IMG/VR virus record: IMGVR_UViG_3300035670_000097
Coordinates: 62,001-93,817 of that record
DNA length: 31,817 bases
Source: an uncultured virus (IMG/VR IMGVR_UViG_3300035670_000097)
Lineage: Duplodnaviria; Heunggongvirae; Uroviricota; Caudoviricetes
Direction: 5' to 3' (one strand)
Position numbers and translations under genes: made by a program. Below the pieces are notes generated by a model. The model had not been told where the DNA came from and ran no database searches. It saw nothing but the letters and a program-made list of their open reading frames with translations. Numbering within the stretch: position 1 is the stretch's first letter; each line of letters opens with the position of its first letter. Shown in pieces: positions 1 through 31,817 of this stretch.

Positions 1-13
1 GAGAAAAATTCGC

Positions 14-43
14 TTGACAAGTAATGGATAGGGGTGATATAAT
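14..43 (+). promoter_or_regulatory. sigma70-type promoter TTGACA-N18-TATAAT (TGn extended -10) with no downstream gene
   Basis: Exact hexamers at 14-19 and 38-43, A-tract upstream, GGCGC downstream; five more copies with the same spacing. Confidence 0.7.
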
Positions 44-89
44 TTTGGCGCCATATTGACAAGTAGCTTGACAATTCGCCCCGAGGCGG

Positions 90-112
90 CAAATGCGAAT
101 GATTCTCATTTG
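90..112. promoter_or_regulatory. Fur-box-like dyad CAAATGCGAATGATTCTCATTTG (identical at 971-993; variants 1581-1603, 2165-2187, 2891-2913)
   Basis: Reverse complement of 95-113, GCAAATGAGAATCATTCGC, matches 14/19 of the E. coli Fur box GATAATGATAATCATTATC (hand count). Confidence 0.55.
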
Positions 113-248
113 CATCGCTGCTCTTGTACCTCGCGCCTAACCAAATGCTTGACAATTGCGCGCTTAACATGCTTACCATGTTTAGCGGAATGCGTTCCTG
201 CTCGCCCTGCTAAATGCGCGTTTTTAGCTACAAAATTTTGCGCTTTCA

Positions 249-695
249 TTATACGTCCCTCGGGTGTATTGCGTTAATTCCCAGTATTTTAACAGTGTTT
301 CTTACAGAATCATTATCTTCATAAAATACATTAGAAACGCGGTGAAAGTCTACATTTAATCCTGACAGTAAGTCATATTTTAGAAGTGCATCGGGCCGAT
401 TATCGTTCTCACCTTCGCGGGACAATACGCGATCAAAGTGTAACCCATGAGTACGCAAAAAGGTAAAGTCTGCCATCTGCAATACTCGCGCAGTACAAAT
501 TACGACAATATTACCAGCATTCCAAACGTCACGCCAAACGTTAGCGAGCGGTAAAAGTTTATCTTGCATAATCTTTTCGGGCGTAGAATTTGCTCGCCAT
601 CCGGCAAGGCAAAAGCTACCGTCCGCATTCGCAACAGAACGATGGCTTGAATCTATGACCGTTCCATCTAAATCGAAAATGTTATATCTTGGCAT
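249..695 (-). CDS. dmp: HAD-family deoxynucleoside-5'-monophosphatase, T5 Dmp-like (148 aa)
   Basis: HAD motif I IFDLDGTVIDSSHR, IMQDKLLPL, motif II ICTAR, motif IV FYEDN; start moved to ATG 695 just after the stop of the upstream small ORF. Confidence 0.85.
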   Translation of the reverse strand: MPRYNIFDLDGTVIDSSHRSVANADGSFCLAGWRANSTPEKIMQDKLLPLANVWRDVWNAGNIVVICTARVLQMADFTFLRTHGLHFDRVLSREGENDNRPDALLKYDLLSGLNVDFHRVSNVFYEDNDSVRNTVKILGINAIHPRDV

Positions 696-699
696 TTTC

Positions 700-795
700 T
701 TAAACCCCGTAAACGTGTGCGCTGGCAACAATGATTGCAAAAAGAACGACTCTGCTAAGAGCGGAAGTGAGTACTAATTCTGCGAGCTTTTTCAT
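700..795 (-). CDS. 31-aa hydrophobic peptide MKKLAELVLTSALSRVVLFAIIVASAHVYGV (absent from ORF track)
   Basis: First ORF after promoter 824-852; leader AGGAAACGGAACGAATG; TAA lies 4 nt before the dmp ATG. Confidence 0.7.
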   Translation of the reverse strand: MKKLAELVLTSALSRVVLFAIIVASAHVYGV

Positions 796-823
796 TCGTT
801 CCGTTTCCTGATTCAATGGGAGT

Positions 824-852
824 ATTCTACCGGGTCCGAGCAAAAAGTACAA
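824..852 (-). promoter_or_regulatory. pre-early-type promoter TTGTAC-N17-TAGAAT
   Basis: Same hexamers and spacing at 1432-1460 and 3146-3174, each directly upstream of a gene. Confidence 0.85.
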
Positions 853-897
853 GAACTCTTTTTCATATCGCTGGCCGTTTTCATGCGAAAAAATTCC

Positions 898-927
898 TTG
901 ACAAAACCCATGCGGTTATCGTAAAAT
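898..927 (+). promoter_or_regulatory. gene-less promoter TTGACA-N18-TAAAAT
   Basis: Hexamers 898-903 and 922-927, followed by CGGCGCG. Confidence 0.7.
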
Positions 928-1039
928 CGGCGCGGCTATTGACAAGTAGCTTGTCAATTCGCCGAGGCGGCAAATGCGAATGATTCTCATTTGCATTTGC
1001 CGAGCAACGTTATAACATACCATTGAGCGGGTAAATGAA

Positions 1040-1058
1040 GGGGCGCTCATCGCGCCCC
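1040..1058 (-). terminator. intrinsic terminator after the A2-like gene
   Basis: GGGGCGC-N5-GCGCCCC hairpin 6 nt past the stop, followed by TTCATTT on the minus strand. Confidence 0.65.
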
Positions 1059-1064
1059 GATCAT

Positions 1065-1385
1065 CTATCGAGCAATCGCTTCCAGCAACCGCTCGAGTGA
1101 CACCTTACTTGCCTTTTCCAGCCCATCCAGACTGTTAGTGGCCAGATTCAATGCTTGCTCAATTCGGTCTACCGTGACTTCCTTGGAAGCAACTGGCTTT
1201 CCATCCTTGCGAACCCGTTCGAGTTTCTGGTAGGGAATTCCTTCCCGAATCGCTTTTGCGATGATGCTCTTGACTTTCGCATCAAACTGCTCTGCAAGGC
1301 TCTCTACCTTTTCAAGGTTCAGAGGCGCTGCATCGCGCATCGCGGTCAGAAGGGTCGGGTTAAACGTGCTAGCTTTCTCTGCCAT
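1065..1385 (-). CDS. A2: T5 A2-like DNA-binding / second-step-transfer protein (106 aa)
   Basis: KSIIAKAIREGIPYQKLERVRKDG and LDGLEKASKVSLERL parallel T5 A2 motifs as recalled; RBS AAGGAG; own promoter; neighbour of dmp. Confidence 0.7.
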   Translation of the reverse strand: MAEKASTFNPTLLTAMRDAAPLNLEKVESLAEQFDAKVKSIIAKAIREGIPYQKLERVRKDGKPVASKEVTVDRIEQALNLATNSLDGLEKASKVSLERLLEAIAR

Positions 1386-1431
1386 TTTGGCTTTCTCCTT
1401 TGGCTCGCTGGCCTATCCAGCGAATGAGAGT

Positions 1432-1460
1432 ATTCTACAGGGCCTGAGCAAAAAGTACAA
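1432..1460 (-). promoter_or_regulatory. pre-early-type promoter TTGTAC-N17-TAGAAT
   Basis: Conserved hexamers upstream of the A2-like gene. Confidence 0.85.
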
Positions 1461-1505
1461 GACCTTTTTTTCATATCGCTGGCCGTTTTCATGCAAAAAA
1501 ATTCC

Positions 1506-1535
1506 TTGACAAGCGCAGCGCGCTTATGATAAAAT
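1506..1535 (+). promoter_or_regulatory. gene-less promoter TTGACA-N18-TAAAAT (TGn), pointing into the repeat block
   Basis: Hexamers 1506-1511 and 1530-1535. Confidence 0.7.
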
Positions 1536-1613
1536 CGGCGCGCCCATTGTCAAGTAGCTTGACAATTCGCGCCGAGGCTACAAATGCGAAGATTTTTCAC
1601 TTGCAAACCAGGC

Positions 1614-1790
1614 CCAGGCCTGGCATTGAAATTTCACTTGCAAATTCGCCCCAGGCCTGGCATTGAAATTTCACTTGCAAACCAAACCCAGGCCTGGCAT
1701 TGAAATTTCACTTGCAAATTCGCCCCAGGCCTGGCATTGAAATTTCACTTGCAAATTCGCCCCGGGCCTGGCATTGAAATTTCACTTGCA
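1614..1790. repeat. 37-bp tandem repeat x5: CCAGGCCTGGCATTGAAATTTCACTTGCAAA plus 6 variable nt
   Basis: Units start at 1614, 1651, 1688, 1725, 1762. Confidence 0.97.
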
Positions 1791-1841
1791 TAGGTTTCTA
1801 ACTTGCATAGATTTCTAACTTGCATAGATTTCTAACTTGCA
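1791..1841. repeat. 17-bp tandem repeat x3 TAG(G/A)TTTCTAACTTGCA
   Basis: Directly visible. Confidence 0.95.
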
Positions 1842-1867
1842 TGTGCAGGTTTCTTGCCTTTCCCCTC

Positions 1868-1960
1868 GATGGGCAGGTAGCTTGCAGGTGAGCCCGCCGA
1901 TGGGCAGGTAGCTTGCAGGTGAGCCCGCCGATGGGCAGGTAGCTTGCAGGTGAGCCCGCC
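1868..1960. repeat. 31-bp tandem repeat x3 GATGGGCAGGTAGCTTGCAGGTGAGCCCGCC, with degenerate copies following
   Basis: Units at 1868, 1899, 1930; degenerate units at 1961 and 1991. Confidence 0.97.
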
Positions 1961-2052
1961 GATGCGCAAGAGACTTGCCTTTGCCCGCCCGATGGGCAGG
2001 CAAGTTGACGAATTCCATGAGATGCGCAGAAAACTTGCATTTTCGGCGCGGT

Positions 2053-2126
2053 TGGCACGTTTCTTGCACATGAGTCAAAGCTGGCATGAATTTTGCATGT
2101 ACTCCACAATTGGCATGATTCTTGCA
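2053..2126 (+). promoter_or_regulatory. three consensus sigma54 (-24/-12) type sites at 29-bp period
   Basis: TGGCACG-tttc-TTGCA (2053), TGGCATG-aatt-TTGCA (2082), TGGCATG-attc-TTGCA (2111). Confidence 0.6.
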
Positions 2127-2156
2127 GATTCGGCGCGGTCCGCAAGATGCTTGCAC

Positions 2157-2195
2157 AATTCCGACAAATGCGAGTAATTCGCATTTGTCGGAATT
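2157..2195. repeat. perfect inverted repeat, 17-bp arms and 5-nt loop; probable terminator of the HNH gene, built on the Fur-like core
   Basis: AATTCCGACAAATGCGA-gtaat-TCGCATTTGTCGGAATT, 11 nt past the HNH stop. Confidence 0.9.
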
Positions 2196-2206
2196 ATAAG
2201 CGATTA

Positions 2207-2551
2207 TTAAGTAGTCGCTTTATGTTCTTCTAGCATACGCGCGAACAATGCGCGCTTATTATTAATAATCGCTTCGGCTTTTATTAGAATATCGAGTTCT
2301 TCTGCCGTTAACTCAATCGGATCAAGTTTCGGCAATCCTTCTGTAGCGTTCTTTTTATTATTGCAGTCATGGCAAAGGCATTGTAACCATTCAGGATCAT
2401 TTAAATCGATACCCATTGCAAGCAACGTTTTGCGTGGATAAACATGATCAATTTCAAGATTAGAACCACTACCGCAAGCTGCGCAGCGATAGTTATATGC
2501 TGCAAATACTTGCGCGCGCAGTCTCATTTCAACCTTGCTAAACTTTGCCAT
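2207..2551 (-). CDS. HNH endonuclease (114 aa)
   Basis: CAAC...LEIDHVYP...LQCLCHDCNNKK; start moved to ATG 2551 with GGAG RBS; the longer ORF-track N-terminus runs through promoter repeats. Confidence 0.88.
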   Translation of the reverse strand: MAKFSKVEMRLRAQVFAAYNYRCAACGSGSNLEIDHVYPRKTLLAMGIDLNDPEWLQCLCHDCNNKKNATEGLPKLDPIELTAEELDILIKAEAIINNKRALFARMLEEHKATT

Positions 2552-2585
2552 CTCGTCTCTCCAGTACCGTTGCTCTATGGTTCCC

Positions 2586-2613
2586 ATTATACAGGCATCC
2601 TCGAGCATGGCAA
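2586..2613 (-). promoter_or_regulatory. promoter for the HNH gene, TTGCCA-N16-TATAAT
   Basis: Occupies the same cassette position as the other minus-strand promoters. Confidence 0.65.
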
Positions 2614-2659
2614 TAGGCGAGTTAGACCTTTTTTTCATATCGCTGAGCTTTCTTATGCG

Positions 2660-2890
2660 AAAAAAATCCTTGACACGCTCTGGCGTGGTAAGGTAAAATC
2701 GGCGCGCCCATTGTGAAGTAGACTGACAATCATTCAGCGGCCTACATGAAAAAAATTCGCTTGACAAGTATAGGATAGGTGAGGTATAATTTTGGCGCCA
2801 TATTGGCAAGTAGACTGACAATCATTCACCGGCCTACATAAAAAAATTCGCTTGACACGCTCTGGCGTGGTAGGGTATAATCGGCGCGCC
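2660..2890 (+). repeat. three tandem 91-bp units, each with a gene-less TTGACA-N18-TAWAAT promoter
   Basis: -35 at 2670, 2761, 2852; -10 at 2694, 2785, 2876. Confidence 0.9.
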
Positions 2891-2921
2891 CAAATGAGAG
2901 GTATTCTCATTTGGGTTACCG

Positions 2922-3110
2922 TTACTCCTCGCTTCGCCACACGACCGAGGAGGCATTTGAATTCAACAACCATTCCTCCACAAACACAAGTTCGCCAGTC
3001 TCATGTGCGAGTCGCTCGGCCTCTTGCACGGCAGCCTCGAGCGTGCTATAGATTGCTTCCAGCGAGTCAGCTTCATGATCGACTGCGGTCCCGACTACGT
3101 ATACTTGCAT
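2922..3110 (-). CDS. small acidic hypothetical phage protein (62 aa)
   Basis: RBS GAGGA, own promoter, MxVYVV...IYSTLEAA pattern seen in small phage proteins. Confidence 0.85.
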   Translation of the reverse strand: MQVYVVGTAVDHEADSLEAIYSTLEAAVQEAERLAHETGELVFVEEWLLNSNASSVVWRSEE

Positions 3111-3145
3111 TTTCGCGTTCCTCTGTTTCCTGATTCAATGAGAGT

Positions 3146-3174
3146 ATTCTACACGGTCTGCCGAGAGAGTACAA
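3146..3174 (-). promoter_or_regulatory. pre-early-type promoter TTGTAC-N17-TAGAAT
   Basis: Leader ATTGAATCAGGAAAC is identical to that of the 824-852 promoter. Confidence 0.85.
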
Positions 3175-3197
3175 GACTTTTTTGTAACAGAATGTAA

Positions 3198-3251
3198 CGT
3201 GCGTCGACTTGTTACCGTGCGTCGACTTGTTACCGTGCGTCGACTTGTTAC
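3198..3251. repeat. 18-bp perfect tandem repeat x3 CGTGCGTCGACTTGTTAC
   Basis: Units at 3198, 3216, 3234. Confidence 0.97.
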
Positions 3252-3343
3252 CAGCCCGGGGCGGTTCCGAGACTGTCAAGTAGCTTGACGCTCAGGCTAC
3301 CCCGCACGTACAACTTTTGGAATTTTTCAAAAATTGAAAATTA

Positions 3344-3391
3344 AAGCAATCTGCCCAAGCAATTTGCCCAAGTAATTTGCCCAAGCAATTT
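3344..3391. repeat. 13-bp tandem repeat x3.7 AAGCAATTTGCCC upstream of terS
   Basis: Units at 3344, 3357, 3370, 3383 (partial). Confidence 0.95.
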
Positions 3392-3427
3392 ACTCTTCAA
3401 AAATTTTTACCATCAAAAAAATAATGT

Positions 3428-3456
3428 TTGACATTTCGTTTCGTAGCAACTATAAT
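3428..3456 (+). promoter_or_regulatory. late-region promoter TTGACA-N17-TATAAT
   Basis: Exact consensus with upstream A-tract. Confidence 0.9.
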
Positions 3457-3463
3457 AGTCGTC

Positions 3464-3910
3464 ATGAATTTGGTAAAAATTTCTCCTGAAAGTCTTGAAA
3501 TTGCAAATGCATATTTGCAAAATGGCAGCATTGCTAGTGTTGCAAAGGCGCTCGCACTTCCAGAAAATGAGGTGACAGAAATTCTCTCTCGCCGAGAAGT
3601 AAAAGCGTATCTAGATTCCATTTATCTAGATCACGGCTATCGAAATAGATTCAAGTTAGCAGAGACTCTCGATCTTCTCATAGACGAAAAACTTCGTGAA
3701 GCAGAAAGTACCGAGATGTACACTAACAAGGACTTAGCCGATCTGTTACACCTAGCTCATAAGATGCGTATGGATGAAATTAAAGCAATGACCGAACTTG
3801 AGAAAGCTCGAGCAACGCCGATTAAAAATCAAACCAACGTTCAGATTAATGAGACTCCATTTGGTGCTGGCAACTACGGCAAGTTAATGGAAAAACTTTT
3901 GCAATCATGA
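3464..3910 (+). CDS. terS: terminase small subunit, T5-like (148 aa)
   Basis: SPESLEIANAYLQNG, EVKAYLDSIYLDHGYRNR, AHKMRMDE resemble T5 TerS; the ORF-track start at 3428 is the -35 hexamer. Confidence 0.88.
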   Translation: MNLVKISPESLEIANAYLQNGSIASVAKALALPENEVTEILSRREVKAYLDSIYLDHGYRNRFKLAETLDLLIDEKLREAESTEMYTNKDLADLLHLAHKMRMDEIKAMTELEKARATPIKNQTNVQINETPFGAGNYGKLMEKLLQS

Positions 3911-4194
3911 AAGAATTTCTAGCAGAACTCGGCATGAACGCCGGTCTCATTGTCGCGGGTCTGTTTGGCTCGCTTTTAACTTTGCGGGGGGATGCCGCGA
4001 AGAGGCTTGGAAGTGTTATGGTAAGTTTAGGAACAGGAGTAGGGTCCGCAAACTATTTAACTCCAGTAGTTATTGATCTACTGGGCGTTCAAAGTCGAAA
4101 TCTCGAGTTTGGAATAGCTTTTATACTAGGCTATTTGGGGCTAAATGGCATTGATTTTCTAGCTCGACGACTTTTTGAGAGCAAAAAACCATGA
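3907..4194 (+). CDS. small multi-pass membrane protein, putative holin
   Basis: Three hydrophobic Gly-rich segments, basic C-terminus, ATGA overlap with terS. Confidence 0.6.
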   Translation: MKEFLAELGMNAGLIVAGLFGSLLTLRGDAAKRLGSVMVSLGTGVGSANYLTPVVIDLLGVQSRNLEFGIAFILGYLGLNGIDFLARRLFESKKP

Positions 4195-4430
4195 TCGAAA
4201 GCGCACTTTGTCTATCCATGATATTTTTTTACGTTTCATTGCTGAATGATAAAAAAATTTGCTCTTGGTCGAAGCCGAAAGTGTGGATATTGCGTTCACT
4301 TTTTGCAGGCAGCATTGCTTCCGTAGCTTGGAGTGTATTTTACGAAACAGAATTACCCTATCTATTTCTTACTGCAATTTTTGGTTGGGGCTTTTATTAC
4401 CATCGGTATACGTTAAATGGAAATCAGTAG
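4191..4430 (+). CDS. small membrane protein
   Basis: About three hydrophobic segments; overlaps both neighbours. Confidence 0.65.
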   Translation: MIESALCLSMIFFYVSLLNDKKICSWSKPKVWILRSLFAGSIASVAWSVFYETELPYLFLTAIFGWGFYYHRYTLNGNQ

Positions 4431-5700
4431 ATCAGATATACAGTGCGAGTACGTTGAAGAATGTAAAACTTTCATTAAACTTCCAATTGTACCGTATCTT
4501 GAACTTCTAAACATAAATCCCATTCCATCTCAAATTGCAATTATCAATGCGATACAGAAATATCGCTTTGTGGTCGCCGCAGTTTCTCGAAGACAGGGTA
4601 AAACTTTCATCGCAAATGTCATCGGACAACTGGTTACACTAGTACCCGGGTGTAATGTGCTCATCATGGCACCCAACTACAATCTTTCTCAAATTTCTTT
4701 TGATCTACAAAGATCGCTGATAGATCATTTCAGCATTGAAGTTGAGCGAGACAACGCGAAAGATCGTGTAATTGAGCTTGTAAATCGTTCTACCATTCGC
4801 ATGGGCTCGGTAAATCAAGTCGATTCGGCAGTAGGACGCTCTTACGATCTCATTATTTTTGACGAAGCCGCTCTTGCAGACGGTGAAAATGCTTTTAACG
4901 TTGCTTTGAGACCTACGCTGGACAAACCGAACGCACGCGCGATCTTTATTTCAACTCCTCGAGGTAAAAATAACTGGTTTAGCCGCTTCTGGGCTCGGGG
5001 TTTCTCGGATGAGTACCCTCAGTGGGCTTCGATTCGCGCAACTTGGAAAGACAATCCTCGAGAAAACAAGGAAAACATTGAAGAAGCGCGTAAAACCATG
5101 TCAGCCGCAGAGTTTTCGCAGGAATATTTAGCAGACTTCAATGTTTTCGAAGGACAAGTGTGGAGATTTGATGGCGAACATTGTGTTGCCAATCTGGATG
5201 AGCTTAACATTTCCGGTATGGACATTATTGCAGGGCTGGACTGGGGCTTTCGTGACCCTACAGCCATGTGCATAGTTGCGTATGACTGGGACAAAGAAAT
5301 TTATTATCTACTCGACGAGTACTTACATGCCGAGCGAACTACTGAACAGCACGCTTTTGAAATTCAAAAGCTTTTGGACCGTTGGAATCCAGACTTTATT
5401 TTTATCGACTCTTCGGCTCAGCAAGTTCGATTTGATCTAGCACAAAATTACAACATTGCAACTACCAATGCGGAAAAAGATGTTTTAAGTGGTATTGGGC
5501 ATGTGGCGGGTATTGTAGACAACAATCGTTTAATCGTATCTCGAGATTGTAAAAATACACTTGCTGCTCTAGACGCCTATCAATGGGACGACAATCCAAA
5601 TTTGTTGAAGGAAAAGCCGAAGCATAACTATGCTAGTCACATGGCTGACGCGTTGCGATACGCTCTTTATAGTTTTAAAACTTCGTCCACGATATTTTAG
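4417..5700 (+). CDS. terL: terminase large subunit, T5-like
   Basis: Walker A SRRQGKT, Walker B IIFDEAA, ISTPRG, nuclease GLDWGFRDP and SHMADALRY. Confidence 0.97.
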   Translation: MEISRSDIQCEYVEECKTFIKLPIVPYLELLNINPIPSQIAIINAIQKYRFVVAAVSRRQGKTFIANVIGQLVTLVPGCNVLIMAPNYNLSQISFDLQRSLIDHFSIEVERDNAKDRVIELVNRSTIRMGSVNQVDSAVGRSYDLIIFDEAALADGENAFNVALRPTLDKPNARAIFISTPRGKNNWFSRFWARGFSDEYPQWASIRATWKDNPRENKENIEEARKTMSAAEFSQEYLADFNVFEGQVWRFDGEHCVANLDELNISGMDIIAGLDWGFRDPTAMCIVAYDWDKEIYYLLDEYLHAERTTEQHAFEIQKLLDRWNPDFIFIDSSAQQVRFDLAQNYNIATTNAEKDVLSGIGHVAGIVDNNRLIVSRDCKNTLAALDAYQWDDNPNLLKEKPKHNYASHMADALRYALYSFKTSSTIF

Positions 5701-5720
5701 TACATAAAAAAATTTAGTAG

Positions 5721-5749
5721 TTGACACTTACGCCATCATTCTCTATAAT
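5721..5749 (+). promoter_or_regulatory. late-region promoter TTGACA-N17-TATAAT
   Basis: Exact consensus preceded by AAAAAAATTTAGTAG. Confidence 0.9.
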
Positions 5750-5763
5750 GTGAAAATCGAAAT

Positions 5764-6132
5764 ATGACAAAACCAGTTCGAGATTTAGTAAAATATGTTC
5801 GAGACAAAGCAAAAGCAAGGTACAATCGAGGAAACAAGTGTTTCGTCTGTGAATCATCAGATAATTTAGACTTTCATCACTTCTACAGTCTAACTGAGTT
5901 GTTGAATGTGTGGTTGCGAAAAAATCGCATCACCGTAAAAACAGAAGAAGAAATTTTAAATGTTCGAGATTTATTCATAGAAACGCATACACGAGAACTT
6001 TATGACGAGGCTGTTACGCTTTGCCACTCACATCATTTACAATTACATTCGGTCTATGGAAAAAATCCTGGGCTCGGAACCGCTGAAAAACAAAAGCGAT
6101 GGCTGGAAAAATTAAGAAATGGCATGGTATAA
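5764..6132 (+). CDS. HNH nicking endonuclease, T5-like (between terL and portal)
   Basis: CFVC..LDFHH..VTLCHSHHLQLHSVY..AEKQKRW; T5 synteny. Confidence 0.85.
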   Translation: MTKPVRDLVKYVRDKAKARYNRGNKCFVCESSDNLDFHHFYSLTELLNVWLRKNRITVKTEEEILNVRDLFIETHTRELYDEAVTLCHSHHLQLHSVYGKNPGLGTAEKQKRWLEKLRNGMV

Positions 6133-7336
6133 CTTTCGCAAAACAGAGAAGTTGAATCCAGCACAGCCGAGTATCGCTTTATCGGAAGGCAGCGTTATTG
6201 AATCTCGAGAGATTGTAACAAATTATCGAATTCAATATGAAAATTTAGAAGTTGTAAATCGAGCAGTAAACATGCTCGTAGACGACATTGCAGAAATTAG
6301 CATTGCTGTCAATGAGCGTTTAACAGGAATCGTACCAGCCGCACGCCCAACCGTGGAAACGGGTGCGGTAGTTCCGGTTTTTCGACAAAAGCAAGTTTAC
6401 AATCTTTTAAATTTACAGCCCAATCCTTATCAAGATATTAATAGTTTTCGTCGCAATCTTTTTGTTGACTATCTTATCGACGGAAACATCTTTGTATACT
6501 TTGATGGCGTGTATTTGTATCATCTGCCCGCCAATCTGGTAGAAATTATACCAGACAAAAAGAACTATATTGCAGGCTACACCTATGATGGTCTGCTCGA
6601 TTTTAAGCCGTGGGAAATCATTCACGTTAAAGAAAATTCGTTTTATTCGATTTATCGTGGAGTTTCTCGCTTACGCCCAGCTTATCGCACTATGCAGCTT
6701 CTTTCGAAGATGCGTAAATTTCAGGACAACTTCTTCGACAACGGAGCAGTACCTGGACTAGTCATTAAAAGTCCTAGCACTTTAAGCGATAAAGTAAAAG
6801 AGCGTATGTTGCAGTCGTGGCAAACTCGCTATCGGCCCGACGGCGGAGGCCGCCGTCCGATTATTTTAGACGGTGGACTTGAAATTGATAGCATTAGCAA
6901 TATCAACTTCAAAGAAATGGATTTTCAGTCTTCCGTCAATTCGATTGAAAATATTATATTGAAAGCAATTGGAGTTCCTCCATTGCTTTTGGACTCGGGC
7001 AACAATGCAAACATTCGTCCGAATCATCGACTGTATTATCTGGAAACTGTAATTCCAATTCTTCGAAAGTATATGTTTGCTTTTGAAAGATTTTTCGGTT
7101 ACAATCTCACAGAGGATGCATCGAATATTCCAGCATTGCAACCGGAGTTGAGCGAACAAGCGCGTTACTATTCTACTTTAGTAAACAGTGGTATTATAAC
7201 GCCAAACGAAGCTCGACTGAAACTGGGCAAGCCTGCACTTGAAGGATTGGATGAAATTCGAATTCCTCAAAATATTGCAGGCTCCTCTGTGAATCCCGCC
7301 GTAGGCGGGCGGCCCAGTGAAGAGGAGCGAGCGTGA
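6119..7336 (+). CDS. portal protein (T5 pb7 / HK97 family)
   Basis: KLNPAQ, LLNLQPNPYQ, FFDNGAVPG, GVPPLLL, GIITPNEAR. Confidence 0.95.
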   Translation: MAWYNFRKTEKLNPAQPSIALSEGSVIESREIVTNYRIQYENLEVVNRAVNMLVDDIAEISIAVNERLTGIVPAARPTVETGAVVPVFRQKQVYNLLNLQPNPYQDINSFRRNLFVDYLIDGNIFVYFDGVYLYHLPANLVEIIPDKKNYIAGYTYDGLLDFKPWEIIHVKENSFYSIYRGVSRLRPAYRTMQLLSKMRKFQDNFFDNGAVPGLVIKSPSTLSDKVKERMLQSWQTRYRPDGGGRRPIILDGGLEIDSISNINFKEMDFQSSVNSIENIILKAIGVPPLLLDSGNNANIRPNHRLYYLETVIPILRKYMFAFERFFGYNLTEDASNIPALQPELSEQARYYSTLVNSGIITPNEARLKLGKPALEGLDEIRIPQNIAGSSVNPAVGGRPSEEERA

Positions 7337-7668
7337 GCTACGATTACATCTCCGGTACGCTCGGAGGAGCAATGCGACGTCGTCGTCGGCGTCCTCGTGT
7401 TAGATTTGCGTATAAAACGAATAATGCAATCGAATTAACACTTACAGCTCGCGGAGAACAAGAATTTAATTTTGCATCGTATTTTAGCGGTGAAAACTTA
7501 AGTTTTAGTCTAAGCGGGGATACAGCAAATCTTTCTATTGATGAAAGCACTGGAATTGCCAATACATCACTAGTGCCAGAAGGAAGCGCGGTTTACAACT
7601 TCTACGTGACTGCAACCAGTACACTCGGAAGTGTTCAATCGCCTGTCTTCGTGCTAAGTACGGAGTAA
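7333..7668 (+). CDS. Ig-like / beta-sandwich protein with N-terminal poly-Arg, putative head decoration
   Basis: LSIDESTG, YNFYVTATSTLG Ig-type pattern; position of T5 pb10. Confidence 0.55.
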   Translation: MSYDYISGTLGGAMRRRRRRPRVRFAYKTNNAIELTLTARGEQEFNFASYFSGENLSFSLSGDTANLSIDESTGIANTSLVPEGSAVYNFYVTATSTLGSVQSPVFVLSTE

Positions 7669-7670
7669 TT

Positions 7671-7946
7671 ATGACAAAAGGACAATTACTTGAAACCATT
7701 GCAAACTATTTTGTTGCAAAAGGTAAATATTTAAATATGCGAGAGTACAAGCAGCAGCCTGACTTTCCTGTAAGTCCGAACTTAGTACTTCGTGCTTACG
7801 GATCGTGGGGTCGTCTACCGAGCAAGATCAAGAAGTATTATCCTGATATTGCAGCTAAGATTGGAGCGCCTGTGGCTGCCCCTAAGCCTGCGCTCAAAAA
7901 AGCAAAGGTAGCTGAGCCTGTAAATGAGCAAAGCAGCGAATCTTAA
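7671..7946 (+). CDS. small helical protein with Pro/Ala/Lys tail, putative capsid-binding decoration
   Basis: PVSPNLVLRAYGSW helix pattern; position between portal and protease. Confidence 0.55.
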   Translation: MTKGQLLETIANYFVAKGKYLNMREYKQQPDFPVSPNLVLRAYGSWGRLPSKIKKYYPDIAAKIGAPVAAPKPALKKAKVAEPVNEQSSES

Positions 7947-10209
7947 GACAGGAGACTATGTAAAGTGGAATTCGTCTGGCGGCATAGCCAAAGGACGAAT
8001 TGAGCACACAATGAAAGAAGGCGTGTTAGGAATTCCTGGTAGTAGTTTTTCGATTACTGCTACAGAAGAAGATCCGGCAGCTTTAATTCGTATTTACAGG
8101 GACGGTAAAGAGACTGAAACTCTGGTAGGCCATAAGTTTTCTACTCTTACTAAAATTTCCCGAGAAGAAGCTTTAAAGGCTGCGGACGGAATTAATATCA
8201 TGACAAAAAATTTCTTTTTAGATACAGAGTTTAAAGCCTATGTAAGCGACGACGGGGATACTTACATTACAGGGCTTGCCAGTACTCCGGAAGTAGATCG
8301 CACTGGCGATATTATTGAATCGAATGCATGGTTAAAAGGCGGACTGGAAAATTACAAGAAAAATCCAGTAATTCTTTTTAATCACTCTTATGCGAAGCCA
8401 ATCGGTAAAGCGGTAGAAATTCAAACCGATGTAGAAGGCTTACGAATTAAAGCTAAGATTTCTCGTGCTGCGGGCGAGATTTTAGATCTTATCAAAGATG
8501 GAGTCCTTGGAGCTTTCTCCGTTGGTTTTCGAATCAAGGATGCCGATTATATGCCAGAAACCGACGGATTTCGTATCAAAGATGCAGAGTTGTTTGAAAT
8601 TTCAGTAGTATCTGTTCCTGCAAATCAATCTGCAATTTTTTCTTTGTCAAAGTCCTTTGAAAGCTCAGAGGAATATCAAAGTTTTAAACAGACCTTTATG
8701 AATGACGGCCTAGACGGGTTAGAAGAGAAAGTAAATGCTGAATCTTCGAGCGCCCCTGCGCCGGGAGAAGCGACTTCAGTCGCAACTATGGAGATAAAAA
8801 AGATGGATCCAAAAGAGTTAGAAGCACTAGTAGCTTCTGTTGCAGAAAAAACTGCACAAACATTAGCTGCTGCACAAGTCGAGCGTGAAGAAAAGTCTCG
8901 TCTTGCTGCCGAAGAAGCTGCTCGAAAAGCATCGGAAGAAAAGCAACTCTCCGATAAAATCTCGGTAGCAGTTACTACGGGGGCGGAACGACTTGTTGCA
9001 GATATTGAGAAGCGTTTTGCTGATAAGAACGCTGATCTGGAAAAGATCGTTAGCGATCTTCGCAATGAAATTTCTGAGAAGTCTCATGAAATTATGCAAA
9101 TTCGTGAATCCAAGCGAATTTTTGCCGATCGTGCAGATGGCGACTGGAAGAAGGCTTTTGCAAAAGATGCGGATGACGCATTTATTCTTGGCCTGGTTAC
9201 TCGCAAAGGCTGGCAGCAGACTTCGCTGGGTCGCCAACTGGTTGAGAAAGTTAACCAGCATTCTGGCGTTGAAGTTTCGAGTGCCGACTTTGAACAGACG
9301 GTATCGACGAACATTGAGCGTGATATTCAGAACGAGCTGATTCTGGCTCCTCTGTTCCGCGAAATTCCGATGACAGCAGCTAGCCTGATTCTGCCGATTC
9401 TGCCTGACGCTGGTTACGCAGAGTTTACGTCTTCGCAAGCTGCTGGCGGTTCTTCGCCGAAAGGTAACTTAGATCCGCGTTCGAATGCTTATGGTTCGCC
9501 CTACATCGGTGTTACCATGTCCGAGCGTGTACTGACAACCAAGAAGCTGATTTCGAAGAGCTATCTGGGCAACGAGACAGAAGAAGATGCAATTCTTCCG
9601 ATTCTGCCTCTGATTCGTGAGTCGATGGTTCGTTCGCACGCTCGTGCAATCGAAGCTTCGATTCTCGTAGGTAATCACGCTGACGGTCCTTTTGGAACTG
9701 GTGGAGCTTCGTATGACGGTCTGATTACTCTGGCCGCCGCTGATAGCGATAAGACTCAAAGCTCGACTGTAACGTATGCAAATACGGTCTTTACAGCAGC
9801 TGATCTGCTTGGTCTGCGTAAGAACATGGGCAAGTATGGCGTTCGTCCGGAAGACGTTGTTTACATCGTTAACCAGCGTACCTACTTCGAACTGCTCGAA
9901 GATGCTGAGTTCCAGGACATGAACCTGGTTGGAAATCTGGCTACGAAGATCAATGGTCAAGTTGGTCAGATCTATGGCAGCCGTGTTCTGCTCTGCGATG
10001 AGTTCGCAACTCCGGCTGCTGGAAAGTATGCCGCTATCGCAGTCTATCCGCGTAACTTCGTTGTTCCGCGTCTGCGTGGAGTTACGATTGAATCGGATTA
10101 CGATGTTGAGAATCAGCGTCGTGTGCTGGTTGCATCGCAGCGTCTTGGCTTTATTGATATTATCGACGGAGCTACGTCTAAGTGGGCACTTCAGTACCCT
10201 GGTTCGTAA
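7924..10209 (+). CDS. fused Tudor-like domain + HK97-type prohead protease + scaffold/major capsid protein (T5 pb11 + pb8 like)
   Basis: PVILFNH..PIGK, FSVGF, LFEISVVSVPAN protease motifs; coiled-coil delta domain; VEVSSADFEQTVSTNIERDIQNEL resembles T5 pb8. Confidence 0.95.
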   Translation: MSKAANLKTGDYVKWNSSGGIAKGRIEHTMKEGVLGIPGSSFSITATEEDPAALIRIYRDGKETETLVGHKFSTLTKISREEALKAADGINIMTKNFFLDTEFKAYVSDDGDTYITGLASTPEVDRTGDIIESNAWLKGGLENYKKNPVILFNHSYAKPIGKAVEIQTDVEGLRIKAKISRAAGEILDLIKDGVLGAFSVGFRIKDADYMPETDGFRIKDAELFEISVVSVPANQSAIFSLSKSFESSEEYQSFKQTFMNDGLDGLEEKVNAESSSAPAPGEATSVATMEIKKMDPKELEALVASVAEKTAQTLAAAQVEREEKSRLAAEEAARKASEEKQLSDKISVAVTTGAERLVADIEKRFADKNADLEKIVSDLRNEISEKSHEIMQIRESKRIFADRADGDWKKAFAKDADDAFILGLVTRKGWQQTSLGRQLVEKVNQHSGVEVSSADFEQTVSTNIERDIQNELILAPLFREIPMTAASLILPILPDAGYAEFTSSQAAGGSSPKGNLDPRSNAYGSPYIGVTMSERVLTTKKLISKSYLGNETEEDAILPILPLIRESMVRSHARAIEASILVGNHADGPFGTGGASYDGLITLAAADSDKTQSSTVTYANTVFTAADLLGLRKNMGKYGVRPEDVVYIVNQRTYFELLEDAEFQDMNLVGNLATKINGQVGQIYGSRVLLCDEFATPAAGKYAAIAVYPRNFVVPRLRGVTIESDYDVENQRRVLVASQRLGFIDIIDGATSKWALQYPGS

Positions 10210-10227
10210 GAACTTAGGCGATACTAG

Positions 10228-10259
10228 GAAGGAGAGGGGTTTCCCTCTCCTTCTTTATT
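10228..10259 (+). terminator. intrinsic terminator after capsid gene
   Basis: GAAGGAGAGGG-gttt-CCCTCTCCTTC-TTTATT. Confidence 0.9.
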
Positions 10260-10298
10260 AATCTGATTTCCATATCAAGTTTTTTACAAGTTGATTAT

Positions 10299-10877
10299 AT
10301 GAGCGCAAATCTTATTACTATAGAAGATTATAAAACTTTGATGGGAATTACAGGCGTAAAGGATGATGAAAAACTTTATGTACTTATTCCCAGCATTAGT
10401 CAGCTTGTAAAAAACTACTGTGATAATACGATATTAGATTACTACTCCACTCCGTATACGGAGTATTTTGATATTCAGTGGGATACTTACACTGTTCAGT
10501 TAAAGTATAGCCCAATTGTTACTGTATCGCAAGTTTATGAGCGAGAAAGCCAAACTTCTGAATATCAATTGTTGGACGCAAATACAGATTATTGGATCGA
10601 CCACATTTCTGACAGCGTATTTCGTACTGATGGATCGGGTCGGTACTCAGATTGGAAGAAAGGTGTTGGAGCTGTTAAAGTTATTTACACAAACGGCTAT
10701 GAAAATACGCCGGAAGATTTAAAGCTTGCTGTAGTTGATCTCATTACTTATTATCTAAAGGACGAAAGAAAAGAACGTCGCAGCCTTGGAGCTGCAACAA
10801 TTTCTTATGCAAAAAACGCTAATGATGGCAGTTTTCCTGATTACATCAAAAGAGTTTTGGATATGTATAGAACATGA
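10299..10877 (+). CDS. head completion / head-tail adaptor (T5 p144-like)
   Basis: LITIEDYK, VKVIYTNGYENTPEDLKLAVVDL, FPDYIKRVLDMYR. Confidence 0.88.
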   Translation: MSANLITIEDYKTLMGITGVKDDEKLYVLIPSISQLVKNYCDNTILDYYSTPYTEYFDIQWDTYTVQLKYSPIVTVSQVYERESQTSEYQLLDANTDYWIDHISDSVFRTDGSGRYSDWKKGVGAVKVIYTNGYENTPEDLKLAVVDLITYYLKDERKERRSLGAATISYAKNANDGSFPDYIKRVLDMYRT

Positions 10878-12217
10878 GCAAAACAAGGTTAAATAGGTTA
10901 TTAACAGAGTTAGAAACTGGTTTATCTGAAAATTTTAGAAAAATTATAGATTATAATAACTTATGTTTTCAATTCAGCGTAGCTCAGGTAGAAAAAGAAA
11001 TCAAAGATGAATTAGAATTGATAGGACAAGGACAAAAGCTACGAAACGGTATAGTAAGCCTTATTGCCAGAGAAGCTGTAGTAAACTTAAAAAATGCATT
11101 TACAAAAAGCAACAGTCCGACTCTAGTCAAAGATAAAGCAGAAAGAGCAAAAGAAGTAGCGGCAGGAAAAATATTTTTATCTAATAAAAGTGGTACTAAT
11201 ACTTTTAGAGCTTTAACAGAAATTTTAAAGCCTGTTAAAGCAACGATAATACAAAGAGTAAGAATTGCCGGAGTTTCTTTACCTACTGGTCCAGAAGGAG
11301 AAGAGTCTCAGTTTTTTAATATTGAGCACTTAACCACTGTCTCCGATATACGAATGGCAGACGTTATACTTAAGGCGGCGGGCAGCAAGAAAAAAGCAAC
11401 AAATTTAATAGGTAAAATAAAACAATTTTCCTCCCCCGAAGCTAAAATTATTTTTGACGAGTTTATTTTAACTGTAATAAATCAAACCAAAGGTAACAAA
11501 GGAACTATAGAAAAAGACCTAGAATTAAAGTTAGAATGGAAGTCGGAAAAAAGAAACAAGAAAGAGGGAAGAGAAGAAATCGCGGCAAGAAAAAGAATTT
11601 TAGTCGAAGAATTAAAAAGAATTATTAGCGAGCAAATTAAGCATAGACAAACTCTAGGGGCCTCAGATACAGTCGAAGAATTAACAAGTAAAAAAGTTAC
11701 TGCTCTTATTGACGAAGCGATAGCAGATACTCCCAAAATAAAAAAAAAGTTTAGAAATACAAAAATAAAAAATACAACTACAAAAGCAAAGAAAGTTGTA
11801 AAAGTACCGTCTAAAATAAAGGCTAATAAAAGCGCGCGCATGGGCCCTTCTGGCATTTCTTTACCGGAGAAAAAAGCAATGCCCGAAGTACAAGGACCAA
11901 GCGCTCTAGAGATGCTAGCGTATATTAATTCTAGATTACCGGATACTGTAGCTAAAAATATGGACTTACCAGGGCTACAATATCAAACAGGCCGCTTTGC
12001 TCAAAGCGTAAAAGCGCTTAATGTACTAAAAACTAAAGGTGGATTCCCTAGCATTGAATATACTTACCAACGAGATCCTTATCAAGTATTTGAAATGGGA
12101 GCAGGAAGAGCTCCATGGGCAACGCCAGATCGTGACCCAAGAAAACTAATTGATCGGTCTATTCGTGAAATTGCTGTGGAGCTTTTGACAGGTAGACTTT
12201 ACACACGGAGAGTTTAA
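10874..12217 (+). CDS. tail completion / neck protein (T5 p143-like C-terminus)
   Basis: LQYQTGRFAQSVK..YTYQRDPYQVF..RDPRKLI; synteny. Confidence 0.75.
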   Translation: MSKTRLNRLLTELETGLSENFRKIIDYNNLCFQFSVAQVEKEIKDELELIGQGQKLRNGIVSLIAREAVVNLKNAFTKSNSPTLVKDKAERAKEVAAGKIFLSNKSGTNTFRALTEILKPVKATIIQRVRIAGVSLPTGPEGEESQFFNIEHLTTVSDIRMADVILKAAGSKKKATNLIGKIKQFSSPEAKIIFDEFILTVINQTKGNKGTIEKDLELKLEWKSEKRNKKEGREEIAARKRILVEELKRIISEQIKHRQTLGASDTVEELTSKKVTALIDEAIADTPKIKKKFRNTKIKNTTTKAKKVVKVPSKIKANKSARMGPSGISLPEKKAMPEVQGPSALEMLAYINSRLPDTVAKNMDLPGLQYQTGRFAQSVKALNVLKTKGGFPSIEYTYQRDPYQVFEMGAGRAPWATPDRDPRKLIDRSIREIAVELLTGRLYTRRV

Positions 12218-12672
12218 TGACCGAAGCAAGACTGTACACAACCCGAAGGCTTGCTATTGTAGGAGCAATTGTAGATAAGCTTGCTCTTATTAATGGCGAC
12301 GGGGTTTATGTAACAGACGTTGGTGGAAACGTACATCCTCGCCTTAAGTACTGGGATGAAATAGAAGAATTTCCTTCAATTTGTGTAAACGCCGGAGCAG
12401 AGACTCGAGAATATCAAGGTGGCGGGTACAAAGATCGTTTTTTAAATGTAAAAATTACTTGTTATGTAAATGAAGAAGATCCAGTAAGCGCTCTAGAAGC
12501 CTTAATGGAAGATGTGGAAACCTGCCTCGAAGAAAACAGTAGACTAATGTATACTACAAGATCAGGCAAGGTAGGCTATACGCAAATGATCACAATATTA
12601 AGCTTAGATACCGACGAAGGAGTAATGGCTCCTTTAGGAATTGGCGAAATATTGTGCGAAGTACGATATTAA
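12217..12672 (+). CDS. tail terminator (T5 p142-like)
   Basis: EIEEFPSICV..ETREY, TDEGVMAPLGIGE; position before tail tube. Confidence 0.82.
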   Translation: MTEARLYTTRRLAIVGAIVDKLALINGDGVYVTDVGGNVHPRLKYWDEIEEFPSICVNAGAETREYQGGGYKDRFLNVKITCYVNEEDPVSALEALMEDVETCLEENSRLMYTTRSGKVGYTQMITILSLDTDEGVMAPLGIGEILCEVRY

Positions 12673-12723
12673 TTTTGAGCTTACTAGTAAGCTCAATGCT
12701 GAGAAATCAGTTCGGAGAAAAAA

Positions 12724-13950
12724 ATGGCGGAAAAATTACAACTTAGTAGAAATACTAAAGTTTATATCAGAGATGTGGACAGCACTCTGACGAATGCCAC
12801 CCCCGTATGGTGGGAACTGCCTGTATTAGACGGGTTTGCGTTTAGTCAAGGTACAGAAAGTATCGAAATTACACTGTCCGAAGCAGCTGATTCCAATAAT
12901 AACACGCGTCGCGGTAAGCTCGCGTTTAACACAGCGTTGGCTCCTGTAGAATGGAGTTTAACAACCTATGTTCGTCCCTTTAAGAGCGTAGGCGGCCGCA
13001 CAGCCTCCGTCGGTGGATTTGTAGACAACGTCGCGGGGTATGTGCACGCTGTAGAAGAGCCTCTCTGGGCTTATATGGTCATGGGAGCTGGAGAGACTTA
13101 CACTTCGAATACAGGCAGCACTCGGGCAGCCGGCAATAACTGGGGCAGCACAACGACTGGTGTATGGTCGAATACTAGCCTTATGAGTATTGACTTTGCA
13201 AAGTCGAACAAGACCGCATTGCGTACATTTGAAATGTACTTTGCAATGTCTTCGACGGGTACGGGGTCTCCGGACACTGTTTATCGGTTAGTGGATGCTT
13301 GTGTTAACAGCGTAACTATTGACTTTGATATTGAAGGAATTGCACAGTTGCAGTGGGCTGGATTTGCAAAGCAAATTACTCATGCAAACTCTGCTCCGTT
13401 CTTGTCTGGAACTGCAAATAGCATTACAGAAGCAGTAAACTCTACAAATACATTTATTCGTAATCGACTTACTACTGCAAACGTTGGCACGAAGATGACA
13501 AACTTTGGTGGTGACGGTGTTAATAATAAGTATTACAATATCATTTTGACAGGTGGTTCGATTACCATTGAAAACAACATTACTTATTTGACCCCAGAAG
13601 AGCTTGGAAAAGTAAATATTCCTCTTGGTCATGTAACTGGAACTCGCAGCGTTTCGGGAACTTTTACAGCTTATCTTGACGACGACACAAGTGCAAACAG
13701 CTCTGGTGCATTGTTACGGGACATGGCTGCAAATACTAGCGCTGCTCGTAACGAATTTGCTGTATTGTTTTCGATTGGTGGAGCAACCGCTCCCAAAGTT
13801 GAGTTTAATATTCCCACAACTCACCTCGAAATTCCGACGCATAATATTGAAGATGTGATCGGTGTTGAGGTAAACTTTATGGGACTGCCCACAGATATTT
13901 CGAATACAAACGAAATGTCGGTTCGTTACTATGGAGTTGTACCTGCTTAA
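12724..13950 (+). CDS. major tail tube protein (T5 pb6-like, apparently without C-terminal Ig domain)
   Basis: LQLSRNTKVY, EITLSEA..RRGKLAFN, EWSLTTYVRP, ENNITYLTP; RBS GGAG. Confidence 0.92.
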   Translation: MAEKLQLSRNTKVYIRDVDSTLTNATPVWWELPVLDGFAFSQGTESIEITLSEAADSNNNTRRGKLAFNTALAPVEWSLTTYVRPFKSVGGRTASVGGFVDNVAGYVHAVEEPLWAYMVMGAGETYTSNTGSTRAAGNNWGSTTTGVWSNTSLMSIDFAKSNKTALRTFEMYFAMSSTGTGSPDTVYRLVDACVNSVTIDFDIEGIAQLQWAGFAKQITHANSAPFLSGTANSITEAVNSTNTFIRNRLTTANVGTKMTNFGGDGVNNKYYNIILTGGSITIENNITYLTPEELGKVNIPLGHVTGTRSVSGTFTAYLDDDTSANSSGALLRDMAANTSAARNEFAVLFSIGGATAPKVEFNIPTTHLEIPTHNIEDVIGVEVNFMGLPTDISNTNEMSVRYYGVVPA

Positions 13951-13959
13951 AAAAAGTAG

Positions 13960-13988
13960 TTGACTTTTAGGTAGTATTAACTTATAAT
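13960..13988 (+). promoter_or_regulatory. late-region promoter TTGACT-N17-TATAAT
   Basis: Preceded by AAAAAAAGTAG like the other late promoters. Confidence 0.85.
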
Positions 13989-13995
13989 AGGTAAC

Positions 13996-14026
13996 AAATA
14001 GAGGGAGAATTTTCTCCCTCTATTTT
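13996..14026 (+). terminator. hairpin terminator after tail tube gene
   Basis: AAATAGAGGGAGAA-tt-TTCTCCCTCTATTT(T). Confidence 0.8.
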
Positions 14027-14057
14027 ACATAACAATAAAAATTTTTTGGAATATATT

Positions 14058-14489
14058 ATGACAGATTCAATTTCTTTATCTACGCTTTTAACGCCAAGCA
14101 AAACAGTAAGTTTTGAATATCCTGGATTTCCCGGCTTTTTTGTAGACCTTTGTTTTTTGTCTCGGGACGAAATGTTAAAACTGCGTAAGCGTTGTGTGAC
14201 TACAAAATTTAATCGCCGTACTCGTCAGCCTGAAGAAGAGCTGGACGAGGACAAGTTCGCTGTAGAGTATACTCAGGCTGTAATCAAAGGTTGGAAGGGT
14301 CTCAAAGTATCTTACTTAGAAGAGCTTCTGTTAGTGGATACATCGTCGCTTCCGGCAGATATGAAAGAGCTTGTCTACACTCAAGACAACGCAATCACTC
14401 TGATGAAAAACAGCTCAGACTTTGATACTTGGGTTGTGGAAACTGTGGGTGAACTTGCAAATTTTTCGAAAGCCAAGTCGAAGAAGTAA
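14058..14489 (+). CDS. tail assembly chaperone (gpG equivalent)
   Basis: Between tube and tape measure; YPGFPGF, IKGWKGLK; ATG at 14058. Confidence 0.85.
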   Translation: MTDSISLSTLLTPSKTVSFEYPGFPGFFVDLCFLSRDEMLKLRKRCVTTKFNRRTRQPEEELDEDKFAVEYTQAVIKGWKGLKVSYLEELLLVDTSSLPADMKELVYTQDNAITLMKNSSDFDTWVVETVGELANFSKAKSKK

Positions 14490-14866
14490 GTAAACTTATT
14501 CGACGACGCATAAAGCAAGAATCTGACATATCAATAGAGAGTTACCTAGCTATATGTGAACAGCTAGGTCGCCTGCCTGATCCTGACAAAATGCCACTGA
14601 CCGACGCTGATTTTCCCGCGGAGGCTCAAGTGGCATTTTTTATTTATAGTTATTTGCCAGATCGTTGGGACGGAGCTTCCGGAGCTTTTATGGGCAAAGA
14701 CTGGTCTTCTCTTTCTACTATTTTTGATTTATTTGAAATTGAAGACAGAAGATTTATTTTTCAGCTTATAAAGATTATAGAAATAACTTCGATAGATGCG
14801 ATAAATGATAGAATTTCTCAGAAGCGAAAATCTTCTGAAAGAGCTGCAAAAGCTAGAGCACAGTAA
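14465..14866 (+). CDS. tail assembly chaperone, -1 frameshift extension (gpT equivalent)
   Basis: -1 frame open from slippery A AAT TTT (14459-14465) through the ORF-track ATG at 14591; YLAICEQLGRLPDPDKMP. Confidence 0.85.
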   Translation, partial: FESQVEEVSKLIRRRIKQESDISIESYLAICEQLGRLPDPDKMPLTDADFPAEAQVAFFIYSYLPDRWDGASGAFMGKDWSSLSTIFDLFEIEDRRFIFQLIKIIEITSIDAINDRISQKRKSSERAAKARAQ

Positions 14867-17800
14867 TGGCAAGAAATATAATCACTGTTGATGTAGAAGC
14901 AAGGTCTGGAGGCTCTTTTGATAGAGTTGGTCTCGAGGCTCGGCGTGCTGGAGGTGGTTTAAATCAAGCAGCAGAAGGAGCTGCCCAAGCCGATCGTAAT
15001 ATTAAAGGTGCGGCTAATGCTTCATCTAACGCCACAAAAAACTTTTCTAAAATGTCACAAGGCATGGGTGGACTTGTCGCTGCCTATGCTACCGTTGCCG
15101 CTCAAGTTTTTGCTTTATCTGCTGCGTATCAATTTTTATTAAATGCGGCAGATTTTCGTATTCTTTTGGAAGGTCAAAAAGCTTTAACAGCTACTACTGG
15201 TCTTGCTTATACTTCGATTACCAAATCTATTCAAAAAGCTACAAATGCTCAGTTAGCATATCAAGAAGCTGCTCAATCGGCAGCCATCAGTACAGCAGCA
15301 GGGCTTGGCGCAGATCAAGTTACTCGCTTAGCAGAACTTGCTGATACAATTTCGAAGACGCTAGGCCGTGATTTAACGGATACTTTTAATCGACTTGTTC
15401 GAGGTATTACAAAAGCCGAACCAGAACTGTTGGACGAATTAGGTATTGTACTTCGATTAAAAGACGCTACAGAAGAATATGCTCTTTCTGTAGGCAAGAG
15501 CGCATCCTCTTTAACTTCGTATGAAAGAACTCAAGCCGTATTTTTAAATACAGTTGGTCAAGGAGAGGAAAAATTTGGAGCGCTTGGTGATACACTCGAC
15601 GGCTCTTCAAATAAAATACGACAACTTGGCGTCGCTTTAGGCGAAGTCGCAAATAAACTAAAGCCTGTTATCAGTGCTGTAAGCGAGTTTGCTGCGGGAG
15701 CTTTAACTGAAAATCTTGCTGCGACTATTACAACTTTTGGCCTTTTGGCGGGAGGAGTACTAAAACAACTTCTTCCGAGTATTCGAGAGGTAGAAGAAAA
15801 TTATGCCGCCGCCGCGGATCGAATGGCAGAGAAACAAACAAGGTTTAATAAATCATTAGAAGAAACTCGAGCCTCTCAGCGAGTTTTGAGCCGAATGGCG
15901 GGCAGAGAAGCACAAGGCGCACAAGCGGCAATTGGTGATATTAATGCGGAAACTAGAGCAGCTCGAGCCGCTCAAGGCATACAAACGCCAATTTCTAAAA
16001 CAATGCAAAAACTTGCAACTGGACAACTTGATCCAAATTCAGCAGCTTTTAAAAAATTTAGAGCTAGTGTAGATAAAGAATTAAAACTTTTAGAACAAAG
16101 CAATGCCACAACTGTTACTCGTATGAGAACTCAATTTGTAGGCATGACACGCGCACAATTACTTGCTATGCAAAACGCCACTACACTTATGATGGGGCAG
16201 CAGACTCGATTGGAAATAAACCAACAAAGATTAATTAATGCGGGCACGATAGGCTACACAAGACTTCGACTAGCTATCAATGGCGTAGCAGCAGCACTTT
16301 CAACTGGCGCCCGTGCTGCTGCTACTTTTGGCATGGCACTATTAAGCTTTTTAGGCTGGGTTGGCCTTGCTATAACTTTAGGCACTCTTCTTTATCAGGG
16401 TATTGTAGCAATATATAACTATCTTAATAAGCCTGTAAAAACTGACGGGTTAACGCCGTTGTCAGAGAGGCTTACTTCTTTAAGTGACGAGACAAAAACA
16501 CTAGTTCAAGATTTTGAAAAAATGCAAGAAAAGGCGGACTCGTTTAACATTAAAGGAGTCTCCGGCCAAATAGAGTTTTTTGGAAATGCCGCAACCTCCC
16601 TTCCGATTGATAGTCTTATAAGTTCCCTTGGTAAATTAGATGCTAAACAAAGATTTTTTACTTCTACTCTTCTAGAGACTTCGAGCGTAGAAAGAGAAGT
16701 TGCCGCAAATAGACAAAAAGCTCAATCAAATTTAGAAGATGCTACAAATAGTAGCATAGCTAGCCTAGAAAAGTATAGAAAGAAACAAGAAGAGCTTAAA
16801 GCTTTAGAGTCTTTTTCTGAAAAGGAAGCAAATGCTATAGCTAATCTGACTACAGAAACTTATGCTTCATTAGCTGCATTTGCCAAGCTCGATCCTAGAT
16901 TAAAAGAGCAGGCTGCAATTCTCAGTGATGCTGCCGTAGAATCAAATAAACTGTCAGAGCAGTTCAAAGAAGGTAAAAAAGACGTTTTTGCTCTTAGTGC
17001 AGGGCTCTCTCGTCTCGCTAGAGATACAAAATCGGCGACAACCGAAGTTATAGCGGCTGCTCAGAAATGGAGGGATGCTTCCGCAGCTTTTTCTTCTTTA
17101 CAGCAATCTATAAAAACTTACAATGATAGAATACGGGGTTCTATAAACTTAACTGAAATTCAGCAATCTTACTTAGAACTGTCTAATATTGCCAAAAATT
17201 ATAATGATACTGTAGCAGCTCTTCCGACTAACGTTAATATTAAGACTTACCAACAATTGGAACAAGTTAAGAACGCTTACAAAGAAGTAATAAAAGTAGT
17301 TAAAGATCTTTATGAAAGACAAAAACTTCTGTCGAAGGAAAAAATTCAACTTAATATTAACGAGAAACAGCTTGGCTTAATTCAAGGAAGCTCGGAAGAG
17401 CTTATAAGATTAAGAGCTAAACAAGAAAGAGCTGCTATTGCTCTTCGGAAAAGAGAAGAAGAATTAGAAATAGAGCGCTTAAATTCAAAATTGAAAGAGC
17501 TTCGTGCAGCAGGGCTTAATATTAAGCCTGAAGCCTTAGCTACCCCAATCGGTGAGTCTATAACAGAAGCAGGAAAAACTCAAGCTGAGTTAGTCGGGGA
17601 GGCTATTGAAAGCTCAGCAGATTATCATGCTAGAGCTATTGCTGAAGCAATGACAGGAAAGTCTTTAAAAGACTTAGGAGAAGAAAACGCTGTCTTTGCT
17701 GACGTTCTCAAAAGAATAGGGGCAAGACAACAACCTAATCAACCAGTCCCCGAAGACGAGATTACGGATGTACCAATACCTTTTAGACCATTAATAATGC

Positions 17801-19680
17801 CAAAAGCAGGCTTACAGGGTGCCTTCGAAGGCGCAGCTATAGATAGCGCTGCACTTTTTGTTGATGCCCTTGATACAGAAATAAAGAATAAAGGACTTAG
17901 TTTAAAACTTTTTGATAATGAAACATTAAAATCGCAAGTTAACGAAGTTTTTGACATATATAAACAAAAAATAGAGAATGCAACTCGCGAAAGCGAGCAA
18001 CGCCTCGCGCCGCTGCGCGAAATTGCCAGTACCGCAGAAGGTTCGGAGCGAGTTCGACAACAACTTTATATTGCAGAGCAAGAAAAAGTGTTATCGGAGC
18101 GTACTGTAGAACTAACTAGAGAAAGAAATGCAGAAGTATTTAAGCTTTTATCTGCCCAAGGTAACTTACAAAGCGTACAACAGGCTATTCTTGATATAGA
18201 AACAAATACTTTAGAACTTGCTGACGAAGCGAAACAAAAAGCGCTTGATAAATTGAGATATGAAGAACAACTTTTACTTATCGCAGAAAAATACAATAAG
18301 CTGAATCAAGAAAGACAAATTCAAGAAAAGTTTTTAAGTTTATCCGCAGGATCTTATGCCGACGCAGCACGTGAAAGTCTTGCTGTTGCGAGCGCTACAA
18401 ATGAAACTAATCAAATTGCTGAAGAAATTAATGCTCGAAAATTGCGTATGTTAGATTTAACCAGTGCTTTAGAAATGGAAGCAGATGGCAAAAAGCAACA
18501 GCAATTACTCAAAGAAATTCAGGCCGAACAAAGCCTTTTAGAAAAGAATGCAGAATCTTATGCTCTTTCAAAAGCATCTCTTGAAGTTTTAAAAGAGCAG
18601 GTAAGCGTTGTATACAAAATTGGAGAGGCCGCAAAAAGTGCCCTCGGAGAAGGGCTGACTCAAGAATTTGCAAACTTTTTAAAAGGCGGATTGGTCGATG
18701 TAGAAAAAAGCTTTTTAACTATTCTTCAGGGCGTAGGAAATGCTGTTGCAGATCAGATGGCAAAAATGCTTTCTGATAGTGCAATGAATATACTCGGAAT
18801 GGGTCCTATATCTGAAGAGCAAAAAGCATTAGAGCGCGCTAAAGTAATTGCGGAAGCGCAAGCAAAAATTCATACTGATGCACTTATTCCAGTATTTGAA
18901 GCGCACGCAAATAGTATTAGAGGAGCTCTTCCAGCCGGGGCAATTAGTGGGGTCCCTCTTGTAGATGCAAATGCTGTACCGCCTGGCTTCACTTTAGAAG
19001 GAGGGCTAGCAGGAACTGCTCAACCAGAGGCGGGGCCTAAAACTCTTAGTAAAAAATTTCAAGGCTTGGGAGATGATTTAAGAAACTGGAGTAAAAACGT
19101 TAAAGAAACTTTTGCTAAAGAGGATACTCCATTTTTAGATAAGTTAGGGAGTATATTTAATCCTGAGGCTGACTGGCTTAAAGGCATGGTAGGGGGCTTG
19201 ACCGGAGTTCTCGGAGCTTTTGCCATGAGTAAGCTCGGAGGAGGGGACCCCGGATCTTGGAGAAATGCAATTGTAGGTGGAATTATTTCTGCCGCTACTG
19301 CCGGATTTGGTGGATTTATGCAAGGCGTAGGAACTTCCTTTTTTGCAGCAAATGGAGCTGTATTCCCGGGCGGTTTTCGTTCATATGCAAACGGTGGAAT
19401 GGTAAAAGAGCCTACTCTTGGGCTGGTTGGCGAAGGAAAGTATAATGAAGCAATTGTACCTTTGCCCGACGGAAGATCTATTCCAGTAATTATGCAAGGA
19501 GCCGGAGGGGATCGAACAACTGTAGGAATTAATGTTAATGTTAACTCTTCCGGTCAAGCTCAAACTAACAGTCAAGGTCAAGGAGACCGGGGAGTTGCGA
19601 TGGCTCAAGCGCTCTCGGCAGTTGTTCAACAAGAAATTAAGAGACAAAAACGTCCTGGCGGTTTATTAAGCCCGTACTAA
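14866..19680 (+). CDS. tail tape measure protein (1604 aa)
   Basis: T5 pb2-like N-terminus (LVAAYATVAAQVFAL, KAEPELLDELGI), hydrophobic segment, coiled coil, lambdoid C-terminus RPGGLL. Confidence 0.95.
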   Translation: MARNIITVDVEARSGGSFDRVGLEARRAGGGLNQAAEGAAQADRNIKGAANASSNATKNFSKMSQGMGGLVAAYATVAAQVFALSAAYQFLLNAADFRILLEGQKALTATTGLAYTSITKSIQKATNAQLAYQEAAQSAAISTAAGLGADQVTRLAELADTISKTLGRDLTDTFNRLVRGITKAEPELLDELGIVLRLKDATEEYALSVGKSASSLTSYERTQAVFLNTVGQGEEKFGALGDTLDGSSNKIRQLGVALGEVANKLKPVISAVSEFAAGALTENLAATITTFGLLAGGVLKQLLPSIREVEENYAAAADRMAEKQTRFNKSLEETRASQRVLSRMAGREAQGAQAAIGDINAETRAARAAQGIQTPISKTMQKLATGQLDPNSAAFKKFRASVDKELKLLEQSNATTVTRMRTQFVGMTRAQLLAMQNATTLMMGQQTRLEINQQRLINAGTIGYTRLRLAINGVAAALSTGARAAATFGMALLSFLGWVGLAITLGTLLYQGIVAIYNYLNKPVKTDGLTPLSERLTSLSDETKTLVQDFEKMQEKADSFNIKGVSGQIEFFGNAATSLPIDSLISSLGKLDAKQRFFTSTLLETSSVEREVAANRQKAQSNLEDATNSSIASLEKYRKKQEELKALESFSEKEANAIANLTTETYASLAAFAKLDPRLKEQAAILSDAAVESNKLSEQFKEGKKDVFALSAGLSRLARDTKSATTEVIAAAQKWRDASAAFSSLQQSIKTYNDRIRGSINLTEIQQSYLELSNIAKNYNDTVAALPTNVNIKTYQQLEQVKNAYKEVIKVVKDLYERQKLLSKEKIQLNINEKQLGLIQGSSEELIRLRAKQERAAIALRKREEELEIERLNSKLKELRAAGLNIKPEALATPIGESITEAGKTQAELVGEAIESSADYHARAIAEAMTGKSLKDLGEENAVFADVLKRIGARQQPNQPVPEDEITDVPIPFRPLIMPKAGLQGAFEGAAIDSAALFVDALDTEIKNKGLSLKLFDNETLKSQVNEVFDIYKQKIENATRESEQRLAPLREIASTAEGSERVRQQLYIAEQEKVLSERTVELTRERNAEVFKLLSAQGNLQSVQQAILDIETNTLELADEAKQKALDKLRYEEQLLLIAEKYNKLNQERQIQEKFLSLSAGSYADAARESLAVASATNETNQIAEEINARKLRMLDLTSALEMEADGKKQQQLLKEIQAEQSLLEKNAESYALSKASLEVLKEQVSVVYKIGEAAKSALGEGLTQEFANFLKGGLVDVEKSFLTILQGVGNAVADQMAKMLSDSAMNILGMGPISEEQKALERAKVIAEAQAKIHTDALIPVFEAHANSIRGALPAGAISGVPLVDANAVPPGFTLEGGLAGTAQPEAGPKTLSKKFQGLGDDLRNWSKNVKETFAKEDTPFLDKLGSIFNPEADWLKGMVGGLTGVLGAFAMSKLGGGDPGSWRNAIVGGIISAATAGFGGFMQGVGTSFFAANGAVFPGGFRSYANGGMVKEPTLGLVGEGKYNEAIVPLPDGRSIPVIMQGAGGDRTTVGINVNVNSSGQAQTNSQGQGDRGVAMAQALSAVVQQEIKRQKRPGGLLSPY

Positions 19681-19688
19681 GTAAAATT

Positions 19689-20060
19689 ATGGCAATAGGA
19701 TTTAATGATGGAGTTGCAAATCGAATTCCCGATCGTACGATGCAAAAGCGAAGCACTGCTAGAGTTCTGCTTGCTTCCTTTGGAGATGGGTACGAGCAGC
19801 GCCTCCCTTTAGGTATCAATACCTTGAATCAAGAATATGGAGTTACATTCCGAACGCGGCCAAAAGCCGAAATAGATGATATTGTAACTTTTCTTGAGGG
19901 CACAAAAGGTGCTAATAGCTTTAACTTTACAGTGCCAAATACAAACTCTACAAATAACGAGAGCACAATTAAAGTTGTTTGTGCAGATTTTTCTACAACC
20001 TATGAATATGATGAGTTTTATACTCTTGAAGCAACTTTTAGACGAGTTTACGAACCATGA
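19689..20060 (+). CDS. minor tail protein, lambda gpM-like (distal tail)
   Basis: FGDGYEQR..GIN, ATFRRVYEP. Confidence 0.92.
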   Translation: MAIGFNDGVANRIPDRTMQKRSTARVLLASFGDGYEQRLPLGINTLNQEYGVTFRTRPKAEIDDIVTFLEGTKGANSFNFTVPNTNSTNNESTIKVVCADFSTTYEYDEFYTLEATFRRVYEP

Positions 20061-21217
20061 CAGATATAGTACGCGATTTACAAAAACAAAATCCTGGCTC
20101 CTCTTTAATTGTATTATACGAATTGGAAATGCCAGATGGAGTAACTACTTGGTACTTTCACGATGGAAAAAATGCAAATACTAGTCAAAATATTACTTTT
20201 GATGGAAATACTTATGAGTGTATCCCTGTTCAATTTGATGGGGTAGACATTACTTCCGATGGGCCTGGGTCCAGGCCTACTCTTATAATCGGAAATGTAC
20301 TTACAGTATTTAAAGACGCATTAGGAGCTGGGTATACTTATGAAGATCTGCTTGGTCGAAAATTTACTCGACGCCGTACTCTTTCCGCCTATCTAACCTC
20401 CAGTCCTGCTGTGGAGCTTCCCAAAGACATTTTTTATGTTGATCGTATTGCAAGTACTTCAATTTTAAGTGTTTCAATTGAGCTTGCTTCGCCCTTTGAT
20501 ATTGAAGGAATCAAGCTTCCAGCTCGAACCATTATTGGTGGCGGTTGTAGTTGGCAATATCAAGGAGCCTCCTCTGGGTTAAGTGAAAGTCAAAAAGTGG
20601 GGGGATGTACTTGGAATCGTTTTAGCTCAATTAGTATACCCGGAGGAAGCGATTACACAAACTATGTGAACTCAAACGATGAACCTGTAGTTCCAATTGC
20701 CGCGGTTGTAGGAGCTTGGGCGGGTTCGGGAAGTGTTAATTCTATTTATTCTACTGACCAAGATGGGCTAACTCGAATTAACAAAGATCGAACTTTTACA
20801 ACTGGAGTTACGGGTAAAAATTATTGGCAAATGGTTAAAGCTTCACCAGGTACTCCAAGTGACACAAACCCAGCCTGGCGACGTGTTCGAGTATATTCAT
20901 CTTATAGCTCATCTGGTACTTATACAGTATTTACCGATCCTAGCTATAATAGTTATGTTACTTATAACTATGACGGCGGTACTCGACTATTTAAAAAAAT
21001 TTATGCAACACAAGGTAGTACGTCGGAAGGATCAACTCCTGCTTATAATAAATTTTGGGAATTAGGAGACGTTTGTGGAAAAAGACTTTTTTCTTGTACT
21101 CGAAGATTTCAATACAGACCAGCAACTTCTAGTGGACAGCCTGTTCCAAGCACCGACTATAATCAAGAAATTATACTCCCGTTTGGAGGATTTCCTGGCT
21201 CCAGATCATATAACTAA
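20057..21217 (+). CDS. minor tail protein, lambda gpL-like
   Basis: ELASPFD..LPAR, CSWQY..C..CGKRLFSC..RF, FGGFPG. Confidence 0.92.
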   Translation: MTDIVRDLQKQNPGSSLIVLYELEMPDGVTTWYFHDGKNANTSQNITFDGNTYECIPVQFDGVDITSDGPGSRPTLIIGNVLTVFKDALGAGYTYEDLLGRKFTRRRTLSAYLTSSPAVELPKDIFYVDRIASTSILSVSIELASPFDIEGIKLPARTIIGGGCSWQYQGASSGLSESQKVGGCTWNRFSSISIPGGSDYTNYVNSNDEPVVPIAAVVGAWAGSGSVNSIYSTDQDGLTRINKDRTFTTGVTGKNYWQMVKASPGTPSDTNPAWRRVRVYSSYSSSGTYTVFTDPSYNSYVTYNYDGGTRLFKKIYATQGSTSEGSTPAYNKFWELGDVCGKRLFSCTRRFQYRPATSSGQPVPSTDYNQEIILPFGGFPGSRSYN

Positions 21218-21506
21218 TTTAGTCTTTGATTGTTGCAGAGAGTACCCGAAAGAAATCTGTGGAGTGACTTTAAATTCAAAATGGTACAAAGCTAAAAATG
21301 TGGCAGAAACTCCTAACAATGATTTTGTAATGAACGATTTAGATTGGATTAAATTTCAGTTATTAGGCAGCCCTTCAGCAATTGTTCATAGTCATCCAAG
21401 AAGCGGAGCAAATTTAAGCGAATTTGATAGAGTACAGCAGGCTCGATTTAAAATACCTTTTATAATAATCTCATTACGAGATTGGAATGTGGAAATTTAT
21501 TCATGA
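21183..21506 (+). CDS. gpK-like JAB/MPN domain tail assembly protein without NlpC/P60 domain (start uncertain)
   Basis: EYPKEICG, AIVHSHP, LSEFD; no ATG available, TTG 21183 chosen tentatively. Confidence 0.75.
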   Translation: MEDFLAPDHITNLVFDCCREYPKEICGVTLNSKWYKAKNVAETPNNDFVMNDLDWIKFQLLGSPSAIVHSHPRSGANLSEFDRVQQARFKIPFIIISLRDWNVEIYS

Positions 21507-22294
21507 TACGAAAAGTTCATTTAATGGGAAATTTAGGAAAACAGTTCGGAGAGGAGTGGTCAGTAAACTGCACCACTGTTTCAGAATGTCTTCGTCTTAT
21601 CGAGTGCCAAGCCACAAATTTTAGAAAATACCTTATAGAAATCGTAGAGCAGGGCACAAATTTTTCTGTTCGTACAGGAGAAGAACTAATAGGAACGGGC
21701 GAAGAGCTATTCATGAATGTAAATGCAGAAGATATTTATATTACTGAGATTCCTGCGGGCTCTGGGGGTTGGGGAAAAATTCTCGTTGGAGCTTTACTGA
21801 TTACAGCAGCAATTTTTGTACCCTATTTACCAGTGTTTCTTTCCACAGTTACTACTACAACTATAGGTGCTGGAGGACTGGCTACAGCTACCGTAACTCT
21901 TGGCACTACTGGTGCCGGGGCTTTTGCGGCGATGGCTCTTGGTAGTATAGGATTAAATTTAATCATGGCTGGAGTAAATGAACTTCTTATGCCTAAACCA
22001 GATAAAGGAAAAGCTGGTGGAGCAATATTTTCAGGCCCTGTAAATAACGTCAAACAGGGGCAGCCTGTTCCTTTGCTTTATGGTGAATTAATCGTAGGCG
22101 GATCTCCAATTTCTTCCACGTTTACAAAAGCAAAAATTAACTCAACCGGAGTAGCTTATAGCTCTGCTAGTTCAATTCCAGGCGCTACGCCTACATATAC
22201 TGGAGGCAGCCCGACACCTTTTGTTTCTGAAGGAAGTTTTAATAGTCCAATGGAAGTACTTCCGTTACTTCGTATTACACCAGAGGGGGTCTAA
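21503..22294 (+). CDS. tail assembly protein, lambda gpI-like
   Basis: RKVHLMGNLGKQFG, FSGPVN..QGQPVPLLYGELIVG; ATGA overlap. Confidence 0.92.
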   Translation: MIRKVHLMGNLGKQFGEEWSVNCTTVSECLRLIECQATNFRKYLIEIVEQGTNFSVRTGEELIGTGEELFMNVNAEDIYITEIPAGSGGWGKILVGALLITAAIFVPYLPVFLSTVTTTTIGAGGLATATVTLGTTGAGAFAAMALGSIGLNLIMAGVNELLMPKPDKGKAGGAIFSGPVNNVKQGQPVPLLYGELIVGGSPISSTFTKAKINSTGVAYSSASSIPGATPTYTGGSPTPFVSEGSFNSPMEVLPLLRITPEGV

Positions 22295-25200
22295 ATGGGC
22301 GGCATACCAAATTATAATAAGATTAACTCTAATCCAAATCAGCCTGATACAACTAGTGCTACCTCGCAGAGTACCATACAGTTTAATAATAACGCTCAAT
22401 ATGCTCTTATCTATGATTTGATTTCAGAAGGCGAAATTAGCGGATTGGTTGAAGGAGCTAAAAGTGTATTTTTAAATGGTACTCGTCTTACTGATACAGC
22501 TTCTGCATCCTCGGTTAGTCCTATCGGCACTACTACAGGAACTTTTACAGCCAGTAGTACTACGGTAACTGCTTCTGGCGGTCTTTCTGGAACTCTGAAT
22601 AGACTAATAATTTTAGAAAGGGGCGGTAAACGTTCTTCTACTTTTTCCGGGACATCTGGTAGTAATGTACTGAATACAGGAAGTGCTTATTTTGAAAATA
22701 GTATGATTGGAGGCTCCACAAGCGGAGCGGGGTTAGCAACAACTCGCAGAATTCGAGTAGATGGTTTAGGTCCAAATGGGCGTGAATATATTGGTACAAT
22801 TGTAAAACGTATAAGCGACACTAGCGCTGAAGTTTCTCCTGCTATTTCAACTACAGGCTCTGGAAAATCAGGAGGGCTAGATCATCTTACTGTAGTTACT
22901 GCCGTAAATAGCTCATCTTCTATAACAGTAGCTCAAGCTCCTCAAAGCTCTGGCACTAAGTTTCAAATTGTTACAATTACTCCTAATAATACTATTCAAG
23001 CTCCTGTAGACGATCGCTGGAACTTTAAAAATGTAACTCTTGACTTTAGAGCTGGATCAAGAGAGCAAAGCATAGTAGAAAAAAATAGTTTACCTACTGC
23101 AAGTTTTTTGACTAGCATTGGAGAAGAACTACAATGGGGCTTAGGGTACGGTGGGGACGCAAACCCTCTGGCCTATAGTAGTGCAGCTCTTGGGGTCGGT
23201 ACAGATCCCTCAGAAGTAGATAAGATAAAAATAGGTATAGAATTTCCTGGGGGGCTTTATGTAAATACAGGGGAAAAGGCTAAAATTCAACGTACTGTTA
23301 TGGGAATTCGCGTTGAATTTCAATATACTCAAGGCGGCGTTTCAAAATCTGCTGTAATTGTTGGACCAACGTCTTCAGCAGGCTGGCCCGATGCTGTGCG
23401 AGGGTTTGATTGGATTAGCTATTTACAAAATAGAGGAGGAATAATTGGAGAGTCTACTTCACCTTTTGTGCAAGACATTGAGTTTTCTGTAGAAAAATTT
23501 AAGCCTTTTACAGATTTTTCTATTTTAGTTACCAGAACAACTCCTCATATTTCTGACGATTTTCCTACTAAAGACAATACTTTTATATTTTCTGCTCGAT
23601 TGAAGTATGTTGAACTTCAAATTGTTGATAAATTTAGTTACCCATTAAGTGCTTATGCAGCAATGAGCTTTCCTGCCGAAGGATTCTCTAATCTTCCAAC
23701 ACGCTCATATCATGTTCGCGGGCTAAAGATTAAAGTACCTAGTAACTATATTACTCGAGAAGAGAGCGCTGATAGCGTTGCAAAATATATTGGTCAGTGG
23801 GACGGAACCTTTATTACAAAGTATACCAATAATCCTGCGTGGATTTTTTACGATCTTGCAACAAACAATCGTTATGGATTAGGTAAATATATAGATCCTA
23901 CGCTTATAGATAAGTTTTCATTGTATAGAATTGCAAGATATTGCGACGAGCTTGTTCCCGACGGAAAAGGCGGCCAAGAGCCGCGATTTACGTGTAACGT
24001 TTATATTTTTCAAGCTGAAGAAGCTTATAAGCTAATGAGAGACCTGGCTAGTACTTTTAGAGCGCTTACTTACTGGGCTCAAGGTAGCTTAATCACTGTA
24101 CAGGATAGTCCAAAAGAAGCAATTTATACTTTTACGCAAGGTAATGTAATTGATGGGATATTTAATTATGAGTACTCTGGAAGAAATGCTCGATATAATG
24201 AGATTAACGTAACTTGGACAAATCCTGATCAATTTTATCAACAAGACGTATTAACGGTTACCGATCATACCGACGTTATTAAGCGTGGAAGAGTCGTACC
24301 TATGGATACGATTGCTTTTGGCTGTACTAGCGAAAGTCAAGCATACCGAGTTGCAAACTGGAATTTATTGACTTCGCAGCTTGAAACGGAATTTATCTCT
24401 TTTGGCACAGGCATAAATGCCAGCTTTTTACTGCCTGGAGATATTATAAATGTACAAGATCACCATTTACAAGCAGTTCAAGCTAGCGGACGAGTTCGGT
24501 CTGCGGCGAGCGCAACTTCTATTACTCTTGATAGAAATGTTACTTTGACTGCCGGAAGCACTTATAAACTGCATTTAATTTTTGACGGCCCCGGATGTTA
24601 TTTACAGCAAGCTTCAGCAACAATTGGGGGAACAACTTATACTCGAGGCGATTTAATTCCAGGAATTGATACTAGCGAAGAGGCCGCTCTTTTAGTAGAC
24701 GCTAGTAATAATCCTGTTGCGGTATCTTTTAGTGCGGATAGTCATGTTCAAACTAAAACTATCAATAATTCTTTGCCGTATACAGGAAATACAATTACTG
24801 TGTCATCTGCCTTTTCTTCTACTCCTTCGAGCGAAGTAATTTGGGCAATAGAAAACGCAACACTTGATGCTGCTGGAAACGCTAAACAATATCGAATTTT
24901 AAATATTAAAGAAGAAGAGAACCACACATATTCAATTGTAGCAGCATTGTACGCTCCTGAAAAATTTGAAGAGCTTGAAGCTAAAGTTAAAATTGCCGCG
25001 CCTCCATTCTCTGGGCCTCGCCCCGGGGACGATGTCCCTCCAGTAACAAACTTAAATGTTGTGTATACTCGTACAGTTCTGGACGAAGAATTCGAAGAGG
25101 TTGACAGTACTTATTATGCTCTTATTTCTTGGACACCTCCTGAAGAGACCTATAGAGACAGCGCTAATAATTCCGTTACTCGAGCCTACCCGTATGTTGT

Positions 25201-28087
25201 GGCATATCAAATTGAATATAGCTTTTTTGATATTCCTTCTACACAAATAAAAGAGTATGTGACAGAAGAAATTACGGGAGATAGAAATAGTTTACGAGTT
25301 TTTGGCGTAGCTCCTGGAACCTATGAAGTTCGTGTTCGAGTAAAAAATTCTATCGGAGAGTTTTCTCCTTGGGTCAGTCGAACTCTTACTCTTGAACCAG
25401 ACTCCTCTCTCGGCGGAGCTCAGCTTAATGGGCTGCAACTGGGCGGGGCTTTAGATACTGCTACGCGCTTTACGGATAATACTTATAGTATTACCGATAC
25501 GTTCTACACTTATACTGCACCTAACTTCAGAACATACTCAATAGAGCCAGCAACCAGCGCGCAGAGCGCGCAAAGCTTCGCTAATTTAAGTGCAAACTCT
25601 GAATACTATTTATTGTGGGATTCGAGCAATACAGAAGATCCGCTCAAAGCAGTAGCACATTACGAAGATACCAATGTTGCTTCCCCTTACGGAGCTACAA
25701 GTTCGTACTGGAGAGACGCTTATGCCGCAAATGATGGCATGGAAGCGCTTCCAGGTACGATCAGTGCAAGTCAGTTTACTAATAAAATTACTGGCACAAG
25801 CACCTTTTTTGAATCAAATCTTGCAGTTGGAAACTTTATAAAACTGTATGATTCTTCCAACTCTGCAAATTCGTTTTATACTGTCGTTACAGAAATTACA
25901 AGTAATACAGAATTGTACACGCGAGAAATTATACTTAAGAATTTTACTAACAAACAAATTCAAGTTCCCACCTATCGTGTAAACTATCGAAATGACGTAA
26001 TACTTGCAAAAATTGTTACAGATGAAAATACAGTCGCATCGCTGGAAGCTCAATATGTAACTACTACAATTGATGAACCGCAGTTTTTGGACGTATTGTC
26101 GAACGGTCAAACTTTTACTTATTATGCAAACAATGAACTGATCGGTCCTCAGCAAATTGACTTTACCGTTAATAAGCAAAATATTCTTGCAGCTACTGAG
26201 TGGGAACTTCGAGATTCGGAAGACAATCTTCTTAGCAATACTTATCTAGATGCTATAACAAACACGAGCGCTACGCTAAATGCAAATAGCTTTGGTTCAA
26301 TTACAAACAATTCATTTGTTCAAGTAACTGCTAAAGCACTTGATTTAAGCGATACCGTTTTAGTCAACAAACTTTTGTATGGACAAGATGGATTAATTGG
26401 AGAAGATGCAGTAACAATAAGAATTGCTGGATCTCGTCAAATTTTTACTTTTGACGCAAATAATGCTTTTAAGCCTGCCGGACAGTCCATTGTTTTAACT
26501 GTATCAAAACAAAACAGTACAAACACAGTAAACTGGACTTCATCTCCTTCTGTAAACTTACGAGAAGGTGTCTCTCCTTCCAGCCCCATTGTAACAACAG
26601 GAGATACTGTTTATTTATATATTGAAGATTTTGGACAAAATAATGAAGTAGTTGAATTTACTGCCACGCTAGATGGAACTTCTATTTTTGATAAGTTTAG
26701 CGTTTATAAATTGCGAGAAGGTCGAGAAGGACATACAATTGTATTAAGCAATGAAAATCATAGTATTCCTTTGGAGTATGACGGACTTTCGGGAAACTAC
26801 TTAGGCTCAGGTACGGACATTCGAGTTTGGGAAGGAACTACAGCCTTAACTTATAATGCTACGGCCGCTTCAAATGCAACCTTCAATGTAAGCGTATTAA
26901 GTAACACGAATATAACTCCTGATCCTACTCCGACTACAATTACTACTATAGTTACAAACGATACTCGTCGCTACGGTAACGCTAGTAATATAACAGCGAA
27001 TACTGCAAGCATTGTTTATACGATTGGAGTTCGTGATAAATTTGGTAATTTTAGTACTTATACGCGTCAACAAAGTTTTTCAGCAGTTCGAGAAGGTGCA
27101 CCAGGAGCTGATGGAGCTAATGGAGCCAACGGAACTCCGGCAGTAAGTATGTTTCTTTCGCGAGCTGGAGTGACTTTATTTGCTTATGCAGATGGCTACG
27201 TAACAGGCTATGCGGATGCAACAGGTCAAGCTGAACTTTATAGTGGATCTACTCGAGTTACTGAAAGTGCTTCTTGGTCGCGCACTCAGTCAACTGGACT
27301 AACTGGTACAGTTTCAAATACCGCGGGAACTAAAGGGGCTTACTCAGTTACAGCGTTATCAAATACTGTTCTTACTGGCACGCTTACAATTAATGCAAGT
27401 TATCAAGGTCAAACTTATACTAGTCGTTTTTCAGTTGCAAAAGCCGTAGGGGGTTATCAAATCGTATCTTCTCTTCCGAGCACAGATCTTTTTGAAGGAA
27501 GAGTTGTATTTTTACTTTCAGACGATAAGCTTTATCGCTATACTGTTCCTGGAGGCTGGACCGCATCGGTTCCAAACGTAGATATTAGCGGACTTATTAC
27601 GAACGCTCAAATTCAGTCTATTGCAAATACAAAACTGACGGGGACCATAACGAGCACTCAAATTGGTGCAAATGCTGTAACTACTCCAGCATTGGCGGCG
27701 GGGTCAGTAAATACTGCTCAGCTTGCAGCAAATTCTGTGATTGCAGGTAAAATTGCTGCTTTGGCAGTAAATACAATTCATTTAGCTGCGGACTCCGTGA
27801 CGGCGAATAAAATTGCTGTAAATGCAATTACAGCAGATAAAATAAACGTAGGAGCAGTAACCGCAGCAAAAATAAATGTAACAAATCTTTCTTCAATTAA
27901 AGCAGACGTAGGTATTTTAAATGCAGGAACAATTAACGTTACTAACATGACAATTACCGGAATTTCAAATACTGCGCTGAGTGTTAAAAGCGCTTTTTCA
28001 GGCGAGCGTCTTGAAATTTCGAGTGACGTTATTCGAATTTATGATTCCAGCGATGTACTACGAGTTAAATTAGGAAAACTGACATAA
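22295..28087 (+). CDS. tail tip / central fibre protein, lambda gpJ-like (1930 aa)
   Basis: DLISEGEISGL, YTNNPAWIFYD, CDELVPDGKGGQEPRFTCN, FN3 domain, C-terminal VTAxKI repeats, LRVKLG. Confidence 0.95.
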   Translation: MGGIPNYNKINSNPNQPDTTSATSQSTIQFNNNAQYALIYDLISEGEISGLVEGAKSVFLNGTRLTDTASASSVSPIGTTTGTFTASSTTVTASGGLSGTLNRLIILERGGKRSSTFSGTSGSNVLNTGSAYFENSMIGGSTSGAGLATTRRIRVDGLGPNGREYIGTIVKRISDTSAEVSPAISTTGSGKSGGLDHLTVVTAVNSSSSITVAQAPQSSGTKFQIVTITPNNTIQAPVDDRWNFKNVTLDFRAGSREQSIVEKNSLPTASFLTSIGEELQWGLGYGGDANPLAYSSAALGVGTDPSEVDKIKIGIEFPGGLYVNTGEKAKIQRTVMGIRVEFQYTQGGVSKSAVIVGPTSSAGWPDAVRGFDWISYLQNRGGIIGESTSPFVQDIEFSVEKFKPFTDFSILVTRTTPHISDDFPTKDNTFIFSARLKYVELQIVDKFSYPLSAYAAMSFPAEGFSNLPTRSYHVRGLKIKVPSNYITREESADSVAKYIGQWDGTFITKYTNNPAWIFYDLATNNRYGLGKYIDPTLIDKFSLYRIARYCDELVPDGKGGQEPRFTCNVYIFQAEEAYKLMRDLASTFRALTYWAQGSLITVQDSPKEAIYTFTQGNVIDGIFNYEYSGRNARYNEINVTWTNPDQFYQQDVLTVTDHTDVIKRGRVVPMDTIAFGCTSESQAYRVANWNLLTSQLETEFISFGTGINASFLLPGDIINVQDHHLQAVQASGRVRSAASATSITLDRNVTLTAGSTYKLHLIFDGPGCYLQQASATIGGTTYTRGDLIPGIDTSEEAALLVDASNNPVAVSFSADSHVQTKTINNSLPYTGNTITVSSAFSSTPSSEVIWAIENATLDAAGNAKQYRILNIKEEENHTYSIVAALYAPEKFEELEAKVKIAAPPFSGPRPGDDVPPVTNLNVVYTRTVLDEEFEEVDSTYYALISWTPPEETYRDSANNSVTRAYPYVVAYQIEYSFFDIPSTQIKEYVTEEITGDRNSLRVFGVAPGTYEVRVRVKNSIGEFSPWVSRTLTLEPDSSLGGAQLNGLQLGGALDTATRFTDNTYSITDTFYTYTAPNFRTYSIEPATSAQSAQSFANLSANSEYYLLWDSSNTEDPLKAVAHYEDTNVASPYGATSSYWRDAYAANDGMEALPGTISASQFTNKITGTSTFFESNLAVGNFIKLYDSSNSANSFYTVVTEITSNTELYTREIILKNFTNKQIQVPTYRVNYRNDVILAKIVTDENTVASLEAQYVTTTIDEPQFLDVLSNGQTFTYYANNELIGPQQIDFTVNKQNILAATEWELRDSEDNLLSNTYLDAITNTSATLNANSFGSITNNSFVQVTAKALDLSDTVLVNKLLYGQDGLIGEDAVTIRIAGSRQIFTFDANNAFKPAGQSIVLTVSKQNSTNTVNWTSSPSVNLREGVSPSSPIVTTGDTVYLYIEDFGQNNEVVEFTATLDGTSIFDKFSVYKLREGREGHTIVLSNENHSIPLEYDGLSGNYLGSGTDIRVWEGTTALTYNATAASNATFNVSVLSNTNITPDPTPTTITTIVTNDTRRYGNASNITANTASIVYTIGVRDKFGNFSTYTRQQSFSAVREGAPGADGANGANGTPAVSMFLSRAGVTLFAYADGYVTGYADATGQAELYSGSTRVTESASWSRTQSTGLTGTVSNTAGTKGAYSVTALSNTVLTGTLTINASYQGQTYTSRFSVAKAVGGYQIVSSLPSTDLFEGRVVFLLSDDKLYRYTVPGGWTASVPNVDISGLITNAQIQSIANTKLTGTITSTQIGANAVTTPALAAGSVNTAQLAANSVIAGKIAALAVNTIHLAADSVTANKIAVNAITADKINVGAVTAAKINVTNLSSIKADVGILNAGTINVTNMTITGISNTALSVKSAFSGERLEISSDVIRIYDSSDVLRVKLGKLT

Positions 28088-28380
28088 TGGCATACGGACT
28101 AGAAATTTATAACGCAAGCGGAAATACTGTGCTGTCTTATACGAGTCGCGTACCGCGGTTTGTACAAAATGGGATTTTTTCTTTAGCCTCTGGAGCGAAC
28201 GTGGATATAACAGTAGTAGGAATGCAAAATAATGACTCTTGGGAAGTTTTTATAAATGCTACTCCCCGTACATTTATTCCTGCGACTGTTACTTGCAATT
28301 TGCATTCTGGATATTTCAATGCTAAAAATAATACTATTGGACAGCTTGATAATATCGCTTATTGGGTGATACGATCATGA
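28087..28380 (+). CDS. tail tip accessory protein
   Basis: MAYGLEIYNASG start typical of genes following gpJ. Confidence 0.7.
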   Translation: MAYGLEIYNASGNTVLSYTSRVPRFVQNGIFSLASGANVDITVVGMQNNDSWEVFINATPRTFIPATVTCNLHSGYFNAKNNTIGQLDNIAYWVIRS

Positions 28381-29057
28381 GTTATGGAGTTGAGATATTA
28401 AATGATAATGATAGAATTGTAATTGACACTAACTATGTAAACATAGTTCCTTTATTAGATCCTCCTACAGTAGTTGCCGGCGCGGCAGCTTACCCAGGCT
28501 ACGCTAACTCTTCAAATTCTGATTTAGTAGTTGCACAGCCTTCTACCACAGTTAATACAACGTTAGCTGTAAGAACAGGTGCAGGAGGGAGCGCTACTTG
28601 GAGTGCAGCCTCTAGGTATAATGTACTTCGTAGATTTGATAGTTTTTCTGATGATATCTTGCCGAGTTATGGGCTACTTGTTCGTAATGAATCGGCTAAT
28701 ATTATTTTTAGCTCAAATATAGGAAGAAATTTTGAAATTGTTACAATAGGAGTCTTTAATAGTTCTAAAGCAAATACTTTAAATATTGTATTACCCTCTT
28801 CAACTACATTATACTCAGATTTTAATAAATATTATTGTTGTATGGCAGGTACTTTGCTTTTTAGCTTTAATCTTTTTACCCCTCCTACTGGTTACGATTA
28901 CGTCCAAGCATACACTTTTTTATATGCTAATTCTACTCATGGCCAAATACGAATAGACAGTTATACTGCTACAAGAAATCTTGACCCGCCATATGGCACA
29001 ACATATGGCACAAGATTTTCTGATTTTCAATACATGATTTTAAAGGAGTTATCATGA
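28377..29057 (+). CDS. tail tip accessory / possible receptor-binding protein
   Basis: Two YGxxxxN..IxFxS-type motifs; ATGA overlap. Confidence 0.7.
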   Translation: MSYGVEILNDNDRIVIDTNYVNIVPLLDPPTVVAGAAAYPGYANSSNSDLVVAQPSTTVNTTLAVRTGAGGSATWSAASRYNVLRRFDSFSDDILPSYGLLVRNESANIIFSSNIGRNFEIVTIGVFNSSKANTLNIVLPSSTTLYSDFNKYYCCMAGTLLFSFNLFTPPTGYDYVQAYTFLYANSTHGQIRIDSYTATRNLDPPYGTTYGTRFSDFQYMILKELS

Positions 29058-29512
29058 AACAATTTGCATCTGTAAGTTCTGATGGACAAATAGTCTCCGT
29101 CTTTTCACCCGGAAGAGACTCAGATTATTATGATGGTCAAGATTTAGGAAATAATCTTACCGCCTATGAAATTTCTTCTAATCTGGATCAAGCTACATTT
29201 TTGCACAACAACTATCGCAAAAATGGGGAATGGAAAACAAAACCGCCCCGACCCGGCGAGTATTATTTTTGGAATTTAGAAGCCGAAAACTGGATTTTCG
29301 ACTCCAATACATTATATTCACTTTTGCGAGAACAACGAGACGGCAGGCTATTTCGATCCGACTGGACTCAATTATCTGATGCTCCGTTGACAGAAAGTAA
29401 AAAACAAGAGTGGGCATTGTATCGCCAAGAACTGCGAGATCTGCCTCAAACTTATCCAAATCTAACTTCTCTCGAAGAAGTAATTTGGCCACAAGAGCCT
29501 TCAAATTCGTAA
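29054..29512 (+). CDS. tail fibre assembly chaperone-like protein
   Basis: RDGRLFRSDWTQLSDAPL..WALYRQELRDLP..WPQEP. Confidence 0.85.
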   Translation: MKQFASVSSDGQIVSVFSPGRDSDYYDGQDLGNNLTAYEISSNLDQATFLHNNYRKNGEWKTKPPRPGEYYFWNLEAENWIFDSNTLYSLLREQRDGRLFRSDWTQLSDAPLTESKKQEWALYRQELRDLPQTYPNLTSLEEVIWPQEPSNS

Positions 29513-29556
29513 TTTAAACTAACTCATTTTTAAAAAGCATACAAAAAAATTAGTAG

Positions 29557-29585
29557 TTGACACAAAAGTGTGTGTTTGTTATAAT
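29557..29585 (+). promoter_or_regulatory. late-region promoter TTGACA-N17-TATAAT
   Basis: Preceded by AAAAAAATTAGTAG. Confidence 0.9.
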
Positions 29586-29608
29586 GAGTTCACAATGGAG
29601 GTACTATC

Positions 29609-29953
29609 ATGGCAGCAGGCACACATAATATAATCATTGACAAAGGCTCAGACTTTTCAATGCAACTTAGTTTAGTTCAGAGCGGAGCACCTGTAAGTTT
29701 GAGTGGGTACTCTGCACGTGCACATTTGCGAAGTTCAAAAAGTGTCTCAGCGCCTTTAGTTGCAACTTTTGTGTGCACTATACTGTCACCAAATACAGAT
29801 GGTAAAATTCATGTGCACATGCCAAATGCAAATACAAGTAATGTGACTCCAGGTAGATATTACTACGATCTTGAGATTTATACTGCAAACGATGCTACGG
29901 TCACACGACTTGTGCAAGGAGACGTTACTATAACGCCGGAAGTGACAAGATAA
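29609..29953 (+). CDS. fibre attachment / collar protein (T5 p132 / BppU-N-like)
   Basis: IDKGSDF, LSGYSARAHLR, PGRYYYDLEI..TRLVQG; RBS GGAGG. Confidence 0.75.
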   Translation: MAAGTHNIIIDKGSDFSMQLSLVQSGAPVSLSGYSARAHLRSSKSVSAPLVATFVCTILSPNTDGKIHVHMPNANTSNVTPGRYYYDLEIYTANDATVTRLVQGDVTITPEVTR

Positions 29954-31817
29954 ATGAGTGAAAATCGCTTAGAAATTATCGTTCAAGAAAACGTTACTCA
30001 GGTAGTACCAGCGACTGAGCCTATAATTATTGAAACTTCTCTTGCAGTCGGCGAAGGCCCGCAAGGTGCTCAAGGATTTCAAGGCGATGCTGGCCCTACC
30101 GGCGCTCAGGGTGATGCTGGCGCTCAAGGTGACACAGGAGCTCAGGGCGACACAGGCCCGCAAGGAGATGCAGGCCCTCAAGGTGACATAGGAGTTCAAG
30201 GCGACGTAGGAGCTCAAGGCTTTCAAGGCGATGCAGGCCCACAAGGCGACGCAGGCCCTCAAGGTGATACAGGAGCTCAAGGCGACGTAGGTGCTCAAGG
30301 CTCCCAAGGCGATACTGGTGCTCAGGGCTTCCAAGGCGATACTGGTGCTCAAGGCTTTCAGGGCGATGTAGGCGCTCAAGGCGATGTAGGTGCCCAAGGC
30401 TTTCAAGGATACCAAGGCGATACTGGTGCTCAAGGCTTTCAGGGCGACACTGGTGCTCAAGGATTTCAAGGCGATATCGGGTCTCAAGGAAATGACGGAA
30501 ACTTTGGTGGCGCCACGTTTGACTACACTTTTGACACTGGAATAACTGAAGCAGACCCTGGAACGGGGAGACTGCGCTTTAATAATGCATCTGATATTAC
30601 TCTCGCCTCTGAGATGTATATTGATGACACTGACGACAATGCAACAGATATTCAGCCTTTTTTACGCACTATCGACGACTCCACTTCTACTATCAAAGGC
30701 CACTTTAGAGTTTCAAACAAATTTGATTCTTCGGACTTTGCTTTGTTTACGATCAGTGCAGTTACAGAAAACTCTGGGTACTTTAAGGTCACTTGTTCAT
30801 ATGTAAGTGGATCTTCAGCAACTTTTGATCAAAATGAAGACATTTTAATTACTTTTGCTCGAACTGGAGACAAAGGTGATACCGGTGCTCAAGGCTTTCA
30901 AGGCGATACTGGTGCTCAAGGCTTCCAAGGGGATACTGGCGCTCAAGGCTTTCAAGGCGATACAGGCGCTCAAGGATTTCAAGGCGATACGGGTGCTCAG
31001 GGCTTTCAAGGCGATATCGGTGCTCAAGGCTTCCAAGGCGATATCGGTACTCAAGGATTTCAAGGTGATGTAGGCGCTCAAGGCGATACAGGCGCTCAAG
31101 GCTTTCAGGGTGATACTGGCGCGCAAGGCTTTCAAGGCGATATAGGCGCTCAAGGCTTTCAAGGCGGTACCGGCGCTCAAGGCTTTCAGGGTGATATTGG
31201 AGCTCAAGGATTTCAAGGCGACACTGGCGCTCAAGGCTTTCAGGGTGATACTGGCGCGCAGGGCGACACTGGAGCTCAAGGCTTTCAAGGCGATACTGGC
31301 GCGCAAGGCTTTCAGGGGGATACTGGCGCGCAAGGATTTCAAGGCGATACTGGTGCGCAGGGCGATACAGGTGCTCAAGGATTTCAAGGCGATACTGGTA
31401 CTCAAGGATTTCAAGGCGACACAGGCGCTCAAGGCTTTCAAGGCGACACAGGCGCTCAAGGCTTTCAAGGCTTTCAAGGCGATACTGGCGCTCAAGGCTT
31501 TCAAGGCGACACAGGCGACACAGGCGCTCAAGGCTTTCAAGGCGACACAGGCGCTCAAGGCTTTCAAGGCGACACAGGCGCTCAAGGCTTTCAAGGCTTT
31601 CAAGGCTTTCAAGGCGATACTGGCGCTCAAGGCTTTCAGGGGGATACTGGCGCGCAAGGCTTTCAGGGCAACACTGGTGCGCAGGGCGACACTGGCGCTC
31701 AAGGCTTTCAGGGTGATACTGGCGCGCAAGGCTTTCAGGGCAATACTGGTGCGCAGGGCGACACTGGAGCTCAAGGCTTTCAAGGCGACACAGGCGGGCA
31801 GGGCGCTCAAGGCGACA
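29954..31817 (+). CDS. collagen-like fibre protein, 3' truncated by window end (>621 aa; absent from ORF track)
   Basis: ATG right after TAA of previous gene; 50 GXY triplets (30056-30505), ~120-aa globular domain, then >105 GXY triplets from 30866. Confidence 0.95.

Follow-up and report, generated by a model that had tools for sequence, protein, structure and literature searches.

Predicted sigma54 sites arrayed in the probable terminal repeat of an uncultured T5-type virus, and comparable arrays near phage terminase genes

The window analysed here, a stretch of 31,817 nucleotides corresponding to bases 62001-93817 of the virus record IMGVR_UViG_3300035670_000097, encodes a T5-type terminase small subunit (terS), a portal and a long tail. 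A holin-like gene (3907-4430) is found between terS and the terminase large subunit gene, and the prohead protease is fused to the major capsid protein in a product of 761 aa (7924-10209). The part of the window up to and including terS carries the following features:

1-3225: right part of a probable 7.5-kb terminal repeat, from contig depth
92-110: Fur-box-like palindrome; further ones at 973 and 2893, three more before the window begins, and a degenerate copy at 1581
249-740, minus strand: gene homologous to T5 dmp, the pre-early marker gene for deoxynucleoside monophosphatase (E about 2e-16 with phmmer, 13 proteins compared)
1008-1017: Zur-box-like core, with a second copy upstream of the window
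1065-1385, minus strand: gene for a 106-aa protein, weakly T5 A2-like (hhalign 64%, E 6.6e-5)
1506-1535, plus strand: near-consensus sigma70 promoter with an 18-bp spacer, aimed into the array (consensus match only)
1547-1565: GTCAA-N5-TTGAC palindrome, with variants at 58, 940 and 3275 and in relatives
1595-1790, plus strand: five 37-bp repeats (repeat search)
1621, 1658, 1695, 1732 and 1769, plus strand: sigma54-like sites with two mismatches, one per 37-bp repeat (consensus scan)
1785-1841, plus strand: three 17-bp repeats with CTTGCA at their ends
1843-2155, plus strand: array of eleven GCA-N6-TTG units (motif match)
1862-1978, plus strand: 31-bp tandem repeats (repeat search)
2053, 2082 and 2111 (2053-2126), plus strand: three sites that fit the sigma54 (-24/-12) consensus perfectly, at 29-bp intervals (consensus match)
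2157-2195: perfect 17-bp inverted repeat with a Fur-box-like core, at the end of the array
2207-2551, minus strand: HNH endonuclease gene converging on the array, its start placed from a GGAG site
3464-3910, plus strand: terS, for a terminase small subunit of T5 type, opening the late operon

The names Fur, Zur, DnaA, LexA and CtrA are given throughout to boxes whose motifs we take to be those of the respective regulators. The array closes a non-coding block of 700 bp, which starts at the sigma70 promoter at 1506 and runs through the GTCAA-N5-TTGAC palindrome, the degenerate Fur-like box, the 37-bp and 17-bp repeats and the eleven units to the inverted repeat; the initial annotation had drawn the block too small, leaving out this promoter and both of the preceding repeat sets. 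Two open reading frames over the array (1798-2184 and 1815-2156) had no PHROG match and were treated as non-coding. All array sites point one way, toward two hairpins at 2157-2220 and terS. The earlier statement that no gene lies downstream on this strand stands only as far as terS, which is itself on the plus strand 1.3 kb downstream and is preceded by no credible plus-strand gene. Six near-perfect predicted sigma70 promoters (14, 898, 1506, 2670, 2761 and 2852, all plus strand) are spread over positions 1-2900 with no gene directly after them; all six have an 18-bp spacer and a G+C-rich discriminator and face the presumed genome end, the spacer of the terS promoter being 17 bp. The left half of the palindrome at 1547-1565 could be the -35 element of a leftward promoter. 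At the presumed end itself, a GTCAA-N5-TTGAC palindrome and triple repeats of 18 bp and of 13 bp (3195-3290 and 3344-3391) are common in outline to the related loci L003 and L008.

All eleven GCA-N6-TTG units listed in the initial annotation are present (starts at 1843, 1871, 1902, 1933, 1964, 1994, 2024, 2053, 2082, 2111 and 2140), with successive spacings of 28, 31, 31, 31, 30, 30, 29, 29, 29 and 29 bp, but the word phased does not apply, as there is no helical phasing and 29 bp is about 2.8 turns. The sigma54 consensus used was YTGGCAYR-N4-TTGCW, and the three copies previously claimed to be consensus sites, at 2053, 2082 and 2111, match it without a mismatch. GG at -24 and GC at -12, 10 bp apart and within the full consensus, are thus found in three of the eleven units. 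Three more (1871, 1902 and 1933), identical 31-bp units with two mismatches, do keep GG and GC as had been proposed for the 31-bp repeats, and share a GTAGC spacer with the palindrome of the cassettes described below; the other five (1843, 1964, 1994, 2024 and 2140) lack the -24 GG or the -12 GC. In a comparison with shuffled sequence, the three strict sites compare with a mean of 0.0006, a number reached in none of 5000 shuffles, and GCA-N6-TTG occurs 13 times on both strands of the 313 bp against a mean of 0.67 (0/5000 dinucleotide shuffles reach 13). Across the 93.8-kb genome the three strict sites, all inside the array, compare with 0.08 expected (0/60 shuffles), and the loose GCA-N6-TTG motif is not enriched (67 vs 59, reached by 10/60 shuffles).

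A single base separates the site at 2111 from the pspG site found by ChIP in E. coli, as given in Table 1 of PMC4591121, and the 31-bp and 37-bp units deviate from consensus in the manner of the ChIP-positive ybhK and glnH sites of that table, the TTTCA -12 element of the 37-bp repeats resembling that of glnH. Comparative evidence gives good support to the three consensus copies as predicted sites of sigma54 type, and the sites in the 37-bp repeats are weaker candidates. In run X5 one contig joins across about two of the 31-bp units (at 80% likeness), a hint that the copy number of these repeats varies. The window is a modest example of its kind: its array is mixed and was amplified recently, and three of the sites are perfect.

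The array is located in what is probably a 7.5-kb terminal repeat of T5 type, presumed, in window coordinates, to run from about -4250 to +3225 or beyond. The depth of mismatch-free contigs is 70-83 over -2950 to +3225 vs 34-48 outside in run X1, and 10-19 over -4240 to +2900 vs 5-8 outside in run X3; the repeat is termed only probable because depth taken from contigs is coarse and the two runs belong to a single study. The roughly twofold depth is joined, within the same interval, by the dmp homolog, A2-like genes and Fur-like boxes. From the array it is about 1.1 kb to the nearer presumed end and 6 kb to the farther one; as the terS-side end of the T5 repeat enters the cell first according to the available text of 10.1101/866236, we infer that the nearer end is the first to enter. 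A cassette of promoter, palindrome of the GTCAA-N5-TTGAC family and Fur-like box is repeated several times between -4000 and +2900. The Fur-like core has seven of its nine genome copies in the presumed repeat (0.7 expected) and the Zur-like core two of its four; no DnaA, LexA, CtrA or FNR box was found there, and none of the six DnaA boxes of the genome falls within it.

A paralogous array at about -3980 to -3440, composed of four related units about 31 bp apart, lies at the repeat's inner end, in the position of the T5 stop signal. Each array adjoins a copy of the A2-like 106-aa gene, the copy inward of the paralogous array, 4.4 kb upstream, being 97% identical. These two belong to a set of four related small A2-like-family genes (L081 6011-6352, 7679-8032 and 10631-10951, and window 1065-1385), two of them 97% identical. 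No homolog of T5 A1 was found by tblastn at E 1, and tblastn gave no match for the 106-aa protein. A second repeat family with a G+C-rich palindrome, conserved in three phages (L081 9850-10560, L003 3170-3600 and L008 1720-2150), also sits at the inner end of the presumed repeat, the T5 stop-signal position.

Among relatives, locus L001 is identical over the array, while a comparable plus-strand array is absent from the other 79 of 80 terS-related loci, many of which have short flanks; blastn likewise gave no match to the array among cultured phages. Conservation of the array across the terS clade was rejected and, since among these loci the eleven-unit array was found only in the identical L001, site number, strand and position are not conserved. 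In L008 (terS 85%) the positional homolog consists mostly of TTGAC-type units, so that the GTCAA-N5-TTGAC family dominates it, plus one perfect sigma54 site, and L003 has a single site with one mismatch. Conservation of the -24 GG in homologous arrays, on which the initial annotation had made its sigma54 reading depend, is therefore partial: it is seen in the perfect site of L008, but not in its other units, and the paralogous array has no perfect site. Most relatives keep one or two sites, and other units belong to the GTCAA-N5-TTGAC family.

The A2-like gene was compared over 27 loci, leaving out two copies from the phage itself and one locus without upstream DNA. At 59-72% identity a site with at most one mismatch is present upstream, on either strand, in 15 of 17 loci (seven groups by eye, all positive), the single site of relatives lying 150-220 bp upstream of the gene; at 44-49% identity it is present in 0/7. 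In the terS clade, 334 kb of upstream DNA contains 38 sites with no more than one mismatch, vs 20 in 564 kb of downstream DNA, with spacer controls of 13/13 and 6/10 and over loci that are redundant and include L001. The predicted type of site is conserved, and the array is not.

Similar arrays were then sought in viral and cellular sequences. At least 119 viral stretches (71 clusters) carry tandem pairs of strict sites at a spacing of 27-33 bp, whereas a control pattern with a spacer one base longer gave 29 pairs in the full scan, the spacing being a multiple of three in 28. Positions that the pattern does not specify also follow the consensus in 227 sites from the 71 clusters (pyrimidine at -1 in 86%; at +6, G in 73% and a purine in 99%). 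Strict triple arrays were found in 118 viral stretches (53 clusters). In GTDB (596 Gb), a stricter pair pattern, present in 112 of the at least 119 viral loci, returned 45 stretches, three of them with triples; strict triples are almost absent from cellular genomes. Six of these 45 loci are in Bacteroidota bins (L241, L244, L254, L255, L269 and L284), at least L244 resembling a binned phage contig and matching, by eye, the phage locus L105. As a sequence feature, the sigma54 motif array is real in phages.

Terminase matches were obtained in 21 of 45 pair representatives, from PHROG scans of 100 of 129 flanking ORFs. Among the 24 triple representatives with at least 2.5 kb on both sides, a terminase was detected within 4 kb in 13 and not detected nearby in 11, with queries partly drawn from the same loci. 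The terminases belong to several unrelated families; 19 of 21 triple arrays with a match stand upstream of the terminase, 12 oriented away from it and seven toward it. One contig (L306, L309) carries the array in both of its end repeats. Counted by cluster among the matches listed, in clusters that are not fully independent, in-phase spacing of neighbouring sites is rare (1/37 at 20-23 bp; 6/76 and 7/62 at 31-33 bp) and the favoured spacings are 17-19, 26-29 and 35-37 bp, a pattern that fits a bulky protein on alternate helix faces. Helical periodicity at 38-50 bp, predicted beforehand with a trough near 42 bp, was rejected (36/105 in phase vs 24 expected), and the avoidance of in-phase spacing is short-range only. 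Beside the triple arrays, DnaA boxes (4/53 vs 0.5 expected) and sigma70 promoters (22/53 vs 3.1) are in excess, and LexA boxes (1/53) and exact Fur boxes (0/53) are not enriched. A frequent marine array had no blastn match among cultured phages, and no site occurs in seven cultured phages, including two of Pelagibacter, that are related to other carriers of arrays.

Cultured T5-like phages offer a closer parallel. All five Vibrio phages checked have three to six strict sites (D254 six, 70E37.1 four, X1 four, pVp-1 three and Ceto five), located within a 4.5-kb stretch or its repeat copy except for one in Ceto, which has four of its five near the genome ends. My1 has one strict site per terminal repeat, AhSzq-1 three, and PR1 a single one outside its repeat; T5 and IME260 have none, and a reversed-pattern control gave no site in ten cultured Demerecviridae. 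In D254 (L405 5190-5550 and 9400-9610) the perfect sites form two blocks, some of them back to back or face to face, adjoining DnaA boxes, a LexA-like box and a Fur-like palindrome matching that of the window. The stop-signal regions of T5 (L403 9420-9710) and IME260 (L404 9781-9869) contain Fur-box-like palindromes 35 bp apart, that of T5 combining DnaA, LexA-like and Fur-like boxes with no strict sigma54 site; one more Fur-like box stands near the left end of each of these two phages. Since T5 has no strict site, sigma54 is no general requirement for two-step entry, and these comparisons would make it no more than one among a number of interchangeable factors.

The host is hinted at, weakly, by a permuted two-piece tmRNA (L084 2745-3064, minus strand; genome about 40745-41064), which scores 116 bits with the Rfam model tmRNA_permuted and 85.5 bits with beta_tmRNA and would suggest a betaproteobacterium; four tRNAs are found near it, one with a TAT anticodon. 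In the order of Thauera, Sigma54_DBD was detected in 142 of 151 genomes, a tally that includes the unpublished G025, and in all four with a clear permuted tmRNA. Hsp20 homologs gave no host taxon. Neither Sigma54_activat nor Sigma54_DBD has a match in the phage genome, which is 91% complete. Rfam has no family at the array, with only a sub-threshold miRNA match on the hairpin, and a folding z-score of -8 was discarded as evidence for an RNA, being explained by the palindromic tandem repeats.

The reading that we tentatively favour, and consider quite possible, is that the array is a silent docking pad for host sigma54 on the first-entering DNA. Host sigma54, free or as holoenzyme, would bind the three perfect copies and probably also six to eight that come near the consensus. 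The holoenzyme forms a stable closed complex without an activator, as described in the available part of PMC3844500, and because the phage seems to have no activator gene the sites would hold silent closed complexes. Together with the Fur-like and Zur-like boxes and the gene-less sigma70 promoters, they would form a landing area on the DNA of the first-step transfer, one that holds, paces or shields the incoming DNA while the pre-early products (dmp, A2-like) have yet to be made. The array may have grown by tandem duplication of a unit only a few substitutions from both the sigma54 consensus and GTCAA-N5-TTGAC; this would account for its mixture of two types of site.

The nearest known system is T5, whose repeat regions 2 and 3, the injection stop signal, carry DnaA boxes; in the accessible text of 10.1101/866236 and PMC10644984 a role of these boxes in DNA entry is a proposed model only. 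As in T5, the phage has non-coding, repeat-rich blocks in a long terminal repeat among dmp, A2-like and HNH genes, boxes for host proteins, and two related blocks several kb apart, and Fur-like boxes are shared with T5 and IME260. Unlike T5, it has sigma54 sites in place of DnaA or LexA boxes in the repeat, no inverted IRC/IRD pair was noticed, its pre-early genes point inward, and its terL is about 47% identical to that of Sugarlandvirus. Of the hallmarks of the T5 stop signal, the dmp homolog is present, A2 similarity is weak, A1 was not found and the paired DnaA boxes of IRC/IRD are absent; by the absence of DnaA boxes and of any A1 match the array falls outside the stop-signal family, yet it probably works in a similar way. 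We consider less likely than not the wider proposition that many unrelated tailed phages have converged on a transcription-free loading of host sigma54 onto tightly spaced, out-of-phase sites at the genome end, with pads of interchangeable DnaA, LexA, Fur, Zur or sigma54 boxes governing two-step entry in T5-like phages.

Different explanations might also account for the array. Replicated genomes, each with two copies of the repeat, might titrate scarce sigma54 holoenzyme and so damp phage-shock-type programmes of the host. Such a sponge, raised in the initial annotation, would suit consensus-grade sites with no gene directly after them, one being a single base from pspG, in arrays amplified in tandem and spaced as if for joint occupancy, and Fur-like boxes are clustered likewise. 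It requires, however, no link to genome ends or terminase, where most of the arrays are found; most relatives have just one or two sites; three sites on a single entering genome would titrate little; and, by the case of T5 only, whose host DNA is degraded within minutes in the available account (10.1101/866236), titration would be pointless. We judge it unlikely. No more likely is regulated transcription, in which the sites are enhancer-dependent promoters fired by a host activator, or sigma54 represses the sigma70 promoter at 1506, the output being a short RNA ending at the 2157-2220 hairpins or read-through toward terS. The common direction of the sites, the single site a short way upstream of the A2-like gene in relatives, and the dense phage site clusters that CtrA binds and regulates (PMC9437464, accessible part) would accord with it. 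That upstream site is nonetheless on either strand among relatives, arrays elsewhere more often point away from terminase than toward it, neighbours 17-29 bp apart would overlie one another's start sites, the 91%-complete genome yielded no activator gene and no Rfam family matches; repression by roadblock was, moreover, excluded at E. coli intragenic sites in the available part of PMC4591121.

Still less probable is a packaging landmark, in which sigma54 complexes mark or bend the DNA for terminase or for duplication of the terminal repeat. IHF acts in such a manner at lambda cos, and the strong association of arrays with the upstream flank of terminase genes from several unrelated families, together with the contig bearing an array in both end repeats, is what it would predict. 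Any element of genome ends would show the same proximity to terminase, however; the array here is removed from both presumed ends, and the D254 sites, which accompany DnaA repeats, are 6-11 kb from terS. We give an equally low probability to an operator for a phage protein, for example the A2-like one, on GTCAA-N5-TTGAC or GCAAG-N3-CTTGC, the match to sigma54 being incidental. The palindrome has the geometry of the sigma54 site, recurs in cassettes and relatives, and a copy of the A2-like gene adjoins both arrays; against this, the perfect sites at 2053, 2082 and 2111 are less palindromic than the other units, and the asymmetric motif, with its non-specified positions, is seen again across 53-71 unrelated clusters as well as in Vibrio phages in culture. 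The CAAG-N3-CTTG palindrome offered in the initial annotation as an alternative fits part of the array, where units grade into the GTCAA-N5-TTGAC family, and an operator probably describes some units, whatever the three perfect sites do. The protein roadblock proposed alongside the sponge is disfavoured, E. coli intragenic sigma54 sites showing no roadblock action in the accessible part of PMC4591121.

The three sites share the full consensus of bacterial -24/-12 promoters and differ from these in their tandem packing at 29-bp intervals, with neither a gene immediately after them nor an identified enhancer. Clusters of CtrA sites (PMC9437464, accessible part) are likewise dense intergenic sites of one host regulator in several phage lineages; they stand at promoters and regulate phage genes, whereas here an activator-needing sigma factor is tied to genome ends. 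In a literature search at abstract level, with subscription papers and supplements largely outside it, we found no paper on phage arrays of sigma54 sites, nor any that describes Fur or LexA boxes for the terminal repeat of T5. The text of the T5 papers mentions neither sigma54, RpoN nor Fur, and LexA is absent from two, although the supplements of the T5 preprint may catalogue repeats; the accessible part of PMC7693777 concerns a phage sigma54-like protein rather than sites, and that of PMC6028918 gave no sigma54 footprint length. A phage use of host sigma54 through genome-end arrays would be undescribed in the literature searched.

Arrays near packaging genes in dozens of phage lineages, nearly absent from cells, point to an undescribed use of a sigma factor. 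DnaA boxes are the only host-factor model that we found for the pause in T5-like DNA entry, to which sigma54 sites, adjoining DnaA boxes in the cultured Vibrio phage D254, add a candidate. If the wider proposition on converging phages is correct, sigma54 would have a structural role in infection and the T5 injection stop a testable mechanism. Sigma54 is usually dispensable for bacteria and can therefore be removed genetically. The arrays could also mark genome ends and rpoN-bearing hosts. Elsewhere in the genome, two nucleotide-sugar epimerases and several uncharacterized genes stand amid replication genes (L082 13500-19950), a block possibly concerned with DNA or surface modification.
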